This document shows positions 1 through 64,000 of a stretch of DNA of 64,000 nt, piece by piece. Made by a program: the position numbers and the translations under genes. Where the stretch lies: assembly GCF_056746865.1 (NCBI RefSeq), contig NZ_CM163382.1; one strand, 5' to 3'. Within the stretch, counting starts at the first letter, position 1, and each line of letters begins with the position of its first letter. The notes beneath the pieces were generated by a model, which had not been told where the DNA came from, did not search any database, and saw only the letters and a program-made list of their open reading frames with translations.

Positions 1-1044
1 CACGCTTTTCAACCAGGCCAGAGTTCCGGCAATATCTTTATCATGTAGCATACCGATAACCGCCAGCACGCGCCCGTTTTTCGGTAGCGCTTTCATACGC
101 CCGGTGAGATATTCCGCCGCATGTGGATTATGCGCGACATCAAAAATAACGCGTGGCGACTCGCTCACAATCTGGAAACGTCCCGGCAAAATTGCGCTGG
201 CAATCCCGTCGCGAATGGCATTTTCACTGACCTCCAGCCCGCTGGCACGCAGTGCCGCCAGCGCCGTTGCGGCATTCGGTTGCGGGACAAGCGGCAACGG
301 CAGATTTTCCAGCGTGCCGTGAGCATCGCTAAACGCCCAGTCATGATCGGTGACGGAATAGTTCCACTCAACGCCCCGACGTTGTAACAGTGCACTTTTT
401 TCCTGCGCCACATCAGCAATGGTAGAAGGCATTTCCGGCTCACCGACAATTGCCGGTTTTTCGCTGCGGAAGATGCCTGCTTTCTCGCGACCAATGCTTT
501 CGCGATCTGGCCCCAGCCAGTCGGTATGATCCAGCGCAATGCTGGTTACTACCGCAACATCGGCATCGACAATATTGGTTGCGTCCAGACGACCGCCCAG
601 CCCTACTTCCAGAATCACCACGTCAAGTTGTGCCTGTTTGAACAGCCACAACGCCGACAGCGTACCGTACTCGAAATAGGTCAGGGAAATATCACCGCGT
701 GCCGATTCAATCTCCGCAAAAGAGGCGGTGTGGGCCGATTCCGGCAATTCCTGCTCCTGCACACGTACGCGCTCGGTATAACGCACCAGATGCGGTGAAC
801 TGTAGACGCCCACTTTGTACCCTGCCGCCATCAGAATCGACTCCAGCGTACGGCAGGTGGTGCCTTTGCCATTCGTACCCGCAACGGTAAACACAAATGG
901 CGCTGGTTTCAGAACGCCAAGACGCGCCGCGACCTGGCTCACGCGCTCAAGGCCGAGATCGATAGTTTTACTGTGCAGGTTTTCCAGATAAGAAAGCCAC
1001 GAAGCCAGAGGCGACGCGGCTTGAGGAGTGCGTTTGATAATCAT
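1..1044 (-). CDS. folC: Dihydrofolate synthase / folylpolyglutamate synthase FolC, partial (3-prime end runs off window start)
   Basis: Reverse-strand translation from 1044 begins MIIKRTPQAASPLASW, matching FolC N-terminus; lies directly downstream of accD as in the accD-folC operon; open to window edge. Confidence 0.85.
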   Translation of the reverse strand, partial: MIIKRTPQAASPLASWLSYLENLHSKTIDLGLERVSQVAARLGVLKPAPFVFTVAGTNGKGTTCRTLESILMAAGYKVGVYSSPHLVRYTERVRVQEQELPESAHTASFAEIESARGDISLTYFEYGTLSALWLFKQAQLDVVILEVGLGGRLDATNIVDADVAVVTSIALDHTDWLGPDRESIGREKAGIFRSEKPAIVGEPEMPSTIADVAQEKSALLQRRGVEWNYSVTDHDWAFSDAHGTLENLPLPLVPQPNAATALAALRASGLEVSENAIRDGIASAILPGRFQIVSESPRVIFDVAHNPHAAEYLTGRMKALPKNGRVLAVIGMLHDKDIAGTLAWLKSV

Positions 1045-1113
1045 GGTATCCGCTGATTCGTTACGGTGAGAATAGCAAAAGGGCAGAGCCAGTGGCCCTG
1101 CCCTTATCAGTTA

Positions 1114-2028
1114 TCAGGCCTCAGGTTCCTGATCTGGTACCGGTGGCACCACTACGCCTTCACGCGGCGCTTCAGGATTCGGCGCTGGCAGATTCATCAA
1201 CTTCGCCAGAATGCTCGCCAGTTTCAGGCGCATTTCCGGACGACGGACGATCATGTCGATCGCGCCTTTCTCGATCAGGAATTCACTGCGCTGGAATCCT
1301 GGCGGAAGTTTTTCGCGAACGGTCTGTTCGATAACACGCGGACCGGCAAAGCCGATTAACGCTTTCGGTTCAGCGATGTTGAGATCGCCCAGCATGGCGA
1401 AACTTGCAGAAACACCACCCATGGTCGGGTCGGTCAGCACGGAGATGTACGGCAAGCCGCGCTCCTGCATTTTTGCCAGCGCCGCAGAGGTTTTCGCCAT
1501 CTGCATCAGCGACATCAGTGCTTCCTGCATACGTGCGCCACCAGAGGCGGAGAAGCAGATCAGTGGGCAGTTATCTTCCAGCGCCTGCTCAACGGCACGC
1601 ACGAAACGTGCACCTACCACAGACCCCATGGAACCGCCCATAAAGGCGAATTCGAATGCCGCAGCGACAACTGGCATTCCATACAGGGTGCCTTTCATCA
1701 CCACCAGCGCATCTTTTTCGCCGGTTTCTTTCTGCGCAGATGCCAGACGGTCTTTATACTTCTTGGAGTCACGAAACTTCAGCACATCTTTCGGCTCAAG
1801 CTCGCTACCCAGCTCCACAAGGCTTCCTTCATCTAACAGGCTATGCAGGCGATTACGCGCTGTCATACGCATGTGATGGTCACACTTCGGACAGACCTCA
1901 AGATTACGTTCCAGCTCAGCGCGGTATAAAACCTGACCGCAGCTATCACACTTAGTCCACACCCCTTCAGGAATGCTCGCCTTGCGGGTGGGAGTAATGT
2001 TGCTTTTAATTCGTTCAATCCAGCTCAT
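1114..2028 (-). CDS. accD: Acetyl-CoA carboxylase carboxyltransferase beta subunit
   Basis: ORF 1114..2112 contains [11 protein letters not shown]...[10 protein letters not shown] (Zn-finger) and carboxyltransferase motifs; start trimmed to the ATG giving the 304-aa AccD. Confidence 0.93.
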
Positions 2029-2183
2029 TAGGGACCTTTCTGTCTGAACCTGGTTCGATGCCAGTTTTATCTTTGGGGACGCATAATGCCATTTTTGCCC
2101 CCAACAGACCATGAATGTTGCACATTAAAACATAACAGCCCGAAACTTTGGATAAAAAAGTGGTCGAACCGCGGAGTTACTTT

Positions 2184-2843
2184 TTATTTTGCGGCGCGTG
2201 CCGCAGCGCGTTTGTGGCGAATAAATTCGAAAACACCTGGCAATATTGAAACAAAAATAATGCCAACAATCATCAGTTTAAGGTTGCTCTGAATGAAGGG
2301 GAGCGTTCCGAAGAAATAACCCGCGTAGGTAAAAATCAGTACCCATAGCAACGCGCCGATGACGTTAAAAGCGGCGAAATGACGATACGACATGTGGCCC
2401 ATTCCCGCAACGAACGGCGCGAACGTTCTGACGATCGGCACAAAACGGGCGAGAATAATCGTTTTGCCGCCATGTTTCTCATAAAACTGATGAGTCTTAT
2501 CAAGATAACTGCGACGAAAGATTTTCGAATCCGGATTACTGAACAGTTTGTCACCAAATAACCGTCCAATGGTGTAGTTCACCGCGTCACCCACAATCGC
2601 GGCGATCAGCATCAGCACCACCATCATATGGACGTTGAGATCGTTGGTTTCCAGTGATGCCAACGCACCGGCAACAAACAGCAATGAATCACCCGGTAAA
2701 AACGGCGTTACCACCAGACCGGTTTCACAGAACAAAATTAAGAACAAAATGGCATAAACCCAGACGCCATACTCCGCGACCAGTTCTGCCAGATGCACGT
2801 CAATGTGCAGGATAAAATCGATGAGGAAATAAATCAGGTCCAT
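2184..2843 (-). CDS. dedA: DedA-family inner membrane protein
   Basis: 219-aa hydrophobic [29 protein letters not shown], position between accD and truA as in E. coli. Confidence 0.88.
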
Positions 2844-2925
2844 ATTAGCCTATGCCTTGTACTCGTCATCTTTCAGGCTGTAACTACGTTGGCTACAGCC
2901 TGAAATGTTCCGAGCATTATTCTTG

Positions 2926-3738
2926 TTAGTCCGCCAGAAATAGCGGGCCCATTGGCGGTTTTGGAAGATCATACCGGTCAGGGTAATCCACCGCGACCAG
3001 ATACAGCCCTTCCGCTTTTGCCGTTGCTGCCGCCAGCGTTCTGTCCTTTGCCGCCAGCAACTCTGCTATCCAGCTCTCCGGCTGGTTGTGGGCACCGACT
3101 TCCATCAGGCTGCCGACAATATTCCTGACCATATGATGTACAAAGGCATTCGCTTTGATATCTACCACCACATAAGGACCGTGACGCGTGACATTAATAT
3201 GCATAACGTTGCGCCACGGGGTTCGGGACTGGCACTGCACCGCACGGAACGAGGTGAAATCATTCTCGCCCAGCAAGCATTGCGCAGCCCGATGCATCCG
3301 TTCAGCGTCCAGCGGTTCGTAAAAATGGGTTACCCCTTTACTCAGTACCGCCGGGCGCAGCCGATGATTGTAGATGATGTAGCGATAACGGCGAGCCGTG
3401 GCGCTAAATCGGGCATGAAAATCATCAGGTACAGCTTTAACCCAACGCACGGCGATGTCACCAGGTAAATTCGCATTTACGCCCAACGTCCACGCAGCGT
3501 CTTTGCGCTGCGCGGTCGTTTCGAAATGCACAACCTGCCCGGTGCCGTGTACACCTGCGTCAGTACGCCCGGCGCAGAAGACGGTGATCGGTTCGTTCGC
3601 CACCTGGGAGAGCGCCTTTTCCAGCTTCTCCTGCACACTGCGGACTTCGTTCTGCCGTTGCCAGCCGTAATACTTACTGCCGTCGTACTCAATGCCCAGC
3701 GCAATTTTATAAACTGGCGGTTGTTGCTGGTCGGACAT
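2926..3738 (-). CDS. truA: tRNA pseudouridine(38-40) synthase
   Basis: 270-aa [32 protein letters not shown], classic TruA N-terminus; start overlaps usg stop. Confidence 0.93.
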
Positions 3739-4751
3739 TAGTACAGATACTCCTGCACCAGTTTCTCGGCGATTTTTACTGCCATCAGCGCGCCGCCAAA
3801 GCGAACGTTATCGGCCACCGACCAGAACTGAACTTGCTCCGGCATACCGTAGTCATTACGTACGCAGCCAACGGAAAGATGCGGCGTACCAGAAGCATCC
3901 CCCACCTGAGTCGGGAATTCGTTCTCTTCAGAGAGCACAATATCTTCGCCCTGAGCAAACGCATCACGCGCTTCTTCTGCCGCCAGCGGACGCAGAGCTT
4001 CAAAGTTGACCATCTGGGCATGACCGTAGAATACCGGTGCCTGGACGACGCTTGCCGAAATCATCAGCCCTTCGTCCTGCAGGATTTTGCGTACTTCGTC
4101 AACGATACGACGTTCTTCACGCACGCTACCTTCGCTATCCGGCAGTAACGGCAGCATGTTGAACGCCAGCTGACGCCCGAAGAAATCTTCTTCATCAATC
4201 GGAATGCCGTTGAGCAATTTCGCACTCTGCCCCGCTAACGCATCGACCGCTTTTTTGCCCTGGGCGGAGGCTGAAATCAGGCTGGTAACGCTGATACGCG
4301 ACAAACCGCCCTGATCGATTAACGGTTTCAGTGCCGCCAGCAGTTGGCTGGTCAGACTGTCCGGTACGGCGATGACATTCCGGTTGCGGTAATCGGTCAG
4401 TACAAACGGGTTTACTTCCGGCACCACCAGCGGTACGTCAGGTTCGAGAGCAAACAATCCGCTGCTATCGATCACCAGGCAACCTGAGTTGGTCGCTTCT
4501 TCAACCCAGGCACCGGTAGCTTCTTTGCCTGCGACAAAAAACGCCAGCTGCGCCTGCGTCCAGTCGAATTCAGCGGCATCCTGCACGGTGATTGTCTTAC
4601 CACCAAAGCGCAGTTGTTCGCCTGCGCTTTCGTTACGTGCCAGTGCATAAATTTCCCCAACCGGGAACTGACGTTCAGCCAGCGTTTCAAGCAGGGCTTC
4701 GCCCACAGCGCCAGTTGCGCCCAGGACGGCAATGTTCCAGCCTTCAGACAT
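3738..4751 (-). CDS. usg: Aspartate-semialdehyde dehydrogenase paralog Usg-1
   Basis: 337-aa ORF with N-terminal NAD-binding GATGAVG motif; located between pdxB and truA. Confidence 0.85.
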
Positions 4752-4816
4752 GGTGGTTTACTCCAGAAATAGCAAAGCTCCCTGCCAATATTACAGCAGA
4801 GAGCATGAAGAAGAGA

Positions 4817-5953
4817 TTAACGTGCCGGATGATGAACGGCGTTAAAACCCAGTTTACACAGCAATGATGCCGCGCTGGCGTCATCACAAATTACATACAG
4901 AGATGACCATTCACGGCGCTCAAGATAGTTTTTGCGCAGCTTATCGAACTCACCCGGTATTCCGGCGACTTTACGCAGCGGTGCGTCATCGCGGCGCACA
5001 TCATACACCAAATGCACCAGCCTTTTCAGCGTCGGTTGATCGAGCGGGCCATGCAGCGTAATGCGGCCAAACTCTGGCGCGGGCAGCAACGTATCCAGCG
5101 CAACGTGTTGTTCATGCCCAATAAACTTGCTATAAGCTTCAAACACTTGCGTAGTACCGCGTGCTTTACCTTCCAGGGTATAGCCTGCGATATGCGGCGT
5201 GCCGATATCCACTTTTTTCAGCAATTCCACGTTGAGTTCCGGTTCGCCTTCCCAGACATCCAGCACTACGCTTAACTTCTGGCCTTCGTTCAGACAGGTC
5301 AATAGGGCAGTATTATCGACGACTGCGCCACGGCAGGCGTTAATCAGAATCGCTCCTGGTTTCAGGCTACGGATCAGTTTTTCATCCGCCAGATGCAGCG
5401 TTTTGTACGGCCCGTCTTTGAAGAGTGGCGTATGGAAAGTCAGAATATCCGCATGCTGAACTAATTCATCCAGCGAGCGGAAATCCCCCTCATCCCCACG
5501 GTCGGCGCGAGGCGGATCGCAAAGCAAGGTTGTAATCCCTAACGCTTCCAGTCGCGCCTGTAAACGGCGACCAACGTTACCAACGCCCACGATCCCCACT
5601 GTACGGTCGTGCAGTGAAAATCCATCGCGTTCGGCAAGCATCAGCAGTGAGGAGAAAACATATTCCACCACCGCAATCGCATTACAGCCTGGTGCCGCGG
5701 AAAAACCAATTCCCGCCTGCTTTAACCACGCTTCATCGACATGGTCGGTCCCCGCGGTGGCAGTGCCAACAAATTTAATGGGTTTTCCTCCCAGCAAAGA
5801 TTCATTCACTTTCGTGACCGAACGCACCATCAGCGCATCCGCGTCTGCCAGTTGAGCCACGGGGATTGGACGCCCGGGAACCGCGGTCACCTCACCCAAA
5901 CGGCTAAATAAGTCGCGGGCATAAGGCATATTTTCATCAACAAGGATTTTCAC
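4817..5953 (-). CDS. pdxB: Erythronate-4-phosphate dehydrogenase
   Basis: 378-aa [25 protein letters not shown] with D-2-hydroxyacid dehydrogenase fold motifs (GIVGVGNVG). Confidence 0.92.
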
Positions 5954-6051
5954 GTTTGTGTTACCTGTATGAGACGAGAGTTAACCGGACAAGTGTGCCA
6001 TAATCTCGCGGCCAGGCATACTTGCGAAGATTTCAGGTATAAGGATACGTA

Positions 6052-8225
<2,174 letters not shown>

Positions 8226-8385
8226 TTACTCCAGAATGCAGCGCAAGGCGAGGAGTATCCCCGTCTCATCTCTCTGGTTTCAGGGTTACGGTGCGTTGGC
8301 AGGATTTAACGCGTACGTCTTTTCAGAAGGAAATCGACAAAGCGGGAAGTTTGCCTGGAACAGGCGGCGATTGTCAATGATGTGA

Positions 8386-8412
8386 AAAAGGGAACCATCG
8401 GGTTCCCTTTTG
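8386..8412 (-). terminator. Rho-independent terminator hairpin downstream of fabB (bidirectional A/T flanks)
   Basis: GGGAACC-ATCG-GGTTCCC stem-loop flanked by A-run and T-run. Confidence 0.55.
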
Positions 8413-8443
8413 CATTAGTGCCGGAGGCGGTATTGGTGCATAT

Positions 8444-8480
8444 CGTCGGATGCGACGCTGGCGCGTCTTATCCGACCTAC
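8444..8480. repeat. REP-like palindromic element
   Basis: TCGGATGCGACGCTGGCGCGTCTTATCCGACCTAC resembles the REP consensus (GCCGGATGCG...CTTATCCGGCCTAC). Confidence 0.55.
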
Positions 8481-8506
8481 TCCGAGCTACTCCGACCTAC
8501 TGCGAA

Positions 8507-9727
8507 TTAATCTTTCAGCTTACGCATTACCAGCGTGGCGTTGGTGCCGCCGAAGCCGAAGCTGTTAGACATCACGGTGGTCAGTTCGCGATCGGTCGTT
8601 TCGGTCACGATGTTCAGACCCGCAGCCTGTTCGTCCAGCTCTTCAATGTTGATGCTCGGGGCGATAAAGCCGTGTTCCAGCATCAGCAGAGAGTAGATAG
8701 CTTCCTGTACGCCAGCAGCGCCCAGAGAGTGACCGGTCATTGCTTTGGTTGCAGAAATCGCCGGGCTCTTATCGCCGAACACTTCACGGATAGCCGCCAG
8801 CTCTTTCACGTCGCCAACCGGAGTCGAAGTACCGTGGGAGTTCAGGTAGTCGATTGGGGTATCAACACCGTGCATCGCCATCTTCATGCAACGCACTGCG
8901 CCTTCGCCAGACGGAGCAACCATGTCTGCGCCATCAGACGTTGCGCCGTAGCCAACGATTTCAGCGTAGATATGAGCACCACGTGCCAACGCGTGTTCCA
9001 GTTCTTCGACCACCACCATACCGCCGCCGCCAGCGATAACGAAACCGTCACGGTGAGCGTCATAAGTACGGGAGGCTTTTTCCGGGGTGTCGTTGTATTT
9101 GGTAGACAGCGCGCCCATTGCGTCGAATTCGCAGGCCATTTCCCAGCACAGCTCTTCGCCGCCGCCAGCAAACACGATATCCTGTTTGCCCAGTTGGATC
9201 TGCTCTACTGCGTTACCGATACAGTGCGCGGAAGTCGCACATGCGGAGCTGATGGAGTAGTTAACGCCGTGAATCTTAAACGGCGTGGCGAGGCAGGCAG
9301 AAACGCCGGATGCCATCGCTTTGGTGACCACATACGGGCCTACCGCTTTCAGGCCGCGCGGGCCGCGCATTGCGTCAGCGCCGAACACCTGAAAACGCGG
9401 GGAACCGCCGCCGGAACCTGCAATCAGGCCAACGCGCGGGTTATTCTGGTAAGCTTCCGGGGAGAGGCCAGCATCTGCAATTGCCTGCTCCATAGAAAGG
9501 AATGCATAAATGGATGCGTCGCTCATAAAGCGCACAACTTTGCGGTCAATGAGGCCAGTGGTATCCAGTTTTACGTTGCCCCAGACGTGGCTACGCATGC
9601 CGGAATCCTTCAGCTCCTGAGAGAAAGTGATCCCTGAACGTCCTTCACGCAGAGATGCCAGGACTTCCTGCTGGTTATTACCGATGCTGGAAACAATGCC
9701 CAGGCCAGTAATCACTGCACGTTTCAT
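8507..9727 (-). CDS. fabB: 3-oxoacyl-ACP synthase I (KAS I)
   Basis: 406-aa [25 protein letters not shown] with condensing-enzyme active-site region (Cys...His...His). Confidence 0.95.
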
Positions 9728-9819
9728 TCAATACCTCTGTAAGTCGCACATAGAGTAAGTTTCGAATGCACAATAGCGTACACTTGTACGCCGAACAAGT
9801 CCGATCAGCCAATTAATAG

Positions 9820-11892
<2,073 letters not shown>

Positions 11893-11905
11893 CCAGCTTT
11901 GGCAG

Positions 11906-12006
<101 letters not shown>

Positions 12007-12012
12007 CGCAAC

Positions 12013-12291
12013 TTACTGCTGTGACGCCTGCTGAAACAGGTTTTCCCACATATCGGTCACCAGCGCCTGGTCACGCGGCGACAATTCACCGGCACCAATG
12101 GCTTTTTCCAGACTCTGGCTAACGGTCGTATGTACCGCCTGGGCGGAGTGGTCATCACCACTTTCCAGTTCTGCGATGGCTAATGTCAGGTGGCCACGCA
12201 AATACCCACTGGCAAACAACTCATCATCACTGGCATGGTCAACCATACCGTCGATTAATGCCAGAATGCGTGATTCAAACTCCGCGATCAT
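12013..12291 (-). CDS. yfcL: Uncharacterized protein YfcL
   Basis: 92-aa ORF at the end of the aroC-mepA-yfcA-epmC-yfcL cluster. Confidence 0.75.
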
Positions 12292-12324
12292 CTTCTTTCC
12301 TCATTGTAAAACGTGGCGCTGGCT

Positions 12325-12873
12325 TTAGTTGAGCGCTTCCGGCCACGGGAACTGTTCCGCCGTAAGTTCCGGCGTGTGATAATAATTTTGTAATGCTTTA
12401 ATGAAGCGTGCCGGGCGTTCAGGAATGCCGTTTTCCAGATAATCCATCACCTGTGCATGTACCCGCCGTTGAAACACCACACGATCCGGTTCGAAGTCGC
12501 CTTCCAGATTGTCGCAACTGACGTTAAACGGATATCCCGCCGCCACACAGAACAACCAGTCCAGCGCCTGCGGCTTCACTTCAACATCTTCAAACTGGCT
12601 TTGCGTTTGGGCATCGCGTCCGTCCGGGCAATACCAGTAGCCGAAATCAACCAGCTCACGGCGCGCTTTCCCGGCAATACACCAGTGCGAAATCTCGTGG
12701 ATGGCGCTGGCATAAAAGCCATGAGCAAAGACGATTCGGTTATACGGTACTTCCGCATCAGCAGGAAGATAGATCGGTTCGTCGTCGCCTTTAATCAGAC
12801 GGGTATTAAAATCATCGGCAAAGCAGCTATTAAAAATTTCAATCAACTGCTCATAGTGGTGTGTACTGTTCAT
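12325..12873 (-). CDS. epmC: Elongation factor P hydroxylase EpmC (YfcM)
   Basis: 182-aa ORF MNSTHHYEQLIEIFNSCFADDFNTRLIKGDDEPIYLPA; synteny. Confidence 0.85.
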   Translation of the reverse strand: MNSTHHYEQLIEIFNSCFADDFNTRLIKGDDEPIYLPADAEVPYNRIVFAHGFYASAIHEISHWCIAGKARRELVDFGYWYCPDGRDAQTQSQFEDVEVKPQALDWLFCVAAGYPFNVSCDNLEGDFEPDRVVFQRRVHAQVMDYLENGIPERPARFIKALQNYYHTPELTAEQFPWPEALN

Positions 12874-13682
12874 TAGTTCATCCCCAACCAGTGGAGGATC
12901 TCCTGTCCGTGGCTATCGTAAAGTAATTTGGCACTCATCACCGCTGAGACAATAACAATCATCGGGCGGATCAGCTTTTGTCCTTTGCTCAACACCAGTC
13001 GTGAACCCATGCGCGCGCCGAGGAACTGCCCCACCAGCATCACGAATCCTGTCGCCCAAATCACTTTGCCACCGAGAATAAACAGCAGTAAACCGCCGAT
13101 ATTTGACGTTGCGTTGAGTAATTTGGCGTGAGCCGTGGCTTTGGCGAGGTTGAATCCGCACAGCGTAACAAAGGCCAGCGCGTAAAACGATCCCGCTGCC
13201 GGACCAAAGAAGCCGTCATAAAAACCGACGCAGCCACCGGCAATTAACGCGAAGGGTAAACCGTACATCCGGCGCTGGCGATCTTCTTCACCCAGCTTTG
13301 GCATCAGCAAGAAATAGAGGCCGATACAAATCACCAGAATGGGCAAAATCTGCCGTAAGACATCAGCCTGAACATACTGCACCAGCAATGCGCCGCTCAT
13401 TGAGCCGACAAAGGTCATGGCGATATTGAGTTTCTGATCGCTTAAACTAACCACTTTGCGGCGAATAAAGTAGATAGTGGCGGAAATAGAGCCACCGCAG
13501 GCTTGCAGTTTATTGGTTGCCAGCGCGTTAGCGGGAGACATCCCCGCCGCCATCAATGCCGGAATGGTGAGTAACCCACCGCCACCGGCAATCGAGTCGA
13601 TAAATCCCGCCAGCATGGCGACAAAAAAGAGAACTCCCAGCAACAGCGGGGAAACCATAAACAGGCTATTAAACGTTTCCAT
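12873..13682 (-). CDS. yfcA: TauE/SafE-family membrane protein YfcA
   Basis: 269-aa hydrophobic ORF with duplicated Gly-rich TM motifs; start/stop overlaps with neighbours. Confidence 0.85.
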   Translation of the reverse strand: METFNSLFMVSPLLLGVLFFVAMLAGFIDSIAGGGGLLTIPALMAAGMSPANALATNKLQACGGSISATIYFIRRKVVSLSDQKLNIAMTFVGSMSGALLVQYVQADVLRQILPILVICIGLYFLLMPKLGEEDRQRRMYGLPFALIAGGCVGFYDGFFGPAAGSFYALAFVTLCGFNLAKATAHAKLLNATSNIGGLLLFILGGKVIWATGFVMLVGQFLGARMGSRLVLSKGQKLIRPMIVIVSAVMSAKLLYDSHGQEILHWLGMN

Positions 13683-14506
13683 TAGATCACGTGCTCATCC
13701 AGTAGCGCCTGGCAGGAAGGCGGCAACGGAGGCGGTGTCTTCTTCTCAGGCTTTGTTGTTCCCGGTTTTGGAGGTTCAAACCAGCTTTGCAGTTCTGCCC
13801 CGCAACCATCGCCTGGTGGCGGTAAAGGTTGATCTTCACACTCCAGACTATCGGCAGGACAACGTAATCGTACATGCATATGCGCGCGATGCTGGAACCA
13901 GGGTCGCACTTTGCGCAACCAGTCGCGATCGGTGCCCGCATCAAGGCAAAGTTGTTGTTTAATCGCCGGATTAACAAAAATGCGCGTGACGTCTTTGTCC
14001 TGGGCGGCGAGTTTGATCAAGCTGAAAATTTCTGGCTTCCACAGCGTCGGAACAACGTGTTTACCGTCGCGGGAAACTAAATCTAACGCTTGCGGGCGCA
14101 AGAGCTGCGCGGAGGTCCAGCGTGTTTTTGGCAGTTGCAGGAAGATGTCCACATCCAGTCCGGTCTGGTGGCTGGCGTGACCGCCGTTGAAACGACCACC
14201 AGCAGGCATCCCCATATCGCCAATCAGCACCGTGCCCAAGCTCAGATTGCTCACCTGGCTACTCAGACGCTGGATAAACATCACCAGATCCGGGTGTCCG
14301 AAATAGCGACGCTGATCGGTACGCATGACCTGATAATGTTCGGACTGTATCGGCAGCGTGTCAGCGCCGACGATACAGCCATTAGAAAAACTGCCTATCG
14401 ATTGTGCGCTACCCGGCACAGGTTGGGTTATTTTTTGCCACGGCGTCGCTGCCAGGCTGGCGCTACTGGCAAGCAGGGCCAGCAGCGCAATCGCGGTTTT
14501 GTTCAT
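13682..14506 (-). CDS. mepA: Penicillin-insensitive murein DD-endopeptidase MepA
   Basis: 274-aa ORF with signal peptide [19 protein letters not shown] and HxH metallopeptidase region. Confidence 0.9.
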
Positions 14507-14509
14507 TTT

Positions 14510-15595
14510 TTACCAGCGTGGAATATCAGTCTTCACATCGGCATTTTGCGCCCGCTGCCGTAACAGGTGATCCATTAAAACGATCGCCAGCATCGCTTCT
14601 GCGATCGGCACCGCACGGATCCCGACACAAGGATCGTGACGGCCTTTGGTGATCATCTCAACTTCTTCGCCAAAGCGGTTAATGGTACGCCCTGGCACGG
14701 TAATGCTGGAGGTTGGCTTCAGCGCCATATGGGCAATGATTTGCTGCCCGCTGCTGATACCGCCAAGAATGCCGCCCGCATGGTTGCTCTGGAAACCGTC
14801 TTTGGTGATTTCGTCGCGGTTCTGGCTGCCACGCAGCGCCACCACGTCAAAACCATCACCAATTTCTACGCCTTTCACCGCGTTGATGCTCATCAGCGCA
14901 TGGGCGATGTCGGCATCCAGGCGGTCAAAGACCGGCTCGCCAAGTCCGGCGGGGACGCCACTGGCAACAACGGTGACTTTCGCGCCGATGGAGTCGCCCT
15001 CTTTTTTCAGCGCGCGCATCAGTTCATCTAACGCGTCGATTTTGTCCGGGTCCGGGCAGAAAAACGGATTTTGCTCGACCTGCGACCAGTCTTTGATTTC
15101 CAGCGGAATGTCACCCATCTGGGTCAGGCAGCCGCGAATCTCAATGCCAAATTTCTCGGCGAGATATTTTTTTGCAATCGCCCCTGCCGCCACGCGCATG
15201 GCGGTTTCGCGGGCGGAAGAGCGCCCGCCGCCGCGATAATCGCGCAGACCGTATTTTTGTTCGTAGGTGTAATCGGCATGGCCTGGACGGAAAACGTCTT
15301 TAATGGCGCTGTAATCCTGAGAACGCTGGTCGGTATTTTCGATCAACAAGCCAATGCTGGTGCCAGTAGTAACACCTTCAAAAACACCGGAGAGTATTTT
15401 GACCTGATCCGGCTCGCGGCGCTGGGTGGTATAGCGCGATGTCCCAGGGCGACGACGATCAAGGTCATGTTGCAGGTCCGCTTCCGTCAGCGGAATGCCT
15501 GGCGGAACACCATCGACGATGCAGCCGAGCGCCAGCCCGTGCGATTCGCCGAAGGTGGTTACGCGAAAGAGTTGTCCAATTGTGTTTCCAGCCAT
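14510..15595 (-). CDS. aroC: Chorismate synthase
   Basis: ORF contains [20 protein letters not shown], classic AroC N-terminus; start trimmed to ATG at 15595 (361 aa). Confidence 0.95.
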
Positions 15596-15629
15596 CACGG
15601 CTCCGTTATTGTTGTGTTTGCGTGTTTAC

Positions 15630-16562
15630 TTAATCTTTATAAATCGCGAAATGTTCACGGGCCGCCAGCAGCTGCTCTTTGGTGAGCATAAACACACCAT
15701 CGCCGCCGTTATCAAACTCCAGCCAGGTGAACGGAACATCCGGATATTGTTCCATAAGATGTACCATGCTGTTGCCGACTTCACAAATCAGCACGCCATC
15801 ATCAGCGAGGTAATCTGCCGCGTTACCGAGAATGCGACGCGTCAGTTTCAGGCCGTCGGTGCCAGATGCCAGGCCCAGTTCCGGCTCGTGGCGGTATTCA
15901 TTTGGCAGGTCGGACATATCTTCCGCATCGACGTACGGCGGGTTAGTGACGATCAGGTCGTACTGTACTTTCGGCAAATCACGGAACAGATCGGAGCGAA
16001 TCGGGATGACGTTGTGGATCAGACCGTGTTCTTCGATGTTCTGTTCAGCAACCGCCAGCGCGTCGGGAGAGATATCCACCGCGTCAACTTCCGCATCCGG
16101 GAAGGCATAAGCACAGGCAATGGCGATGCAGCCGCTACCGGTACACATATCTAAAATATGCTGCGGTTGCTTGCTGATAAGTCCGGCAAATTTATTGTTG
16201 ATCAGTTCACCAATCGGCGAGCGCGGCACCAGCACGCGTTCATCGACGTAAAATTCATGACCGCAGAACCACGCTTTGTTAGTCAGGTAAGCCACCGGAA
16301 TGCGTTCATTGACGCGGCGGATCACGCGCTCAACAATACGGTGTTTTTCGCTGGAGGTCAGACGCGCGGTGCGCATATCTTCCGGGATATCCAGCGGCAG
16401 GTAGAGTGAAGGCAACACCAGTTGCACGGCTTCATCCCACGGGTTGTCAGTGCCGTGGCCGTACCAGATATTCGCCGCGCTGAAGCGGCTCACCGACCAG
16501 CGCAACATGTCCTGAATGGTTTGCAGCTCATTTACTGCTTCATCAACGAAAATTTTATCCAC
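15630..16562 (-). CDS. prmB: Ribosomal protein L3 glutamine methyltransferase PrmB
   Basis: ORF 15630..16895 contains [22 protein letters not shown] and NPPY methyltransferase motif; start placed at GTG 16562 with GGAGG RBS upstream (310 aa). Confidence 0.88.
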
Positions 16563-16727
16563 GTATTCCTCCAGGGCATGATCGCAATAATTTCGGCGGC
16601 TAGTTTGCCATGAAGATGACGATAAATCAGCATTCACGCGCGGTGAGTGCGGAAAAATACGTTTAAAACGATCGATTGCGCTACGAGTCGGGTAAACTGT
16701 AGGAAAATTAGAAATAGAGACAGATAA

Positions 16728-26524: not shown

Positions 26525-28669
26525 TTATTGCAGGTCAGTTGCAGTTGTTTTCCAAAAACTTTCCCCACGCTTGCTCATCTCGACTAAACGCTCGCAAGGG
26601 GTAAAACGGGAACCATACTGCGTGGCCAGTCGTTGCATTATTGCAACCACTTCACCCGCACCGAGAGAATCGATGTAGCGGAACGGACCACCGAGAAATG
26701 GCGGAAAACCAATGCCAAATACCGCGCCAATATCTCCGTCACGCACGCTACGGATAACCTGCTCGTCCAGACAACGTACTGCTTCATTCAGCATCAACAT
26801 CACACACCGTTCAGCTACCTGCGGTGCGGAGAGTCGCCCCTGCCCTTGTGTGCCAATCAGCGGGTAAATGGCGGGATCGACCTGTTTTTTGCTTTTACGC
26901 CCTTTCTGACCATAAAGATAGAAACCCCGGCCATTTTTTCTGCCTTTGCGATCGTCGTTCAAAATTGAAGAAACAACATTTGCAGGCGCGCTAAAACGTT
27001 CTCCATAAGCGGCTTCCAGTACAGGAATAATTTTAGTCCCGGTGTCGATTCCTACCTCATCCAAAAGTTGGATTGGGCCTACCGGAAAACCAAATTTCAC
27101 CAGCGCGGCATCAATGTGCTCTACCCGTTCACCTTCGGTCAACATGCGGATAGCTTCATTAATGTAAGGCGCTAAAATGCGATTGACGTAAAACCCGGCT
27201 TTGTCACGCACGACAATGGGCGTTTTACCCTGTTTTTTCGCCAGTTTTACTGTGGTAGCGATGGTTTGCGCCGATGTCCCCGCATGAGGAATAATCTCCA
27301 CCAGCGGCATTTTTTCCACCGGACTGAAGAAATGCAGGCCAATAACTTGCTCAGGTCGCGTAGCGTGAGCGGCGATATCACCAATCGGTAAAGATGACGT
27401 ATTCGAAGCAAAGATGGTATGAGCGGCGCAATTTTGCTCAACTTCCGCCACCATTTGTTGTTTTAATTCGAGATTTTCAAACACCGCTTCAATAATCAGA
27501 TCGCGATGGGCAAAGCCGCGATAGTCCGTCGTTCCGGAGATTAATGCCAGCTGTCTGTCACGTTCGCTGGCTTTGAGATGACGACGGCGAACTTTGCCCT
27601 CCAGCTGATCCCAACTGTACTTCAGCGCATGATTTATGCCCTGCGGGTTGATATCTTTAATTCTGACCGGAAGCCCCGCTTTACAAGCAGTGACGTAAGC
27701 AATACCGCCGCCCATCAAGCCACCACCTAAAATTCCCACGCTGTTTAATGGCGCAGGCGGCGCATCACTGCCAGGATCTTTCTTCACTTCCGTACTGGCA
27801 AAAAAGATACTACGCAGCGCCTGCGATTGCGGCGTCATCGCCAGTTCGCCAAAAGCACGGGCTTCAGCGTCATAGCCGCTACTGGTGCCCTGCGCTAATC
27901 CCGTTTCGACAACCTCCAGGATGCGTTCTGTCGCCGGATAATTGCCTTGAGTTTTGTGTTCTGTTTTCTTGCCGACCATTTTGAACAGCAGCGCACGACC
28001 TAACGGCCCCGCCAGAATACGCTCGCGTACAGGTAGAGGGCGGGAAGATGGGCGATCCTGCTTTGCCAGCTCAACAGCGGCTTCCAGTAAAATGGATTGC
28101 GGAACGACGTCATCCACCAGCCCCAGCTTTAATGCCTGTTTCGCCCGAAGTTGTTTTCCAGTGAGGATCATCTCCAATGCTGTGCTGACACCTATCAGGC
28201 GCGGTAAACGCTGGGTGCCGCCTGAACCGGGTAATAATCCAAGTTGTACTTCAGGCAAACCGAGCACCGTTTTAGGATCGTCAGTACACATGCGACCGTG
28301 GCACGCCAGCGCCAACTCCAGCCCACCGCCCAGGCAAGCGCCATGAATAGCCGCGATAACCGGAACGGGCAAAGCATGAATCTCCGCCATTAACTGTTGA
28401 CCCTGCCGCGCCAGTGCTTCCGCTTCTTGCGCCGTTTTGCAGTTGCCGATCATGTTGATGTCTGCGCCAGCAATGAAGTTGTCCGGTTTAGCGGAGACAA
28501 ACACCACGCCTCTCAACTCTTTGTTTTCACGGAGTTGCTTAATAATGGCGCGCACCTGCGAGGCAAACTCCGCCTTCAGGGTATTCATTTTCTCACCCGG
28601 TACGTCGATGGTGATAACAGCAATGTTGTCCAGACGGACATTAAGGGTAAACGCTGATGCCATTTCCAT
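26525..28669 (-). CDS. fadJ: Anaerobic fatty-acid oxidation complex alpha subunit (enoyl-CoA hydratase / 3-hydroxyacyl-CoA dehydrogenase) FadJ
   Basis: 714-aa ORF with crotonase-fold N-terminus and 3-hydroxyacyl-CoA dehydrogenase NAD-binding region; overlaps fadI stop. Confidence 0.93.
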
Positions 28670-29979
28670 TATTCCGCCTCCACAACCATTGCCGCGCCAA
28701 GCCCACCCGCAGCACAGGCGGTCACTAATCCAAATCCACCGCCGCGACGCCGAAGTTCATGCAATGTCTGGGTAATCATCCGCGCGCCGGTCGCCGCGAA
28801 GGGATGCCCGTAAGCAATCGAACCGCCAAGCACGTTAAATTTGCTATCGTCCACTTCGCCAGTGGCATGTGCACGCCCCAGTACATCACGAGCAAAACGT
28901 TCGCTACCCAGCAACTGAATATTCGCCAGTGTCTGAGCTGCAAAGGCTTCGTGCATATCGATCAATGTCAGATCGCTCATTGTCAAACCGGCACGTTCCA
29001 GCGCCAGCGGCGTTGACCAGGCCGGACCGAGCAACATGTCCTGCCAGACATCTATCGCAGTAAATGCGTAACTGCGCAGATACCCCAGCGGTACCAGCCC
29101 TAATTCTTTCGCCCGGGATTCAGTCATCAGGATCACCGCTGCCGCGCCATCGGTCAGCGGCGTACTGTTTGCCGCCGTTACCGTCCCGTGTTTACGATCA
29201 AACGCCGGACGCAACTTTGCGTAATCAGCAAGCGAGGAATTACCGCGAATATTGTTGTCTTCGGCAAGCGGTTGTTTATAAGGAGGGATAAAGGCAGTCA
29301 TCACCTCTTCTTTGAGTTTACCATCTGACCACGCCTGAGCGGCTCGCTGATGCGAACGGTGCGCTAATGCATCTTGCTGTTCGCGAGTAATACCGTAGGT
29401 TTTCGCCATTTGTTCAGCGGTGTCGCCCATCCGCAAGCCAGTAGAGTATTCCGCCACTGCCGGAGGCACCGGCATTAAGTCGCGCAAACGCAGGCGAGAG
29501 AAGAGTTTCAGGCGCTGGCTCATGGTTCGAGCTTTGTTGACATCAACCAGCACGCGCGCCAGTTTTTTACTGACGCCAATTGGCAATACGGAAGAGGAAT
29601 CGGCCCCACCGGCAATCCCCGCGCGAATAGTTCCCGCCATCAGGCTTTCTGCGACGTTTGCAATCGCCTGGAAACTGGTAGCGCAAGCGCGGCTGACGCT
29701 GTAAGCATCGGTATGCACATTCATTCCGGTGCCGAGAACAATTTCACGCGCAATGTTGGGGGCTTCCGGCATTTGTACGACCTGACCAAAGACCAGTTGT
29801 TCAATCACTTCGGCGGGGATCTCGCTGCGTGCCAGCAATTCGCCTACCACCATCTTCCCTAAATCAACCGCGGGAATGCCATGAAAAGCCGTCGCCTGGC
29901 GGGCAAAAGGCGTACGTAAACCGCTAACAATGGCGATACGATCGCCCTGGCGGGTAACCAGCGGTAAAACCTGACCCAT
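28669..29979 (-). CDS. fadI: 3-ketoacyl-CoA thiolase FadI
   Basis: 436-aa thiolase-family ORF (active-site Cys region, C-terminal [13 protein letters not shown]). Confidence 0.93.
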
Positions 29980-30005
29980 AACACTCCCCTGTAAAAAAAG
30001 ATATA

Positions 30006-30024
30006 AAGTGGTCTGACCTGATCA
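30006..30024. promoter_or_regulatory. Candidate FadR operator upstream of fadIJ
   Basis: AAGTGGTCTGACCTGATCA resembles the FadR box (ANCTGGTCNGACCTNNT) about 30 bp upstream of the fadI start. Confidence 0.5.
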
Positions 30025-30159
30025 TAGTCTTAACCATTTTTTTACATTTAGCCAAGCGGAGAAAAAGGAAAGTGGGAGCTATGACACAGAGAGAAAAGTA
30101 GAAGAGAAAATAAAACGCCCCCGCCAACAACTGACAGGGGCGTACGTACCCGAGAGGAA

Positions 30160-30444
30160 TTAACGCAGACCCAGCTGGAAGATCAGCATTTCAGCTTCGC
30201 AGGCAAAAGTGAAATCGATATCCAGGCGCACACCGTCAGACTCTTCAGTGAAAGTCGGGGTGATTTTGCACGGTTCGGATTCCACGCTACGGGCTTTTTC
30301 AGTCAGCGCCGCCAGCGTTTGTTCTGCTTCTGCGCGGTTTGCAAACACGCGGCTGTAAGACGCGGTGCAGTCGGAGTTGTCCATAATGGTGCCAACATCC
30401 ATACAGCAGCAAACCGGGGTTTCATCAGCACTACATTTACTCAT
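30160..30444 (-). CDS. yfcZ: Uncharacterized protein YfcZ (UPF0381)
   Basis: ORF contains MSKCSADETPVCCCMDVGTIMDNSDCTASYSRVF; 94 aa from ATG at 30444. Confidence 0.85.
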   Translation of the reverse strand: MSKCSADETPVCCCMDVGTIMDNSDCTASYSRVFANRAEAEQTLAALTEKARSVESEPCKITPTFTEESDGVRLDIDFTFACEAEMLIFQLGLR

Positions 30445-30689
30445 CGTTGATTTCCTCTGTATGTGCACCCAAGGTGCCAGATAAACGTTGTGGATATTTT
30501 ACGCTTCCGGAAAGTGCTGCTCCAGTTGTTAATTCTGCAAAATCGGATAAGTGACCGAAATCACACTTAAAAATGATCTAAAACAAAATTCACCCGAATC
30601 CATGAGTGCGCCACCTCCAAATTTTGCCAGCTGGATCGCGTTTCTTAGATCATATTTGAAAAAAGATAGAAACATACTTGCAACATTCC

Positions 30690-30730
30690 AGCTGGTCCGA
30701 CCTATACTCTCGCCACTGGTCTGATTTCTA
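30690..30730. promoter_or_regulatory. Two candidate FadR operators in the fadL promoter
   Basis: AGCTGGTCCGACCTATACT (30690-30708) and CACTGGTCTGATTTCTA (30714-30730), both matching the FadR box core TGGTCNGA, ~90-120 bp upstream of fadL ATG. Confidence 0.6.
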
Positions 30731-30815
30731 AGATGTACCTCAGACCCTACACTTCGCGCTCCTGTTACAGCACGTAACATAGTTTGTATAAAAATAAATC
30801 ATTGAGGTTATGGTC

Positions 30816-32156
30816 ATGAGCCAGAAAACCCTGTTTACAAAGTCTGCTCTCGCAGTCGCAGTGGCACTTATCTCCACCCAGGCCTGGTCGGCAGGCTTTC
30901 AGTTAAACGAATTTTCTTCCTCTGGCCTGGGCCGGGCTTATTCAGGGGAAGGTGCAATTGCCGATGATGCAGGTAACGTTAGCCGTAACCCCGCATTGAT
31001 TACCATGTTTGACCGCCCGACATTTTCTGCGGGTGCGGTTTATATTGACCCGGATGTAAATATCAGCGGAACGTCTCCATCTGGTCGTAGCCTGAAAGCC
31101 GATAACATCGCGCCTACGGCATGGGTTCCGAACATGCACTTTGTTGCACCGATTAACGACCAATTTGGTTGGGGCGCTTCTATTACCTCTAACTATGGCC
31201 TGGCAACAGAGTTTAACGATACTTATGCAGGCGGCTCTGTCGGGGGTACAACCGACCTTGAAACCATGAACCTGAACTTAAGCGGTGCGTATCGCTTAAA
31301 TAATGCATGGAGCTTTGGTCTTGGTTTCAACGCCGTCTACGCTCGCGCGAAGATTGAACGTTTCGCAGGCGATCTGGGGCAGCTGGTTGCCGGTCAGATC
31401 ATGCAATCTCCTGCCGGGCAGACTCCTCAAGGGCAAGCGTTGGCAGCTACCGCCAACGGTATCGACAGTAATACCAAAATCGCTCATCTGAACGGTAACC
31501 AGTGGGGCTTTGGCTGGAACGCCGGTATCCTGTATGAACTGGATAAAAATAACCGCTATGCACTGACCTACCGTTCTGAAGTGAAAATTGACTTCAAAGG
31601 TAACTACAGCAGCGATCTTAATCGTGCGTTTAATAACTACGGTTTACCAATACCTACCGCGACAGGTGGCGCAACGCAATCGGGTTATCTGACGCTGAAC
31701 CTGCCTGAAATGTGGGAAGTGTCGGGTTATAACCGTGTTGATCCGCAGTGGGCAATTCACTATAGCCTGGCTTACACCAGTTGGAGTCAGTTCCAGCAGC
31801 TAAAAGCAACCTCAACGAGTGGCGACACGCTGTTCCAGAAACATGAAGGCTTTAAAGATGCTTACCGCATCGCGTTGGGTACCACTTATTACTACGATGA
31901 TAACTGGACCTTCCGTACCGGTATCGCCTTTGATGACAGCCCAGTTCCGGCACAGAATCGTTCTATCTCCATTCCGGACCAGGACCGTTTCTGGCTGAGT
32001 GCAGGTACGACTTACGCATTTAATAAAGATGCTTCAGTCGATGTTGGTGTTTCTTATATGCACGGTCAGAGCGTGAAAATTAACGAAGGCCCATACCAGT
32101 TCGAGTCTGAAGGTAAAGCCTGGCTGTTCGGTACTAACTTTAACTACGCGTTCTGA
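30816..32156 (+). CDS. fadL: Long-chain fatty acid outer-membrane transporter FadL
   Basis: ORF contains [42 protein letters not shown]; ends ...NFNYAF (beta-barrel C-terminal Phe). Confidence 0.95.
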
Positions 32157-32177
32157 TAACGCGTTCGCCTGGATAAA

Positions 32178-32198
32178 GTCACCTGCTATGCAGGTGAC
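32178..32198 (+). terminator. Putative fadL terminator hairpin
   Basis: GTCACCTGC-TAT-GCAGGTGAC stem-loop 20 bp after fadL stop, followed by TTT. Confidence 0.5.
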
Positions 32199-32522
32199 TT
32201 TAACTCCCACACTTCAACGAAAGTTGTTTCCTCATTGCTTGCCTCCTGAGTTTTGCAAACAGCCTGATGGTAGCTTGCCCTTTCAAATCATTAAGTGGTA
32301 TCCACAGACAAACCTGAAGGGAAAGGCATATTTTCAGGCGTTCTGCTCGTCTTTCTCAAAGAGTTTACTTTTCTGAATTTCCAGGATACTCAAACCACCC
32401 TGGCTATTGTGCGCTCATACACTCAAATTAAAGATAGGGTCTAAATAAATGAGCGTTTTTTGATAGTCTATTTTATTAGGTAATATATATTTGTAACAAA
32501 TCAATCAACATGGAATAAAATC

Positions 32523-33770
32523 ATGCTACCATCTATTTCAATCAACAATACCAGCGCAGCTTACACAGAATCCATCAATGAAAATAACAATGATGAAGTT
32601 AATAGATTAGTACAAGAGCTCAAAAACCTTTTTAATGGTAAGCAAGGAATAAGCACCTGTGTTAAACATCTACTTGCGCTTATAAAAAACGCCATACGAG
32701 GAAACGACAATCCTGATAGATTTAATATTAATAATTCCTCAGTTACTTATATTGATATTGGCTCCAATGATACAGACCACATTACTATTGGTATCGATAA
32801 CCAAGAAACAATAAAATTACTTGCGAGCTATAAAGACAAAGAACTCGTCCGTGCTATCATTAATGACAACATAGTTGAGAAGACTCATGATGATATAAAT
32901 AATGCTGACTTTACTGATGGTAGTATCGTTGTTAGTGGTAATAAGGGTGCTATTGACTCCAATGATACAGCCGATATTACTAGTGGTATCTATAATCAAG
33001 AACCAATAAAATCACCTACGAACGATGAAAACAAAAAAGTCGGCCAAACCATCATCCATGAAAATGTAGTAGAGAATACTCATGATATCAATAACAAGGA
33101 AATGATCTTCAGCGCATTAAAAGAAATATATGATGGAGATCCTGGTTTTATCTTCGATAAGATATCACAAAAACTCAGACATACGATAACGGAATTTGAT
33201 GAGAATGGGAAAAGCGAACCAACGGACTTATTTACCTGGTACGGTAAAGATAAAAAAGGCGATTCTCTCGCTATTGTAATTAAAAATAAAAACGGAAATG
33301 ATTACTTATCTCTCGGTTACTATGATCAGGACGACTACCACATTCAAAGAGGAATTCGTATTAATGGTGATAGTCTCACCCAATATTGTAGTGAAAAAGC
33401 CAGGAATGCTTCAGCGTGGTTTGAAAGCAGTAAAGCTATCATGGCAGAATCATTTGCAACAGGTTCCGATCATCAGGTTGTAAACGAGCTCAACGGGGAA
33501 AGACTGAGAGAGCCAAACGAAGTTTTTAAACGTTTAGGTCGAGCAATAAGATATAATTTTCAAGTAGACGATGCAAAATTTAGACGCGATAATGTAAAAG
33601 AAATAATTTCTACTTTAGTCGATAACGAAGTTGACCGTTCTCAAAATAAATATGACCACTTTAAGGAAATCGAAGATAAAGTTGAAAAAAGGCTTCAAAA
33701 TCGCCAGGCTAAATATCAAAATGAAATTAATCAACTATCTGCATTGGGTGTTAATTTTGATGATAATTAA
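32523..33770 (+). CDS. yfdF: Uncharacterized AT-rich protein YfdF-like, with internal ~65-aa tandem duplication
   Basis: 415-aa ORF MLPSISINNTSAAYTESINENNNDE; Asn/Asp/Lys/Ile-rich and low GC; sits between fadL and mlaA as yfdF does in E. coli. Confidence 0.7.
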   Translation: MLPSISINNTSAAYTESINENNNDEVNRLVQELKNLFNGKQGISTCVKHLLALIKNAIRGNDNPDRFNINNSSVTYIDIGSNDTDHITIGIDNQETIKLLASYKDKELVRAIINDNIVEKTHDDINNADFTDGSIVVSGNKGAIDSNDTADITSGIYNQEPIKSPTNDENKKVGQTIIHENVVENTHDINNKEMIFSALKEIYDGDPGFIFDKISQKLRHTITEFDENGKSEPTDLFTWYGKDKKGDSLAIVIKNKNGNDYLSLGYYDQDDYHIQRGIRINGDSLTQYCSEKARNASAWFESSKAIMAESFATGSDHQVVNELNGERLREPNEVFKRLGRAIRYNFQVDDAKFRRDNVKEIISTLVDNEVDRSQNKYDHFKEIEDKVEKRLQNRQAKYQNEINQLSALGVNFDDN

Positions 33771-33909
33771 AATTGTCCAGTTTTTTTGATTTTTCAACGC
33801 CTGAATATCGGAAATAGTCAGTGACGAACATCAGTATTTTTACATAATTATGTTCAGGTCATTGTCGGTTTATCTTCTTTTACTTGGGGTAATTGAGGGA
33901 TAACAACAA

Positions 33910-33942
33910 AAAAGGTGAGTTTTGTGACTCACCTTTTTTATT
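33910..33942. terminator. Bidirectional rho-independent terminator between yfdF and mlaA
   Basis: AAGGTGAGT-TTTGTG-ACTCACCTT hairpin flanked by A-run upstream and TTTTTTATTT downstream. Confidence 0.6.
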
Positions 33943-33948
33943 TGTTTC

Positions 33949-34704
33949 TTATTCAGAATCGATATCTTTTAAATCATCCTGAATCGCTTGCGCGTTCGGA
34001 TTTTCCTGCGGTTTGAGTTCGCCGCCATTAGCGATGAAATCATGACGCTGGAAGTACGCTTCGCGCACCATAATATAAGGATCGGACGACTGACGCAGCA
34101 GACCATCGGAATCCAGCAGCTGTGCGCGGGTTTCGATCCCTTCAAGCGTCCATTTACCCACAGACATCGGCCAGGTCAGCCAGGAAAGAACCGGGTAAAG
34201 ACCATCCGCCATATCACCACCGTCATCACGCAGCGTGAAGCTACCGTAGAACGGTAACTGAACGTATGGCCCATAACCCACACCATAATGACCAAGCGTA
34301 CTACCGAAGCGGTGAGGTTCAGTCCGTTGCAGTTTCGGGTTCGCCATCCCTGCAACATCAATAAAGCCGCCCATCCCCAAAATGGTGTTCAGGAAAAAGC
34401 GGGTAAAGTGGACCATCCCCTGATAAGGGTCGCCCTGCAAGAAGTAGTTAACCATCACCGCAGGTTCTTCAAGGTTGCCAGTAAAGTTGCTCAAACCGTT
34501 ACGCGCCGGTTGCGGAACATAATCACGCCAGGCGACAGCGACCGGTCGAACAATATACGGGTCTAATACATTGAAGTTGAAGTTGTACATGGTGCGGTTG
34601 AACCCTTCTAACGGGTCAGAACGCCCTTGCTGATCTGTACCGGAACTCGCACACCCCACCAGAAGCGTAGTTCCCAGAGCAAGCGCCGACAGGCGAAGCT
34701 TCAT
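33949..34704 (-). CDS. mlaA: Outer-membrane lipoprotein MlaA (VacJ)
   Basis: 251-aa ORF with lipoprotein signal MKLRLSALALGTTLLVGCAS and MlaA-family core. Confidence 0.9.
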   Translation of the reverse strand: MKLRLSALALGTTLLVGCASSGTDQQGRSDPLEGFNRTMYNFNFNVLDPYIVRPVAVAWRDYVPQPARNGLSNFTGNLEEPAVMVNYFLQGDPYQGMVHFTRFFLNTILGMGGFIDVAGMANPKLQRTEPHRFGSTLGHYGVGYGPYVQLPFYGSFTLRDDGGDMADGLYPVLSWLTWPMSVGKWTLEGIETRAQLLDSDGLLRQSSDPYIMVREAYFQRHDFIANGGELKPQENPNAQAIQDDLKDIDSE

Positions 34705-34997
34705 AAATGTCTCCCTGTTTTTTTATGGCTTATGCAGTTTGCCATCCATGACGGAACGATACCGTATCCGCCTGTTTAGGTGTGGGCGATTGTAACAGCA
34801 CGTCAACTGATGTCCAGACGCCCTGATTTGCTGATTTGATCATAGCCTGGTAATCGCCGCCCTGTAGGCTACTTGATTCTATAGAAACAGAAAAAGGCAA
34901 ACGCGGCCTTTTCTACATTTTCAGAGTAACTCCCGCCAGTTGCGAGCAAAAAAGCCGCTACGCTTTAGCTATACGTGCTAATTCAAGAGAAGAGACC

Positions 34998-35930
34998 ATG
35001 GACAACGACAAAATTGATCAACACAGCGACGAAATTGAAGTTGAGAGCGAAGAAAAAGAGCGCGGCAAAAAAATAGAAATAGATGAAGATCGACTCCCCT
35101 CCCGGGCGATGGCAATTCATGAGCATATCCGCCAGGATGGTGAAAAAGAGCTGGAACGCGACGCAATGGCACTACTGTGGTCAGCCATTGCGGCGGGTCT
35201 GTCGATGGGCGCTTCATTACTGGCAAAAGGGATATTTCATGTCGAACTGGAAGGTGTGCCGGGCAGCTTCTTGCTGGAGAATCTCGGTTATACCTTTGGT
35301 TTTATTATCGTCATTATGGCCCGCCAGCAATTATTTACCGAAAACACCGTGACTGCGGTACTACCCGTCATGCAAAAACCGACAATGAGCAACGTTGGCT
35401 TACTTATGCGGTTATGGGGCGTCGTGCTGCTGGGTAATATTCTCGGGACAGGTATTGCGGCGTGGGCATTTGAATATATGCCAATCTTCAATGAAGAAAC
35501 TCGCGATGCATTTGTCAAAATCGGCATGGATGTGATGAAGAACACCCCCAGCGAGATGTTTGCCAACGCGATCATTTCCGGCTGGCTGATCGCCACTATG
35601 GTATGGATGTTTCCTGCAGCGGGTGCGGCAAAGATTGTGGTGATTATATTGATGACCTGGCTTATTGCCCTGGGTGACACCACTCACATCGTTGTCGGTT
35701 CTGTTGAAATCCTCTATCTGGTGTTTAACGGTACGCTGCACTGGAGCGATTTCATCTGGCCCTTCGCACTACCTACTTTAGCGGGGAACATCTGCGGCGG
35801 CACCTTTATCTTCGCGTTAATGAGTCATGCACAGATTCGTAACGACATGAGCAACAAGCGCAAAGCAGAAGCACGCCAAAAAGCAGAACGTGCGGAAAAC
35901 ATTAAGAAAAATGATAAAAACCCGGCATAA
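34998..35930 (+). CDS. yfdC: Formate/nitrite transporter family inner membrane protein YfdC
   Basis: 310-aa ORF, acidic N-terminus then polytopic membrane domain; immediately upstream of argW as in E. coli. Confidence 0.85.
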   Translation: MDNDKIDQHSDEIEVESEEKERGKKIEIDEDRLPSRAMAIHEHIRQDGEKELERDAMALLWSAIAAGLSMGASLLAKGIFHVELEGVPGSFLLENLGYTFGFIIVIMARQQLFTENTVTAVLPVMQKPTMSNVGLLMRLWGVVLLGNILGTGIAAWAFEYMPIFNEETRDAFVKIGMDVMKNTPSEMFANAIISGWLIATMVWMFPAAGAAKIVVIILMTWLIALGDTTHIVVGSVEILYLVFNGTLHWSDFIWPFALPTLAGNICGGTFIFALMSHAQIRNDMSNKRKAEARQKAERAENIKKNDKNPA

Positions 35931-36005
35931 ATGGCGAGGGTTTAAGCAATCGAGCGGCAGCGTACTTACCCCGCAGTCCATTAGCGGGTATACTCATGCC
36001 GCATT

Positions 36006-36080
36006 GTCCTCTTAGTTAAATGGATATAACGAGCCCCTCCTAAGGGCTAATTGCAGGTTCGATTCCTGCAGGGGACACCA
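36006..36080 (+). tRNA. argW: tRNA-Arg (anticodon CCU)
   Basis: GTCCTCTTAGTTAAATGGATATAACGAGCCCCTCCTAAGGGCTAATTGCAGGTTCGATTCCTGCAGGGGACACCA: 75 nt, cloverleaf-compatible, CCU anticodon in the loop, 3-prime CCA. Confidence 0.9.
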
Positions 36081-36521
36081 GATACCCTTCTAACAATATC
36101 TACCTTCACCCCGTAAAAGATGGGTTTGGCAGCACACTTGCCCTATATCTACTCATTTTTACTGCAACAGGTTGAAATCTCAGCACTGTCAGAAAGCGCT
36201 GATGACTAAACAGCCCTGGGCCGGGCGATGTAACCATCATACAGAATCCTGATAGCGAAATATGGCGTGACTCGATACTTCACTCTGCAATGCGTTCCTT
36301 GATGAATTCGCAGGCCCGTGATACACGGGACAAGTCGCTGAATGACGACAATGTCCTGGAAATCAGCGAACCGCGTATCCGGAGTACATTTGAGCGACTG
36401 TACCAGAACATGAATGAGGCGTTTGGATTAGGTGATTATTAGTTGGGCTAAGCATTTTTGTATTATTATTTTCCGGTTGAGGGATATGGAGATATCGACA
36501 ACAACCGGAAAAAGTTTACGT

Positions 36522-37769
36522 CTATATTGCTGAAGGTACAGGCGTTTCCATAACTATTTGCTCGCGTTTTTTACTCAGGAAGAAAATGCCAAATAGCAAC
36601 ATCAGGCAGACAATACCCGAAATTGCGAAGAAAACTGTCTGGTAGCCTGCGTGGTCAAAGAGTATCCCAGTCGGCGTTGAAAGCAGCACAATCCCAAGCG
36701 AACTGGCAATTTGAAAACCAATCAGAAAGATCGTCGACGACAGGCGCTTATCAAAGTTTGCCACGCTGTATTTGAAGACGGATATGACACAAAGTGGAAC
36801 CTCAATGGCATGTAACAGCTTCACTAATGAAATAATCCAGGGGTTAACGAACAACGCGCAGGAAAGGATACGCAACGCCATAATCACAACACCGATAAGT
36901 AATGCATTTTTTGGCCCTACCCGATTCACAAAGAAAGGAATAATCGCCATGCACAGCGCTTCGAGTACCACCTGGAATGAGTTGAGATAACCATACAGGC
37001 GCGTTCCTACATCGTGTGATTCGAATAAACCTGCATAAAAGACAGGAAAGAGTTGTTGATCAAAAATGTTATAGAAAGACCACGTCCCCACAATAAATAT
37101 GACAAAAACCCAGAAGTTTCGATCCTTGAAAACTGCGATAAAATCCTCTTTTTTTACCCCTCCCGCATCCGCCGCTACACACTGGTGACCCTTATCTTTA
37201 AAACGCATGTTGATCATCATAAATACAGCGCCAAATAGCGAGACCAGCCAGAAGTTGATATGGGGACTGATACTAAAAAATATGCCGGCAAAGAACGCGC
37301 CAATAGCATAGCCAAAAGATCCCCAGGCGCGCGCTGTTCCATATTCGAAATGAAAATTTCGCGCCATTTTTTCAGTGAAGCTGTCAAGCAAACCACATCC
37401 CGCCAGATACCCCAGGCCAAAAAAGAGCGCCCCCAGAATTAGACCTACAGAAAAATTGCTTTGCAGTAACGGTTCATAAACGTAAATCATAAACGGTCCG
37501 GTCAAGACCAGAATGAAACTCATACACCAGATGAGCGGTTTCTTCAGACCGAGTTTATCCTGAACGATGCCGTAGAACATCATAAATAGAATGCTGGTAA
37601 ACTGGTTGACCGAATAAAGTGTACCTAATTCCGTCCCTGTTAATCCTAGATGTCCTTTCAGCCAAATAGCGTATAACGACCACCACAGCGACCAGGAAAT
37701 AAAAAAGAGAAATGAGTAACTGGATGCAAAACGATAGTACGCATTTCTGAATGGAATATTCAGTGCCAT
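36522..37769 (-). CDS. cscB: Sucrose:H+ symporter (oligosaccharide:H+ symporter family, MFS) CscB
   Basis: 415-aa 12-TM ORF MALNIPFRNAYYRFASSYSFLFFISWSLWWSLYAIWLKGHLGL, LacY-like sucrose permease. Confidence 0.88.
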   Translation of the reverse strand: MALNIPFRNAYYRFASSYSFLFFISWSLWWSLYAIWLKGHLGLTGTELGTLYSVNQFTSILFMMFYGIVQDKLGLKKPLIWCMSFILVLTGPFMIYVYEPLLQSNFSVGLILGALFFGLGYLAGCGLLDSFTEKMARNFHFEYGTARAWGSFGYAIGAFFAGIFFSISPHINFWLVSLFGAVFMMINMRFKDKGHQCVAADAGGVKKEDFIAVFKDRNFWVFVIFIVGTWSFYNIFDQQLFPVFYAGLFESHDVGTRLYGYLNSFQVVLEALCMAIIPFFVNRVGPKNALLIGVVIMALRILSCALFVNPWIISLVKLLHAIEVPLCVISVFKYSVANFDKRLSSTIFLIGFQIASSLGIVLLSTPTGILFDHAGYQTVFFAISGIVCLMLLFGIFFLSKKREQIVMETPVPSAI

Positions 37770-37830
37770 AATTACCTGCCCGTCGTTAAAAAATTCATGT
37801 CCTATTTAGAGATAAGAGCGGCCTCGCCGT

Positions 37831-38754
37831 TTACTTCTCACTTTCCAGTTCTTGTCGACATGGCAGCGCTGTCATTGCCCCTTTCGCTGTTACTGCAAGC
37901 GCTCCGCAACGTTGAGCGAGATCGATAATTCGTCGCATTTCTCTCTCATCTGTAGATAATCCCGAAGAGGACAGACCTGTGAGTAACCCGGCAACGAACG
38001 CATCTCCCGCCCCAGTGCTATCGACACAATTCACAGACATTCCAGCAAAATGGTGGACTTGTCCTCGATAACAGACCACCACCCCTTCTGCACCTTTAGT
38101 CACCAACAGCATGGCGATCTCATAATCTTTTGCCAGGGCGCATATATCCCGATCGTTCTGTGTTTTTCCACTGATAAGTCGCCATTCTTCTTCCGAGAGC
38201 TTGACGACATCCGCCAGTTGTAGCGCCTGCCGCAAACACAAGCGGAGCAAATGCTCGTCTTGCCATAGATCTTCACGAATATTGGGATCGAAGCTGACAA
38301 AACCTCCGGCATGCCGGATCGCCGTCATCGCAGTAAATGCGCTGGTACGCGAAGGCTCGGCAGACAACGCAATTGAACAGAGATGTAACCATTCGCCATG
38401 TCGCCAGCAGGGCAAGTCTGTCGTCTCTAAAAAAAGATCGGCACTGGGGCGGACCATAAACGTAAATGAACGTTCTCCTTGATCGTTCAGATCGACAAGC
38501 ACCGTGGATGTCCGGTGCCATTCATCTTGCTTCAGATACGTGATATCGACACCCTCAGTTAGCAGCGTTCTTTGCATTAACGCACCAAAAGGATCATCAC
38601 CGACCCGACCTATAAACCCACTTGTTCCGCCTAATCTGGCGATTCCCACCGCAACGTTAGCTGGCGCGCCGCCAGGACAAGGCAGTAGCCGCCCGTCTGA
38701 TTCTGGCAAGAGATCTACGACCGCATCCCCTAAAACCCATACTTTGGCTGACAT
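37831..38754 (-). CDS. cscK: Fructokinase CscK (ribokinase/pfkB family)
   Basis: 307-aa ORF MSAKVWVLGDAVVDLLPE with pfkB signature (DSTGAGDAFVAGLL). Confidence 0.9.
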   Translation of the reverse strand: MSAKVWVLGDAVVDLLPESDGRLLPCPGGAPANVAVGIARLGGTSGFIGRVGDDPFGALMQRTLLTEGVDITYLKQDEWHRTSTVLVDLNDQGERSFTFMVRPSADLFLETTDLPCWRHGEWLHLCSIALSAEPSRTSAFTAMTAIRHAGGFVSFDPNIREDLWQDEHLLRLCLRQALQLADVVKLSEEEWRLISGKTQNDRDICALAKDYEIAMLLVTKGAEGVVVCYRGQVHHFAGMSVNCVDSTGAGDAFVAGLLTGLSSSGLSTDEREMRRIIDLAQRCGALAVTAKGAMTALPCRQELESEK

Positions 38755-38858
38755 TTTTTTCCCTTAAATTCATCTGACTTACGCATAGTGATAAACCTCT
38801 TTTTCGCAAAATCGTCATGGATTTACTAAAACATGCATATTCGATCACAAAACATCAT

Positions 38859-38936
38859 AGTTAACGTTAACATTTGTGATATTCATCGCATTTATGAAAG
38901 TAAGTGACTTTATTTTTATAAAAGTTAACGTTAACA
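38859..38936. promoter_or_regulatory. Divergent cscK/cscA promoter region with two identical palindromic 14-mers (candidate CscR operators)
   Basis: AGTTAACGTTAACA occurs at 38859-38872 and 38923-38936; each is itself palindromic (GTTAAC x2); LacI-family repressors bind such dyads. Confidence 0.5.
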
Positions 38937-38960
38937 ATTCACCAAATTTGCTTAACCAGG

Positions 38961-40403
38961 ATGATTAAAATGACGCAATCTCGATTGCATGCGGCGCAAA
39001 ACGCACTAGCAAAACTTCACGAGCGCCGAGGTAACACTTTCTATCCCCATTTTCACCTCGCGCCTCCTGCCGGGTGGATGAACGATCCAAACGGCCTGAT
39101 CTGGTTTAACGATCGTTATCACGCGTTTTATCAACATCACCCGATGAGCGAACACTGGGGGCCAATGCACTGGGGACATGCCACCAGCGACGATATGATC
39201 CACTGGCAGCATGAGCCTATTGCGCTAGCGCCAGGAGACGAGAATGACAAAGACGGATGTTTTTCAGGTAGTGCTGTCGATGACAATGGTGTCCTCTCAC
39301 TTATCTACACCGGACACGTCTGGCTCGATAGTGAAGGTAATGACGATGCAATTCGCGAAGTACAATGTCTGGCTACCAGTCGGGATGGTATTCATTTCGA
39401 GAAACAGGGTGTGATCCTCACTCCACCAGAAGGAATCATGCACTTCCGCGATCCTAAAGTGTGGCGTGAAGCCGACACATGGTGGATGGTAGTCGGGGCG
39501 AAAGACCCAGGCAACACGGGGCAGATCCTGCTTTATCGCGGCAGTTCATTGCGTGAATGGACTTTCGATCGCGTACTGGCCCACGCTGATGCGGGTGAAA
39601 GCTATATGTGGGAATGTCCGGACTTTTTCAGCCTTGGCGATCAGCATTATCTGATGTTTTCCCCGCAGGGAATGAATGCCGAGGGATACAGTTATCGAAA
39701 TCGCTTTCAAAGTGGCGTAATACCCGGAATGTGGTCGCCAGGACGACTTTTTGCACAATCCGGGCATTTTACTGAACTTGATAACGGGCATGACTTTTAT
39801 GCACCACAAAGCTTTGTAGCGAAGGATGGTCGGCGTATTGTTATCGGCTGGATGGATATGTGGGAATCGCCAATGCCCTCAAAACGTGAAGGCTGGGCAG
39901 GCTGCATGACGCTGGCGCGCGAGCTATCAGAGAGCAATGGCAAACTCCTACAACGCCCGGTACACGAAGCTGAGTCGTTACGCCAGCAGCATCAATCTAT
40001 CTCTCCCCGCACAATCAGCAATAAATATGTTTTGCAGGAAAACGCGCAAGCAGTTGAGATTCAGTTGCAGTGGGAGCTGAAGAACAGTGATGCCGAACAT
40101 TACGGATTACAACTCGGCACAGGAATGCGGCTGTATATTGATAACCAATCTGAGCGACTTGTTTTGTGGCGATATTACCCACACGAGAATTTAGACGGCT
40201 ACCGTAGTATTCCCCTCCCGCAGGGTGACACGCTCGCCCTAAGGATATTTATCGATACATCATCCGTGGAAGTATTTATTAACGACGGGGAAACGGTGAT
40301 GAGTAGCCGAATCTATCCGCAGCCAGAAGAACGGGAACTGTCGCTCTATGCCTCCCACGGAGTGGCTGTGCTGCAACATGGAGCACTCTGGCAACTGGGT
40401 TAA
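38961..40403 (+). CDS. cscA: Sucrose-6-phosphate hydrolase / invertase CscA (GH32)
   Basis: 480-aa ORF with GH32 motifs (WMNDPNG, RDP, EC); alternative start at ATG 38970 (MTQSRLHAA) gives 477 aa. Confidence 0.9.
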   Translation: MIKMTQSRLHAAQNALAKLHERRGNTFYPHFHLAPPAGWMNDPNGLIWFNDRYHAFYQHHPMSEHWGPMHWGHATSDDMIHWQHEPIALAPGDENDKDGCFSGSAVDDNGVLSLIYTGHVWLDSEGNDDAIREVQCLATSRDGIHFEKQGVILTPPEGIMHFRDPKVWREADTWWMVVGAKDPGNTGQILLYRGSSLREWTFDRVLAHADAGESYMWECPDFFSLGDQHYLMFSPQGMNAEGYSYRNRFQSGVIPGMWSPGRLFAQSGHFTELDNGHDFYAPQSFVAKDGRRIVIGWMDMWESPMPSKREGWAGCMTLARELSESNGKLLQRPVHEAESLRQQHQSISPRTISNKYVLQENAQAVEIQLQWELKNSDAEHYGLQLGTGMRLYIDNQSERLVLWRYYPHENLDGYRSIPLPQGDTLALRIFIDTSSVEVFINDGETVMSSRIYPQPEERELSLYASHGVAVLQHGALWQLG

Positions 40404-40410
40404 CATAATA

Positions 40411-41406
40411 TCAGGTGGAACAACGGATCAACAGCGGGCAAGGGATCCGCGTCACTCTTCCCCCTTCACGACCTTCAATAATATGCAATGCAGCTTCCCG
40501 CCCGATAATGTCATGTGGAAGCTGAATTGTGGTCAGCGGCGGTAAAAACAGATGCCCGACGCCAACCAGATTATCAAAGCCCATTACGGCGACATCCTGC
40601 GGGATACGTACCCCCTTCGCCAGGAGAACCTGATAAGCGACAAAGGCTGCGCGATCGTTACCACATATCAGAACATCAAAATCTGGTTTGCCAGATTTGA
40701 AGTGGTCATTGAGTAAACTTGCGAGATCGGTGTAGTGATCATCACCTGTTGCCATGTGAAATTGTTTCACCTCAGCCAGATCTCGTCCAGCATCACGCCA
40801 GGCCTGCTCAAATCCCTGCCGACGATACCCTGTTGCCAACGCACTTTCCGGTAGCCAGAAGCATAACGGTTGACGATAGCCCGCCGCGAGCAAATGCTGT
40901 GTTGATTCATATTGTGCAGTGTAATCATCAGGGATATAACTGGGTAACGCTGGGTCATCCGCAACACAGTTCGCCAATACAATATTTTCACCATACAGAG
41001 ACTCAGGCAGCGTGATATGTCGCAGCCCCATTGTAGTATAGATAATGCCATCCGGACGGTGGGCAAGCAGCTGACGTGCCGCGCGGGCAGCGTCATCTTC
41101 AGAAAAAATATTGATTAAAAAACTATTCCAGCCGAACTCGCTGGCGGTTTGCTCAATGGCAAGCAGAATATCAACAGAGAAAGGAGTGGTAGCCGTGTCC
41201 TGCGCCAGCACGGCGAGAGTCGACGGCTTACGTCCTTGAGCGCGCATCTTACGGGCGGAAAGATCAGGAACATAATTCAGGGTCTGGATTGCCTGCAATA
41301 CGCGGTTACGCGTTGCAGGACGCACAGATTCTGCATTATGCATCACCCGGGAGACTGTCATCATCGACACTCCCGCCAGGCGTGCGACATCCTTTAATGA
41401 AGCCAT
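40411..41406 (-). CDS. cscR: LacI-family sucrose operon repressor CscR
   Basis: ORF 40411..41604 contains MASLKDVARLAGVSMMTVSRVMHN (LacI HTH); start trimmed to ATG 41406 (331 aa). Confidence 0.88.
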   Translation of the reverse strand: MASLKDVARLAGVSMMTVSRVMHNAESVRPATRNRVLQAIQTLNYVPDLSARKMRAQGRKPSTLAVLAQDTATTPFSVDILLAIEQTASEFGWNSFLINIFSEDDAARAARQLLAHRPDGIIYTTMGLRHITLPESLYGENIVLANCVADDPALPSYIPDDYTAQYESTQHLLAAGYRQPLCFWLPESALATGYRRQGFEQAWRDAGRDLAEVKQFHMATGDDHYTDLASLLNDHFKSGKPDFDVLICGNDRAAFVAYQVLLAKGVRIPQDVAVMGFDNLVGVGHLFLPPLTTIQLPHDIIGREAALHIIEGREGGRVTRIPCPLLIRCST

Positions 41407-41636
41407 ACCCAAGCCGTTTGCCGTAAAACGGGCACTGTAGCAGAAACAGACGTCACTGGCGAGATCCAACGATATTCTCGACGCCCTATCACCCGACACG
41501 GCAATACAATAAAAAATAACAATAATTCCCGGACAATTGTACCCAATTCCGCCTCTGTTCTCGCCAACGAGTAACCATGTAGGCAAGTAGGTAAAACATG
41601 CCAACTGGCATCGCCAATCTGGAGAAGAAAATATAA

Positions 41637-41867
41637 ATATGGATCATTGTGCTGGCGCTGTATCCCGACATCAGCCCGGAAATTTTTACGATTGATATCG
41701 GTTCAAGTGCAATTGGCTGCACGATCGTTACGGACTCGCTTTTCTGGCTGGTGAAGCAATATTGCGGCGCTACGCTCAATGAAACATTTAAATACTATAC
41801 GACAGCGACATTTATCGCTTCAGTCGTCGCTCTGGCGGGCACATTCCTGCTGTCATTTATCATCTAA
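41637..41867 (+). pseudogene. dsdX: 3-prime remnant of D-serine permease gene dsdX (GntP family), truncated by the csc insertion
   Basis: Frame open from 41637 with no upstream coding continuation; hydrophobic C-terminal sequence ...[49 protein letters not shown]... matches my recollection of the DsdX C-terminus; directly upstream of dsdA. Confidence 0.65.
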
Positions 41868-41884
41868 GCGCAAAGAGACGTACT

Positions 41885-43216
41885 ATGGAAAACGCTAAAA
41901 TGAATTCGCTCATCGCCCAGTATCCGTTGGTAAAGGATCTGGTTGCTCTTCAAGAAACCACCTGGTTTAATCCTGGCACGACCTCATTGGCTGAAGGTTT
42001 ACCTTATGTTGGCCTGACCGAACAGGATGTTCAGGACGCCCATGCGCGCTTATCCCGTTTTGCACCCTATCTGGCAAAAGCATTTCCTGAAACTGCTGCT
42101 ACTGGGGGGATTATTGAATCAGAACTGGTTGCCATTCCGGCTATGCAAAAACGGCTGGAAAAGGAATATCAACAACCGATCAGCGGGCAACTGCTACTGA
42201 AAAAAGATAGCCATTTGCCCATTTCCGGCTCCATAAAAGCACGCGGCGGGATTTATGAAGTCCTGGCACATGCAGAAAAACTGGCTCTGGAAGCGGGGTT
42301 GCTGACGCTTGAAGATGACTACAGCAAACTGCTTTCTCCGGAGTTTAAACAGTTCTTTAGCCAATACAGCATTGCTGTGGGCTCAACCGGAAATCTGGGG
42401 TTATCAATCGGCATTATGAGCGCCCGCATTGGCTTTAAGGTGACAGTACATATGTCTGCTGATGCCCGGGCATGGAAAAAAGCGAAACTGCGCAGCCATG
42501 GCGTTACGGTCGTGGAATATGAGCAAGATTATGGTGTTGCAGTCGAGGAAGGACGTAAAGCAGCGCAGTCTGACCCGAACTGTTTCTTTATTGATGACGA
42601 GAATTCCCGCACGTTGTTCCTTGGGTATTCCGTCGCAGGCCAGCGTCTTAAAGCGCAATTTGCCGAGCAAGGTCGTATCGTCGATGCTGATAACCCTCTG
42701 TTTGTCTATCTGCCGTGTGGTGTTGGCGGTGGTCCTGGTGGCGTCGCATTCGGACTTAAACTGGCGTTTGGCGATCATGTTCACTGCTTTTTTGCCGAAC
42801 CAACGCACTCCCCTTGTATGTTGTTAGGCGTCCATACTGGATTACACGATCAGATTTCTGTTCAGGATATTGGTATCGACAACCTTACCGCAGCGGATGG
42901 CCTTGCAGTTGGTCGCGCATCAGGCTTTGTCGGGCGGGCAATGGAGCGTCTACTGGATGGCTTCTATACCCTTAGCGATCAAACCATGTATGACATGCTT
43001 GGCTGGCTGGCGCAGGAAGAAGGCATTCGTCTTGAACCTTCGGCACTGGCGGGTATGGCCGGGCCTCAGCGCGTGTGCGCATCAGTAAGTTACCAACAGA
43101 TGCACGGTTTCAGCGCAGAACAACTGCGTAATGCCACTCATCTGGTGTGGGCGACGGGAGGTGGAATGGTGCCGGAAGAAGAGATGGAGCAATATCTGGC
43201 AAAAGGCCGTTCATAA
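41885..43216 (+). CDS. dsdA: D-serine dehydratase (ammonia-lyase)
   Basis: 443-aa [34 protein letters not shown] with PLP-lysine region (SGSIKARGG). Confidence 0.95.
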
Positions 43217-43321
43217 CGTTTCAACGCAGCATCGCCATCCTTTCCCTGGGTGAGCGATGCTGCCGATGGCGCAGACTTAAGATTCTACCGTCTTACCTGC
43301 TATAGCTCTCTCTTTTTACCA

Positions 43322-44860
43322 TCACCCAACGCCTTTCGCTGTAAACGGCGGTTTCGCAAACCAAACCAATACCGTAAGTAAGATAAAAGCAATAGCCGCC
43401 ATACGGAAAATCTCATTTGCAGAAATTGAAAGTGACTGCTGAGTTATTTCATTATTAATTTCATTAAGAACCCCTGAAAGCGAACCATAGTATTTATCCA
43501 TAATTTGTGACGATGAATTAAACACGGGGTTAAATTGATCGATTGTTGCTGTCAACTGACTATGGTGTAATGATTCTCGGCGTCCCCACAGCGTCATTGT
43601 CAACGACGTACCAACTGATCCTGACAAGGTACGAAAAAAATTACTCATACTCGAGGCATTGGCAAATTTATTATCTGGCAAACCTGAAAACGAAATCGTT
43701 GTTAAGGGTAAAAAGAAACAGGCGACGGCGAATCCCTGAAAAAACTGTGGCAAAATGATGCCTGTAAAATCAATCGTTGGCATAAATGTCACAGAACGCC
43801 AGTAATAGCAAACCGCATACATTAAAAAACTAAATGTCACCAACAACCGCATATCAATTTTGTTGCCATAACGTCCTATCAAAGGTGATATTAATAGCGG
43901 CATGATGCCGATGGGCGCATAGGCAAGTCCGGCCCATATCGCATTATACCCCATCGTTTCCTGGAGTAACTGCGGCATAAGGACTATCGCCCCAGAGTAA
44001 AATAAATACGCGCATGTGATACTCACAATACCAATGGTGAAATTACGGGACTTAAACAAACTGAGATCAAGAATCGGGTTCTCTGAGGTCGACTCCCAAA
44101 TGACTAAAGAAATCAGAGAAATAACTGACACTACTGTTAGTATTATTATTGTACTCGAGTTGAACCAATCCAGGTCGCGCCCTTTATCAAGCATTATCTG
44201 CAAGCCACCAACACCGAGCACTAACAGGGTCAGTCCTGGTAGATTCATTTTGACCGGTGAAGTCTCAGTTTCTCTTCCTTTAAGTAAGGTTAAGCATAAT
44301 GTCAGAACGATAATCCCCATAGGGACATTGATTAAAAATATCCAACCCCAGCTAAAGTTATCGCAAATATAGCCGCCCAATATCGGCCCACATATCGGAG
44401 CGATAATTACGGTCATTGACCATAATGCCAAAGCAAATGTTCTTTTTTCTGGCGGATAATTCCTTAATAATAAACTCTGTGACAGTGGAATTAACGGCCC
44501 CGCCATTAACCCCTGAACGACTCTAAAAAATATCAGCACATCAAGATTGGTCGATAGGCTACACATTAAGGAAGACAGCGAAAAAAAAGTGACTGAAAGT
44601 AAAAATAATCTTAATTCGCCTATTCTTTGTGCCAGCCTGCCGGTAACAGGGATCGCAATGGCATTTGCTACGCCAAACGAAGTGATAACCCAGGTGCCTT
44701 CGTCTGTTGATGCTCCCAGAAAGCCAGATATTGTCGGTATTGCGACGTTAGAAATAGTGGAATCCAACATTTGCATAAACGTCGCTAATGACAATGCAAT
44801 AGTGACGCACCATAACGTCCCACCGGTTAATGGTGCCGGAGTTGATTTAGTGATTGCCAT
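43322..44860 (-). CDS. emrY: Multidrug efflux MFS transporter EmrY (EmrB paralog)
   Basis: 512-aa 14-TM ORF; overlaps emrK stop. Confidence 0.9.
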   Translation of the reverse strand: MAITKSTPAPLTGGTLWCVTIALSLATFMQMLDSTISNVAIPTISGFLGASTDEGTWVITSFGVANAIAIPVTGRLAQRIGELRLFLLSVTFFSLSSLMCSLSTNLDVLIFFRVVQGLMAGPLIPLSQSLLLRNYPPEKRTFALALWSMTVIIAPICGPILGGYICDNFSWGWIFLINVPMGIIVLTLCLTLLKGRETETSPVKMNLPGLTLLVLGVGGLQIMLDKGRDLDWFNSSTIIILTVVSVISLISLVIWESTSENPILDLSLFKSRNFTIGIVSITCAYLFYSGAIVLMPQLLQETMGYNAIWAGLAYAPIGIMPLLISPLIGRYGNKIDMRLLVTFSFLMYAVCYYWRSVTFMPTIDFTGIILPQFFQGFAVACFFLPLTTISFSGLPDNKFANASSMSNFFRTLSGSVGTSLTMTLWGRRESLHHSQLTATIDQFNPVFNSSSQIMDKYYGSLSGVLNEINNEITQQSLSISANEIFRMAAIAFILLTVLVWFAKPPFTAKGVG

Positions 44861-46023
44861 TAAAGTTGTCCATTATGCGAAATAATGTTGCTAATTTCTT
44901 TTTCTATCGGACTGGTATCGATAACTAAAGCCTTACTGGTATAAGCAGGCATGGACGTCACGGTTGAAGCCAGATCGGGCATCTCGGCAATGTCTTCGTT
45001 CCTGGTATCAATAGTTGCAGTCATCGATAAACCAATGCGCAAGGGATGTTCCATGAGTTCTTTTGGATCAAGAGAAACTTCAACCGGGACACGCTGAACG
45101 ATTTTGATCCAGTTCCCTGTCGCATTTTGTGCAGGTAATAAGGAGAACGCATTGCCGGTTCCCATATTGATCCCTGTCACCCGACCATGAAACACAACAT
45201 TTTCACCATAGAGATCGCTGATAATATTGACCGATTGACCAATCCGTACATCCGTGAGTTGTGTTTCTTTAAAGTTGGCATTAACCCACATTTGACGTGC
45301 CGGTACAACAGCCATTAACGATTGTCCGGGACTCACTGTTTCGCCAACCTGAACGCTTCTCTGGGCAATATAGCCGGTAACAGGACTCTTAATATCCGTA
45401 CGTTTAAGCACTAACCAGGCTTCTTTGGTTGCATCCGCCGCTTCAACGACTTGTGGCTGACGGTTTAATGGTGTGTTCATTACTAAAGCTTTATTCGCTT
45501 TATAAGCCTGAATAGCAGCATTCAATGCCGCTTTGCTACTTATTAACGTATCTTTGGTATGCTCCAGCGTTTCTTTTGAAATAACCCCCTGCTTCGCTAA
45601 AGGTACACGACGGTTATAATCTTCTAAAGATTGTTGATACTGAATACGTGCTGAAGCGACTTCGGCACTGTATTGTTTATCCTGTAAGTACAGTTTATTC
45701 GTTTGCCGAACAATATTGGCCAGATTATTTTTAGCTTTATTGAGTGCGATAGTGGCATCAGTCTTATCCAGTGAGACTAAAATGTCACCCTGTCGAACGT
45801 AGTTCGTATCTTTATGATTAACGACAGTGACGCTGCCTGAAACTTGTGCAGAAATTGGATCTGCATTCCCCGTGACATAGGCGTCATCTGTACTAATCAT
45901 GTCTTCTAATTCCATTGACCAATAGGCATAGGCACCTGAAAACGCAATAAATAAAACTACCGCCAATAAAGAAAAGTATTTTCTTCTGTTAGAATGTTTT
46001 TTATTTGAATTAATCTGTTCCAC
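44860..46023 (-). CDS. emrK: Multidrug efflux membrane-fusion protein EmrK (EmrA paralog)
   Basis: 387-aa ORF MEQINSNKKHSNRRKYFSLLAVVLFIAFSG, HlyD-family. Confidence 0.9.
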   Translation of the reverse strand: MEQINSNKKHSNRRKYFSLLAVVLFIAFSGAYAYWSMELEDMISTDDAYVTGNADPISAQVSGSVTVVNHKDTNYVRQGDILVSLDKTDATIALNKAKNNLANIVRQTNKLYLQDKQYSAEVASARIQYQQSLEDYNRRVPLAKQGVISKETLEHTKDTLISSKAALNAAIQAYKANKALVMNTPLNRQPQVVEAADATKEAWLVLKRTDIKSPVTGYIAQRSVQVGETVSPGQSLMAVVPARQMWVNANFKETQLTDVRIGQSVNIISDLYGENVVFHGRVTGINMGTGNAFSLLPAQNATGNWIKIVQRVPVEVSLDPKELMEHPLRIGLSMTATIDTRNEDIAEMPDLASTVTSMPAYTSKALVIDTSPIEKEISNIISHNGQL

Positions 46024-46196
46024 TATTATCTCTCATTTCGCATAGATGAAATTTATGAATTGAATGAAAAGAGTATTCATTCTTCATATCAAACACAGTG
46101 CATGTGTTGCACATTATCCCAGGAACGTTGGAGGCCTAATTTAAATGAGGTGCAAAAGAAACAACAGAGGACTAAACCGTGGCTTTTGCAATACGA

Positions 46197-46213
46197 TTCT
46201 TACGCCTGTAGGA
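46197..46213. promoter_or_regulatory. EvgA-box-like inverted repeat in emrK-evgA divergent promoter
   Basis: TTCTTACGCCTGTAGGA: half-sites TTCTTAC / GTAGGAA-like, same architecture as the boxes at 56186 and 57216. Confidence 0.55.
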
Positions 46214-46438
46214 TTAGTGAGAAGACTTATAGTGCTAATGTGAAACTATAAATCATCGGTACAATCCCTGATTTTATTGTTGACATTTCATTTATGCCGA
46301 CTATTTATATGGTATACTTGTCGAATTATCTTAAAGGAAGCTCAAATTTTCTTATTTTTATTGAGAAAATGAGATGATGCCTTATGTCTGTATTACTACA
46401 GGGAGAAGGGAGATGCTTCATTGCAAAGGGAATAATCT

Positions 46439-47053
46439 ATGAACGCAATAATTATTGATGACCATCCTCTTGCTATCGCAGCAATTCGTAATTTATTGAT
46501 CAAAAACGATATTGAAATCTTAGCAGAGTTGACTGAAGGCGGAAGCGCCGTTCAGCGGGTGGAAACACTTAAGCCTGATATCGTCATCATTGATGTCGAT
46601 ATCCCCGGAGTTAACGGTATCCAGGTGTTAGAAACGCTAAGGAAGCGTCAATATAGCGGAATTATTATTATCGTCTCCGCTAAAAATGACCATTTTTACG
46701 GGAAACATTGTGCTGATGCTGGCGCTAATGGATTCGTGAGTAAAAAAGAAGGCATGAACAATATCATTGCGGCTATTGAAGCTGCAAAAAATGGCTACTG
46801 CTATTTCCCCTTCTCTCTCAACCGGTTTGTTGGAAGTTTAACGTCCGACCAGCAAAAACTCGACTCCTTATCGAAACAAGAAATTAGTGTCATGCGATAT
46901 ATTCTTGATGGCAAGGATAATAATGACATTGCTGAAAAAATGTTCATCAGCAACAAAACTGTCAGCACTTATAAAAGTCGCCTGATGGAAAAATTAGAAT
47001 GTAAATCACTGATGGATCTTTACACATTCGCACAACGTAACAAAATCGGCTAA
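46439..47053 (+). CDS. evgA: Response regulator EvgA (NarL/FixJ family)
   Basis: 204-aa ORF MNAIIIDDHPLAIAAIRNLL with receiver domain and C-terminal LuxR-type HTH. Confidence 0.95.
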   Translation: MNAIIIDDHPLAIAAIRNLLIKNDIEILAELTEGGSAVQRVETLKPDIVIIDVDIPGVNGIQVLETLRKRQYSGIIIIVSAKNDHFYGKHCADAGANGFVSKKEGMNNIIAAIEAAKNGYCYFPFSLNRFVGSLTSDQQKLDSLSKQEISVMRYILDGKDNNDIAEKMFISNKTVSTYKSRLMEKLECKSLMDLYTFAQRNKIG

Positions 47054-47057
47054 CCAC

Positions 47058-50000
47058 ATGAAGTTTTTACCCTATATTTTTCTTCTCTGTTGTGGTCTTT
47101 GGTCGACCATAAGTTTCGCAGACGAAGATTACATCGAATATCGTGGCATCAGTAGTAACAACCGTGTCACACTTGATCCACTACGTCTGAGCAACAAGGA
47201 ATTACGTTGGTTAGCGAGCAAGAAAAATCTTGTGATTGCAGTACACAAGTCCCAAACGGCTACGTTGTTGCATACCGATTCGCAGCAACGGGTTCGTGGT
47301 ATTAATGCTGATTATTTAAATCTGTTAAAAAGAGCGTTAAATATCAAATTAACACTCCGGGAATACGCCGATCATCAAAAAGCAATGGACGCGCTGGAAG
47401 AAGGTGAAGTCGATATAGTGTTATCACATTTAGTTGCTTCGCCGCCTCTTAATGATGACATTGCTGCAACCAAACCACTGATAATTACCTTTCCGGCGCT
47501 CGTCACCACCCTTCACGATTCAATGCGACCGCTTACCTCATCAAAACCAGTAAATATTGCTCGAGTAGCAAATTATCCCCCTGACGAGGTAATTCATCAA
47601 TCATTTCCAAAAGCAACAATTATCTCTTTTACAAATTTATATCAGGCATTAGCATCCGTCTCAGCCGGACAGAATGATTACTTTATTGGTAGTAACATCA
47701 TTACCAGCAGTATGATTTCCCGCTATTTCACTCACTCCTTAAATGTAGTGAAATATTATAACTCGCCGCGTCAATATAACTTTTTCTTAACCAGAAAAGA
47801 TTCAGTCGTTCTTAATGAAGTACTCAATCGGTTTGTTGATGCTTTAACAAATGAAGTTCGCTATGAAGTATCACAAAATTGGCTTGATACAGGAAACCTG
47901 GCCTTTCTGAACAAACCATTAGAACTGACTGAACATGAAAAACAGTGGATAAAGCAGCATCCCGATTTAAAGGTGCTGGAAAATCCTTACTCCCCTCCCT
48001 ATTCTATGACGGATGAAAATGGCTCGGTTCGGGGCGTTATGGGGGATATTCTTAATATTATTACCTTGCAAACAGGTTTAAATTTTTCTCCGATCACCGT
48101 TTCACACAATATCCATGCCGGAACACAGCTTAATCCCGGCGGATGGGATATATTACCTGGTGCTATTTATAGTGAAGATAGAGAAAATAATGTTTTATTT
48201 GCTGAAGCCTTCATAACAACGCCTTACGTTTTTGTCATGCAAAAAGCGCCTGACAGTGAACAAACATTAAAAAAAGGAATGAAAGTTGCCATTCCCTATT
48301 ATTATGAGCTTCATTCGCAATTAAAAGAGATGTATCCGGAGGTAGAGTGGATAAAAGTCGATAACGCCAGCGCTGCATTTCACAAGGTCAAGGAAGGTGA
48401 ACTTGATGCTCTGGTCGCGACACAGTTAAATTCGCGTTACATGATCGACCATTACTATCCTAATGAACTTTATCATTTTCTTATTCCCGGCGTTCAGAAT
48501 GCATCACTTTCGTTCGCTTTTCCTCGCGGAGAACCGGAACTTAAGGATATTATTAATAAAGCACTGAATGCAATTCCCCCAAGCGAAGTTCTGCGCCTGA
48601 CGGAAAAATGGATTAAAATGCCCAATGTGACCATTGACACATGGGATCTCTATAGCGAGCAGTTTTATATTGTTACGACATTATCCGTTTTATTAGTTGG
48701 CAGTAGCCTTTTATGGGGATTCTACCTGTTACGCTCAGTTCGTCGTCGTAAAGTCATTCAGGGTGATTTAGAAAACCAAATATCATTCCGGAAAGCACTC
48801 TCGACTCCTTACCGAATCCAACTTATGTCGTAAACTGGCAAGGTAATGTCATTAGTCACAATAGTGCATTTGAACATTATTTCACTGCTGATTACTACAA
48901 AAATGCAATGTTGCCATTAGAAAACAGTGAATCACCCTTTAAAGATGTTTTTTCTAATACGCATGAAGTCACAGCAGAGACGAAAGAAAATCGAACAATA
49001 TACACACAGGTATTTGAAATTGATAATGGCATCGAGAAAAGATGCATTAATCACTGGCATACATTATGCAATCTGCCAGCCAGCGATCATGCTGTTTATA
49101 TTTGTGGTTGGCAAGATATTACCGAGACGCGTGATTTAATTCATGCTCTCGAAGTAGAGAGAAATAAAGCGATCAATGCAACTGTCGCAAAAAGTCAGTT
49201 TCTGGCAACAATGAGTCACGAAATAAGAACACCAATAAGCTCCATTATGGGCTTCCTGGAACTTCTGTCGGGTTCTGGTCTTAGCAAGGAACAACGGGTG
49301 GAGGCGATTTCACTTGCCTACGCCACCGGACAATCACTCCTCGGCTTAATTGGTGAAATCCTTGATGTCGACAAAATTGAATCGGGTAACTATCAACTTC
49401 AACCACAATGGGTCGATATCCCTACTTTAGTCCAGAACACTTGTCACTCTTTCGGTGCGATTGCTGCAAGCAAATCCATCGCATTAAGTTGCAGCAGTAC
49501 GTTTCCTGAACATTACCTGGTTAAGATCGACCCTCAGGCGTTTAAGCAGGTCTTATCTAATTTACTGAGCAATGCTCTCAAATTTACCACCGAGGGGGCA
49601 GTGAAAATTACGACCTCCCTGGTTAACATTGATGACAACCACGCTGTAATCAAAATGACGATTATGGATTCTGGAAGTGGATTATCACAGGAAGAACAAC
49701 AACAACTGTTTAAACGCTATAGCCAAACAAGTGCAGGTCGTCAGCAAACAGGTTCTGGTTTAGGCTTAATGATCTGCAAAGAATTAATTAAAAACATGCA
49801 GGGTGATTTGTCATTAGAAAGTCATCCAGGCATAGGAACGACATTTACGATCACAATCCCGGTAGAAATTACCCAACAAGTGGCGACTGTCGAGGCAAAA
49901 GCAGAACAACCCATGACACTCCCTGAAAAGTTGAGCATATTAATCGCGGATGATCATCCGACCAACAGGCTATTACTCAAACGCCAGCTAAACCTATTAG

Positions 50001-50650
50001 GATATGATGTTGATGAAGCCACTGATGGTGTGCAAGCGCTACACAAAGTCAGTATGCAACATTATGATCTGCTTATTACTGACGTTAATATGCCGAATAT
50101 GGATGGTTTTGAGTTGACTCGCAAACTCCGTGAGCAAAATTCTTCCTTACCCATCTGGGGGCTTACAGCCAACGCACAGGCTAACGAACGTGAAAAAGGG
50201 TTAAATTGCGGCATGAACTTATGTTTGTTCAAACCGTTGACCCTGAATGTACTGAAAACACATTTAAGTCAGTTACACCAGGTTGCGCATATTGCACCTC
50301 AGTATCGCCACCTTGATATCGAGGCCCTGAAAAATAATACGGCGAACGATCTACAACTGATGCAGGAGATTCTCATGACTTTCCAGCATGAAACGCATAA
50401 AGATCTACCCGCTGCGTTTCATGCGTTAGAAGCTGGCGATAACAGAACTTTCCATCAGTGTATTCATCGCATCCACGGTGCGGCTAACATCCTGAATTTG
50501 CAAAAGTTGATTAATCTTAGCCATCAGTTAGAAATAACGCCCGTTTCAGATGACAGCAAGCCTGAAATTCTTAAGTTGCTGAACTCTGTTAAAGAACACA
50601 TTGCAGAGCTGGACCAGGAGATTGCTGTTTTCTGTCAACAAAATGACTAA
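47058..50650 (+). pseudogene. evgS: Hybrid sensor kinase evgS interrupted by a -1 frameshift (single G missing near 48803); reading frame split into 47058..48833 and 48803..50650
   Basis: First frame ends ...ISFRKALSTPYRIQLMS*; the +1 frame from 48803 reads DSLPNPTYVVNWQGNVISHNSAFEHYF... and continues through HisKA (ATMSHEIRTPISS), HATPase, receiver and HPt domains; 582 + 615 codons = 1197, the expected EvgS length. Confidence 0.75.
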
Positions 50651-50655
50651 ATAGC

Positions 50656-50685
50656 GGCTCCCACAATGTTCAAATGTGGGAGCTA
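50656..50685. terminator. Bidirectional terminator between evgS and yfdE
   Basis: GCTCCCACA-ATGTTCAAA-TGTGGGAGC hairpin followed by TATTT. Confidence 0.5.
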
Positions 50686-50704
50686 TTTACCAGCACATCT
50701 TAAT

Positions 50705-51850
50705 TTACGATGAGAATTCCTGGCGAATTTGTTCCCCATGCTGGTCGAGCGTTGCCGCTCCCGGCATAACATGCGGGTCCGCGCAGCCGCTGATTTTTAT
50801 CGGATTACCCGGCATCATTATTCCCCCGGCTTCAATCAACATATTTCTCGCCTGAGTTTGTGGCAAATTAATGGCCTCAGCCACACTTAATAACGGCGCT
50901 ACGGGTACACCAACTTCATGTATTCTGGCTAACCAAACTTCAGCTGCCTGTGTTTTTAACGTCCGCTCAATATATTGTTTAAGAATAGCCTGGTTTTGTA
51001 CGCGTAAAATATTGCTGATAAATCGGGGATCATCAACCAGCTCCGTCAGATCCAGTGCCTGACATAACGCAGAAAAAAGCTTGTCATTACCACAACAAAT
51101 CGTAATCGGCTTATCCTGAGTATCGAAAACATCAAAAGGTGCCATGTAGGGGTGACGATTTCCCAGACGTTGTGGTGACTTCCCAGTCGCGATATATGCC
51201 ATCAGTCCGTGCTCCAGAAAACTCAGCGTGGCATCAAACATCGCTATATCGACATGCGCCCCTCGTTGGCTCTTTTCGCGGCCATAAAGTGCACTCACTA
51301 TTCCACTGAATAAATAGACACCGCCACATAAATCCGCAAGAGAGGTACCCACGCGCACTGGCGGAGCATCAGGGTATCCCGTTTCCATCATTATCCCGCT
51401 CATTGCCTGAATGATGGTATCGTAGGCAGGAGCATCTTTTAGCGGGCCGGTATGCCCAAAACCTGACGATGAAGCATATATGAGACGCGGGTTGATTTCT
51501 TGTAGCGTTTCCCATGAAAACCCCAGTTTTTCCATTGTACCTGGGCGAAAATTCTCAGCTAATACATCCGCTTGTTTAAGCATATTTATAAATATGCTTT
51601 TATCGTGATCATTCTTTAAATCAAGAACCACACTCTCTTTGCCATGATTAATAAAACTGTAATAGAGTGACTGTCCATCCACATAGGGACCAAATGTGCG
51701 GGTATCATCACCATGACCCGGCGGCTCAACTTTAATTACCCTTGCGCCCATATTACAAAGAAGTTGAGTTCCGAAAGGTCCATTAAGGACATGTGTCATA
51801 TCGATAACTAATAAGCCTTCAAACGGCCCTTTGCATTCATTATTTGTCAT
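50705..51850 (-). CDS. yfdE: Acetyl-CoA:oxalate CoA-transferase YfdE (CaiB/BaiF family III CoA-transferase)
   Basis: ORF contains MTNNECKGPFEGLLVIDMTHVLNGPFGTQLL; start trimmed to ATG 51850. Confidence 0.88.
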   Translation of the reverse strand: MTNNECKGPFEGLLVIDMTHVLNGPFGTQLLCNMGARVIKVEPPGHGDDTRTFGPYVDGQSLYYSFINHGKESVVLDLKNDHDKSIFINMLKQADVLAENFRPGTMEKLGFSWETLQEINPRLIYASSSGFGHTGPLKDAPAYDTIIQAMSGIMMETGYPDAPPVRVGTSLADLCGGVYLFSGIVSALYGREKSQRGAHVDIAMFDATLSFLEHGLMAYIATGKSPQRLGNRHPYMAPFDVFDTQDKPITICCGNDKLFSALCQALDLTELVDDPRFISNILRVQNQAILKQYIERTLKTQAAEVWLARIHEVGVPVAPLLSVAEAINLPQTQARNMLIEAGGIMMPGNPIKISGCADPHVMPGAATLDQHGEQIRQEFSS

Positions 51851-51923
51851 TTGCTTATGCCTTGAAAAAAGCCGAAGGTGAAAAGACACTTCGGCATTTA
51901 TGTAAAATCAATAACATGATTAA

Positions 51924-52868
51924 TTATGAAACCAGTCGACTGACATAAATCCACAAAGGAGCCGTGACGACAAAGCCCAGTACGCTCACAGCCAGTGACG
52001 CTGTACCAGTGCGGGTGTAGACATTAAACCGGCTGGCAATAATGATTCCGGAGAATGCCGGCGGTAAGGCGCCTGCCAGTACCATCATCTGCAAATGTTC
52101 GCTGTTCAAATGACATGCCATACCAACGAGAAGCAGCGCCAGTGGCATCAGAATTAGCTTCAGGAAGGTGTTATAAGCAATTTCGGCACTGAACTCGAAT
52201 TTATGTGCAGCCAGAGTCAACCCCGCAGCGAATACCGCCACCCCTGAGTTTGCCTTCGCAATCAGATTAAAGGTTGGGTCCCATGCTGCCGGAATTTTTA
52301 CCCCAACCAACACCAGGATCGTTGCCAGAACAGGTGCCCATACTACTGGCTCCTTTGCCGCAGAAATTAATGCGCTCAGATTACTATTCTTCTTACCATC
52401 CGCTCCTGAGGAAGGATTCAGCAAATACAGACCAATAGGAATAGTAATTGCGTTAACAATAATAGAAATAATTGCTACCACTAAACCTGTTGATACGGAA
52501 TCGCCATAAATAGGATCGAGAACTGCAAATCCCAGGAATCCGATGGTAGGTGAACCTGCAATTAATGCACATACTGCTGCTTCTGCATGAGTACGTTTAA
52601 AAAATTTGTAGCAACCAAACCAGGAGAAAAAGAAACATCCGACAATAACCACAAGTGATACAAGGGTCAGGCGAGTGTCCGCAAAAATCATTTCCCTGTT
52701 TGCCCGGGTAATAGAAACAAATAGGGCCGCAGGAAGAGCGTAGTTTAATACCAGTTTATTAAATGCCCGGGCTTGATCTTCTGAAAAAGTTTCTCGTCTG
52801 CCGCTAAAATAACCCAACAGCATGATTACGATAATAGGCAATAAATCGCCAATAAAAAATGTTAGCAT
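51924..52868 (-). CDS. yfdV: AEC-family (auxin efflux carrier-like) transporter YfdV
   Basis: 314-aa polytopic membrane [26 protein letters not shown]. Confidence 0.85.
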
Positions 52869-52936
52869 AATAGTATTTCCGATAAGGGTCCCCTCACCAT
52901 CGATAATGAGTTGGCAAGAGGAGACGATGTCAGTAT

Positions 52937-54631
52937 TTAATTACCAGCGACTTGTTTTGGGTTAAGTTTGGTAATATGGCCACTTTCAGTTCCTGCTGCA
53001 GGGTCGATGACCACATTAATAATGGTCGGTTTGCGCGACTGAATACCGGTGGTTAAAGCATGACGAAGTTCATCTGTCGTAGTGACGTTATAGCCAACGC
53101 CACGAAACGCATCCATTAATTTGTCATACCTTGCATGGTGCAATAGATCTGTTGGTGATGGTGCACCAGCGCCACTGAGATCAACACCGTCTCCTCTGTA
53201 GATGCCGCCATTATTAAAAATAACGATCGTCACCGGCAGGTTATATCGACAAATCGTTTCAATCTCCATCCCACTGAAGCCAAAAGCACTATCACCTTCA
53301 ATGGCGACAACCGGAGAACCAGAGGTCACGCTAGCACCGATGGCATAGCCCATACCGATGCCCATGACACCCCAGGTACCACAATCCAGACGGCGACGTG
53401 GTTTATACATATCAATAATATTTCGTGCATTATCCAGGGTATTTGCACCTTCATTAACTAAATAAATATCCTGGTTCTCGCGCAATACATCGCGCACAGC
53501 ACTTAATGCATTAAAGTAATTTAATGGTTGAGTATCTGTACTTAATTTTTCATGCATTTTTTGTGCATTTTGCTGCTTGTGGATATTTAAAATATCGCGC
53601 CATACCAGTGGAGTCGTAAATGTGTTTTGTTTCAGTTCTGCCAGCATACCTTGCATACTGGATGCAATATCGCCAACGACTGGCACAGCAATGGGGCGGT
53701 TGCTGTCAATTTCCTGCGGTTCAATATCCAGTTGAATAAACTGTGTATCTGCCGCCCATCCTTTTTTACCGTGTGCCAGTAACCAATTCAGTCGTGCACC
53801 AACAAGCATGACAACGTCAGCATTTGCCAGGGCAAACGAACGCGCAGTTGCCGCAGAAAGTGGATGTGTATCTTCGAGGATCCCTTTCGCCATAGACATT
53901 GGCAGGAATGGAATCTGGGCACTTTCAATAAATTCACGAAGCTGTTCATCCGCTTGTGAATACGCCGCGCCTTTGCCAAGGATAACTAATGGTCGTTCAG
54001 CTTTTGCTAAAAGCGAAATTGCGCTAGCGACTGACTTCGGGCATGGCAATAATGCTGGCGACGGATTTTCAACTTTTACAATCGTGGTTAACGCTTCGTC
54101 TTTTTCCATCGTCGCGGCCAGGACATTTGCAGGCAAATCAAGATAAACTCCGCCAGGGCGACCCGATACTGAGACCCGGATAGCGCGTGCCAATGCAATG
54201 CCAAGATCCTGCGGCTGATTAACGCGAAATGCTGCTTTGGCATACGGTTTTGCCGCATTCATTTGGTCCAGCTCTTCATAATCACCTTGCTGTAGGTCGA
54301 CGATCGCGCGGTCGCTGGAGCCGCTAATCATGATCATCGGAAAACCATTTACCGTTGCGTTGGCCAATGCGGTCAAACCATTGAGGAATCCTGGCGCAGA
54401 AACTGTCAGGCAGATCCCCGGTTTTTGGGTAAGAAAACCGCTTGCCGCAGCGGCATAGCCTGCCGACTGCTCATGACGAAAACCAATATAACGAATGCCT
54501 TCCGCCTGGGCATGGCGTGCCATATCCGTCACAGGAATACCTACAACACCATAAATAGTGTCAATATCATTCTGTTTTAATGCTTCAACGATGATATGCA
54601 TACCATCTGTCATTTGAAGTTGATCTGACAT
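52937..54631 (-). CDS. oxc: Oxalyl-CoA decarboxylase (ThDP-dependent)
   Basis: 564-aa ORF with ThDP-binding region ([31 protein letters not shown]). Confidence 0.92.
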
Positions 54632-54684
54632 GATTAATAACCTCGAAATTTTTATAAATTGGGAGCCAGAAGCCCCCGTTAATA

Positions 54685-55935
54685 TCAGATGGCGTGGTTT
54701 TGCTTCATTGCAGCAATTTCATCGTCGCTATAACCCAGCTCCTGCAATACAGCAGCGGTATGTTCACCTAATAGCGGCGCAGCTTTAATATCCGGCGTAA
54801 AGGCAGAGAATTTCATTGGACAACCAACTGTCAGATATTTTCCACGCAACGGTTGTTCCACTTCAACAACACTGCCACTTTGGCGCAAAGAGGGATCAAG
54901 TGAAATTTCTTTCATACTTAAAACCGGTGCACAAGGAATATCAAACTGAGTCAAATAGGCCACCGCTTCATGTTTATCAATAGTGACAGTGTATTTTTCG
55001 ATTTCAGCAAAAATATCGAAAATATGTGGCTGTCGGGCATGGGCTGTACTGTATGCCGGATCGGTAATCCAATCTGGTTTGCCGATGGCTTTACAGGTGT
55101 TTTCCCAGTTTTGCTCCTGAATAGTGAAATAAATATAGGCGTTAGGATCGGTTTCCCAGCCTTTACATTTCAGGATCCAGCCAGGCTGACCGCCACCACC
55201 CGCATTACCTCCGCGGGGAACTGCATCACCAAATGTGCCATTCGGATACTGCGGGTATTCTTCCAGATAACCCAATTTATCGAGACGCTGCTGGTCGCGT
55301 AATTTCACGCGGCAAAGGTTCAATACGGCATCCTGCATTGACATGGTGACTCGTTGCCCACGCCCCGTTTTTTCACGATGCAGCAAAGCAGCAAGTAAAC
55401 CGATCAGTAAATGCATTCCGGTGTTGCTGTCACCCAACGCTGCAGCGCTTACCAGCGGCGGACCGTCCCAAAAACCCGTAGTGGATGCCGCGCCACCCGC
55501 TGCCTGAGCAACGTTTTCATAGGCTTTTACATTCACATAAGGCGAACACTCATCAAACCCTTTGATCGAACCAAAAATCAGACGTGGATTGATTTCTTGA
55601 ATATGCTCCCAGGTGAAGCCCATGTGATCAATAGCCCCAGGATGAAAGTTCTCGACTAAGATATCAGCTTCGCGGATCAGCTTTTCCATTACCTCTTTGC
55701 CTTCCGCTGTTTTGGTATTTAATTCAATAGAACGTTTGTTACTGTTAAGCATGGTGAAGTAAAGCGCATCGATATCAGGAATATCTCGCAGCTGGTGACG
55801 CGTTACGTCACCAACGCCGGGACGTTCAATTTTAATGACGTCAGCGCCAAACCAGGCCAGCATTTGAGTACAAGATGGGCCAGATTGCACACCGGTGAAA
55901 TCGAGAACTTTAATTCCTTGAAGTGGAGTTGACAT
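54685..55935 (-). CDS. frc: Formyl-CoA:oxalate CoA-transferase
   Basis: 416-aa [46 protein letters not shown], family III CoA-transferase. Confidence 0.92.
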
Positions 55936-56185
55936 AGCAATACCTATTAGTTAATTAAATATGTGTTAATTTAGCGTTTATTTAAGACATAACGCCTCTA
56001 TAAATAATCCGCAAAATATCGTCGTAGCTGCACTCGATATTTTTAAATTCCTGTATCAAGTACTGAAAATCATTTCATCGCTACTTCCAATTCCTTTCTG
56101 CATGGTAAGTAGTGAGGACGAAAAGAAGAATATGATAAATATTGGTTCGCGGTAATCAGAGAGAGCCGCGACATTTGTGATGTTA

Positions 56186-56203
56186 TTCTTACAACTGTAA
56201 GAA
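56186..56203. promoter_or_regulatory. Perfect 18-bp palindrome TTCTTACAACTGTAAGAA upstream of frc (EvgA-box-like)
   Basis: Exact inverted repeat TTCTTACA-AC-TGTAAGAA about 250 bp upstream of the frc start. Confidence 0.55.
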
Positions 56204-56446
56204 GCGCCGGTGATTTACAAGTAAGGGTATGATTACGCTTTTTAAAGCGTACCATAAAACATAACATAATAAATGATTTGTGATGACACGGGATTATTGC
56301 GGTTTACTTTGAGGAAGATAAAATGCGAGTTTATAGAACCGCGAGCGCCAAATAATTTTATGACCACAATCTGTCGTATTGTGGTCATAAAAAATTGTCG
56401 GCTGGAGGGAGTTAAATCCTTTACCTCAATATACTGCCTGTCAGCA

Positions 56447-57079
56447 TTAGTTCACAAACAGTGCTTCGCTATCGACGATGATTCCATCTTCCGCACCTTT
56501 AAGCGCCAGGTTTGCCTCGTAGTATTGCTTTTTATCAAGCAGTTTCTGCGCATCAGCAAGTGCATTACGAGTCTGTTTGAGCGGCATCAGATATTGGTTT
56601 TCCATTACGCCAACACCGGCCAGGCGAAGCTCTTCCATTGCGCCCTTTTTATCCCCTTTCGCCATTTTTTCGTTGGCAATTTTTATCGCGGCTTCTTTTT
56701 CGGGTGTCGCTACATAACTCTCAGAAATTCCGATAGATGCATTAATGACAATATATTGGTCATCATTGACATTGGTTTTTTTTCCTGGCTTAGCGAACTT
56801 TGCCCATTCGGTACTGTCATCTGACAACAAAGCTGAAGCTTCATTGGTCAGTTCTTTTGCCTTTTCCGGATCGCCATGAAACAGAGCCAGGCGCGCTACC
56901 TGCACGTCACGCATCGCATATAAACCTTGTTCAGAGATACGCTCTGCTGCTGCCGTTTTCTGGGTTTGCTGAACTTGCTGAGTTTGCTGTTGTGCCGCTA
57001 CCGGTGCATTATCAGCCGCCCATACAGTTGAAGATGCCAGAATTGCTGTGACCATCGTAGCCATAATTAAACGTTTCAT
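56447..57079 (-). CDS. yfdX: YfdX-family periplasmic protein
   Basis: 210-aa ORF with signal peptide [21 protein letters not shown]; first gene of the yfdX-frc-oxc-yfdV-yfdE cluster. Confidence 0.88.
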
Positions 57080-57176
57080 ACTTACCTCATTCTTTAACAG
57101 TTTTAGAAAACGCCGCCATCATATTGGGTGAGTATGAAATGAGAAATCAGAGAGCAACGGTCATTTTGAAAGGGTT

Positions 57177-57232
57177 ATCTTACAGTTGTAGTTATTATCG
57201 CAAGAAGTATTTTAGTCTTACAATTGTAGGAA
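57177..57232. promoter_or_regulatory. Two EvgA-box-like inverted repeats upstream of yfdX
   Basis: TCTTACAGTTGTAG (57177-57190) and TCTTACAATTGTAGGAA (57216-57232), 100-150 bp upstream of yfdX. Confidence 0.5.
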
Positions 57233-57374
57233 TATGCTTCCTGTCACAGAGAACTATTCTTATATACCAAAAAGAGATGTCATTTATTATATCGATGTAA
57301 ATACTGATTAATTATATGTAAATACAGCAATAACGTCGTAGGTTTTCAGTGAACCATTTTCAGGATAACTTTCT

Positions 57375-57650
57375 ATGAAAGTAAACTTAATGCTTTTTAG
57401 CTTATTTTTATTGGTCTCTATTATGGCATGCAATGTTTTTGCATTTTCTATTTCTGGTGGTGGTAGTGAGGCGAGCTATAAAGAGACGGAAAAAACGTCA
57501 GCGATGACGACCACACACTCTACAAAACTTCAGCCATCACAGGCGATTTTGTTTAAGATGAGAGAAGATGCGCCACCATTAAATCTCACAGAAGACATTA
57601 CGCCCCCTTTTTCGACAAAGGCGAATTATCTTATTCATCCTGTGCGATAG
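57375..57650 (+). CDS. ypdI: Small lipoprotein/secreted protein YpdI
   Basis: 91-aa ORF with signal peptide MKVNLMLFSLFLLVSIMACNVFA. Confidence 0.75.
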   Translation: MKVNLMLFSLFLLVSIMACNVFAFSISGGGSEASYKETEKTSAMTTTHSTKLQPSQAILFKMREDAPPLNLTEDITPPFSTKANYLIHPVR

Positions 57651-57726
57651 CGTCTGTCACATGGCAGGTGAACAATCATGTCTGATGCTGATGTGAACAC
57701 CTGCCCAAATGAACCATCCTGACCCA

Positions 57727-57969
57727 CTACCGCCTGCCATAGCCCACCATAAAGCGAATCATCAAGCCACAAGCCGGGGCAAGAAATATAAATATCCCCG
57801 TCACCAGTTCATTACCGCCAGTTAACCACATGGTGAAGTAATAAATGAGTGCAGCGAGGATCACCATGCCGAAGAAAGAAGAGACCGCCGATACCACGTT
57901 CAGGACCTGACCAATGTAGCCGCTTACGCAGACAATACACAGGGCGAGAAACATCCATAAATAAATCAT
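57727..57969 (-). CDS. yfdY: Small inner-membrane protein YfdY
   Basis: 80-aa two-TM ORF MIYLWMFLALCIVCVSGYIGQVLNVV. Confidence 0.75.
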   Translation of the reverse strand: MIYLWMFLALCIVCVSGYIGQVLNVVSAVSSFFGMVILAALIYYFTMWLTGGNELVTGIFIFLAPACGLMIRFMVGYGRR

Positions 57970-58321
57970 AGCTCAACCTCCTGCCGCGCTAAAAAACCTG
58001 TAACTTCAGTCACTTTAATAGTAAGACAATCCTTAACCTCTGGCAATTTTTGCTAAGCATCAATGAAAACAGCACCTTAAATGCAACACTATTGCGTGGG
58101 GAAAACTTTTTACTTTGCACGATTAATAATCAGTAGCTGAAAGCAGTCAGCCAGTGATAAAGTAGAGCCACCGCATTCATGCTCCTCGTGGTTATGTCCT
58201 GACTAGTCTTTACACTCTTTACAGGAACCATTGTCGTACATGATGGCCCAACCAATTGAGTGTACCGCTGTCGACATGGAATCTTCTGCGATACAACAAT
58301 TCGTATCTACAGAAGGTAACT

Positions 58322-59242
58322 ATGTTTCCACAATGCAAATTTTCCCGCGAGTTTCTACATCCTCGCTACTGGCTCACATGGTTTGGGCTTGGTGTACTCT
58401 GGCTTTGGGTACAGCTTCCTTATCCTGTTCTCTGCTTTCTCGGCACGCGTATTGGCGCAATAGCGCGACCATTCCTGAAACGGCGTGAATCTATCGCCCG
58501 TAAAAACCTGGAACTTTGTTTCCCACAGCATTCTGCGGAAGAACGCGAGAAGATGATTGCCGAAAACTTTCGTTCACTCGGCATGGCGCTGGTAGAAACC
58601 GGCATGGCGTGGTTCTGGCCCGACAGTCGCGTACGTAAATGGTTTGATGTTGAAGGGTTGGATAACCTTAAACGCGCACAAATGCAAAATCGCGGCGTAA
58701 TGGTTGTCGGCGTCCATTTTATGTCGCTGGAACTGGGCGGCCGCGTGATGGGACTGTGCCAACCAATGATGGCTACCTATCGTCCACATAATAATCAGCT
58801 GATGGAATGGGTGCAGACCCGTGGGCGCATGCGCTCTAACAAAGCGATGATCGGCAGAAATAATCTGCGCGGCATTGTCGGTGCACTGAAGAAAGGTGAA
58901 GCGGTATGGTTTGCTCCCGATCAGGATTATGGTCGTAAAGGCAGCTCCTTCGCGCCGTTCTTTGCGGTGGAAAATGTCGCCACAACCAATGGTACGTATG
59001 TCCTTTCACGTCTCTCTGGCGCAGCCATGTTAACCGTAACGATGGTAAGAAAAGCGGATTACAGCGGATATCGTTTGTACATCACCCCAGAGATGGAAGG
59101 CTACCCGGCAGATGAAAATCAAGCCGCTGCCTATATGAACAAGATTATCGAAAAAGAGATCATGCGCGCACCGGAGCAGTACCTCTGGATCCACCGTCGC
59201 TTTAAAACGCGCCCGGTGGGAGAATCGTCGCTATACATTTAA
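58322..59242 (+). CDS. lpxP: Lipid A biosynthesis palmitoleoyltransferase LpxP (cold-induced LpxL paralog)
   Basis: ORF contains MFPQCKFSREFLHPRYWLTWFGLGVLWLW and lysophospholipid acyltransferase-like core; start at ATG 58322 (306 aa). Confidence 0.9.
   Translation: MFPQCKFSREFLHPRYWLTWFGLGVLWLWVQLPYPVLCFLGTRIGAIARPFLKRRESIARKNLELCFPQHSAEEREKMIAENFRSLGMALVETGMAWFWPDSRVRKWFDVEGLDNLKRAQMQNRGVMVVGVHFMSLELGGRVMGLCQPMMATYRPHNNQLMEWVQTRGRMRSNKAMIGRNNLRGIVGALKKGEAVWFAPDQDYGRKGSSFAPFFAVENVATTNGTYVLSRLSGAAMLTVTMVRKADYSGYRLYITPEMEGYPADENQAAAYMNKIIEKEIMRAPEQYLWIHRRFKTRPVGESSLYI

Positions 59243-64000: not shown

Follow-up and report, generated by a model that had tools for sequence, protein, structure and literature searches.

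The gene yfdF, also published as icaT, contained an old and diverged in-frame tandem duplication of 195 bp in the window, which is the whole stretch of 64,000 nucleotides that was analysed. Very probably, this duplication is ancient, the two-unit arrangement is the ancestral one, the shorter form of K-12 arose from it by a 195-bp deletion and the gene is drifting under weak constraint. The gene and its length polymorphism have already been published (PMC9241512). Added here are the recognition of the published 'addition' as a tandem repeat unit, the probable derivation of the short form, the exact junction and the population frequencies. These points are small increments, with little significance beyond annotation.

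The yfdF locus and its internal repeat

The two-unit allele in the window encoded a protein of 415 aa at positions 32523..33770 on the plus strand, as given by the ORF list. Judged by its sequence, this ORF is yfdF, published as icaT. Leaving the indel aside, the window protein was 87% identical in aa sequence to one K-12-type, one-unit YfdF/IcaT allele and 90% identical to another, and RefSeq annotated one of the two as icaT. RefSeq lists one-unit orthologues as 'protein YfdF', and its newer records use 'invasion chromosome antigen IcaT'. The gene order fadL-yfdF-mlaA-yfdC-tRNA-Arg was observed among the window ORFs and in seven annotated loci. In the window, fadL (30810..32156, plus strand) flanked yfdF upstream and mlaA (33949..34704, minus strand) flanked it downstream, followed by yfdC and tRNA-Arg(CCU). 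Between the convergent genes yfdF and mlaA, a terminator-like hairpin was placed purely by consensus match (33908..33939, plus strand), with a 14-pair stem and a subsequent T run. The G+C content of yfdF was 0.32-0.38 in flanks of about 0.50, and the published value for icaT is about 35%. Similarity to K-12 YfdF and Shigella IcaT, the position between fadL and mlaA and the low G+C content all agreed with the initial annotation, which had named the gene yfdF from the letters of the sequence. For genome annotation, 'hypothetical proteins' of 410-426 aa adjoining fadL are to be read as full-length YfdF/IcaT alleles.

The direct-repeat search detected a single repeat family in yfdF, with 139 nt per copy, 78% identity and a spacing of exactly 195 bp. 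Unit 1, the reference copy, spanned 32753..32891 (aa ~78-123) and unit 2, the more degenerate copy, spanned 32948..33086 (aa ~143-188), both on the plus strand. In the DNA local alignment, 106 of 135 positions were identical between 32757-32891 and 32952-33086. The score of 125 was about 45 sd above that of shuffled sequences (19.1 +/- 2.3, maximum 30). Residues 79-~127 and 144-~191 aligned at the protein level with a score of 114, about 14 sd above the shuffles (31.7 +/- 5.7), none of which reached this score in 1000 trials (maximum 57). All shuffle controls preserved the composition. An internal 65-aa tandem duplication had been proposed in the initial annotation and was recovered here by direct-repeat search and by both alignments, so that a self-comparison of 32523-33770 does contain a significant repeat. 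Its description as an old duplication and no assembly artefact also held. Tandem Repeats Finder reported nothing on yfdF, because there are only two copies and these are too diverged. This empty output and the low-complexity-like composition would suit the view that there is no true repeat and that the likeness arose by chance or from the composition of an AT-rich gene with much Asn, Asp and Ile. Against the alignment scores over composition-preserving shuffles, the exact 195-bp register and a deletion in K-12 that takes exactly one period, such an explanation has practically no prospect of being right.

Detectable similarity was confined to about 45-49 aa of each 65-aa period. The tails, aa 128-143 and 192-208 with about 16 aa each, showed no detectable similarity in the protein alignment. 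Of the units first drawn at residues 79-143 and 144-208, the position and the 195-bp period were thus correct, and the last ~16 aa were unrelated. The period was better phased as INN motif, unit and ACTCATGAT. INN-encoding 9-mers started at 32727, 32895 and 33087, which gave the layout INN (32727), unit 1, ACTCATGAT (32883), INN (32895), linker, unit 2, ACTCATGAT (33078) and INN (33087). The linker between the units, starting with ADFTDGSIVVSGNK (32904..32947, plus strand), had no detectable counterpart after unit 2 and was an indel hot spot among alleles. A third copy of the unit, even a degenerate one, was not found elsewhere in the YfdF protein.

Unit number among Escherichia coli genomes

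The window protein was aligned with those of six alleles from complete genomes. K-12 YfdF comprised 352 aa and lacked aa 121-185 of the window protein, a segment of 65 aa. K-12-type YfdF held two extra residues near the C-terminus, which accounts for the difference in length (415 - 65 + 2 = 352). The window allele was hence one unit longer than K-12 YfdF, as had been supposed in the initial annotation. K-12 YfdF and S. flexneri IcaT (gem1) represent the same gene in the same fadL-yfdF-mlaA locus with a similarly AT-rich composition (Silue & Campbell-Valois 2022, PMC9241512; Hall et al. 2022, PMC9769918); the window allele differs by retaining the second, diverged unit and by missing the two residues near the C-terminus. 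IcaT of S. flexneri M90T was assigned to the short type solely from the size published for it.

At the DNA level, the segment absent from the one-unit alleles of 352 aa was 195 bp long and covered 32883..33077 or, equally, 32892-33086 on the plus strand, as determined from the protein alignment and the DNA junction. Two equivalent placements exist because of a 9-bp microhomology, ACTCATGAT, whose first copy lies at 32883..32891 and whose second copy lies at 33078..33086 (both plus strand). In K-12, the junction consisted of the unit 1 sequence ending in GAGAAG, followed by ACTCATGAT and then by the continuation found after unit 2, ATCAATAAC. The K-12 sequence after the junction, ATCAATAACAAGGAAATG, was the same as the sequence 3' of unit 2 in the window. 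The end points of the deletion therefore lie within the 9-bp identity common to both copies. Shared end points of this kind would be the expected mark of slippage or of recombination over short homologies. Replication slippage and such recombination are an established general route to deletions between short direct repeats. The loss in yfdF conforms to it, as exactly one period was removed and the ends lie inside the identical 9 bp. Nothing about the case of yfdF is unusual, and the mechanism is read from the junction.

The distribution of both forms was determined in a sample of 5426 complete E. coli genomes, 4294 of which showed a yfdF match at the DNA level. Two units were present in 1235 genomes, counted where at least 80% of the 195-bp segment deleted in K-12 was covered. 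The K-12-type junction was detected in 3021 genomes with a 59-nt probe (E <= 1e-12), with 2934 of these matching at 99% or more. Both classes together comprised 4256 genomes. About 38 genomes held other states, such as IS insertions and large deletions, and yfdF was absent from about 1130. Three-unit alleles were not found among the 5426 genomes; the unit probe matched at most two places and the junction probe at most one place per genome. Unit number is thus a two-state polymorphism with one junction and no actively varying array. The refuting case of an identical two-unit structure in all orthologues did not occur, since unit number differed between strains. The suggestion in the initial annotation that repeat number is actively varying failed on the two states and the single junction in 3021 genomes. 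With these two states, the single junction and copies that were 77-82% identical, the gene does not qualify as a variable-number or contingency locus.

Full-length two-unit proteins ranged from 410 to 426 aa. The source of this variation was the copy number of a GATATT (Asp-Ile) hexamer at the head of unit 2, always in frame, and these hexamers were the sole slippage-like variation in the repeat. Other two-unit alleles had in-frame linker indels of 12 bp and 9 bp.

Two-unit alleles occurred in O157:H7 and O145, one-unit alleles in K-12, W, C41(DE3) and O111:H8. An 'internal addition' has been described for icaT of phylogroups D and E (PMC9241512), and the occurrence of two units in O157:H7 and O145 fits this distribution. 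The polymorphism is the same, and the O157:H7-type alleles carry the addition together with the C-terminal truncation described there. The published account treats the segment as an addition and does not say that it duplicates, in tandem, the stretch before it. S. boydii and one S. flexneri record held two-unit proteins of 417 aa; the distribution is therefore not cleanly clade-bound. The yfdF alleles were recombination mosaics. A single origin of the deletion is the reading we prefer from the common junction. One deletion event could also have been spread by recombination and, less probably, the loss may have recurred at this 9-bp microhomology.

Order of events and constraint on the gene

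Unit 1 showed 94-100% DNA identity between alleles and unit 2 showed 89.5-96%, whereas unit 1 and unit 2 shared 77-82% in every two-unit allele. The dS between unit 1 and unit 2 was 0.29, compared with 0.06-0.15 between alleles. Like units were closer across alleles than unit 1 and unit 2 were inside any single allele, which dates the duplication to a time before the alleles diverged. As it is older than all sampled alleles, the one-unit form of K-12 would be a derived deletion. The single K-12 unit was unit-1-like, with 94-96% identity to unit 1 and 80-82% to unit 2. An outgroup for rooting was found neither among 1.84 billion representative proteins nor among species-representative genomes scanned by two peptide words. 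The proposed polarity is based on how the units compare inside single alleles and across alleles, together with the phylogroup distribution reported in the literature.

The initial annotation implied the opposite direction, with the extra unit as a gain. A one-unit ancestor as in K-12, to which the window lineage added a second unit by tandem duplication, would match the short proteins of the K-12 reference and S. flexneri M90T, the higher frequency of the short form (3021 vs 1235 genomes) and the word 'addition' in PMC9241512. Such a recent gain is nevertheless highly improbable, for new copies should start out identical and unit 1 and unit 2 were separated by the divergence and the dS given above. 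Unit 1 differed by only 0-6% among all alleles, K-12 included, so that the gain would need a several-fold faster evolution of unit 2, also at synonymous sites. Moreover, the second units of very different alleles were orthologous at 89.5-96%, which places the duplication before their split. With 89-100% identity of like units against 77-82% between unit 1 and unit 2, the implied gain was not upheld.

For the ancestral two-unit arrangement, the following history is proposed. An ancient in-frame tandem duplication of about 56-65 codons would have taken place in the N-terminal half of yfdF/icaT, which is poorly constrained, in a segment between the 20-residue secretion signal and the C-terminal region. 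The two-unit arrangement would be the ancestor of all extant alleles. The 352-aa form, found in K-12-type alleles and, by published size, in S. flexneri M90T, would have arisen once by the 195-bp deletion, in which slipped-strand or short-homology recombination presumably joined both ACTCATGAT copies. The copies would then have drifted apart without gene conversion, and unit 2 would have gained helix-breaking substitutions, indels and GATATT slippage. From the unit sequences, no homogenisation between the copies is apparent since the duplication. The extra unit is probably functionally neutral.

Constraint was estimated as dN/dS by the Nei-Gojobori method, comparing the window allele with six others. 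Across the whole yfdF gene, dN/dS was 0.5-0.95. In the N-terminal 78 codons it was 0.8-1.2 and in the C-terminal part 0.39-0.76. The repeat showed values of 0.5-1.3, with one comparison at 1.29, and these derive from only 5-26 substitutions. For the same genome pairs and at comparable dS, the values for fadL, mlaA and yfdC were 0-0.07; two fadL values with dS > 1 were left out, as the ungapped codon comparison was out of register. These ratios indicate that yfdF is under greatly relaxed constraint, and positive selection is not indicated. Disruptions of the gene included an IS1 insertion in an otherwise identical allele, a frameshifted O157 allele with 343 aa and near-complete loss in some genomes. 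The relaxed constraint and the common disruption agree with the published view of icaT as a 'fossil' gene in E. coli without pINV (PMC9241512). Between unit 1 and unit 2, dN/dS was 0.86. As unit 2 evolved somewhat faster than unit 1, some of the distance between them could reflect acceleration and not age.

Diversifying pressure had been suggested in the initial annotation, but the gene-wide ratios, the small counts and the much lower values of the neighbouring genes did not bear it out. An actively varying repeat, with unit number or sequence changing under diversifying selection through host contact, would find some agreement in the length range of 410-426 aa, the hexamer slippage and small indels, the one repeat comparison with dN/dS 1.29 and the fact that the orthologue is a T3SS substrate (PMC9241512). 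We consider it very unlikely. Only two states of unit number exist, with one junction common to 3021 genomes, and a divergence of 22% makes the copies a poor substrate for frequent unequal recombination. The repeat ratios of about 0.5-1.3 on 5-26 substitutions are those expected under relaxed constraint and are similar to the N- and C-terminal ratios. Furthermore, H-NS silences the gene in E. coli without pINV (PMC9769918), and IS elements, frameshifts and deletions often break it, as also reported previously (PMC9241512). The gene is a tidy case of drift in an H-NS-silenced orphan, with a duplication, a deletion at a microhomology, slippage of hexamers, frameshifts and IS insertions. Its evolutionary interest is limited, as no new question is opened.

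Variable-number, proline-rich repeats of 47 residues occur in the type III effectors EspF and EspFu/TccP. Those repeats are near-identical, occur in many different copy numbers and bind defined host ligands. The yfdF repeat is similar in that it is an in-frame tandem repeat after an N-terminal secretion signal with a strain-dependent copy number. It differs by at most two copies, about 22% DNA divergence, two states, weak constraint and no known ligand.

Secretion, structure and relatives of the protein

The expression of icaT is activated by MxiE/IpgC (PMC9241512), and H-NS keeps icaT/yfdF silent in Shigella as well as in E. coli (PMC9769918). K-12- and O157-type promoters can both be activated by MxiE and IpgC (PMC9241512). 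In the window, a MxiE-box-like 17-mer, TGAGCGTTTTTTGATAG, was located in the yfdF/icaT promoter (32450..32466, plus strand). It matched the MxiE-box consensus GTATCGTTTTTTTANAG at 13 of 17 positions; no site with three or fewer mismatches to GTATCGTTTTTTTANAG was present in the promoter, the candidate having four. The 17-mer was invariant in all seven aligned alleles, including K-12- and O157-type promoters, and the window promoter was nearly invariant as a whole, with 97% mean column identity to six other alleles. This putative element would be the MxiE box of yfdF/icaT, judging from its match and conservation.

The Shigella type III apparatus exports IcaT without the help of chaperones, and in the S. 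flexneri protein residues 1-20 are both required and enough for this T3SA-dependent secretion (PMC9241512). The corresponding codons 1-20 of the window allele (32523..32582, plus strand) encode a predicted N-terminal type III secretion signal, assigned by homology to the one-unit S. flexneri IcaT. Nineteen of the 20 residues were identical to the K-12-type protein, the difference being P15T. An earlier suggestion of a 'surface or host-interaction protein' was accurate insofar as the one-unit Shigella IcaT is a type III substrate (PMC9241512); a surface protein it is not. Published experiments on IcaT used the one-unit form, and the O157 allele was studied for expression only (PMC9241512, PMC9769918). 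The reference YfdF of K-12 would be a shortened form, and the experiments on IcaT so far would have been made with a deletion derivative. In the literature covered, no paper after those of 2022 assigned a biochemical function to IcaT. A role in phage resistance was discarded: yfdF is listed in a TraDIS preprint, but the knockout behaved like the wild type.

AlphaFold2 models based on a shallow alignment of alleles were too poor for a fold to be assigned, with a pLDDT of 39 for the complete protein and of 43 for aa 194-415. Unit 1 was modelled with low confidence as beta-beta-beta-alpha, three strands and a helix, with a pLDDT of about 55. Unit 2 was modelled as coil, also with low confidence and a pLDDT of about 25. 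At the helix predicted in unit 1, unit 2 had the substitutions Leu to Ser, Leu to Pro and Val to Gly, including Pro and Gly residues, and the coil model matches these changes.

A repeat of functional modules, in which both units fold and act, for instance by binding host targets or in a chaperone-like manner, and copy number tunes the activity of the effector, is very unlikely. In its favour, all full-length two-unit alleles examined kept the reading frame through both units and every small indel, the motifs SNDTD, NQEPIK and ENxVExTHD were conserved in both units across alleles and the weakly predicted fold of unit 1 would suit a module. Unit 2, however, did not have the hydrophobic helix pattern of unit 1 and appeared as low-confidence coil. 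In addition, it is the one-unit protein that is secreted (PMC9241512) and that most genomes with the gene encode, a homologous module was found in no other protein among 1.84 billion representatives and the literature describes no function for any IcaT allele. It is also distinctly unlikely that the two-unit protein is the original functional effector, with a module binding a host or bacterial partner, and that the one-unit form is partly crippled. Such a loss would explain the instability and weak phenotype of one-unit IcaT in K-12 and M90T, and two-unit alleles (D, E and S. boydii) would then behave differently with a compatible type III system.

Relatives of YfdF were sought in several collections. 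Pfam yielded no significant family and, up to E <= 1, no transposase family, and NCBIfam yielded no match. A PDB profile search with a 16-allele profile (E <= 1) returned only a coiled-coil artefact. Exhaustive HMMER searches of 1.84 billion representative proteins recovered only yfdF alleles and fragments and one spurious Fn3-repeat protein. The published IS256-like/DDE transposase homology, to which the 'T' in IcaT refers, was not reproduced in any of these searches. Species-representative genomes scanned by two peptide words showed no yfdF match; the E. coli representative in GTDB is presumably a B2 strain without yfdF. According to published data, icaT is missing from phylogroup B2 and occurs in A, B1, D and E, and two Salmonella records are mentioned as well (PMC9241512). 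Altogether, yfdF/icaT is a horizontally acquired AT-rich orphan that occurs only in Shigella and in E. coli other than B2. Five apparent plasmid copies were rejected, as the matching records of 0.37-4.9 Mb were chromosomal sequence labelled as plasmid. The phage family model phrog_29678 matched YfdF aa 77-341 with an E value of 2e-145. A phage origin was rejected, since tblastn found no copy of the gene in 50,697 deposited phage records. Most likely, phrog_29678 derives from a prophage call that overran into the chromosome beside the tRNA-Arg integration site.

Mosaic structure and length variation of yfdF alleles

By nucleotide comparison, the yfdF (icaT) alleles are recombinant mosaics. The allele of locus L002 (2501-3559) showed two differing sites from the one-unit K-12-type allele L001 in its first ~1000 nt. 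Its last 281 nt carried 35 differences from L001 and only five from the allele of L004. The 3' end of K-12 yfdF itself was L005-like.

Smaller length differences were found among the two-unit alleles, to which the window ORF (32523-33770, plus strand) belongs. In-frame GATATT hexamers encoding Asp-Ile were present with zero to three extra copies in the head of unit 2 (32948-33086), their number differing between alleles, and the linker between the units (32904-32947) contained 12-bp and 9-bp indels. This variation was located at L004:2838-3010, L005:2838-3020 and L006:2838-3015, corresponding to window ~32960-32990. Since hexamer number and linker indels vary, two-unit proteins range from 410 to 426 aa.

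In an alignment of the window promoter with those of six other alleles, the only variable patch was a C-rich tract at 32391-32400, which precedes the yfdF start codon by ~125 bp; the region was otherwise ~97% conserved. Tract length and interruption varied among alleles, with CAAACCACCC in the window, CCCCCCCCC in the K-12-type allele and AACCCCCCCC in L004.

Disrupted alleles

Among 5426 complete E. coli genomes, strain eco-241 (NZ_CP053662.1, 1588979-1591003) held an allele 100% identical to that of the window but split by an IS1 element, the match spanning 2025 bp versus 1248 bp when uninterrupted. The E. coli O157:H7 allele (L003:2501-3745) matched over 1245 nt, yet its annotated CDS comprised 343 aa. 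This allele is frameshifted and shows the C-terminal truncation described for phylogroup E (PMC9241512).

Phage and plasmid records and neighbouring genes

The PHROG family phrog_29678 of unknown function matched window 32751-33545 (aa 77-341) with an E-value of 2e-145, and none of 50,697 deposited phage records contained the gene. The family probably derives from a prophage whose predicted boundary, close to the tRNA-Arg integration site, was drawn too far into the chromosome. Plasmid-borne yfdF was rejected: the five PLSDB records with the gene (NZ_CP141089.1, NZ_OL790696.1, NZ_CP134663.1, CP061244.1 and CP137936.1; 0.37-4.9 Mb) were all chromosomal, either whole or in part, and had been deposited under a plasmid label.

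Within 36006-41867, the tRNA-Arg(CCU) gene (36006-36080) was adjoined by a csc cluster for sucrose utilisation and by a dsdX pseudogene that is truncated. Annotation was transferred from locus L007, which differed from the window at two of 25,248 positions. In other strains, dsdC/dsdX or a prophage integrase occupied this site instead.

For the flanking gene fadL, ungapped codon comparison of the window with L004:793-2133 and L006:795-2135 lost register and gave an apparent dS > 1 despite equal gene length. The loss of register points to indels that compensate each other within a variable part of fadL.

Follow-up and report, generated by a model that had tools for sequence, protein, structure and literature searches.

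A chromosomal csc sucrose catabolism regulon between argW and a truncated dsdX in Escherichia coli

We analyzed a 64,000-nucleotide stretch of DNA, here called the window, from contig NZ_CM163382.1 of RefSeq assembly GCF_056746865.1. ARAGORN and Rfam (tRNA model, 63.4 bits) both place a single tRNA-Arg(CCU) gene, argW, on its plus strand at 36006–36080. Four intact open reading frames follow directly: cscB (36522–37769, minus strand), cscK (37831–38754, minus), cscA (38970–40403, plus) and cscR (40411–41406, minus), with cscA and cscR convergent and 7 bp separating their stop codons. A first-pass annotation, made from the sequence alone, had described this block as genes for a sucrose permease, a fructokinase, a GH32 invertase and a LacI-type repressor. 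The open reading frames and NCBIfam profiles bear this out, with family matches for all four genes, and newer RefSeq records at 98–99% identity name them cscB, cscK, cscA and cscR. Primers designed on E. coli W also match the expected gene ends with 0–1 mismatch, one of them lying inside a DUF4942 relic described below and one inside dsdA. In K-12 MG1655 the order is argW, CPS-53, dsdC, dsdX and dsdA, as the first-pass annotation had stated, and differs from that found here.

The limits of the inserted DNA were set by alignment to LD67-1, a genome in which argW is followed by dsdC, dsdX and dsdA. The left breakpoint (36080|36081) coincides exactly with the 3′ end of the tRNA gene and the right breakpoint falls at 41649|41650, where dsdX homology begins. 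The inserted DNA, which is not in K-12, therefore covers 36081–41649 (5,569 bp), its right end (41407–41649) being the upstream region of cscR. Megablast piece boundaries concur with both breakpoints, and in csc-free genomes similarity to the junction query sets in only at base 401, which corresponds to 41650. Of the span 36081–41884 originally assigned to the island, the part up to 41649 thus holds, while the remaining 235 nt are native and consist of the dsdX remnant and the dsdX-dsdA spacer.

Of dsdX, which encodes the D-serine transporter and measures 1,338 nt when complete, the last 218 nt remain (41650–41867, plus strand), or 72 codons and the stop, amounting to 16% of the gene in the LD67-1 alignment; RefSeq lists this remnant as a pseudogene 'missing N-terminus'. 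Next to it dsdA (41885–43216, plus) is intact and encodes a 443-residue D-serine ammonia-lyase (TIGR02035, 812 bits), the exact protein having SDHD_ECOLU as its UniRef representative. We found no dsdC between argW and dsdA in either the open reading frame list or the RefSeq annotation, so that the earlier statement that dsdC and most of dsdX are displaced stands. In the proposed course of events the 5.57-kb segment would have taken the place of dsdC, of the spacer between argW and dsdC, and of 1,120 nt at the start of dsdX. This leaves dsdA without both the transporter DsdX and its activator DsdC, and given the missing activator we predict that the strain does not use D-serine. The same combination of dsdC loss and dsdX truncation with a silent dsdA has been reported for EDL933 and W (PMC7486766, PMC3032704).

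Because cscA and dsdA share direction, transcription from a sucrose-induced cscA promoter might conceivably run on across cscR, in antisense, and reach the dsdX remnant and dsdA. A scan of the plus strand from 40403 to 41833 returned no terminator-like site. Expression of dsdA driven by the cscA promoter has been published only for deletions that remove cscR (PMC7486766), and we regard read-through in the present arrangement as unlikely. If it did occur, wild-type read-through would make D-serine deaminase inducible by sucrose and would damp cscR as well.

The product of cscB is a 415-residue sucrose:H+ symporter of the LacY-like MFS type, which scores 593 bits against TIGR00882 (cut-off 220) and matches LacY structures with E=5e-63. 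CscB residues D129, R147, R300, H320 and E323 align to LacY E126, R144, R302, H322 and E325, respectively. The column of LacY E269 is occupied by CscB V267 in the pairwise alignment, with E270 lying three residues off. With a profile score above the cut-off and the charge-relay and substrate residues kept except in the E269 column, CscB belongs to the oligosaccharide:H+ symporter family. At each end of the gene there is an exact match to a W primer (cscB_F2 and cscB_R2). For cscK, which is present as a 307-residue allele of the pfkB family, the fructokinase equivalog NF006957 gives 507 bits (cut-off 450), and the nearest solved structure is the fructokinase 5ey7 (E=7e-96), with the aminoimidazole riboside kinase 1tyy behind it (E=1.5e-68).

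CscA, a GH32 sucrose hydrolase (invertase) of 477 residues, reaches 481 bits with TIGR01322, the scrB/GH32 subfamily profile (cut-off 356), and among solved structures 7vco is the nearest to it (E=2e-173). The enzyme has the GH32 catalytic motifs WMNDPNG (nucleophile) at residue 36, RDP at 160 and ECP at 215, the EC of the last being the acid/base. In the protein collection the identical protein is recorded for at least 1000 contigs. In keeping with a LacI/GalR repressor built of an N-terminal helix-turn-helix and a sugar-binding core, CscR (331 residues) has LacI-family profile matches that span residues equivalent to 1–330, scores well under the cut-offs of CytR, RbsR, PurR and other equivalogs, and has a solved homologue in 6ndi (E=1e-113); the RefSeq name of a 99%-identical cscR is 'sucrose operon repressor CscR'. 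The mechanical open reading frame list begins both genes further upstream, at 38961 for cscA and 41604 for cscR. We favour 38970 and 41406, the RefSeq starts, the latter of which would place a LacI-type helix-turn-helix at the N-terminus of CscR. Lineage-specific substitutions of this allele are G194 in CscB, N34 in the N-terminal DNA-binding region of CscR, and S121, E122, E369 and T442 in CscA. As a side observation, CscR residue 132 is T here; PMC3938415 describes a W mutant as Q132* but also lists Q57* for what is maybe the same mutant, so that we give this comparison no weight.

Sucrose is also the substrate of the scr PTS regulon of Klebsiella, pUR400 and E. coli B2 lineages, which likewise encodes a GH32 hydrolase, a pfkB fructokinase and a LacI-type repressor. 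A reading of the locus as such a PTS-type system (ScrA, ScrY, ScrB, ScrK, ScrR) might be suggested by the older RefSeq label of cscA, 'sucrose-6-phosphate hydrolase', by placement of the enzyme in the NCBIfam 'scrB_fam', and by the sucrose-6-phosphate hydrolase label on its nearest structure. However, uptake in scr proceeds by EII-Scr and the porin ScrY, whereas the transporter here is a LacY-like MFS symporter, as in csc, and not an Enzyme II; no porin or EII gene lies in 36081–41649. The two hydrolases differ in substrate (sucrose-6-phosphate for scr, sucrose for csc), newer RefSeq records call the present enzyme 'sucrose hydrolase', and the chromosomal locations of the two systems differ too. 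We thus consider the scr reading scarcely credible and treat the locus as csc.

Divergent promoters had been proposed for the block, and the cscK-cscA intergenic region (38755–38969, 215 bp) has features consistent with this, namely two palindromes and a CRP-like site. The perfect 12-bp palindrome GTTAACGTTAAC occurs twice, at 38860–38871 and 38924–38935; these are its only perfect matches in the 64-kb window, and they were also detected as repeat families D2 and I1. The CRP-like site TGTGATATTCATCGCA at 38875–38890 has 1 mismatch to TGTGA-N6-TCACA. As far as the work of Jahreis et al. (2002) is summarised in PMC11251922, the published csc layout consists of two 12-bp inverted repeats and a Crp site in the cscK-cscA intergenic region, and the sites found here lie at those places. 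Judged by this fit of sequence and layout, the GTTAACGTTAAC pair corresponds to the published CscR operators.

What each component does is known from published work on near-identical loci, and these functions are carried over to the present locus by sequence. CscB would bring unphosphorylated sucrose into the cell by proton symport, and CscA, as a cytoplasmic GH32 hydrolase, would cleave it to glucose and fructose. CscK would then convert fructose to fructose-6-phosphate, with glucose being taken by the host glucokinase. Bound to its two operators, CscR is expected to repress the divergent cscKB and cscA units, and cAMP-CRP would activate them from the site adjoining the operators. Tight repression by CscR leaves wild-type strains slow on sucrose, or in need of a high concentration of it (>1% in E. 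coli W).

Between argW and cscB lies a 441-bp spacer (36081–36521, plus strand), a constant companion of csc that is present in its entirety in 2,623 genomes. The spacer and the gene relic within it are absent from the first-pass annotation. The relic derives from an internal part of a DUF4942 gene; homology extends over 36206–36433, and a residual 50-codon open reading frame (36290–36442), which RefSeq labels 'DUF4942 domain-containing protein', was also found as a stub by exact-sequence cluster look-up. By tBLASTN the relic is identical at 38 of 76 positions to residues 76–151 of a 281-residue DUF4942 protein of C41(DE3) (E=8e-19). In C41(DE3) the full-length gene is found distally in a cbtA/DUF5983/DUF957 island. 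It adjoins setC, a core gene that stands beside the tRNA gene selC in K-12. Because DUF4942 genes sit at the far end of a CP4-type island, the relic is likely a scar of a CP4-type integrative island that served as delivery vehicle. The residual frame is probably z3622 of EDL933, an assignment made from the position described in PMC7486766.

The csc loci of EC3132 and W (Bockmann 1992; Jahreis 2002; Sabri 2013; Archer 2011, PMC3032704) have their genes in the same order and orientation, lie likewise between argW and a shortened dsdX, and share both 12-bp operators as well as the Crp site; only allelic differences appear when the comparison is made by published descriptions and the W primers. 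The present locus agrees with the published csc regulon of EC3132, W and EDL933 in content, order, orientation and position, and in having replaced dsdC and the 5′ part of dsdX (PMC3032704, PMC7486766, PMC11251922), which supports the first-pass identification. The cscBKAR genes of EDL933 O157:H7 (z3623–z3626; PMC7486766) have the same junctions and the same silent-dsdA situation. In an O157:H7 genome the csc genes are 98.6–99.2% identical to those of the window and the spacer 95.7%; the differences are a prophage that separates argW from the 441-bp spacer, and a 304-residue CscK allele that arises from a 1-nt indel close to the stop. The dsdCXA locus of K-12 and UPEC occupies the same chromosomal slot at argW and shares dsdA and the dsdX 3′ end, but here csc replaces dsdC and 84% of dsdX. 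Taken together, 36081–41649 is almost certainly the chromosomal csc regulon for non-PTS sucrose catabolism of E. coli, at its canonical site and derived from an old single insertion. A csc locus at argW is already known and ordinary, as about half of complete E. coli genomes have it.

We observed identical architecture and junctions in 2,645–2,656 of 5,426 complete E. coli genomes. Among these csc-positive genomes are O157:H7, ST167 and a lineage whose spacer is only ∼90% identical. This most divergent spacer variant and an odd right junction were inspected as candidates for a more complete form of the island, but the former has an unchanged layout and the latter is due to an IS50R insertion. 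Between lineages the csc genes are 98.1–99.4% identical, compared with 97.1–99.2% for the flanking core genes. The G+C content of the segment (0.480) is close to that of the window (0.485), with 0.477 and 0.438 in the flanks; cscB alone is lower (0.436), but the segment as a whole is not foreign in this respect. No integrase was found in 36081–41649 in the open reading frame list or RefSeq annotation. Between 35900 and 42000 the 3′ end of argW is not repeated in the manner of att sites, and there are no IS ends at the junctions.

The first-pass annotation had called the block horizontally acquired and a marker of the strain background. Were this a mobile island that recently entered the strain, and so marked its background closely, one could point to the adjoining tRNA integration hotspot (used by CPS-53 in K-12 and by P22-like prophages both in O157:H7 and among 'phage' records), to the polymorphic presence of csc and to the relic of an island gene within the segment. 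This is contrasted by the unremarkable G+C content, the lack of an integrase and of an att-like repeat, the ∼2,650 genomes with identical junctions, the unchanged layout in the lineage with the ∼90% identical spacer, and a between-lineage divergence equal to that of the flanking core genes; no true plasmid in PLSDB carries csc either. Recent acquisition is therefore very improbable. Horizontal acquisition is retained for the deep past, and the locus marks the background coarsely rather than closely, given that about half of complete genomes carry it. Since the segment is not compositionally foreign and has diverged in step with the flanking core genes, the comparisons indicate a polymorphism that is old and of single origin, and that marks the background only coarsely. 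One ancient insertion would have been followed by inheritance and recombination within E. coli.

Signs of present mobility were looked for and not found. A mobile integrative island at the tRNA gene would be one without integrase, direct repeats or deviant G+C content, with only a 76-codon relic of an island gene left. Four full-length plasmid records in PLSDB measure 0.37–4.9 Mb, with at least 3 of them being chromosome-scale, and the remaining matches are unrelated GH32 genes at ∼73% identity. In four 'phage' records csc stands at the very end of the record beside an excisionase, and we take them to be prophages at argW that were deposited together with flanking host DNA rather than phages with csc as cargo. 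Outside E. coli, csc has been described in Citrobacter and a few other taxa (PMC11251922).

The surrounding 24.9 kb is 100% identical to many isolates, including SCU-313, a phylogroup D, ST69 strain that is csc-positive and scr-negative and whose sucrose growth is given as 'Slow' (PMC11251922, Table 1). We predict that the present locus would likewise confer slow, repressor-limited growth on sucrose. Intact genes do not guarantee growth, as five csc-positive, scr-negative isolates fail to grow on sucrose, 4 of the 5 with no obvious lesion in the locus (PMC11251922). These isolates, together with the private substitutions of the allele, leave some room for a locus that is cryptic or non-functional and supports no sucrose growth in this strain. 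We regard this as quite unlikely in view of four full-length open reading frames with intact motifs and the slow growth of SCU-313, which is completely identical over the same 24.9 kb.

Small additions made here are the exact junctions, the signs that the locus arose once and long ago, and the DUF4942 relic, which hints at an eroded CP4-type island as the vehicle; they leave the understanding of the csc system unchanged. The value of the locus is practical only: it predicts slow growth on sucrose and no use of D-serine, and it excludes K-12, phylogroup A and most B2 backgrounds while being consistent with phylogroup D, ST69.

We mapped the boundaries of the insertion by aligning the window to LD67-1, a comparison genome in which argW is directly followed by dsdC-dsdX-dsdA. 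The only tRNA gene of the window, tRNA-Arg(CCU) at 36006-36080 (+ strand), is preceded by mlaA and yfdC, as is argW in E. coli K-12. Identity with LD67-1 extends to 36080, the last base of the tRNA, is lost from 36081 and returns at 41650, within dsdX. Breakpoints at 36080/36081 and 41650 agree with the megablast piece boundaries of two whole-collection searches (query bases 1-181 and 5751-6201 in the full-locus search, and from base 401 in the right-junction search). The inserted DNA therefore comprises 36081-41649, or 5,569 bp. The D-serine activator gene dsdC is absent, only 218 of the 1,338 nt of the transporter gene dsdX are left (dsdX', 41650-41867), and dsdA is intact (41885-43216; D-serine ammonia-lyase equivalog, 812 bits). 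K-12 MG1655 has the order argW, 10.2-kb CPS-53 prophage, 15-bp attR remnant, dsdC, dsdX and dsdA, as the first-pass annotation had stated. Its claim that a csc island between argW and dsdA displaces dsdC and most of dsdX is borne out by this junction alignment, together with four ORFs and their NCBIfam families.

These ORFs are cscB (36522-37769, - strand, 415 aa), cscK (37831-38754, -, 307 aa), cscA (38970-40403, +, 477 aa) and cscR (40411-41406, -, 331 aa). A mechanical ORF list extends cscA upstream to 38961 and cscR to 41604; the shorter forms are favored by the start codons that RefSeq assigns in a genome of 100% identity and, for CscR, by a LacI-type helix-turn-helix at its very N-terminus. 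By NCBIfam, CscB falls in an oligosaccharide MFS transporter subfamily (593 bits, cut-off 220), CscK is a fructokinase equivalog (507 bits, cut-off 450), CscA belongs to the scrB/GH32 subfamily (481 bits, cut-off 356), and CscR is a LacI family member that reaches none of the cut-offs set for other named repressors. All three GH32 catalytic motifs are present in CscA (WMNDPNG at 36, RDP at 160 and ECP at 215). LacY structures align with CscB over its full length (E=5e-63), placing D129, R147, R300, H320 and E323 at LacY positions E126, R144, R302, H322 and E325. Among solved structures, CscK matches a fructokinase (E=7e-96) better than aminoimidazole riboside kinase (E=1.5e-68), and the name "aminoimidazole riboside kinase" in older RefSeq annotation is therefore a naming artefact.

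In the 215 bp between cscK and cscA, the palindrome GTTAACGTTAAC occurs twice without mismatch (38860-38871 and 38924-38935), 64 bp apart, and the 64-kb window has no further perfect copy. The two copies bracket a CRP-like site, TGTGATATTCATCGCA (38875-38890), that departs from the core consensus at one position. This matches the layout of published csc regulation, in which two 12-bp inverted repeats on either side of the cscA promoter act as CscR operators and a Crp site is also present (described by Jahreis et al. 2002, via PMC11251922; PMC3938415). This layout, the protein families and the names cscB, cscK, cscA and cscR in newer RefSeq records 98-99% identical to the window genes support the earlier reading as the known csc regulon. 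The 61-bp gap between cscK and cscB is consistent with the reported cscKB operon. The genes cscA and cscR are convergent, with stop codons 7 bp apart. Within 40403-41885, a scan found no terminator-like site on the + strand between cscA and the dsdX' end, so that transcription from cscA could continue, antisense to cscR, in the direction of dsdA.

The component functions are established in the literature for near-identical loci. Judging from sequence, CscB would import sucrose by proton symport, CscA would hydrolyze it in the cytoplasm and CscK would phosphorylate the fructose, while CscR would keep the two divergent units repressed until sucrose reaches a high level, with a requirement for cAMP-CRP. 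With DsdC and DsdX both missing, dsdA should be silent and D-serine not used, as shown for the csc strains W (PMC3032704) and EDL933 (PMC7486766). For the window's exact sequence, the nearest approach to a phenotype is that of SCU-313, an isolate 100% identical across the queried 24.9 kb; it is phylogroup D, ST69, csc+ and scr-, and its sucrose growth was scored "Slow" (PMC11251922).

Three other csc alleles were compared, from cS51a, O157:H7 and an ST167 strain. A 1-nt indel at the cscK 3' end (37831-37845, - strand) yields two CscK alleles, one of 307 aa ending ...QELESEK (window and cS51a) and one of 304 aa ending ...QELE (O157:H7 and ST167), probably with no functional effect. Substitutions private to the window, meaning absent from all three, are CscB G194 (D in the others), CscR N34 (likewise D, within the N-terminal DNA-binding region) and CscA S121, E122, E369 and T442. 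Outside the island, a low-GC ORF of 415 aa at the yfdF position (32523-33770, +; GC 0.345, GC3 0.281) has no NCBIfam match; its alignment to the 352-aa YfdF of an ST167 strain consists of two blocks (85% and 81% identity), and it has an extra middle segment. The emrY/emrK genes (43322-46023, -) have a GC of 0.419, below their neighbors, and are the most divergent flanking genes between lineages (97.1-97.4% identity).

The first-pass annotation had missed the content of the 441-bp argW-cscB spacer, an internal relic of a DUF4942 gene (36206-36442, +) kept in ~2,620 csc+ genomes. Stop-free translation of 36206-36433 (+) gives 76 residues, which share 50% identity with positions 76-151 of a DUF4942 protein of 281 aa (E=8e-19). 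The residual ORF at 36290-36442 is probably z3622 of EDL933, judged solely by the z3622/promoter position described in PMC7486766. Our literature search found no paper linking csc with DUF4942. In the one CP4-type island examined, that of C41(DE3), the full-length DUF4942 gene closes a cbtA/DUF5983/DUF957 island at its distal end and adjoins the core gene setC, whose neighbor in K-12 is the tRNA gene selC. The fragment and argW lie on the same strand, the arrangement expected at the far end of a CP4-type island. We infer from this sequence evidence that argW may once have hosted an integrative island of CP4 type, which fits a left breakpoint exactly at the tRNA end; deletions would later have cleared away the bulk of it along with attR, and also dsdC and the 5' portion of dsdX. 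The csc genes may have been cargo on this island or may have come in independently.

A PLSDB search found no true plasmid with csc, its full-length matches being 0.37-4.9 Mb long, at least three of them of chromosome size. The locus also stands at the extreme end of four "phage genome" records, P22-like and other, directly after an excisionase gene (ON470594.1, at 4001-9569, and three further records). These look like argW prophages deposited with host flank.

Among 5,426 complete E. coli genomes, 2,645 carry the full csc locus, 2,656 the cscR-dsdX'-dsdA junction and 2,623 the left spacer. The same layout recurs in O157:H7, in an ST167 strain and in a lineage whose spacer is only ~90% identical. 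Compared with O157:H7 or ST167, the window shows 98.1-99.4% identity in the csc genes and 97.1-99.2% in the flanking mlaA, yfdC, dsdA, emrY, emrK and evgA. A GC check had been proposed for 36.1-41.9 kb; run as island versus window it gave 0.480 versus 0.485. No integrase (by gene content) and no att-like repeat were found at the insertion. Prevalence, core-like divergence, GC and the absent integrase and att-like repeat show that the locus is not a recent acquisition; "horizontally acquired", as the module was described earlier, applies only to the distant past. As a marker of strain background the locus serves coarsely but, given its frequency, not closely: almost all members of phylogroups B1, D and E carry it, few of B2 do, and none of A or F (PMC11251922). 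The csc system, already known in detail, is an ordinary and common E. coli feature, and its shared layout, core-like divergence, host-like composition and lack of integrase or att-like repeats thus make it one old insertion-deletion polymorphism within E. coli.

Follow-up and report, generated by a model that had tools for sequence, protein, structure and literature searches.

The argW-dsdCXA / csc region of Escherichia coli is described, in two papers (PMC11251922, PMC4366372; citing Jahreis et al. 2002, Moritz & Welch 2006), as a recombination hot spot at which csc and dsdCX are mutually exclusive. These papers contain no description of what the argW-cscB spacer holds. The stretch of 64,000 nucleotides analysed here, termed the window (contig NZ_CM163382.1 of RefSeq assembly GCF_056746865.1), shares this locus and displays the order argW - cscB K A R - truncated dsdX - dsdA. 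In the survey set of 5426 complete E. coli genomes, csc-type flanks were found in 2644 and dsd-type flanks in 2710.

The CP4-type islands of E. coli (the CP4-57 / CP4-44 / CP4-6-like “yee/yfj” module) display a conserved end module, in which the genes follow the order DUF932, antirestriction, RadC, DUF987, YeeU/CbtA, DUF5983, DUF957 and DUF4942. In each of the four intact loci examined (L005, L007, L019 and L020), the DUF4942 gene is the last of the module and lies directly at the island boundary. In the islands inserted at serW (L005) and ileX (L007) this gene converges on the tRNA, and in the two islands at pheV (L019 and L020) it occupies the far end and reads outward. The DUF4942 domain receives little mention in the literature, displays weak similarity to part of a phage DNA-methyltransferase family, and a search by sequence returned no solved structure for it.

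The attR side of the K-12 prophage CPS-53/KplE1 comprises torI, the pawZ core, a flank and dsdC, where pawZ is the attR copy of the 15-nt argW core. The same core marks the boundary in the window, which differs in containing no prophage and one core only, and the DNA that follows this core is unrelated to either K-12 flank. The RefSeq label “DUF4942 domain-containing protein”, attached in many genomes to the open reading frame (ORF) downstream of argW, and the argW hot spot itself were already documented; added here are the pseudogene status of that frame, the exact anatomy of the segment and the borders of the csc block. The segment is an ordinary gene remnant, a molecular fossil at a known hot spot.

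Organization of the argW-cscB gap

The tRNA gene argW, with yfdC directly upstream and cscB downstream, ends at position 36080 and cscB is located from position 36522; the gap between them thus extends exactly from 36081 to 36521 (441 bp). It contains no intact gene, the longest ORF inside it encoding 50 residues, and the first-pass annotation was correct in describing a segment of ~440 bp that lacks a full gene and includes a short ORF. The gap comprises three parts, namely a 66-bp spacer (36081-36146), a DUF4942 pseudogene fragment on the plus strand (36147-36433) and the end of the csc block (~36445-36521). The features referred to below, in window coordinates, are the following.

36006-36080, plus strand: argW, tRNA-Arg(CCU), identified by ARAGORN and Rfam
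36066-36080, plus strand: last 15 nt of argW, CTGCAGGGGACACCA, the att core of argW-integrating prophages, at which the K-12 CPS-53 annotation begins
36081-36146, no strand assigned: 66-bp spacer that begins right behind the CCA of the tRNA; its only homologues are the corresponding stretches in other csc+ lineages
36147-36234, plus strand: block A of the DUF4942 pseudogene, the counterpart of nt 112-199 of the intact gene, which is 846 nt long (74% in an 88-nt blastn alignment with L007:8890-9735)
36224-36433, plus strand: block B of the DUF4942 pseudogene, corresponding to nt 243-453 of the intact gene, approximately residues 82-151 (blastn, 75% over 203 nt)
36290-36442, plus strand: residual 50-aa ORF with an ATG start (ORF list), in a frame open from 36206
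36445-36521, minus strand: left end of the csc block, 3' of the cscB stop, with a hairpin (from Citrobacter, ETEC L7 and the alignment)
36522-37769, minus strand: cscB, sucrose permease of 415 aa, first gene of the csc block (ORF list)
41650-41867, plus strand: 3' remnant of dsdX, from nt 1121 of K-12 dsdX, the right-hand replacement junction (homology to K-12 dsdX)

The 3' end of argW quoted in the first-pass annotation, GGTTCGATTCCTGCAGGGGACACCA, corresponds to positions 36056-36080. When up to 3 mismatches are allowed for this 25-nt end, and up to 2 for the 15-nt core, each occurs once in the 64 kb, and a generic direct-repeat search over 35.9-43.4 kb returned no relevant repeat. The proposal that att-like repeats of the tRNA end, or an att scar, might be found here is therefore not borne out, as neither a second argW end nor a second core is present, and the attL/attR pair of a CP4-type island is equally missing over these two ranges.

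The csc+ and csc-negative haplotypes part exactly at the tRNA CCA end. The K-12-type flank, consisting of the att core and ~95 bp followed by dsdC, occurs in 2710 genomes, often right after argW. The 66-bp spacer of the window was compared with the two K-12 flanks (attL and attR), the ETEC locus bearing an IntS fragment, the stretches that separate DUF4942 from the tRNA in two islands, and the 5' portion of DUF4942 that the remnant lacks, and it resembles none of them significantly. It is similar to the corresponding flank of L009, a divergent Escherichia whose csc genes are ~90% identical (the local alignment score was reached by 0.45% of 2000 shuffles). In L009, the remnant, from which ~180 further bp are deleted, is preceded by a 16-nt attR match, made up of the 15-nt core and one more base, and before this by torI, which is 100% identical to the torI of K-12 CPS-53.

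Prophages may be located on both sides of argW, as observed in O157:H7 TR01 (L026, 2441-2677) and in 118UI (L001, 5567-7000). One integrase gene lies immediately upstream of argW in these prophage-flanked loci, and in TR01 intS lies immediately downstream. The 41 nt that follow argW in TR01 are identical to the K-12 attR-side flank beside dsdC, and the K-12 dsdC-side flank may thus itself be phage-arm DNA.

The segment is present in 2644 of the 5426 genomes and cscB in 2648. A junction query spanning 36300-36700 was covered to at least 80% in 2621 genomes and the full segment in 2623, so that at least 2621 of the 2644 carriers have the remnant in physical continuity with cscB. The remnant is inherited together with csc. 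Conservation of the segment in strains that lack csc, which the first-pass annotation had named as evidence against its own proposal, was not observed, given this linkage and the separate K-12-type flank of the csc-negative genomes.

The DUF4942 segment downstream of argW

The core of the gap is a dead DUF4942 gene fragment, non-functional relic DNA, with a probability that we place at about 0.9. The open frame 36206-36439 matches the Pfam DUF4942 profile (PF13708) with an E-value of 3.3e-10 and a score of 40.4 bits, where the cut-off is 25. Of the 190 profile positions only 5-62 are matched (58/190, ~30% of the domain), while in the intact 280-aa protein profile positions 1-190 are found at residues 87-276. 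The remnant thus passes the PF13708 gathering score but does not present the complete domain in an intact frame (profile 1-190, ~280 aa). When the intact 280-aa protein was used as a tblastn query, its residues 76-151 aligned to 36206-36433 with 50% identity (E = 5e-18), and residues 38-70 aligned more weakly to 36147-36245, in another frame than block B.

The reference for the DNA comparison was the 846-nt DUF4942 copy of L007, which is otherwise full length and is designated a pseudogene by PGAP owing to one internal stop. In distant mode, the DNA match to this gene spans 36147-36425 of the window, and blocks A and B are collinear with it, the block B alignment pairing 36224-36425 with gene nt 243-445 at 75% identity. 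The 11 nt at 36224-36234, GGCGATGTAAC, align both to nt 189-199 and to nt 243-253 of the intact gene, where their counterparts are two similar motifs, GGCGATGAAAC and GGCAATGAAAG. The offset between the blocks shifts by 55 nt, so that this is a slippage-type, frameshifting deletion at a short direct repeat. Block A also contains an in-frame TAA at 36207-36209, where the intact gene has AAA. In total, the remnant corresponds to nt 112-453 of ~846, with 111 nt missing at the 5' end of the gene and ~390 nt at the 3' end. With both ends cut, an internal deletion and a nonsense codon, it is therefore a pseudogene fragment.

The remnant is homologous to the DUF4942 genes of CP4-type islands at both the protein and the DNA level, and it differs from them in extent (nt 112-453 only) and in carrying a frameshift and a nonsense codon. 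It is also far more divergent. The remnant is ~50% identical to the intact protein in amino acid sequence, whereas the intact paralogues differ from one another at 15-23 of the same 228 nt (6.6-10%), mostly at third positions. Sorted by codon position, the differences between the remnant and the intact genes are distributed 21:22:30, as against 1-2 : 1-3 : 12-20 among the intact paralogues; the even spread is the signature of long unconstrained drift. An exhaustive HMMER search retrieved no close full-length relative of the fragment above ~52% identity, and a word-indexed protein search with the fragment returned only the same short ORF from the argW-csc locus. No 3' half of a DUF4942 gene was detected beyond csc by tblastn of the whole window.

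In seven csc+ lineages the segment differs by 0.04-0.07 per site, the closest pairs excepted, and in the same lineages cscB presents synonymous divergences of 0.03-0.09 and non-synonymous divergences of 0.001-0.005. The segment thus evolves at approximately the synonymous rate of cscB, far exceeding the non-synonymous rate.

Two database proteins, P0016 and P0022, display an unrelated N-terminus fused to the remnant reading frame, P0016 with a precomputed PF02508 domain. Such fusions probably stem from chimeric assembly or from rearrangement of the locus.

Borders of the csc block and candidate functions in the gap

Loci carrying csc outside E. coli were located by one CscB scan of species-representative genomes. 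The csc loci of Citrobacter amalonaticus display 80-83% DNA identity to the window, and homology is confined to window positions 36454-41447. These loci (L010 and L014; ~6320-11319) are bordered by sugar ABC-transporter genes on one side and by a chemoreceptor gene, fbp and a Mur-ligase-family gene on the other, and their edges contain neither mobility genes nor DUF4942. In one ETEC genome (L7), 36445-36521 is the only part of the gap retained beside cscB. At this locus (L002, 4794-7077; ETEC L7_E1373), an IntS Arm-domain fragment and the tnpA-tnpB genes of ISEc46 (IS200/IS605) replace the remnant, and the last 77 bp before cscB are kept. A hairpin with an 11-bp stem, whose arms extend over 36469-36479 and 36502-36512, is conserved in all csc loci compared, and no similarity persists to the left of it. 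The Citrobacter start at 36454, the stretch retained in ETEC and the alignment of all csc loci therefore assign ~36445-36521 to the csc block; positions 36081-36444 are not shared with csc loci in other contexts and do not belong to it.

The csc block accordingly extends from ~36445 to 41516, with its left border at ~36445-36454 and its right border at 41447-41516, and these are the limits of the transferable csc unit. On the right, 133 bp (41517-41649) separate the end of the block (41447 in Citrobacter; 41516 in Escherichia sp. MOD1-EC7003) from the start of dsdX homology at 41650. This stretch matches nothing outside csc+ E. coli and mirrors the 66 bp at the left border. In Escherichia sp. 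MOD1-EC7003 (L008, 159-1145), another gene adjoins the cscR side at the place where the dsdX remnant and dsdA would stand, and this replacement implies that the species has either undergone a larger deletion or has its genes arranged differently. By eye, we take this gene to be a lipid A acyltransferase (lpxP-like).

The hairpin has a fold energy of -18.4 kcal/mol (z = -4.1). No U-tract or T-run follows it on either strand, and the terminator scan gave no call at this site. Its stability and its conservation across species are what speak for a functional non-coding element in the segment, such as a cscB 3' UTR, a terminator or a small RNA. Such a role is unlikely, as conservation with Citrobacter csc is limited to the last ~77 bp, the hairpin does not qualify as an intrinsic terminator, and Rfam reports the tRNA and nothing else. 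Moreover, 36081-36444 drifts neutrally and is deleted in some lineages.

Less probable still, to the point of being hardly credible, is a functional small protein encoded by the residual ORF of 50-60 aa. Many RefSeq genomes list this ORF as a coding sequence and its frame remains open for 78 codons in the window, but it spans just 30% of the DUF4942 domain. Codon 31 (CGG, 36380-36382) is TGA in two of the seven csc+ lineages compared, and the exact 47-mer with this TGA occurs in 1492 genomes, 56% of the ~2644 carriers. The pN/pS ratio of the ORF is ~1 against the most distant lineage, with an overall rate close to the synonymous one; together with the frequent TGA, this ratio gives no indication of purifying selection on the ORF as a small protein gene. 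The gene models proposed for it are unstable, with lengths of 44, 50, 54, 60, 73 and 79 aa, one of them from an ATA start. Most of the ORF is gone in L009, an insertion sequence stands in its place in ETEC L7, and the segment scan found no promoter-like site. The peptide singled out in the first-pass annotation (MNSQARDTRDK...GLGDY), said to have no obvious function, begins at 36302 and is the tail of the 36290-36442 ORF. This 50-aa ORF is not a gene, rather a still-open stretch of the DUF4942 pseudogene, and the remnant drifts neutrally. The coding sequences designated “DUF4942 domain-containing protein” or “hypothetical protein” by PGAP in many E. coli genomes are therefore a pseudogene fragment and should be flagged as such.

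The 60-aa PGAP model “DUF4942 domain-containing protein” (window 36260-36442; found in L001 and L021) begins at an ATA codon. Near-identical DNA in other genomes carries a 50-aa model, a 73-aa model or no PGAP model.

Origin of the fragment at argW

Both the window remnant and the intact DUF4942 copies adjoin a tRNA integration site. The remnant lies on the plus strand and points away from argW, which is the arrangement of the pheV islands (tRNA - integrase ... DUF4942 - attR), while in two of the four intact islands examined DUF4942 is directed toward the tRNA, opposite to the orientation in the window. On balance, the fragment is probably, though far from firmly, the relic of an island that sat at argW. 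A CP4-type island would once have been inserted at the att site of argW, with the order tRNA - integrase ... DUF4942 - attR. Deletions would then have taken everything from the tRNA-proximal arm of the island, of which 36081-36146 is possibly a part, to the middle of DUF4942 (nt 111). The remainder of DUF4942 would have been lost when csc (~36445-41516) was installed, together with attR, dsdC and nt 1-1120 of dsdX. Unlike DUF4942 in the intact islands, the remnant has no other island gene, no integrase and no att repeat beside it: when the whole window was searched by tblastn with two argW integrases, K-12 IntS and that of the 118UI argW prophage, no match for a tyrosine integrase was returned, and only 66 bp and the tRNA precede the remnant at the place where the end module would lie 5' of DUF4942. 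As no integrase, other module gene or second att core is found in the window, the island step rests on the fragment, its orientation and the haplotype break. The exact coincidence of that break with the CCA end of the tRNA suggests that the left junction arose by site-specific recombination and not by an illegitimate event. With respect to the history of the locus, the fragment provides modest evidence for a CP4-type island at argW in the ancestor of csc+ Escherichia.

The first-pass annotation had proposed a remnant of an integrase or phage gene, or a recombination scar. The part of this proposal that holds is the descent from a mobile element, DUF4942 being the terminal gene of CP4-type islands; the integrase or phage gene does not hold. 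That argW is an active integration site, with prophages in K-12, 118UI, O157:H7 and L009, and that one ETEC strain carries an IntS Arm-domain fragment at the equivalent position would agree with a remnant of an integrase or phage gene bordered by an att scar. Such an origin is nevertheless extremely improbable, since neither of the two argW-specific integrases matches the segment or the rest of the window by tblastn, PHROG and PADLOC gave no match for the fragment, and the window contains no second att core. The ETEC integrase fragment, moreover, replaces the remnant and is not part of it. A more serious alternative, possible but with the odds against it, is that the fragment arrived with csc from a donor in which csc adjoined the end of a CP4-type island, 36081/36147-41649 having been inserted as a unit when dsdC and the 5' part of dsdX were replaced in a single illegitimate event. 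DNA restricted to csc+ strains is found at the right border too (41517-41649), and the same arrangement occurs in a divergent Escherichia lineage. The near-perfect linkage of the fragment and cscB in E. coli (2644 against 2648 genomes, 2621 joined) fits co-transfer and a relic left in place equally. Mildly against co-transfer, the csc block of C. amalonaticus stops at window position 36454, between housekeeping genes and with no DUF4942 beside it, and the haplotypes break exactly at the tRNA CCA end, which is also the att core. Among the island histories, it is doubtful that the remnant is the sole surviving trace of a CP4-type island that brought csc to Escherichia as its cargo. Were it so, the sucrose-versus-D-serine polymorphism of E. 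coli would go back to an island that was inserted at a tRNA target and subsequently lost all its mobility genes.

A 415-aa ORF with no Pfam match is located between fadL and mlaA (window 32523-33770, plus strand). Elsewhere this position is occupied by yfdF (L003), by a related “hypothetical protein” (L002) or by nothing (L004), and the fadL-mlaA interval looks like another small variable locus.

Follow-up and report, generated by a model that had tools for sequence, protein, structure and literature searches.

The predicted CscR operator pair of the Escherichia coli csc control region is conserved beside cscR orthologues in 22 genera

The 215-bp spacer between the cscK start (38754, minus strand) and the cscA start (38970, plus strand) of the analysed window (64,000 nucleotides of contig NZ_CM163382.1, assembly GCF_056746865.1) contains two identical 14-mers, AGTTAACGTTAACA, which are the published E. 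coli CscR operator pair as carried by another E. coli strain. Neither the boxes nor the CscR assignment nor the CRP site between them is new: all were published in 2002, with re-examination in 2013, 2014 and 2024, and for this reason the discovery value of the observation is small. What the comparison of csc loci adds is breadth: conservation of the predicted operators is widened from five species to 22 genera, and a 62-64-bp spacing together with a sandwich of the upstream operator (O1) between two putative CRP sites (CRP2-O1-CRP1) is conserved, unidirectional promoters included. Both boxes are very probably CscR operators that act by the general repression mechanism set out below. The basis for this in the present data is the palindrome, the cognate gene, co-conservation with cscR orthologues, the fixed spacing and the fixed CRP offsets; from the literature it is CscR repression, the operator up-mutation and cAMP dependence (PMC11251922, PMC3938415). 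The transcription start positions, the assignment of each box to a promoter and the action of O1 are what we infer from these.

Genes were identified from open reading frames and family scans, and the start of cscR was set from its translation. The genes and regulatory features of the locus are as follows.

36522-37769, minus strand: cscB, sucrose:H+ symporter (oligosaccharide MFS permease), 415 aa (TIGR00882, 593 bits; RefSeq)
37831-38754, minus strand: cscK, fructokinase, 307 aa (NF006957, 507 bits; RefSeq annotation)
38788-38793, minus strand: candidate cscKB -10, TATCAC, suggested by a conserved TGATAA
38834-38849, unstranded: CRP2, weaker putative CRP-like site, TGCATATTCGATCACA, 7/10 consensus bases with the right half perfect, centre 38841.5
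38859-38872, unstranded: O1, predicted upstream (cscK-side) CscR operator, AGTTAACGTTAACA, core 38860-38871, from exact match and conservation
38875-38890, unstranded: CRP1, putative cAMP-CRP site, TGTGATATTCATCGCA, 9/10 consensus bases, centre 38882.5
38911-38916, plus strand: candidate cscA -10, TATTTT, suggested by a conserved CTTTATyTT
38923-38936, unstranded: O2, predicted cscA-proximal CscR operator, identical 14-mer, core 38924-38935
38970-40403, plus strand: cscA, sucrose hydrolase (invertase, GH32), 477 aa (TIGR01322, 481 bits; RefSeq)
40411-41406, minus strand: cscR, LacI/GalR-family repressor, 331 aa (full-length LacI-family match), the presumed binder of O1 and O2

An identical region in E. 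coli 118UI carried the same RefSeq gene calls, and the regulatory features were absent from its annotation. Of 5426 complete E. coli genomes, 2663 contained the 301 bp around the boxes, in each case on the chromosome.

AGTTAACGTTAACA was found exactly at both positions, with a start-to-start distance of 64 bp, which is about 6.1 turns at 10.5 bp per turn. An earlier reading of the window from its letters (the sequence-only reading) had described two identical 14-mers in the cscK/cscA divergent region, 64 bp or about six helical turns apart, and was right on both counts. It had also described each 14-mer as a direct duplication of GTTAAC and as palindromic; the duplication is literally true, but the palindrome is the inner 12-mer, GTTAACGTTAAC, and not the whole 14-mer. 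GTTAACGTTAAC is a perfect palindrome with a CG centre, since the minus-strand match of AGTTAACGTTAACA differs at the two outer bases only, and a 12-bp CG-centred palindrome is the more informative description of the boxes. A search of the window for the AGTTAACGTTAACA pattern with up to 2 mismatches returned these two places only, each on both strands; the 4 strand-matches compare with 0.36 expected, and none of 100 shuffles reached 4. The centre of O1, at 38865.5, is 104 bp away from the cscA ATG and 111 bp from that of cscK, and the centre of O2 lies 40 bp upstream of the cscA ATG. These distances fall within the range typical of LacI-family operators, 30-140 bp upstream of the regulated start codon (PMC4052901). 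The form of GTTAACGTTAAC, an even-length palindrome with a central CG, is that of LacI/GalR-family operators, in which 1173 of 1303 regulators (about 90%) have motifs of this kind (PMC4052901).

No further CscR box better than 2 mismatches was present in the window, the region upstream of cscR included. With up to 3 mismatches, the csc intergenic spacers gave, besides O1 and O2, only one 3-mismatch window, which overlapped O2, and no box was found upstream of cscR; one 3-mismatch match lay inside the cscR coding region (40869-40880). The E. coli gene arrangement showed no sign of cscR autoregulation. The cognate regulator gene itself is in the same locus, two genes away. Residues 3-318 of CscR aligned to residues 5-313 of LacI, with 13 residues remaining after, and the alignment left the 331-aa CscR without a counterpart of the LacI tetramerisation helix (340-357). 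Among 73 CscR orthologues, the recognition-helix core MTVSR and the hinge YVPD.SA.K.R were conserved in at least 90% of distinct sequences. The closest solved chain to CscR was 6NDI_A (E 1e-113, full length). PDB 6NDI chain A, 334 aa long, is a 'Transcriptional regulator' that has been solved but not described.

As cited in PMC11251922 and PMC3938415, Jahreis et al. 2002 (J Bacteriol 184:5307) described two 12-bp inverted repeats as putative CscR operators, an up-mutation in one of the two, and cAMP-CRP sites in csc. The operators lie on either side of the -35/-10, and the downstream operator overlaps the transcription start (PMC11251922, Front Microbiol 2024), and a putative Crp-cAMP site adjoins the cscA -35 (PMC11251922); operators and putative Crp site were conserved in five species (PMC11251922, alignment in Fig. 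7). The operator mutation was later re-isolated and permits growth on low sucrose (PMC3938415, PLoS One 2014). Loss of cscR led to derepression and a cyaA mutant was unable to use sucrose (PMC3938415), and two cAMP-CrpA sites in a bidirectional csc promoter are cited in the same paper from Sabri 2013. In the passages that recount the operator mutation, the affected operon is cscA according to PMC11251922 whereas it is cscKB according to PMC3938415. The present boxes and CRP1 agree with the two 12-bp inverted repeats and the Crp site as these are described in PMC11251922, a comparison that the sequence-only reading had named as a check. A full-text literature search with the 12-mer brought up nothing but cloning or primer sequences that were unrelated, and further searching of the literature contributed nothing more. 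No report of direct CscR-DNA binding at csc was found in the secondary literature searched, PMC11251922 and PMC3938415 included.

Conservation of the boxes was assessed by a CscR scan of one genome per species, which gave 80 loci in which the csc genes were placed by tblastn and the 12-mer was searched. Box pairs with at most 1 mismatch to GTTAACGTTAAC were found in intergenic DNA beside cscR orthologues at 57 loci of 22 genera; as CscR peptide patterns were used to collect the loci, the set is biased towards regulators whose DNA-binding domains are alike. The cscR orthologues at these loci shared 48-96% identity. Poor conservation in other csc loci would have counted against the sequence-only reading; its proposal that the boxes are plausible CscR operators is instead in line with both the published model and this distribution. 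The pair occurred in at least four gene orders among the 57 loci, and a proximal box was present before the downstream sucrose gene in all of them. Divergent cscA and cscK flanked it in Escherichia, Citrobacter, Pluralibacter, Proteus and Gilliamella, and divergent cscA and cscB in Rosenbergiella. The divergent partner was cscR itself, opposite cscBA, in Klebsiella, Enterobacter, Raoultella, Serratia, Kosakonia, Erwinia, Buttiauxella and one Providencia locus (L062), and opposite cscA in Yersinia, Silvania and Aeromonas. In Pectobacterium, Samsonia, Rahnella and Tatumella the pair was followed by cscBA or cscA in a unidirectional arrangement that lacked a divergent sugar gene. At the unidirectional loci L008, L025, L060, L006 and L061, the next upstream gene was unrelated or convergent.

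Information content, calculated from 22 representative loci with <85% identity to one another, was 1.98 bits per position for the O1 core and 1.84 for the O2 core, compared with 1.43 for CRP1, 0.97 for CRP2 (flank 0.23) and 0.23-0.57 for the flanks. The boxes are therefore the most conserved bases of the csc control region. O1 was invariant in Escherichia, Citrobacter, Pluralibacter and five E. coli alleles, and every SNP among these five alleles lay outside the boxes.

The spacing of the boxes was 64 bp at 37 loci, 63 bp at 6 loci and 62 bp at 1 locus, with 68-69 bp at 9 loci (Proteus) and 57 bp at 4 loci (Gilliamella). A spacing of 62-64 bp (5.9-6.1 turns) was thus kept in 20 of the 22 genera, and one of 63-64 bp in 19 of them, while in Proteus (6.5 turns) and Gilliamella (5.4 turns) the boxes are about half a turn out of phase. 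Between genera, the 32-bp stretch from CRP1 to O2 showed a mean identity of only 41%, and O2 lay anywhere from 24 to 207 bp from the start codon, yet the spacing stayed fixed; the distance from O1 to O2 is thus under constraint.

The sequence-only reading had placed a CRP-like half-site between the boxes, at about 38875-38890. Its location was confirmed, but the site is a complete 16-bp core, TGTGA-TATTCA-TCGCA, with 1 mismatch to TGTGA-N6-TCACA, and not a half-site. It begins 3 bp past O1. On its own CRP1 is insignificant in the window (4 matches against 1.64 expected), and we accepted it because of its conservation across genera, the single-sequence statistics being unremarkable. Nor does CRP1 appear to be the only element of its kind: the weaker CRP2 lies beyond O1, on its cscK side, with its centre 41 bp from that of CRP1, and O1 sits in the 19-bp gap between the two. 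In all loci with 63- or 64-bp spacing, CRP1 was found at an offset of +15 from the start of the O1 core (≤3 mismatches) and CRP2 at an offset of -26 (≤4 mismatches). CRP2 was conserved also in loci without a divergent gene; it was near-perfect in Rahnella, with 1 mismatch, and free of mismatches in Providencia L062. In Gilliamella CRP1 was shifted by 1 bp, and the Proteus and Tatumella csc loci had no recognisable CRP sites at these offsets. E. coli N96 (L084) carried a perfect CRP1 core, TGTGATATTAATCACA, and the allele in the window has the right half TCGCA; this difference points to possible strain-to-strain variation in catabolite control of csc.

A consensus promoter and terminator scan of 38700-39020 gave no sites and no sigma-70 match, and the starts were taken from candidate hexamers; the promoter positions given here (-41.5, -58.5 and -61.5) are for these reasons ones that we infer. 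The motif CTTTATyTT was conserved in the alignment of Escherichia, Citrobacter and Pluralibacter, and the candidate cscA -10 within it would imply a start near 38923/38924, with CRP1 at about -41.5, O2 at about +1 to +12 and the centre of O1 at about -58.5. This geometry agrees with the description in PMC11251922. On the cscK side, TGATAA (38789-38794) was invariant in 7 sequences of 3 genera amid variable sequence, and the candidate cscKB -10 there would imply a start near 38780 and place CRP2 at about -61.5. A common -10 at the class II position was also sought in the Klebsiella/Enterobacter group, where no convincing hexamer was found.

Taken together, these features suggest a conserved control module of five elements: CRP2, O1, CRP1, the core promoter and O2. 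Without inducer, one CscR dimer would bind each 12-bp CG-centred palindrome. At O2, which would lie at or just downstream of the cscA start, CscR would block RNA polymerase directly. O1, about 58 bp upstream of that start, would be wedged between the two cAMP-CRP sites, and CscR bound there would be placed to disturb CRP binding or CRP-polymerase contacts for cscA and the divergent cscKB alike, CRP1 (about -41.5) serving cscA and CRP2 (about -61.5) serving cscKB. At high sucrose CscR would leave the DNA. Transcription would then still require cAMP-CRP, and hence remain subject to catabolite repression.

The naming used in the literature suggests a simpler arrangement of one operator per promoter, in which O1 would repress only cscKB and O2 only cscA, the two boxes being functionally unlinked, and in E. 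coli the boxes do sit between two divergent operons. We regard it as somewhat unlikely. Unidirectional cscBA operons of Pectobacterium, Samsonia and Rahnella have the pair in front of them, spaced at 63-64 bp and accompanied by both CRP sites, and unidirectional cscA of Tatumella has the pair alone, without recognisable CRP sites; in the Klebsiella/Enterobacter group it is cscR itself that serves as divergent partner. Furthermore, if the cscK start at about 38780 is right, O1 would lie near -85, too far for simple occlusion of cscKB. The retention of the pair before unidirectional operons argues that the two boxes form the module of one promoter. The sequence-only reading, in which the pair represses both divergent promoters, appears sound in so far as the boxes are operators, but the unidirectional operons favour a dual-operator module of a single promoter. 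That reading had further raised, with caution, DNA looping between the boxes. In a lac-type loop a CscR oligomer would bridge O1 and O2 with CRP1 inside, the spacing keeping the helical phase. This would account for the 63-64 bp (6.0-6.1 turns) retained in 19 of 22 genera despite 41% spacer identity, and the order operator-CRP-promoter-operator mirrors lac O3-CAP-O1. CscR, however, has no LacI C-terminal tetramerisation helix, the boxes of Proteus and Gilliamella are about half a turn out of phase, and a 64-bp loop is energetically costly; fixed promoter parts, with CRP1 abutting O1 and O2 at the start, would explain the constant spacing equally well. Looping of this type thus found no support and we consider it decidedly unlikely, although a GalR-like bridging of the boxes may occur.

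The boxes might also be bound by another protein (Cra/FruR, or ScrR in scr strains), or be a non-functional duplication of an HpaI-site palindrome. Several LacI-family proteins recognise similar nnAACGTTnn cores, and the literature search had yielded no direct binding report for CscR. Against this, the boxes accompany cscR orthologues whatever the gene arrangement, no other bases of the region are as strongly conserved, the shuffle statistics and information content exclude a chance origin, and loss of cscR and mutation of the operator share one derepressed phenotype (PMC3938415). Cra/FruR or another LacI-family binder was rejected on the co-occurrence with cscR and the published genetics, and these readings as a group are close to negligible in probability. 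A further proposal goes beyond operators acting as two independent steric blocks: the CRP2-O1-CRP1 sandwich and the 62-64-bp spacing would be the mark of a hitherto undescribed nucleoprotein complex in which CscR and CRP cooperate or compete, and which could stand in their place. Such a complex could take the form of CytR-like anti-activation on a strong operator, or of a two-dimer bridge assisted by the CRP bend; it is unlikely on present evidence. Even so, the spacing, the retention before unidirectional operons and the sandwich make CscR-CRP interplay at O1 a concrete and cheap hypothesis. The csc regulon serves the engineering of sucrose-utilising production strains, and it would be useful to treat the boxes and both CRP sites as one rigid conserved module when redesigning the csc promoter.

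Compared with known systems, the csc regulon of E. coli EC3132 and E. coli W is the same locus, with the same two 12-bp inverted repeats and the same Crp site, and shows no essential difference from that described here. The scrY promoter of pUR400 and Klebsiella resembles csc in having a LacI-family sucrose repressor, ScrR, and two inverted repeats that flank the -35/-10; the repeats are of 14 bp, the start is covered by the downstream one, and there is a CRP site upstream (Cowan 1991; Jahreis & Lengeler 1993; both as cited in PMC11251922). The scr CRP site is poorly conserved between species, in contrast to the well conserved csc site (PMC11251922; loci analysed here). ScrR belongs to a different orthologous group from CscR, and the scr pathway is that of PTS sucrose-6-phosphate. 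The lac O3-CAP-O1 region shares with csc a LacI-family repressor, an auxiliary operator upstream of CRP and a main operator at the start. It differs in its 92-bp spacing, CRP at -61.5 and a looping tetramer, as against 64 bp, CRP probably at -41.5 and no tetramerisation helix in csc; because CscR lacks the tetramerisation domain, csc falls outside the LacI tetramer loop. In the gal OE-CRP-OI region, a dimeric LacI-family repressor (GalR) likewise acts from an operator upstream of the CRP site. In gal, the centre of this upstream operator is some 19 bp away from a CRP site at -41.5, a distance comparable to the 17 bp from O1 to CRP1 in csc. The second gal operator, however, is intragenic (+53.5, 113-bp spacing) and looping needs HU, whereas the second csc operator is at the start. 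CytR promoters (deoP2, cdd) have a LacI-family repressor site between two CRP sites, as is the case for O1, where this arrangement is conserved across genera; O2 has CRP sites on neither side. The CRP centres of CytR promoters are about 52 bp apart, compared with 41 bp in csc. CytR sites are weak, variably spaced and dependent on CRP contacts, whereas the CscR boxes are perfect palindromes and O1, far from degenerate, is perfect, conserved and identical to O2. As the operator is strong and perfect, csc falls outside CytR-type control.

Several loci departed from the common arrangement. Seven Providencia loci (L011-L016 and L063) had a single perfect CscR box between cscA and cscK (e.g. L011:9549-9789), and about 45 bp from it toward cscA a conserved inverted repeat, TAACGC-N2-GCGTTA. 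No second box at about 64 bp was found in these Providencia-type loci within 3 mismatches, a different inverted repeat being present there; this repeat may represent either a CscR-like site in spread-out form or a site for some other regulator. Gilliamella (L028, L032, L035, L036, L043, L064 and L070) and the Orbaceae loci L033 and L045 had an extra, tandem pair of near-perfect boxes, 14-20 bp apart, between cscB and cscR at about 7700-7850. In L028, L032, L043 and L064 this tandem pair was additional to the 57-bp-spaced pair upstream of cscA. L035, L036 and L070 had one box only upstream of cscA, and L033 and L045 had no cscA match.

The csc island of the window is bounded by the tRNA-Arg(CCT) gene argW (36006-36080) on one side and by a 72-aa dsdX remnant followed by dsdA on the other, which is the arrangement described in the literature. 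The order between 33949 and 43216 was mlaA, an FNT-family transporter, argW, cscBKAR, the C-terminal dsdX remnant (41649-41867) and an intact dsdA (41885-43216). At the argW hotspot, the csc genes are in place of dsdC and most of dsdX. In E. coli MDP9-27, the match was limited to the first 46 bp of cscA (NZ_CP146515.1:245781-245826), and an oligosaccharide MFS transporter directly adjoined cscA, which indicates a different, possibly Klebsiella-type, csc arrangement in that strain.

Follow-up and report, generated by a model that had tools for sequence, protein, structure and literature searches.

The exchange of csc for dsd genes is a recognised determinant of niche preference in Escherichia coli: tolerance and use of D-serine favour life in urine and brain, whereas the use of sucrose is common in gut and diarrhoeagenic lineages, and in EHEC D-serine also acts as a repressor of the LEE type III secretion system. 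In K-12, dsdX and dsdA are read as one transcript. The first descriptions of the swap are reportedly those of Alaeddinoglu and Charles from 1979, Jahreis from 2002 and Moritz and Welch from 2006. The experimentally best-dissected case is that of the EHEC strain EDL933, in which cscBKAR has replaced dsdC and truncated dsdX (O'Boyle 2020, PMC7486766). D-serine inhibits EHEC and does not support its growth, the wild-type region upstream of dsdA gives a low reporter signal, and a weak internal promoter, dsdAp, lies about 115 bp upstream of dsdA in a part of the dsdX 3' region that is also kept in the locus described below (PMC7486766). Spontaneous deletions, or a constructed deletion of cscR, place dsdA under the cscA or the z3622 promoter (the latter in one evolved EHEC clone) and bring D-serine catabolism back, which proves the orphan DsdA enzyme to be functional (PMC7486766). 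The same truncation has been tied to the argW hotspot in a study that also found carriage of LEE and of dsdCXA to be near-exclusive in 1591 genomes (Connolly et al., 2015, PMC4366372), and the same insertion, with loss of D-serine use, has been described in the genome of E. coli W (PMC3032704). A 2026 paper applied a triplex PCR to the cscR-dsdA junction and recorded inverse sucrose and D-serine phenotypes in commensal isolates (PMC13054288). The distribution of csc by phylogroup has been reviewed in a paper that also covers the swap and its opposite sucrose and D-serine phenotypes (Stephens et al., 2024, PMC11251922); dsdC was 'often retained' together with csc in that collection, indicating that other arrangements exist.

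We analysed 64,000 nt of contig NZ_CM163382.1 (assembly GCF_056746865.1), hereafter the window, with the feature under study at 41637-43216. The window shares its gene order, namely argW, a short gene fragment, cscB, cscK, cscA, cscR, a dsdX remnant, dsdA and emrY (Table 1), with the csc-type locus of O157:H7 EDL933/TUV93-0, E. coli W and EC3132, and its breakpoint inside dsdX is also theirs. A single colinear alignment with an O157:H7 genome, of 98.3% identity, spans the cscA 3' end, cscR, the junction, dsdA and the emrY 3' end, and the differences from the EDL933/W type are allelic only, comprising five substitutions in the remnant, an extra serine in DsdA and a few amino-acid changes. Compared with the intact dsdCXA locus of K-12, UPEC and NMEC, the window is colinear at 97.2% identity in the last 218 nt of dsdX, dsdA, emrYK and evgAS; it lacks dsdC, the divergent dsdC-dsdX control region, dsdX nt 1-1120 and the K-12 prophage between argW and dsdC, in place of which it has the csc genes. 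The evolved EHEC clones LCV2 and LCV10B started from the same architecture and had dsdA reactivated by upstream deletions, illustrating that an orphan dsdA can be recruited (PMC7486766); unlike these clones, the window has the undeleted wild-type arrangement with cscR and cscA complete. We are thus dealing, in all probability, with a csc-type allele of the argW-dsd variable region of E. coli, in which dsdA is intact but has lost its DsdC-dependent promoter and would be expressed at a basal level.

Table 1. Features of the argW-emrY region of the window, with the evidence for each (positions refer to the 64,000-nt stretch).
Feature	Position	Strand	Evidence
mlaA	33949-34704	-	ORF list and family scans
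yfdC	34998-35930	+	ORF list and family scans
tRNA-Arg (CCU), argW	36006-36080	+	ARAGORN; PGAP tRNA-Arg in a strain 100% identical over 24 kb
argW as left border of the variable island; recombination/integration hotspot	36006-36080	+	PMC4366372, PMC11251922
DUF4942 gene fragment, 50 codons	36290-36442	+	PGAP of the identical strain 2017C-4173W12; ORF list
cscB, sucrose:H+ symporter (oligosaccharide MFS transporter), intact, 415 aa	36522-37769	-	TIGR00882, 593 bits (cutoff 220)
cscK, fructokinase, intact, 307 aa	37831-38754	-	NF006957, 507 bits (cutoff 450)
cscA, sucrose hydrolase (invertase)	38970-40403 (PGAP start; longest ORF from 38961)	+	TIGR01322, 481 bits (cutoff 356)
cscR, LacI-family repressor of the csc genes, 331 aa from the PGAP start	40411-41406	-	LacI-family matches; PGAP CDS
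csc-side spacer upstream of cscR, 243 bp, up to the breakpoint	41407-41649	.	without K-12 dsd homology
dsdX pseudogene remnant, 218 nt (72 codons and stop)	41650-41867	+	blastn against K-12, profile search, PGAP
dsdA, D-serine ammonia-lyase, intact, 443 aa	41885-43216	+	ORF, TIGR02035, K-12 comparison, 3SS7 alignment
emrY, conserved right flank, colinear with K-12	43322-44860	-	family scan, blastn, PGAP
emrY, emrK, evgA, evgS (right flank)	from 43322	as in K-12	

All four csc genes lie between argW and dsdA, as seen with NCBIfam models, ARAGORN and the PGAP annotation of an identical strain, so that the first-pass annotation, made from the letters and their open reading frames, was right to place csc genes where dsdC and the bulk of dsdX would be. 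The cscB, cscK and cscA genes are base-for-base those annotated as intact by PGAP in strain 118UI, and cscR, which PGAP names as such in some genomes, is convergent with cscA, their stops being 7 bp apart. The DUF4942 fragment next to argW looks like a leftover of an earlier argW-associated island and, by its position, may match EDL933 z3622. Between ~36011 and 48803 the sequence of strain 118UI is the same as that of the window; in the part upstream of argW (32400-36010 compared) it encodes a tyrosine recombinase and carries further foreign genes where the window has mlaA and yfdC, indicating variability on the other side of argW as well.

The breakpoint was located by searching the window by blastn with a 13.75-kb stretch of K-12 MG1655 containing prophage genes, dsdC, dsdX, dsdA, emrYK and evgAS. 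This gave a single colinear alignment of 97.2% identity that runs from position 41650 through dsdA, emrY, emrK and evgAS, with 41650 corresponding to nt 1121 of the 1338-nt K-12 dsdX; in an alignment anchored at this point the similarity to K-12 ends abruptly to the left. Consistent with this, the 72-aa ORF at 41649-41867 covers positions 374-445 of the 445 positions of the NCBIfam DsdX equivalog model NF007395 (E=1.8e-39), but its score of 136 bits falls far short of the cutoff of 618 that identifies the full-length transporter (~445 aa), and hence it is a fragment of DsdX rather than a transporter. PGAP treats it in the same way in all nine of the annotated csc-type genomes inspected, labelling it 'D-serine transporter DsdX (or GntT/GntP/DsdX family permease), incomplete; missing N-terminus'. 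The reading of dsdX as a 3' remnant whose frame at 41637-41867 matches the DsdX C-terminus is therefore sound, but its proposed extent (a start at 41637, ~77 codons and ~230 bp) needs correction, because 41637, 13 bp to the left of the breakpoint, is where the frame opens after a preceding stop codon, and the first four codons belong to the csc side and not to dsdX. The junction itself, ...ATATGGATCATTG followed directly by TGCTG..., is common to the window, O157:H7 and six other csc-type genomes, and in all the dsdCXA-positive genomes sampled the match to our query likewise begins at the base equivalent to 41650, there lying within an intact dsdX. Directly in front of the dsdA ATG, 133 bp agree with K-12 at every position, which argues that the match at the junction has not arisen by chance. 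The spacer between cscR and the remnant is 12-13 bp shorter in some csc-type lineages (229-230 bp at three loci, against 242 bp as extracted), pointing to a small indel polymorphism in the region upstream of cscR.

No DsdC homolog was recovered in the 64-kb window with K-12 DsdC as a tblastn query (E<=1e-3), and the K-12 DNA to the left of dsdX nt 1121, including the dsdC-dsdX control region, has no blastn match anywhere in the 64 kb. The 243 bp that separate the remnant from the start of cscR (41406) are too short for a gene, and the first-pass claim that there is no dsdC between cscR and dsdA thus holds. Even if a dsdC gene were present at another locus, it would not bring the dsdA of the window back under control, since the deletion has also taken away the DsdC-dependent promoter region of dsdX; recovery of the phenotype would require a second dsdCXA in full. 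Such a second copy is unlikely in the lineage of the window, judging from its relatives: a dsdA-containing query has one place only in each of the 12 genomes ranked highest, which are without exception 100% identical over 24 kb, and again a single place in 118UI.

The frequency of the arrangement was assessed in 5426 complete RefSeq E. coli genomes with a 3.1-kb query consisting of the cscA 3' end, cscR, the junction, dsdA and the emrY 3' end. One colinear piece covering at least 80% of the cscR-dsdA query is present in 2660 of these genomes, O157:H7 among them, and a 201-nt probe centred on the junction shows it to be spanned in 2669. With K-12 dsdC found in 2734 genomes, the csc-type and the dsdC-bearing states make up roughly complementary halves of the species, and the arrangement in the window is an ordinary one, i.e., the common csc-type allele that is seen in about half of the complete E. 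coli genomes. The counts imply that dsdC also occurs in at least about 45 of the genomes with the junction, and some junction-bearing genomes, for example BH100N, have a second place for the query.

The product of dsdA scores 812 bits on TIGR02035 (cutoff 368) and 779 on NF002823 (cutoff 246), and is 98.9% identical to K-12 DsdA. In an alignment with the E. coli enzyme of known structure (3SS7), its residues 1-442 show five substitutions and conserve the PLP-lysine motif SGSIKARGG, which leaves the first-pass description of the gene as intact on firm ground. In the window the stop codon is changed (TAA>TCA, 43211-43216) and is followed by a tandem TAA, giving 443 aa with one extra C-terminal Ser; each of the remaining 13 genes in the sample set out next encodes 442 aa. 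We compared the dsdA genes of the window and seven diverse csc-type genomes with those of K-12 and five dsdCXA-type genomes, and found an intact frame in all 14 (8/8 of the csc-type genes, the window included). Pairwise Nei-Gojobori pN/pS, computed on this small sample (8 csc-type, 6 dsdCXA-type) by a method that ignores phylogeny and recombination, is 0.060 within the csc-type, 0.038 within the dsdCXA-type and 0.052 between the two groups, at a synonymous divergence of ~8%. Two csc-type strains encode a DsdA identical to the K-12 protein WP_000426427.1, alleles of dsdA are common to csc and dsd backgrounds, and the contiguous cscR-dsdA segment is missing in only 9 of the 2669 junction-bearing genomes. 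Relaxed constraint on the orphan gene was considered and dropped: with all sampled genes intact, low pN/pS (0.060 against 0.038, for eight csc-type and six dsdCXA-type genes), K-12-identical proteins and so few broken segments, there is no sign of it. This constraint may reflect a basal function, or else recombination that moves dsdA alleles between csc and dsd backgrounds.

Taken with the published work, this organization suggests the following course of events. An ancestral recombination would have put cscB-cscK-cscA-cscR beside argW, and the same event would have removed dsdC together with the dsdC-dsdX control region and dsdX nt 1-1120, with dsdA surviving intact and probably encoding an active enzyme, though deprived of the DsdC-activated promoter. 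The sole promoter left would then be the weak one inside the dsdX 3' end, and for this reason the expression of dsdA is predicted to be basal and not induced by D-serine. Cells of the csc-type would use sucrose through CscB, CscA and CscK under the control of CscR, and would neither grow on D-serine nor escape inhibition by it. The near-silence of dsdA, the D-serine phenotype and the reactivation by promoter fusion are experimental results published for other strains that have this junction, and by analogy the strain of the window would be expected to behave like other csc-type strains. The D-serine-sensitive, sucrose-positive phenotype that the first-pass annotation predicted has indeed been measured in such strains (EHEC EDL933/TUV93-0, PMC7486766 and PMC4366372; E. 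coli W, PMC3032704; and commensals, PMC13054288). Its overall reading is correct and already published, and the feature is real, ordinary and already known, being both PGAP-annotated and experimentally dissected. One of its suggestions, namely a promoter within the junction running antisense to that of cscR, does not fit the geometry: cscR is transcribed away from dsdA, so that a promoter at this place would be divergent from that of cscR, and the gene that points toward dsdA is cscA. A scan for the sigma-70 consensus recovered no site matching at 9 or more of 12 positions on either strand in 41300-42000 or in 38700-41900, and hence a new junction promoter cannot be proposed from the sequence; a looser scan at 8 of 12 gives weak matches only, one of them extra in the allele of the window.

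The strong purifying selection on an allegedly silent dsdA is not fully explained by this csc-type model, and two alternatives bear on it. It is unlikely that dsdA is a decaying pseudogene-in-waiting without function in csc-type cells, intact only since the swap is recent or since recombination re-introduces it. Eight of eight csc-type genes being intact at ~8% synonymous difference, with a pN/pS of 0.06 near the 0.04 of the dsdCXA-type, and only 9 of 2669 junction-bearing genomes being without a contiguous cscR-dsdA segment, speak against such decay, as does the activity of DsdA when transcribed (PMC7486766), although one paper applies the term 'pseudogenes' to dsdX and dsdA in E. coli W, a laboratory-evolved clone lost both with no reported cost, and the alleles of dsdA common to csc and dsd backgrounds are consistent with shuffling by recombination. 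The other alternative is that the circuit has been rewired, with sucrose relieving repression by CscR and transcripts from the cscA promoter crossing the antisense cscR and the dsdX remnant into dsdA. The two genes are on the same strand, with only cscR (on the opposite strand) and 478 bp between them. Between the end of cscA (stop at 40403) and 41832 the + strand showed no intrinsic-terminator-like site, and the single weak one, at 41833-41852, lies in sequence 100% identical to K-12. Read-through in the intact arrangement is conceivable because the cscA promoter drives dsdA once cscR is deleted, CscR supplied in trans shutting dsdA off again (O'Boyle 2020, PMC7486766). The wild-type fragment from the cscA promoter to dsdA, however, gives only a low reporter signal (PMC7486766), and transcripts antisense to cscR, untranslated over ~1.5 kb, would lend themselves well to Rho-dependent termination and to collision with cscR transcription. 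Moreover, earlier studies cited in PMC11251922 have sucrose and D-serine use as mutually exclusive, and no sucrose-induced expression of dsdA was found in the literature searched. We accordingly regard a sucrose-controlled rewiring of dsdA as doubtful, and equally doubtful the role that it would confer on the orphan gene, that of a sucrose-conditional D-serine detoxification gene served by read-through over the antisense cscR.

A further alternative concerns the remnant itself, which bears five substitutions private to the lineage, at 41655, 41685, 41688, 41695 and 41706 (C>G, A>T, G>A, C>A and G>A, respectively), all nonsynonymous in the dead dsdX frame, with no synonymous changes. They might have been selected for raising the expression of dsdA, e.g., through a new promoter, and for thereby conferring partial D-serine tolerance on a lineage that includes at least one urine isolate, 118UI. 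Such an origin would account for the packing into 52 bp, 179-230 bp upstream of dsdA, of five of the 13 differences that are private to the window over 3.1 kb, and for the occurrence of this allele at >=99% identity in 148 of the 2669 junction-bearing genomes, 118UI included, where the next class in a spread sample is at 96.5% identity with no intermediate class. The cluster also adds one promoter-like match (CCGACA-16-TACGAT). This match, however, agrees at 8 of 12 positions only, under the scan threshold, in a region without a promoter-like site at 9 or more of 12, and the cluster sits in the only stretch of the 3.1 kb without evident function. Neutral decay or a single multi-base mutation is the simpler reading, and adaptation is very improbable. 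Gene conversion from a GntP-family paralogue was also considered as the source of the cluster and is unsupported: the 201-nt probe has no second place in 118UI, and all the changes are nonsynonymous. If sucrose-dependent read-through did operate, the substitutions at 41655-41706 might modulate the expression of dsdA.

The csc-type allele found here adds no new biology and places the strain in the csc-type half of the species. The modest question that it leaves is that of an uninduced dsdA being kept intact, with a pN/pS near 0.06, across thousands of genomes. Were the gene after all expressed conditionally on sucrose, this could explain the purifying selection on dsdA in about half of E. coli.

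Follow-up and report, generated by a model that had tools for sequence, protein, structure and literature searches.

The window analysed here, a stretch of 64,000 nucleotides, is part of an E. coli chromosome and carries the divergent emrKY and evgAS operons, encoding an efflux system and the EvgA/EvgS regulatory pair (Table 1). The emrK gene (minus strand, start at 46023) and evgA (plus strand, start at 46439) are separated by an intergenic region of 415 bp, inside which a putative EvgA box is located. Downstream of evgS, the ORFs corresponded to yfdE, yfdV, oxc, frc, yfdX and ypdI. Previous studies have shown that, by binding upstream of evgAS, EvgA controls this operon as well as the divergent emrKY (PMC5573083, PMC9496106); binding at the emrK-evgA region is attributed to Tanabe 1998 and Kato 2000, as these are cited in PMC5573083 and PMC9496106, the latter work being cited in PMC5706723 as well. 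Expression of emrK depends on EvgA (PMC6393483, PMC5706723), all the directly regulated genes carry an EvgA binding site upstream (PMC4283999) and EvgA-binding inverted repeats have been described upstream of yfdX and yfdWUVE (PMC3720670). The signal reaches EvgA through a phosphorelay that proceeds from H721 to D1009 and H1137 of EvgS and ends at D52 of EvgA (PMC4494823).

Table 1. Genes, EvgA boxes and evgS lesion located in the window
Feature	Position	Strand	Basis or context
emrY, MFS efflux permease, 512 aa, intact	43322..44860	minus	ORF list and annotation
emrK, efflux adaptor, 387 aa, intact, EvgA-activated target	44860..46023	minus	ORF; identical annotated DNA in 118UI and NMBU-W13E19
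EvgA box, TTCTTACG-CC-TGTAGGAT, 18-bp imperfect inverted repeat	46197..46214	.	Common to the divergent emrKY and evgAS promoters
evgL, small leader ORF (MLHCKGNNL*), intact, overlaps the evgA start codon	46413..46442	plus	K-12 annotation b4781 (L002 5730-5759) via alignment
evgA, response regulator (REC and GerE/LuxR helix-turn-helix), intact	46439..47053	plus	Pfam; DNA identical to that of the relatives' WP_000991370.1
evgS 5′ fragment, 591 aa, two periplasmic SBP_bac_3 domains and membrane-proximal region	47058..48833	plus	ORF, Pfam
evgS 1-bp deletion site, GG to G in CTCGGACTC, codon 583	48802..48803	plus	Alignments
evgS 3′ ORF, 580 aa, HisKA, HATPase_c, receiver and HPt, restart at Met618	48908..50650	plus	ORF, Pfam
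Perfect EvgA box TTCTTACAACTGTAAGAA	56186..56203	.	Some 250 bp before the start codon of frc (yfdW)
Weaker EvgA-box-like site ATCTTACAGTTGTAGTTA, three mismatches	57177..57194	.	Upstream of yfdX
EvgA box GTCTTACAATTGTAGGAA, one mismatch	57215..57232	.	yfdX-ypdI intergenic region

The preliminary description of this DNA had highlighted an EvgA-box-like dyad between emrK and evgA. Reading of the sequence confirmed that positions 46197-46213 are TTCTTACGCCTGTAGGA, and that the T at 46214 completes an 18-bp element centred at a distance of 182.5 bp from the start codon of emrK and of 233.5 bp from that of evgA. The motif recognized by EvgA is reportedly TTCYTACA-NN-TGTARGAA, an 18-bp sequence that is said to have been defined by Masuda and Church in 2003. 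A search of literature texts with the motif letters and the term 'EvgA box' did not find a paper stating this consensus, and the motif was validated indirectly, by means of positive controls at known targets (safA, ydeP, frc and yfdX from K-12). When the ydeO-safA-ydeP region of K-12 was scanned, the consensus gave three matches against 0.20 expected, two of which were located upstream of safA (one mismatch) and upstream of ydeP (two mismatches). The motif definition therefore holds, since it recovered these independent known targets. The window was then scanned with TTCYTACANNTGTARGAA, allowing up to three mismatches and using 100 shuffles as control. Four matches appeared where 0.58 were expected, a number that was reached in none of the 100 shuffles. 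The emrK/evgA box agreed with the consensus at 16 of the 18 positions, with two mismatches, and the three remaining matches were found upstream of frc and yfdX, which are known EvgA targets. As for the dyad, the consensus match stood while the palindrome turned out to be imperfect: the half-sites TTCTTACG and, on the bottom strand, ATCCTACA are equal at five of eight positions, and the box was not returned by an inverted-repeat search with a 6-nt seed. For these reasons, 'match to the EvgA consensus' describes the element more accurately than 'palindrome'.

Comparison with K-12 MG1655, which the preliminary description had proposed as the way to check the motif, revealed that the box is present at the aligned position of the known EvgA site and equal at all 18 bases. 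The window and K-12 also share the position of the operator, the flanking genes and the EvgA protein; they differ in two lineage-specific substitutions outside the box (in the window, G for A two bases to its left and G for A five bases to its right) and in the cognate kinase gene, which is frameshifted in the window. At the species level, the intergenic region was found with at least 95% identity in 5,392-5,398 of 5,426 complete E. coli genomes. Among six diverse E. coli sequences (the window, K-12, CFT073, E2348/69, 2009C-3554 and FDAARGOS_1304), 27 intergenic columns were variable and none of them fell inside the box, a comparison of low power given that about 1.2 variable sites would be expected there. 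Two diverged emrKY-evgAS loci, L005 and L006, taken from a species-representative collection, extended the comparison. L005, whose EvgA is 98% identical, carried a perfect box (TTCTTACACCTGTAGGAA) at the orthologous position, and L006, which is labelled Yersinia vastinensis and has an EvgA of 94% identity, carried a box with one mismatch (TTCTTACACGTGTAGGCA), again at the orthologous position. Over the eight sequences, 14 out of 18 box positions were invariant compared to 55% of the whole intergenic region, both half-sites were invariant in all of them, the two diverged loci included, and the box together with its left flank ranked among the three best-conserved 18-mer blocks of the region. 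Position 8 of the box is G in E. coli proper and A in the two diverged loci. Together with the published binding of EvgA to this region, these results indicate with high confidence that the element at 46197-46214 corresponds to the known EvgA operator of the emrKY/evgAS control region. This operator has already been described and represents ordinary EvgSA biology, unchanged with respect to K-12.

Additional features were observed around the box and in the compared loci. To its right, a second inverted repeat (GAAGACTTATAGT and ACTATAAATCATC, at 46221-46233 and 46245-46257, 85% complementary) presented cores, ATAGT and GAAACTATAA, that did not vary in any of the eight sequences of the alignment, L005 and L006 among them; this repeat may be the site of another regulator or a set of promoter elements. 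A simple promoter scan found no suitably placed sigma-70 consensus promoter in the intergenic region. The single match, on the minus strand (first hexamer at 46300, second ending at 46271), was below the shuffled expectation and does not account for the geometry of the box, because it lies upstream of it. Of six EvgA sites considered, several presented −10-like hexamers at a distance of some 57-62 nt from the centre of the box, a spacing hint that is too weak for assigning start sites. An Rfam scan of 45500-47200 produced no match. Regarding the diverged loci, L006 corresponds to NZ_CACVAF010000001.1, labelled Y. vastinensis IP38594, in which emrY-emrK and evgA-evgS are complete (L006 2911-10219) on a 590-kb contig assigned to a Yersinia species. 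According to the usual description, EvgSA occurs solely in E. coli and Shigella (PMC9496106), and this locus could reflect either horizontal transfer or a mislabelled genome. The converse of the window was found in E. coli NCTC10444 (NZ_LR134092, positions 2792-3680 of the extracted locus, L092), in which emrKY, along with 236 bp at the left end of the intergenic region, has given way to an IS1A and a fimbrial operon, so that the EvgA box is gone while evgA and evgS are intact.

We then characterized the evgS lesion. Alignment with K-12, 118UI and NMBU-W13E19 revealed that a single G has been lost around position 48803, at codon 583, changing CTCGGACTC into CTCGACTC. The translation of the frameshifted gene comprises 582 native residues followed by nine out-of-frame residues and a stop codon. 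In the original frame, translation could next begin at the ATG encoding Met618, from which an ORF remains open up to residue 1197. According to Pfam, the two SBP_bac_3 domains remain in the first fragment while HisKA, HATPase_c, the receiver and HPt remain in the second; the deletion thus leaves the periplasmic sensor and the membrane helix on one side and the cytoplasmic modules (PAS, kinase, receiver and HPt) on the other. The beginning of the PAS domain is missing from the Met618 fragment. No Shine-Dalgarno-like sequence precedes the ATG of this fragment, and for this reason the 3′ ORF is probably untranslated. Apart from the deletion, which is the sole difference, evgS is identical to the intact allele of 118UI. 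We found no signs of decay, either as further lesions in evgS or as altered cis elements of the regulon: the four EvgA boxes of the window (the emrK/evgA box, that of frc and the two of yfdX) are identical to those of K-12, and the window does not differ from the intact relatives in evgA, evgL, emrKY or the regulon genes further downstream.

The distribution of the lesion was examined in genome and protein collections. A 301-bp query spanning the deletion had no perfect match in any of the 5,426 complete E. coli genomes. The best matches were 99.7% identical and covered 302 bases of the record against 301 of the query, indicating that they carry the extra G. Similarly, an exact-protein look-up in a collection of around 15 billion proteins did not contain the 591-aa EvgS fragment. 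The 580-aa ORF was present in the same collection, and the contigs that encode it (L085-L090) were all wild type at the deletion site. In these contigs evgS was broken in other ways, namely by an IS1 insertion, by contig ends at IS termini or by an error-rich assembly. Specifically, L086 (GCA_964056295.1, 5278-5975) carries an IS1 just before Met618, and L087-L090 break at IS ends located no more than about 300 bp upstream of Met618, constituting independent disruptions of evgS. Hence, none of the genomes or contigs compared shared the lesion of the window.

The window was nearly identical to genomes of the ST69 lineage (118UI, NMBU-W13E19 and 'O15:H18 strain ST69'). Over 61,977 bases aligned with NMBU-W13E19 we counted three mismatches and three differences due to IS elements, in addition to the evgS indel. 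Two of these mismatches border an IS junction and probably reflect misalignment, and the evgS deletion was the only small indel in these ~62 kb. The divergence from this evgS-positive relative is thus about 5e-5 per site or less, which corresponds to fewer than 0.001 expected changes in an operator of 18 bp. From the sequence comparison we infer that the evgS lesion is recent. With at most three substitutions in ~62 kb since the split from a relative with intact evgS, retention of the operator is uninformative about selection or about alternative activation of EvgA.

IS movement rather than point mutation is the main difference between the window and NMBU-W13E19. The window contains an IS2-like insertion (IS3 family; ~18285-19610), in which an ORF at 18700-19605 encodes an rve integrase of 301 aa. 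NMBU-W13E19 lacks this insertion and instead carries an IS1 between smrB and prmB. The ypdA gene (61349-63758), encoding the LytS-type sensor kinase of YpdAB, is split by an IS200C at ~61940-62650, whose Y1 transposase ORF is on the minus strand (62048-62557); 5TMR-LYT remains in one half of the gene and GAF, His_kinase and HATPase in the other. The junction between ypdA and IS200C was found in no complete E. coli genome. The 64-kb window therefore contains two sensor-kinase genes, evgS and ypdA, with private lesions that part the sensor from the transmitter. Finally, a sucrose (csc) cluster is inserted beside tRNA-Arg (36500-41900), where dsdX persists as a 3′ remnant. The same arrangement occurs in ST69-like relatives, and 118UI has at this tRNA-Arg an extra integrase island that is absent from the window.

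Altogether, the explanation that we consider very likely is that a known EvgA operator, identical to that of K-12, stands beside a strain-private evgS deletion that is too recent for the site to have decayed. Dimer binding is usual for NarL/FixJ regulators, and phosphorylated EvgA, a protein of this type with a GerE helix-turn-helix, would bind the half-sites TTCTTAC and TGTAGGA, presumably as a dimer. Once bound, it would activate emrKY leftwards and regulate its own operon rightwards. The deletion at codon 583 would uncouple the periplasmic sensor and the membrane helix from the cytoplasmic modules and, as EvgS would be cut before its PAS domain, the phosphorelay would be left without membrane-anchored input. 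The evgA gene, emrKY, the operator and the boxes of frc and yfdX are all wild type in this strain, and the operator would be intact simply because essentially no evolutionary time has elapsed after the lesion. If the deletion is real, the strain would be expected to behave as EvgS-null: evgA would be expressed at its basal level, and neither acid nor K+ would induce emrKY, ydeP, safA-ydeO or frc. In such a strain, mild acid would trigger neither exponential-phase acid resistance nor EmrKY efflux. It would also add one more natural case of EvgS loss, and an annotation of the lesion would be useful to those who work with the isolate.

The preliminary description had read the same situation as an operator retained despite the frameshift, with regulon cis elements intact beside a broken kinase gene, and had derived from it either a recent loss of EvgS or an EvgA activated by another route, such as acetyl phosphate or cross-talk. 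The sequence as given bears out the frameshift (a 1-bp deletion leaving ORFs of 591 and 580 aa) and the intact boxes, and a recent loss fits both the absence of the deletion from the complete genomes and the near identity with the closest relative. However, an 18-bp site in which virtually no change is expected needs no reason for its retention, and the recency of the lesion fully explains the intact cis elements, so that no new question about EvgA activation arises. The frameshift itself could have been introduced in error during sequencing or assembly; EvgS would then be intact, with no pseudogene, EvgSA would be fully functional and the operator would be unremarkable. Single-base indels are the commonest kind of assembly error, this one is both a singleton among the genomes and contigs compared and the lone small indel relative to the nearest genome, and purifying selection acts on evgS in E. 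coli (dN/dS ~0.1; PMC5706723). On the other hand, the deletion affects a GG dinucleotide and not a long homopolymer, and the rest of the window is free of other small indels, indicating that the assembly is not error-prone. The same strain carries private lesions that are certainly real, IS200C in ypdA and the IS2-like insertion, and EvgS is known to have been naturally lost or impaired in strains O42, NA114 and MP1 (PMC4283999, PMC5706723), to which the IS insertions in evgS seen here can be added. We regard an error as rather unlikely, though by no means negligible.

Activation of EvgA by acetyl phosphate, by cross-talk from another kinase or by a constitutive Met618 fragment of EvgS, with the operator being kept by selection, appears very improbable. 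It is true that D52 of EvgA is phosphorylated in vitro by 40 mM acetyl phosphate (PMC4494823), that the cytoplasmic part of EvgS, when expressed on its own, shows constitutive activity (PMC5573083) and that the ORF encoding HisKA, HATPase, REC and HPt is still open from Met618. Nevertheless, the emrK transcript was not detected in a ΔevgS Shigella under inducing conditions (PMC6393483) and the acid induction of AR2 genes was lost upon evgS deletion (PMC5573083), results that leave the acetyl-phosphate and cross-talk routes proposed for this strain unsupported. In addition, retention of the box requires no selection at so small a divergence from the evgS-positive relative. An even slimmer chance is assigned to low-level translation of the Met618-1197 ORF as a soluble, signal-independent kinase that would keep the EvgA regulon, including emrKY, constitutively on. 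Such a fragment would represent a natural gain of function via frameshift, but it is made unlikely by the missing ribosome-binding site at the ATG at 48908 and by the truncation of its PAS domain, whose integrity affects the activity of the EvgS cytoplasmic part (PMC5573083, PMC4283999). Lastly, there is hardly any probability that the emrK/evgA motif resembles the consensus by chance and lacks a regulatory role. It has two mismatches to the consensus, one of them at the otherwise invariant A of position 8, and its palindrome is imperfect; yet consensus matches are enriched over shuffles, the motif falls exactly within the region reported to bind EvgA (PMC5573083, PMC9496106) and its half-sites are invariant at the orthologous position although the surrounding intergenic DNA has strongly diverged.

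The operator and the probable recent loss of EvgS beside it can be placed among related systems. The emrK/evgA box shares with the boxes of frc (yfdW), yfdX, safA-ydeO and ydeP the core TCTTAC-N4-TGTAG(G) upstream of EvgA-activated genes. Those boxes differ from it in having A at position 8 and from none to two mismatches (three at the weaker second yfdX site) and, unlike them, the emrK/evgA box serves two divergent operons. In the Bordetella BvgAS system, BvgA sites are located in the divergent fhaB-bvgAS control region, and avirulent-phase variants are known to arise through bvgS frameshifts. Both systems consist of an unorthodox kinase and a NarL-family regulator that controls its own operon and acts through inverted repeats located between divergent genes, whereas half-site sequence, signals and regulon are different. 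Phase variation at evgS was considered and rejected: compared to bvgS, the evgS lesion of the window, at its GG dinucleotide, has no homopolymer or repeat tract that would suggest it. EvgSA and BvgSA are homologous (PMC9496106, PMC5573083). Regarding natural EvgS variants, evgAS is deleted in strain O42, NA114 carries a 21-aa deletion in the PAS domain and MP1 and others have a pH-blind EvgS (PMC4283999, PMC5706723). The lesion of the window differs from these in being a 1-bp deletion at codon 583 found in no other genome, and it resembles them in that EvgS signalling is lost or altered at the level of the strain while the rest of the regulon is present.

Follow-up and report, generated by a model that had tools for sequence, protein, structure and literature searches.

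The evgS gene in the window (the whole 64,000-nucleotide stretch of DNA analysed here, from contig NZ_CM163382.1 of NCBI RefSeq assembly GCF_056746865.1) lacks one G where codons 582 and 583 meet, and its reading frame ends nine codons later, ahead of every kinase domain. We consider this deletion to be probably (at a rough probability of 0.7) a strain-private frameshift null allele of evgS. In the ORF listing and its translation, the gene appears as two ORFs of 591 and 580 codons (Table 1). The first ends in ISFRKALS followed by TPYRIQLMS and a stop; these final nine codons are unrelated to EvgS. The other frame is open from 48767 to 50650 and reads ...DSLPNPTYVVNWQGNVISHNSAFEHYF..., its first canonical start being the ATG at 48908. 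Against NF007420, the NCBIfam EvgS equivalog, the 5' ORF matched profile positions 1-583 (1404 bits, E = 0) and the 3' ORF matched positions 618-1197 (1371 bits, E = 0); neither alone reaches the curated whole-protein cutoff of 1995 bits. Because the two matches fall at these positions of one profile, the pair represents a split evgS and not two ORFs that lie together by chance.

Table 1. Coordinates of the parts of the split evgS gene and of its neighbours in the window.
Feature	Position	Strand	Basis or remark
emrK-emrY efflux operon, divergent from evgAS, intact	43322..46023	-	identical to 118UI
evgA, response regulator, intact, 204 aa	46439..47053	+	DNA identical to 118UI evgA (WP_000991370.1)
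evgS 5' ORF	47058..48833	+	582 native codons, 9 out-of-frame codons and TAA
evgS deletion site	48802..48803	+	codon 582/583; G here, GG in relatives
Frameshifted tail, 9 codons and premature TAA (48831-48833)	48804..48833	+	translation
74-nt stretch from premature stop to first canonical native-frame start	48834..48907	+	without Shine-Dalgarno sequence
evgS 3' ORF, EvgS residues 618-1197	48908..50650	+	NF007420, Pfam; probably untranslated
yfdE-yfdV-oxc-frc-yfdX cluster, 3' of evgS, intact	50705..57079	-	118UI annotation, no differences

When evgS was aligned with its counterpart in E. coli 118UI (NZ_CP032515.1), one difference emerged, CTCTCGGACTCC in 118UI versus CTCTC-GACTCC in the window; of the GG pair at 48802/48803, one base is missing. 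When the G was put back, the gene encoded a 1197-aa protein identical to 118UI EvgS (WP_001323380.1). Relative to the intact orthologues, the lesion is a 1-bp indel, not a multiple of three, with a stop nine codons on. A sequence-only reading of the window had described an evgS frame ending at 48833 after 591 codons, a frame shift near 48803, and a restored frame running to 50650 for a total of 1197 aa. The ORF listing and translation bear out the first of these points, the alignment with 118UI places the lost base where the second had put it, and the identity of the repaired protein with its 118UI counterpart agrees with the third.

The 5' ORF retains the signal peptide (residues 3-21), two SBP_bac_3 (Venus-flytrap) domains (residues 64-276 and 306-520, by Pfam), and the membrane helix (residues 536-558, by hydropathy), past which its product has a 24-residue cytoplasmic stub. 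The HisKA (711-777), HATPase_c (825-937), receiver (961-1070) and HPt (1104-1185) domains recognized by Pfam all lie 3' of the stop at 48833. The residues H721, D1009 and H1137 are present in the repaired EvgS sequence, and their codons (49217, 50081 and 50465, respectively) are all downstream of the break. The break itself, at codon 583, falls in the cap at the N-terminus of the cytoplasmic PAS-like region; the 3' ORF encodes the C-terminal part of that region. N573 and S584, both sites of activating mutations, flank codon 583, which belongs to the helical cap that opens the PAS-like linker (Johnson et al. 2014, PMC4283999). The sequence-only reading had placed the truncation past the periplasmic and transmembrane region, which is correct, the break being 24 residues beyond the membrane helix. 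It had further held that the strain encodes the sensing domain only and no phosphorelay; this stands for the sensor polypeptide, but the 3' part of the gene is still encoded, as the 580-codon ORF.

The surroundings of the lesion are intact. Between 42922 and 48801, the alignment of the window with 118UI contains zero differences, and evgA, which had been read as intact, is indeed identical to that of 118UI in its DNA. The order of the orthologous locus is likewise that of 118UI, with evgA directly upstream of evgS, emrKY (which we take to be a target of EvgA) divergent, and yfdE-yfdX downstream, the DNA being identical apart from the gap. A sucrose (csc) cluster encoding a transporter, a kinase, CscA and a LacI-type regulator adjoins dsdA at about 36500-43200; the identical csc/dsdA region of 118UI is annotated with a dsdX remnant only ('missing N-terminus').

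Comparison with related evgS genes had been proposed as a check on the deletion; it found GG at the site in the relatives among the matches listed and left the deletion private to the window. Megablast with the gene matched evgS in 5,404 of 5,426 complete E. coli genomes, and the best matches span 3,594 bases versus 3,593 in the query. A 71-nt query laid over the deleted site had no exact match in the same 5,426 genomes. It hit 448 records, all at 98.6% identity or less, and among the matches listed the spans are 72 bases, with the extra G. Close relatives (125 records with at least 99% identity across evgS) have GG at the site among the matches listed, as do all five further public assemblies that encode an identical 580-aa 3' ORF. 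An exact-product look-up showed the 591-aa product to be absent from the public gene index. The deleted 25-mer occurred in no metagenome contig, a search with almost no power since the intact 26-mer occurred in only two. In the literature on evgS frameshifts in natural isolates, we found none specific to this lineage.

A single missing base also invites the explanation that the consensus is wrong, through sequencing or assembly error, and that the strain itself carries GG and, with it, an intact EvgS of 1197 aa; we regard this as unlikely, though it is by some distance the strongest competitor of a real mutation. The deletion is a singleton by the comparisons above, and an independent occurrence was not found in the complete genomes, the gene index or the metagenome contigs. 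A lone 1-bp indel in an otherwise perfect gene has the look of a consensus error too. Many 'pseudogenes' that owe their status to a single-nucleotide frameshift are reported to be sequencing artefacts, and such frameshifts are a known class of artefact in finished genomes (PMC2617782; PMC11017572). Apart from the gap, evgS is 100% identical to the intact allele and has no secondary decay, as would befit an error; a very recent real mutation, however, would show no secondary decay either. Other features of the window weigh against error. Over about 62 kb, the window departs from 118UI in the evgS deletion, one genuine SNP and two insertion sequences; the only other mismatches are of two kinds and arise at alignment edges, one kind at the argW attachment site (36010) and the other at the IS2 boundary (19614, 19616). 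With no other indel over that length, all homopolymer runs included, the assembly does not appear indel-prone, and the error process typical of a sequencing platform is not visible. The site of the deletion is a GG pair, neither a long run nor a known methylation motif. The strain has other real disruptions, the IS2 and IS200-family insertions, both with the expected element ends; because they are absent from 118UI, private gene disruptions do occur in the lineage. If the deletion were nonetheless a base-calling error, its significance would be confined to a correction of the annotation. The appearance of such errors can be seen in a Logan contig (SRR30896132) bearing the same allele, in which evgS is in three ORFs owing to indels at 2360 and 2991; these sit in A runs of seven and five bases, two errors in 6 kb and a typical homopolymer signature. 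That contig has A-run errors, whereas the window has a GG-pair deletion and no homopolymer indels.

Even with a real deletion, the split gene might continue to signal, either through -1 slippage of ribosomes or RNA polymerase yielding full-length EvgS or through a soluble kinase started at M618 that would phosphorylate EvgA free of acid control. We judge this very improbable. It draws some plausibility from the 3' ORF, which is intact and identical to that of a functional allele, from the native evgS start, which likewise has a weak Shine-Dalgarno sequence, and from the finding that cytoplasmic EvgS (residues 553-1193), produced alone from a plasmid, is constitutively active (PMC5573083; PMC8174306). 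Restoration of the frame would need a -1 shift between 48767 and 48830. No X_XXY_YYZ heptamer was found in 48760-48833 (the last stop of the target frame being at 48764 and the premature stop at 48833), nor any homopolymer of five or more in 48700-48900, and on the absence of both we reject rescue by recoding. No relative among the matches listed shares the frameshift, and neither do the five same-allele assemblies; with no conserved frameshift and no slippery heptamer, a programmed frameshift or functional split gene was set aside. Re-initiation at M618 also appears unlikely: 74 nt separate its ATG from the stop, and no Shine-Dalgarno sequence precedes it, the anti-SD duplex being +0.6 kcal/mol compared with a window background of -2.0 +/- 2.3. 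Rho tends to terminate transcription where the mRNA past a premature stop goes untranslated. A fragment beginning at 618 would, moreover, have a PAS-like region without its N-terminal helix and its first strands. Truncation of the N-terminal PAS helix weakens the dimer in soluble EvgS (PMC5573083; PMC8174306), and soluble EvgS with a PAS region weakened by S600I loses all activity (PMC5573083). The absence of a slippery site, the absence of a Shine-Dalgarno sequence at M618 and the truncated PAS-like region together make rescue unlikely. Fainter still is the prospect of a two-piece system, in which a membrane sensor fragment coexists with a soluble kinase-receiver-HPt protein from M618 that phosphorylates EvgA free of acid or redox control; if it existed, acid-resistance and efflux genes would be expressed constitutively, at a low level, in a lineage of clinical type.

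We infer that the living strain carries the deletion and the phenotype that follows from it; for such an evgS null, the expected course of events is as follows. Loss of the G at codon 583 would cause translation to stop nine codons later, leaving a 591-aa membrane-anchored fragment that would consist of the periplasmic sensor, the membrane helix and a short cytoplasmic stub. Since this fragment is without H721, the ATPase, the D1009 receiver and the H1137 HPt, it should be unable to phosphorylate the intact EvgA. H721 is needed for EvgS activity, and an evgS-deleted strain is unresponsive to low pH; strains lacking evgS or evgAS lose inducible acid resistance in exponential phase (PMC4283999). 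On the strength of the H721 requirement and these loss phenotypes, mildly acidic pH should not induce the EvgA regulon in the window strain. The uncoupling of that regulon from acid sensing, predicted by the sequence-only reading, agrees with the same data. Growing cells would no longer turn on the EvgA regulon when exposed to mild acid, but acid resistance in stationary phase, which depends on RpoS, would be expected to stay. The regulon in question would include emrKY and yfdX-frc-oxc-yfdV-yfdE nearby, and ydeP, safA-ydeO and gadE elsewhere; the yfdX promoter is a direct target of EvgA-P and serves as a reporter (Roggiani et al. 2017, PMC5706723).

If the deletion is real, growing cells would be without mild-acid induction of YdeO/GadE glutamate-dependent acid resistance, YdeP, EmrKY, MdtEF and SafA-PhoQ cross-talk. 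The closest complete genomes of the lineage include ST69-labelled and human urinary isolates, and a real deletion would give that lineage a natural evgS-null member, useful in strain-level phenotype prediction. It would also add one more case of natural variability in EvgS signalling, with the understanding of the system itself unchanged.

Natural loss of evgS is not confined to the window. In 22 of the 5,426 complete genomes there was no evgS match, and in 11 more coverage was below 80%; at least 33 genomes (0.6%) are therefore without a full-length match, a lower bound that captures large deletions only. Loss of evgS recurs naturally, and if the base call is right, the new allele adds one loss-of-function case to a dispensable, variable gene. 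The enteroaggregative strain EAEC 042 is, like the window strain, a natural isolate without functional EvgS, but it lost both evgA and evgS by a multi-kilobase deletion, whereas the window keeps evgA and misses one base (PMC4283999). EAEC 042 survives exponential-phase acid shock poorly, keeps some stationary-phase resistance, and regains inducible resistance when supplied with evgAS on a plasmid (PMC4283999). In UPEC NA114, EvgS has a 21-residue deletion (656-676) in the PAS-like region that is predicted to be inactivating, as is the lesion in the window; the NA114 lesion is in frame and the kinase domains are still made, whereas the window allele terminates before any of them (PMC4283999). 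In Shigella dysenteriae Sd197, evgS is a pseudogene in several fragments (Touchon et al. 2009, Table S3) and resembles the window in being broken, but Sd197 has multiple fragments, a broken evgA as well and genome-wide decay, whereas the window has a single fresh lesion and an intact evgA.

The evgS::IS1 gene in GCA_964056295.1 is the same allele as in the window and has the same 580-aa 3' ORF. Its disruption is an independent event, an IS1 insertion with GG present at the position of 48802/3, in contrast to the 1-bp deletion of the window. That IS1 lies at about 2223-2990 of CAXKSL010000001.1, at roughly codons 614-617, about 95 bp downstream of the window's deletion site, and the gene caller gave a 617-aa product for the 5' part of evgS.

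Two further comparisons concern EvgS proteins with altered signalling. The EvgS alleles of phylogroup B2 are mostly non-responsive to acid while evgA is invariant, a comparable natural loss of mild-acid induction (PMC5706723). Those alleles encode intact proteins that are under purifying selection and probably sense something else, whereas the window allele encodes no kinase (PMC5706723). The engineered EvgS-Cyt (553-1193) and EvgS579-1197 resemble the 3' ORF in that each consists of the cytoplasmic portion apart from the periplasmic and membrane parts (PMC5573083; PMC8174306); they have engineered starts and retain the PAS region in full or for the most part, whereas the 3' ORF of the window starts at 618 and is without a ribosome-binding site.

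A second two-component sensor gene in the window is knocked out about 13 kb from evgS. This gene, ypdA (61349-63758), encodes the sensor kinase of the YpdA/YpdB system and is interrupted by an IS200-family element of about 709 bp (61941-62649), the transposase ORF of which occupies 62048-62557 on the minus strand (NF033573, E = 2.6e-43). The ypdA::IS200 junction occurred in none of the 5,426 complete E. coli genomes, and no record of the ypdA'-IS200 fusion ORF was found. The IS2 element (1,331 bp, 18286-19616; NF006928, NF006918) is flanked by a 5-bp CAAAG target duplication and is absent from 118UI. It lies at the start codon of a yfcO-type fimbrial adhesin gene and overlaps the last codons of an upstream fimbrial subunit gene; other close relatives also cover only about 95% of the query. 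The sole genuine substitution relative to 118UI, at 57787, changes residue 61 of YfdY, which is I here and M in 118UI. Finally, the site at argW (tRNA-Arg, 36005-36080) is empty in the window, whereas 118UI carries, between yfdC and the tRNA, a prophage of about 38 kb with genes from integrase to tail; the 26-bp alignment overlap at 36005-36030 looks like the attachment core.

Follow-up and report, generated by a model that had tools for sequence, protein, structure and literature searches.

The closest characterized homologue of the Escherichia coli acid-response regulator EvgA is BvgA of Bordetella, which recognizes inverted TTTCCTA heptads located upstream of vir-activated promoters, fha included. 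At BvgA promoters, binding at the primary site is followed by the cooperative addition of further dimers in the direction of the −35 element. Another arrangement is found in the 7-2-7 sites of NarL (TACYYMT-N2-AKRRGTA), in which inverted half-sites exactly 2 bp apart are bound by a dimer of NarL/FixJ-type C-terminal domains. For EvgA itself, the box has been defined as an 18-bp inverted repeat, TTCYTACA-N2-TGTARGAA (Masuda & Church 2003, cited through PMC3720670), and an EvgA site was found in all directly regulated genes (PMC4283999). EvgA-binding inverted repeats are marked for yfdX and for yfdWUVE, the frc (yfdW) site being one of the two, in Fig. 2 of PMC3720670, and frc is listed among the promoters bound by EvgA in a review (PMC8147483). 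In constitutive evgS mutants, frc and oxc are among the most strongly induced genes, with frc displaying the highest fold increase (PMC4283999). An EvgA operator for frc is thus already known from these published repeats, and its regulation has been described since 2003 and is textbook-level for E. coli. EvgA binding at the frc promoter is taken here second-hand from this literature, in a search of which we found no usable published ChIP or SELEX data on EvgA.

Here, we analyze this operator in a 64-kb stretch of DNA (the window), starting from a prediction that was made from the sequence letters alone and that correctly picked out a real operator. The repeat is, very probably, an EvgA operator that activates a separate transcript of the oxalate-degradation genes frc-oxc-yfdV-yfdE under mild acid sensed by EvgS. 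This conclusion combines the observed motif, conservation, co-occurrence with evgAS and intervening hairpin with binding and induction reported in the literature. To what has been published, the analysis makes small additions, namely the near-universal invariance of the site, variation restricted to its spacer, and a common downstream element.

The inverted repeat and its gene neighborhood

Read directly from the window, positions 56186–56203 are TTCTTACAACTGTAAGAA. Each 8-nt arm is the exact reverse complement of the other, and the inverted repeat is real. The AC spacer at its center lacks self-complementarity: read on the reverse strand, the site is TTCTTACAGTTGTAAGAA, with 2 mismatches, and symmetry therefore covers 16 of the 18 positions in an 8+2+8 architecture. 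The original prediction had been headed a perfect 18-bp palindrome, which overstates this symmetry, and had described 8-nt half-sites with a 2-bp spacer, which is exact.

Gene coordinates (Table 1) were obtained by annotation transfer from 118UI and MG1655 together with translation checks, and they confirm the predicted location of the repeat in the yfdX-frc intergenic region. A distance of 250 nt separates the box from the frc ATG (55935, minus strand), and the yfdX stop (56447) precedes the box by 243 nt; this places the box upstream of, and co-oriented with, an EvgA-induced gene. The genes frc, oxc, yfdV and yfdE are co-oriented and separated by gaps of 53–73 nt.

The evgS gene of the window contains a 1-bp deletion at 48800–48805 (CTCGGAC to CTCGAC relative to 118UI, to which 5000 of 5001 positions are otherwise identical) that splits it into open reading frames at 47058–48833 and 48908–50650. 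A search of 5426 complete RefSeq E. coli genomes found no copy of the deleted version, which may reflect an edit, a sequencing error or a mutation private to this strain. If the deletion is real, the kinase that activates EvgA would be broken in this strain, and acid induction through the box may not operate.

Table 1. Positions in the window of the frc box, related sites, associated promoter features and neighboring genes.
Feature	Position	Strand	Remark
emrK	44860–46023	-	
EvgA box, divergent emrK-evgA intergenic region	46197–46214	.	2 mismatches to consensus
evgA	46439–47053	+	NarL/FixJ-type response regulator; proposed box binder
evgS	47058–50650	+	
yfdE	50705–51850	-	
yfdV	51924–52868	-	
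oxc	52937–54631	-	
frc (yfdW)	54685–55935	-	formyl-CoA transferase; first gene downstream of box
candidate −10, TATCAT	56132–56137	-	by eye; TATTAT in some strains; 16 nt after CTGATT (56159–56154)
9-mer TCTCTGATT	56154–56162	-	24 to 32 nt past frc box; most informative downstream 9-mer of six promoters
conserved block, box and 19 nt on frc side	56167–56204	-	TAACATCACAAATGTCGCG
frc EvgA box	56186–56203	.	TTCTTACA-AC-TGTAAGAA; minus (frc-sense) strand, TTCTTACA-GT-TGTAAGAA
frc-proximal half-site	56186–56193	.	plus strand TTCTTACA; unchanged in 13 aligned strains
frc-distal half-site	56196–56203	.	plus strand TGTAAGAA; unchanged in 13 aligned strains
terminator-like hairpin	56356–56392	-	55 nt past yfdX stop; 15 pairs; tail TTATTT
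yfdX	56447–57079	-	own EvgA boxes upstream
yfdX box, gene-proximal	57177–57194	.	3 mismatches to consensus
yfdX box, gene-distal	57215–57232	.	1 mismatch to consensus; 38 nt from gene-proximal box
ypdI	57375–57650	+	

The repeat matches the EvgA motif

A bare 8+2+8 repeat is, on its own, unremarkable in the window, which contains six perfect ones against 1.2 ± 1.0 expected from Markov simulations. This abundance, with one such repeat only 30 nt away at 56234–56251, is what favors regarding the frc repeat as a chance product of AT-rich intergenic DNA that has no function. The match to the EvgA box is specific, unlike the bare repeat. The frc site agrees with TTCYTACANNTGTARGAA at every position, and at up to 3 mismatches this pattern is matched 4 times in the window against 0.58 expected, a number that 0 of 100 shuffles reach. 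The four matches (46197, 56186, 57177 and 57215) are all intergenic and near evgA. The sites that had been named as relatives of the repeat, at 46197, 57177 and 57216, are all present, the last of them beginning one position earlier than stated. Among the sites examined in the window and in MG1655, the frc box is the sole one with zero mismatches to the consensus.

We also scanned the window with a matrix trained solely on the safA, ydeP and yegR sites of MG1655, all of which are outside the window; the motif precedes safA by 111 nt, ydeP by 243 nt and yegR by 106 nt. By this measure of similarity to independently known EvgA promoters, position 56186 ranks first in 64 kb at 20.8 bits, above all 200 simulated null maxima (mean 13.1 ± 1.9, highest 19.5), and ranks two to four fall to 46197, 57215 and 57177. 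A matrix built from six sites likewise places 56186 at the top of the window (24.6 bits, with null maxima reaching 19.7). The motif scan proposed with the original prediction thus puts the predicted box first and the emrK/evgA and yfdX sites that it had named in the next three places.

On the frc strand, the neighboring repeat at 56234–56251, TACGCTTT-TT-AAAGCGTA, is upstream of the frc box, and its sequence is not as well conserved, with changes both in the divergent lineage and among the B2-like strains.

Sequence constraint on the box

A 1.5-kb query around the frc box is 100% identical to 118UI and finds a match in 5416 of the 5426 complete E. coli genomes, and the window is E. coli chromosome. 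A 31-mer that takes in the repeat together with 12 nt in the direction of frc is present without change in 5403 of the 5426, and across a 44-mer at the box these 5403 genomes show at most 2 mismatches. Among the matches, one belongs to a record labeled as a plasmid. Some E. coli strains carry an IS1 insertion in the region upstream of yfdX and frc, and one has yfdX annotated in two pieces.

We aligned the frc-yfdX intergenic region of 13 strains, including the divergent Escherichia SCPM-O-B-8794, which is 84% identical to the window over this region. Variable columns number 116 of 533. The conserved block of Table 1, read 56204–56167 in the direction of frc, is the only 38-column stretch of the 533-column alignment with no more than one variable column; within it, the 27 nt from 56193 to 56167 form the longest run free of any change. 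Its one variable position is the second base of the spacer (56194), where SCPM-O-B-8794 has C in place of T on the frc-sense strand. Similarly, in other strains, it is the spacer bases of the yfdX boxes that change, and their arms are kept. A dimer that contacts the arms and makes no use of the spacer would be expected to leave such spacer-only variation.

These data bear on two readings in which the repeat is not a binding site at all. That the repeat arose by chance is rejected on the matrix scan and the conservation: it is the top match to a matrix from independent loci, belongs to a motif family with four members where 0.58 are expected, lies in the block with the highest conservation between yfdX and frc, and has published EvgA binding (PMC3720670 and PMC8147483). 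We accord this reading next to no probability. The arms could also pair in a yfdX-frc read-through transcript, forming a 7-bp stem with a 4-nt loop that might act as a processing or attenuation signal. The predicted fold is weak (−6.1 kcal/mol, z −0.40) and equaled by 60 of 200 shuffles, no Rfam family matches the repeat, and the arms are invariant in the 13-strain alignment, with no compensatory changes. A repeat that folds no better than its shuffles is rejected as an RNA element, the chance of which we judge to be negligible.

The EvgA operator reading gains from comparison beyond E. coli, for which the cross-species matches listed comprised one Escherichia record, Moellerella, Providencia and distant taxa. 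In Escherichia of the SCPM-O-B-8794 type, the order evgA-evgS-yfdE-yfdV-oxc-frc-yfdX-ypdI is intact and all four boxes are present. Loss of the palindrome from orthologous regions with conserved regulation, which had been named as evidence against the original prediction, is therefore not what is seen in this divergent lineage. Among the matches listed, the frc loci closest after this one belong to Moellerella wisconsensis and Providencia stuartii; no box-like sequence was found upstream of frc there, and no evgA, evgS, yfdX or EvgA box within 10 kb. In these loci, the box therefore accompanies an adjacent evgAS and is missing where there is no evgAS inside 10 kb. Both this absence away from evgAS and the conservation of the arms rather than the spacer accord with an EvgA box.

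The same co-occurrence pattern weighs on the identity of the binding protein. A different dimeric helix-turn-helix regulator, for instance RcsB or GadE, might bind the repeat or share it with EvgA, as NarL/FixJ-family proteins recognize short AT-rich inverted repeats. The RcsB box follows the pattern TNRGA-N4-TCYNA, which by eye the frc box does not fit. RcsB is reported to regulate yfdX in Klebsiella, according to a title cited in PMC8147483. Against another regulator are the perfect fit to the EvgA consensus, the clustering of the site with sites of the EvgA regulon only, and its absence from frc loci that lack a nearby evgAS, and we regard such a regulator as very improbable and retain EvgA as the protein that binds.

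Two further features of these loci were noted. The emrK-evgA box of the divergent Escherichia (19729–19746 of its fetched locus) is a perfect consensus, TTCCTACAGGTGTAAGAA, whereas that of the window and of MG1655 has 2 mismatches; the quality of the evgA autoregulatory site thus differs between lineages. In Moellerella wisconsensis and Providencia stuartii (10001–15600 of the fetched loci), frc-oxc-yfdV is followed by a second frc-like gene, 70–80% identical to Frc, in the place of yfdE.

Features common to EvgA-dependent promoters

We compared six promoters anchored on their boxes: frc, yfdX (gene-proximal box), emrK, safA, ydeP and yegR. Of the 9-mers that follow the box, the one richest in information, 24 to 32 nt past the box in all six, carries 8.2 bits against a null of 4.6 ± 0.5, and none of 2000 trials with random offsets attains this value. 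Its sequence is TCTCTGATT in frc and yfdX and AGTCCTATT-like in emrK, safA, ydeP and yegR, and all six promoters have TC(C/T)T within it and CA at 9 and 10 nt past the box. As frc/yfdX and safA/ydeP look like paralogous pairs, the independent observations behind these counts are nearer four than six. The 9-mer might be contacted by EvgA as a secondary site, or it might belong to the −35 region.

Promoters of the EvgA regulon might therefore share a geometry that extends beyond the box, with CA and the 9-mer serving as low-affinity half-sites on which several dimers assemble toward −35, by analogy with BvgA. If so, the frc box, with its symmetric arms, would nucleate this assembly more strongly than any other site of the regulon. 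This reading is weakened by the paralogous promoter pairs, and published footprints may already cover it; we offer it as speculation and consider it rather unlikely.

The box-N22-CTCTCTGATT module is common to frc and yfdX, and safA and ydeP have a longer common module of their own. These modules suggest promoter duplication. The two yfdX boxes, 38 nt apart, constitute a 38-bp tandem unit of box plus 20-nt linker (window 57177–57232), and strains GE3 and 0H23 have three such units in place of two (1379–1472 of the fetched loci). The copy number of EvgA sites at the yfdX promoter thus varies between strains. Most EvgA boxes are asymmetric toward the regulated gene, with a near half-site that is TGTAAGAA-like and a far half-site, nnCCTACA, in which the outer bases are degenerate; examples are 46197–46214 and 57215–57232 of the window, and 6072–6089 and 8731–8748 of fetched locus L002. 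The frc box is the only symmetric EvgA box among those examined.

Transcription of frc and the genes downstream

The intergenic region also bears on whether frc has a promoter of its own. A terminator-like hairpin follows yfdX (Table 1), with a predicted fold of −25.8 kcal/mol (z −7.3) and, in strain EC488, a compensatory replacement of A-U by G-C. Its tail, AAAAUUAUUU, is a poor to moderate U-tract that is interrupted, and termination at this hairpin may thus be partial. No terminator-like site was detected in the gaps between frc and oxc, oxc and yfdV, or yfdV and yfdE. The strength of the yfdX hairpin favors an frc promoter that is separate from that of yfdX. The one Rfam match of the region, mir-6128 to this hairpin, is sub-threshold and was set aside as spurious.

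A sigma-70 scan of the frc strand between the box and frc found nothing that reaches 9 of the 12 consensus positions. A poor match to the sigma-70 consensus is usual at activator-dependent promoters. Using the candidate −10 picked by eye, we would place the start of the frc transcript near 56125, with low confidence, such that the box would be centered near −70 and the leader would be ~190 nt long. A literature search found no mapped transcript start for frc.

The main alternative for the transcription unit accepts that EvgA binds the box and proposes that frc-oxc-yfdV-yfdE is mainly transcribed by read-through from the yfdX promoter. In that case, the box would specify no promoter of its own and might only boost or fine-tune expression, keep additional EvgA in reserve, or form a loop with the yfdX boxes, which are 1 kb away. 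The weak U-tract of the hairpin and the lack of a good sigma-70 consensus 3′ of the box are compatible with such read-through, and the cluster is commonly named as one yfdXWUVE operon in the literature. However, the hairpin is very stable, conserved and marked by a compensatory change, and the frc box has the fixed-offset downstream element that is seen at known EvgA-dependent promoters. In addition, yfdX is induced by orders of magnitude more than yfdWUVE (PMC4759549), which fits separate units, and separate induction of yfdX and yfdWUVE is stated in PMC3720670. Predominant read-through is, in our assessment, quite unlikely. Some frc expression may nevertheless arise by read-through from yfdX, and this is the most serious qualification of the preferred reading rather than a rival identity for the repeat. 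The original claim of an EvgA box driving frc-oxc-yfdV-yfdE independently of yfdX is supported by the motif, its conservation, the co-occurrence with evgAS and the hairpin between yfdX and frc.

Proposed mechanism

On the preferred reading, a phosphorylated EvgA dimer, encoded 9 kb away in the window, would bind the repeat as a high-affinity operator. Each 8-nt arm would be read by one helix-turn-helix domain, with the 2-nt spacer left unread. The bound dimer would then activate a weak, activator-dependent sigma-70 promoter situated between the box and frc; we infer its contact mode with RNA polymerase and the positions of the −10, the −35 and the transcript start. The output would be a frc-oxc-yfdV-yfdE transcript with a long leader, probably of the length estimated above, so that mild acid sensed by EvgS would switch on the proton-consuming oxalyl-CoA decarboxylation cycle. 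The box would thereby explain how mild-acid sensing by EvgS reaches the oxalyl-CoA decarboxylation genes separately from yfdX.

Comparison with known EvgA, BvgA and NarL sites

The frc box has the same 18-bp architecture and the same half-site as the boxes of the EvgA regulon at ydeP, safA-ydeO, yegR, emrKY/evgAS and yfdX. Like the others, it is positioned 100–250 nt upstream of the induced gene, with the distance of 250 nt at frc approached by that of 243 nt at ydeP, and it shares with them the common 9-mer 24 to 32 nt past the box. It differs in that it alone combines zero mismatches with two arms of the TTCTTACA type, whereas the others are asymmetric and have the half-site nearer the gene closer to consensus.

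The sites of BvgA resemble the frc box in the core of the half-site (TTCCTA against TTCYTA), in a primary repeat that lies well upstream of −35, and in recognition by a dimer that depends on phosphorylation and comes from the same family of regulators. The conserved elements downstream of the frc box are only suggestive of the spreading of additional dimers that occurs at BvgA promoters. The NarL 7-2-7 sites have the same 2-bp separation of inverted half-sites, but the half-site sequence is different and is 7 nt rather than 8 nt in length, and a NarL site is not an EvgA target. The likenesses to BvgA and NarL describe how the box works and not the family to which it belongs. At the level of sequence, every feature tested points to the EvgA box, binding and mutational dependence are reported in published work, and the frc box belongs to the EvgA box family.

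Follow-up and report, generated by a model that had tools for sequence, protein, structure and literature searches.

EvgS responds to mild acid by phosphorylating EvgA, which binds inverted repeats as a dimer. The locus studied here, the spacer between the divergent genes yfdX and ypdI of E. coli, shares with the E. coli EvgA regulon (emrK/evgA, ydeP, safA-ydeO, yegR, frc, and yfdX) an 18-bp inverted repeat, a fixed box-N25-TCYKMT-N21/22-TAnnnT layout, and mild-acid, EvgS-dependent induction of its genes. The other promoters of the regulon that we examined carry one box (at most two mismatches), whereas the yfdX/ypdI spacer carries two, each facing a different gene, and the number of boxes at this locus varies among strains. 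PMC3720670, citing Masuda & Church 2003, reports EvgA binding to inverted repeats upstream of yfdX and yfdWUVE; since the repeat at yfdX is already published, the EvgA site at yfdX is established and the core of the finding is known.

Like yfdX and ypdI, evgA and emrK form a divergent pair with EvgA binding in their common spacer (PMC5573083). That spacer holds a single box, at position 46197 of the window (the 64,000-nucleotide stretch of DNA analyzed here), with the canonical layout towards emrK only, the evgA side being devoid of TCYKMT; the yfdX/ypdI spacer, in contrast, provides a box of its own for each direction. A single activator site shared by both genes, of the evgA/emrK type, is thus not what we found, as two boxes are present and each is canonical in one direction only.

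BvgS is the closest homologue of EvgS (PMC5573083), and the EvgA half-site core TTCCTA/TAGGAA resembles the heptad in TAAGAAATTTCCTA of the BvgA promoters (Bordetella Pfha and Pptx). As here, BvgA promoters have their strongest site furthest upstream and an element abutting the -35 region (PMC7250471). However, BvgA dimers lie 22 bp apart on one DNA face (PMC7250471), while the yfdX/ypdI boxes are 38 bp apart, and the half-sites here are oriented the other way relative to each other, with 6 nt between them. Given this 38-bp spacing, with just a half-site-like element abutting the -35 region, the locus does not have the makeup of a BvgA-type multi-dimer array. We favor, with a probability of about 60%, the view that the spacer consists of two back-to-back EvgA-dependent promoters, box 1 serving yfdX and box 2 serving ypdI. 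This reading draws on the motif matches, shared layout, and conservation demonstrated here and on the co-induction of ypdI in published data.

Two EvgA boxes between yfdX and ypdI

The window comes from an E. coli strain that is not K-12 and has ~97% identity with most strains; its 2-kb yfdX/ypdI region was matched by 5,423 of 5,426 complete E. coli genomes. Within the spacer, the MG1655 coordinate is the window coordinate plus 2,437,323, and both boxes are identical in sequence in MG1655. The genes and boxes are the following.

52937-54631, minus strand: oxc (ORF calls, RefSeq annotation of matching genomes, Pfam)
54685-55935, minus strand: frc (yfdW) (ORF calls, RefSeq annotation of matching genomes, Pfam)
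56447-57079, minus strand: yfdX, known EvgA-induced periplasmic protein (ORF calls, RefSeq annotation, Pfam YfdX)
57177-57194, no strand: box 1, yfdX-proximal EvgA box ATCTTACAGTTGTAGTTA, 3 mismatches against the consensus, matrix score 14.7
57215-57232, no strand: box 2, ypdI-proximal EvgA box GTCTTACAATTGTAGGAA, 1 mismatch against the consensus, matrix score 19.0
57375-57650, plus strand: ypdI, 91-aa lipoprotein (ORF calls, RefSeq annotation)
57727-57969, minus strand: yfdY (ORF calls, RefSeq annotation of matching genomes, Pfam)

The divergent yfdX and ypdI genes are separated by 295 bp (57080-57374), the length given in a previous, sequence-only reading of this DNA, which had also placed two related, EvgA-box-like inverted repeats in the spacer, 40 bp apart. 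Both repeats are present where it had located them (TCTTACAGTTGTAG at 57178-57191 and TCTTACAATTGTAGGAA at 57216-57232); the spacing needs correction, to 38 bp from one start to the next, which leaves 20 bp between the two 18-mers. The description as inverted repeats holds for box 2, a fair palindrome and the only one of the two boxes reported by our repeat search, and only weakly for box 1, a dyad with perfect symmetry in TACA/TGTA only (4 of 8 arm positions pair).

Both boxes match the EvgA box consensus TTCYTACA-N2-TGTARGAA, an 18-bp inverted repeat. Scanning the 64 kb with TTCYTACANNTGTARGAA and up to 3 mismatches yielded four matches, namely, the emrK/evgA box (46197), the frc box (56186), box 1, and box 2, against 0.58 expected; four matches were reached in 0 of 100 shuffles. 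The PWM scan proposed as a check was run with a matrix trained on five sites (emrK/evgA, frc, safA, ydeP, and yegR, all K-12 loci), from which the yfdX boxes were left out. Box 2 scored 19.0 and box 1 14.7, ranks 6 and 7 of 92,951 positions, directly under the five training sites, and the top background score over these positions, 12.25, was below both. Consensus and matrix matches, conservation, and published EvgA binding upstream of yfdX (PMC3720670) thus support the identification of the repeats as EvgA boxes. Chance similarity in AT-rich intergenic DNA is a very improbable origin for the pair: box 1 alone, with its 3 mismatches and weak dyad symmetry, might be taken for such a match, but only ~0.003 matches are expected per 295 bp (scaled from the 64-kb scan) against the two observed, both boxes score above all background, and they are kept at equal spacing in another genus.

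An Rfam search of the spacer returned no family, and no GAD box was found in it. Beyond the spacer, a strong hairpin (ATGACCACAAT...ATTGTGGTCAT) occupies 56352-56398, 49 bp downstream of the end of yfdX and ahead of the EvgA box of frc. Its sub-threshold miRNA match in Rfam is spurious, and it is probably a terminator between yfdX and the frc operon.

YpdI had no Pfam family match, and its occurrence is restricted to Escherichia and Shigella. A search for distant homologues, aimed at whether an EvgA box travels with ypdI, gave four divergent YpdI-like candidates (46-67% identity), the encoding DNA of which is E. coli-like (mean column identity, 95%). Since at least three of the four reflect a one-base change in an early T-run, they were rejected as genuine homologues. 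Many YpdI variants in databases are truncated (50-60 aa) or frameshifted, and three metagenomic contigs show a one-T difference in the early ypdI T-run (window ~57400-57412). Such truncations and frameshifts may be sequencing errors, or they may point to ypdI decay or phase variation in some lineages.

Promoter layout on either side of the boxes

For the layout analysis, each known EvgA-dependent promoter was anchored on its box and read towards its gene. The TCYKMT pattern is post hoc, drawn after inspection of the sequences, but from the six known promoters alone, and box-N25-TCYKMT-N21/22-TAnnnT is found in all six. Their elements (offset 26-31) and -10-like hexamers (offset 53/54-59) are as follows.

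yfdX (box 1): TCTGAT, then TATGAT
frc: TCTGAT, then TATTCT
emrK: TCCTCT, then TAAATT
safA: TCCTAT, then TATATT
ydeP: TCTTAT, then TAATTT
yegR: TCCTAT, then TATTAT

Towards ypdI, box 2 is followed by N25-TCTTAT (offset 26-31)-N21-TATTAT (offset 53-58), a mirror image of the yfdX side. Box 1 displays the layout towards yfdX only and box 2 towards ypdI only. The element was absent from all seven control orientations (box 2 read towards yfdX and box 1 towards ypdI, the emrK box read towards evgA, and the boxes of frc, safA, ydeP, and yegR read away from their genes). Under the pattern derived from these six, TCYKMT would occur at the exact ypdI-side offset by chance with a probability of 0.0016-0.0024, or of ~1e-4 together with the -10 hexamer. 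Positions +9/+10 after the box read CA in all known EvgA promoters but CT on the ypdI side. The elements of the spacer are listed below.

57118-57123, minus strand: predicted yfdX -10 TATGAT (promoter scan TTCTCA-16-TATGAT)
57146-57151, minus strand: TCTGAT promoter-proximal element, 25 nt after box 1, at ~-40 to -35
57195-57203, no strand: inter-box block TTATCGCAA (TTGCGATAA on the yfdX strand), extended -10-like TGcGATAAT
57258-57263, plus strand: TCTTAT promoter-proximal element, 25 nt after box 2, facing ypdI
57285-57290, plus strand: predicted ypdI -10 TATTAT, offset 53-58, as in other EvgA promoters

The yfdX transcript is predicted to start near 57111 (MG1655 ~2494434), which would place the centers of box 1 and box 2 at ~-74.5 and ~-112.5, respectively. 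The predicted ypdI start lies near 57297 (MG1655 ~2494620), giving a leader of ~78 nt with box 2 ~74 bp upstream. No start sites were found at 24944xx-24946xx in the Cappable-seq supplement.

The promoter-proximal element resembles the EvgA half-site core, and on the ypdI side the 8-mer TTCTTATA (57257-57264) shares 7 of its 8 bases with that half-site. The element lies 42 bp, ~4 helical turns, from the equivalent position in the distal half-site of its own box. Judged from its sequence, it may be an EvgA half-site or just a -35-adjacent promoter element. The spacing between box 1 and box 2 (38 bp) corresponds to ~3.6 helical turns, so that the boxes are out of phase, on different DNA faces. 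Tandem cooperative binding, as suggested by the earlier reading, would therefore not be the best interpretation of this geometry, in which each box appears phased with its own promoter.

The promoter scan also returned, on the minus strand at 57194-57223, TTGTAA-18-GATAAT with an extended TG, the -35 of which is inside box 2 while the -10 abuts box 1. This may be a second, EvgA-occluded promoter or a piece of an extended EvgA footprint. The predicted ypdI -10/start region contains an imperfect 28-bp palindrome (57280-57307, centered on ATCGAT, with 13 of 17 arm positions pairing) and a direct repeat of 21 bp (57286-57304 and 57307-57325), both copies of which include TGTAAATA, a 6/8 match to the EvgA half-site. 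Among 11 E. coli alleles, TGTAAATA is invariant in the first copy and varies at one base (57318) in the second. The palindrome and repeat (57280-57325) could represent an operator for another regulator. In a genomic SELEX study, RNA polymerase holoenzymes with two minor sigma factors gave peaks within or adjoining the yfdX/ypdI spacer (PMC5493296).

Expression of ypdI and conservation of the spacer

Co-regulation of ypdI with yfdX, raised in the sequence-only reading, finds support in three independent published expression datasets together with the canonical EvgA layout facing ypdI, from which we infer direct control. In a constitutive evgS S600I mutant, the log2 value is 2.75 for ypdI (P = 0.013), next to 6.97 for yfdX, 7.75 for yegR, and 8.37 for frc (PMC4283999 Table S4). 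At pH 5.8, ypdI mRNA reaches 10.5, 9.7, and 13.1 rpkm, about 10-fold the ~1.1 rpkm measured at pH 7.6 (PMC10746267 Table S3); it is ~2.9 rpkm at pH 4.4, and the log2 value for yfdX mRNA at pH 5.8 is 5.23 (PMC10746267). Upon glutathione exposure, ypdI rises 5.5-fold and yfdX 9.8-fold, with ydeO, yegR, and emrK also up (PMC5811628).

The induction of ypdI is much weaker than that of yfdX, and ypdI ribosome footprints do not rise at pH 5.8, the ypdI level staying low (PMC10746267). The evgS mutant table includes many indirect targets, no new EvgA sites were found among the induced genes by the authors (PMC4283999), and the induction of ypdI could be indirect, via YdeO or GadE. Our literature search for EvgA ChIP, DAP, or SELEX data or an EvgA iModulon gave nothing usable. 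Masuda and Church reportedly listed, in 2003, seven directly regulated operons, ypdI not being among them, and to our knowledge ypdI is not listed as a direct EvgA target; it is probably a target so far unrecognized.

Of the 32 half-site positions, 2 vary across 11 E. coli alleles, compared with 3 of the 4 central Ns and 52 of the other 259 spacer positions (Fisher p = 0.039). The box half-sites are invariant except at the box 1 edge positions 57177 and 57193, and TCTGAT, TATGAT, TCTTAT, and TATTAT are all invariant. The inter-box block 57195-57203 does not vary in these alleles or in Yersinia vastinensis, and positions 57204-57210, also between the boxes, are hypervariable. The window has a T at 57133 that is absent from the 10 other aligned E. 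coli alleles and from 4 extra contigs; on the yfdX strand, it turns the hexamer 13 nt upstream of the predicted TATGAT from CATGCT into CATACT, which looks more like a -10.

Box number itself varies through one segment of the spacer.

57178-57215, no strand: 38-bp unit, tandemly duplicated in some strains (3- or 4-box alleles)

The duplication generates a chimeric middle box, TCTTACAATTGTAGTTA, and a junction 40-mer diagnostic of at least 3 boxes is carried by 414 (7.6%) of the 5,426 complete E. coli genomes, IAI1 among them. Strain 573 has 3 boxes (locus positions 159-248) and strain IBS28 has 4 (locus positions 172-299). The distances from box 1 to the yfdX promoter and from the last box to the ypdI promoter are left unchanged, and the duplication is compatible with every regulatory model. 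A recent duplication as the source of the two-box state was considered and rejected, since the units show no similarity outside a 14-bp core.

Our YfdX scan of species-representative genomes gave E. coli, Y. vastinensis (83% identity), and six Buttiauxella (~58%). Both boxes are present in Y. vastinensis with the 38-bp spacing kept, as is the frc box; similarity to E. coli stops ~25 bp past box 2, and ypdI and TCTTAT are absent. Box 2 is changed there at 5 of 18 positions, and weakened, and box 1 at 2 of 18, a difference that counts in favor of back-to-back promoters. Most Buttiauxella yfdX loci have a single box (e.g., TTCTGACATATGTAAGAC), which aligns with box 1 and is followed by N25-TCTGAT-N22-TATTCT. 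On the yfdX side, TCTGAT is invariant in the three genera 25 nt after the box, with TATGAT/TATTCT 22 nt further. No EvgA homologue was found within 3 kb of yfdX in the Yersinia and Buttiauxella loci.

Possible roles of box 2 and implications

In the back-to-back arrangement that we favor, EvgA would occupy each box. Box 1 would be the canonical activating site for yfdX, followed by TCTGAT at ~-40 to -35 and by the -10 TATGAT, and box 2 would drive ypdI from a promoter predicted to be weak and EvgA-dependent. In addition, box 2 may increase the binding of EvgA to the weaker box 1; such cooperative help for yfdX is compatible with back-to-back promoters, the two readings not being exclusive. It is possible, though a good deal less probable, that both boxes act together at yfdX as a cooperative tandem array, in which box 2, strong and distal, recruits EvgA and helps to load the weak proximal box 1, with ypdI induction being indirect or incidental. 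The contrast between a poor box 1 (3 mismatches, 14.7) and a strong box 2 (19.0) fits such an array, reminiscent of BvgA promoters with their high-affinity site furthest upstream (PMC7250471), and yfdX is among the genes most strongly induced by EvgA. Moreover, both boxes are kept 38 bp apart in Y. vastinensis without ypdI; this survival of box 2 fits a role at yfdX and counts against back-to-back promoters, although the change of box 2 in Yersinia is close to the neutral rate. However, 38 bp (~3.6 turns) is unlike the 22-bp same-face spacing of BvgA dimers (PMC7250471), a single box suffices at other EvgA promoters and at Buttiauxella yfdX, and an array for yfdX would leave the exact N25-TCTTAT-N21-TATTAT layout towards ypdI unexplained.

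We regard it as quite unlikely that box 2, or the DNA flanking it, mainly serves a different regulator of the NarL/FixJ family, such as RcsB, or that it has no function and is a by-product of the process that duplicates the 38-bp unit. GAAGCATATTCCTA (minus strand, 57227-57240), which overlaps the ypdI-side half of box 2, has 2 mismatches in 14 positions against the RcsAB box TAAGAATATTCCTA, a match made notable by the link of YpdI to Rcs and colanic acid and by the control of yfdX by RcsB in Klebsiella (PMC6394985). The 38-bp unit, for its part, does duplicate in natural strains. Yet the EvgA half-site supplies half of the RcsAB-like match, the remaining 5/7 matches having a p of ~0.01-0.05; the lack of relatedness of the units outside their 14-bp core speaks against a by-product of recent duplication, and the half-sites of box 2 are invariant in E. 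coli.

The EvgA site at yfdX is textbook-level knowledge, the EvgA repeat upstream of this gene being known; what seems new here is the promoter layout, and the details added would be modestly useful if confirmed. A rigid box-promoter geometry, with a second conserved element by the -35 region, would then be common to all EvgA promoters, and such rigidity would constrain the contact between EvgA and RNA polymerase. The natural variation in box copy number offers ready alleles for testing box number against output.

A wider proposal, which we consider unlikely, is that ypdI is a direct EvgA target with a dedicated box, that YpdI connects EvgS acid sensing to the Rcs/colanic-acid pathway, in parallel with SafA, which links EvgS to PhoQ, and that 2-, 3-, and 4-box alleles tune the output. 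YpdI overproduction leads to RcsF-independent mucoidy, as stated in bioRxiv 10.1101/2024.08.29.610257, citing Potrykus & Wegrzyn 2004, and YpdI is on this account a speculative EvgS-to-Rcs connector. If confirmed, the arrangement described here would add ypdI to the few direct EvgA targets and hint at a link between acid sensing and capsule/Rcs.
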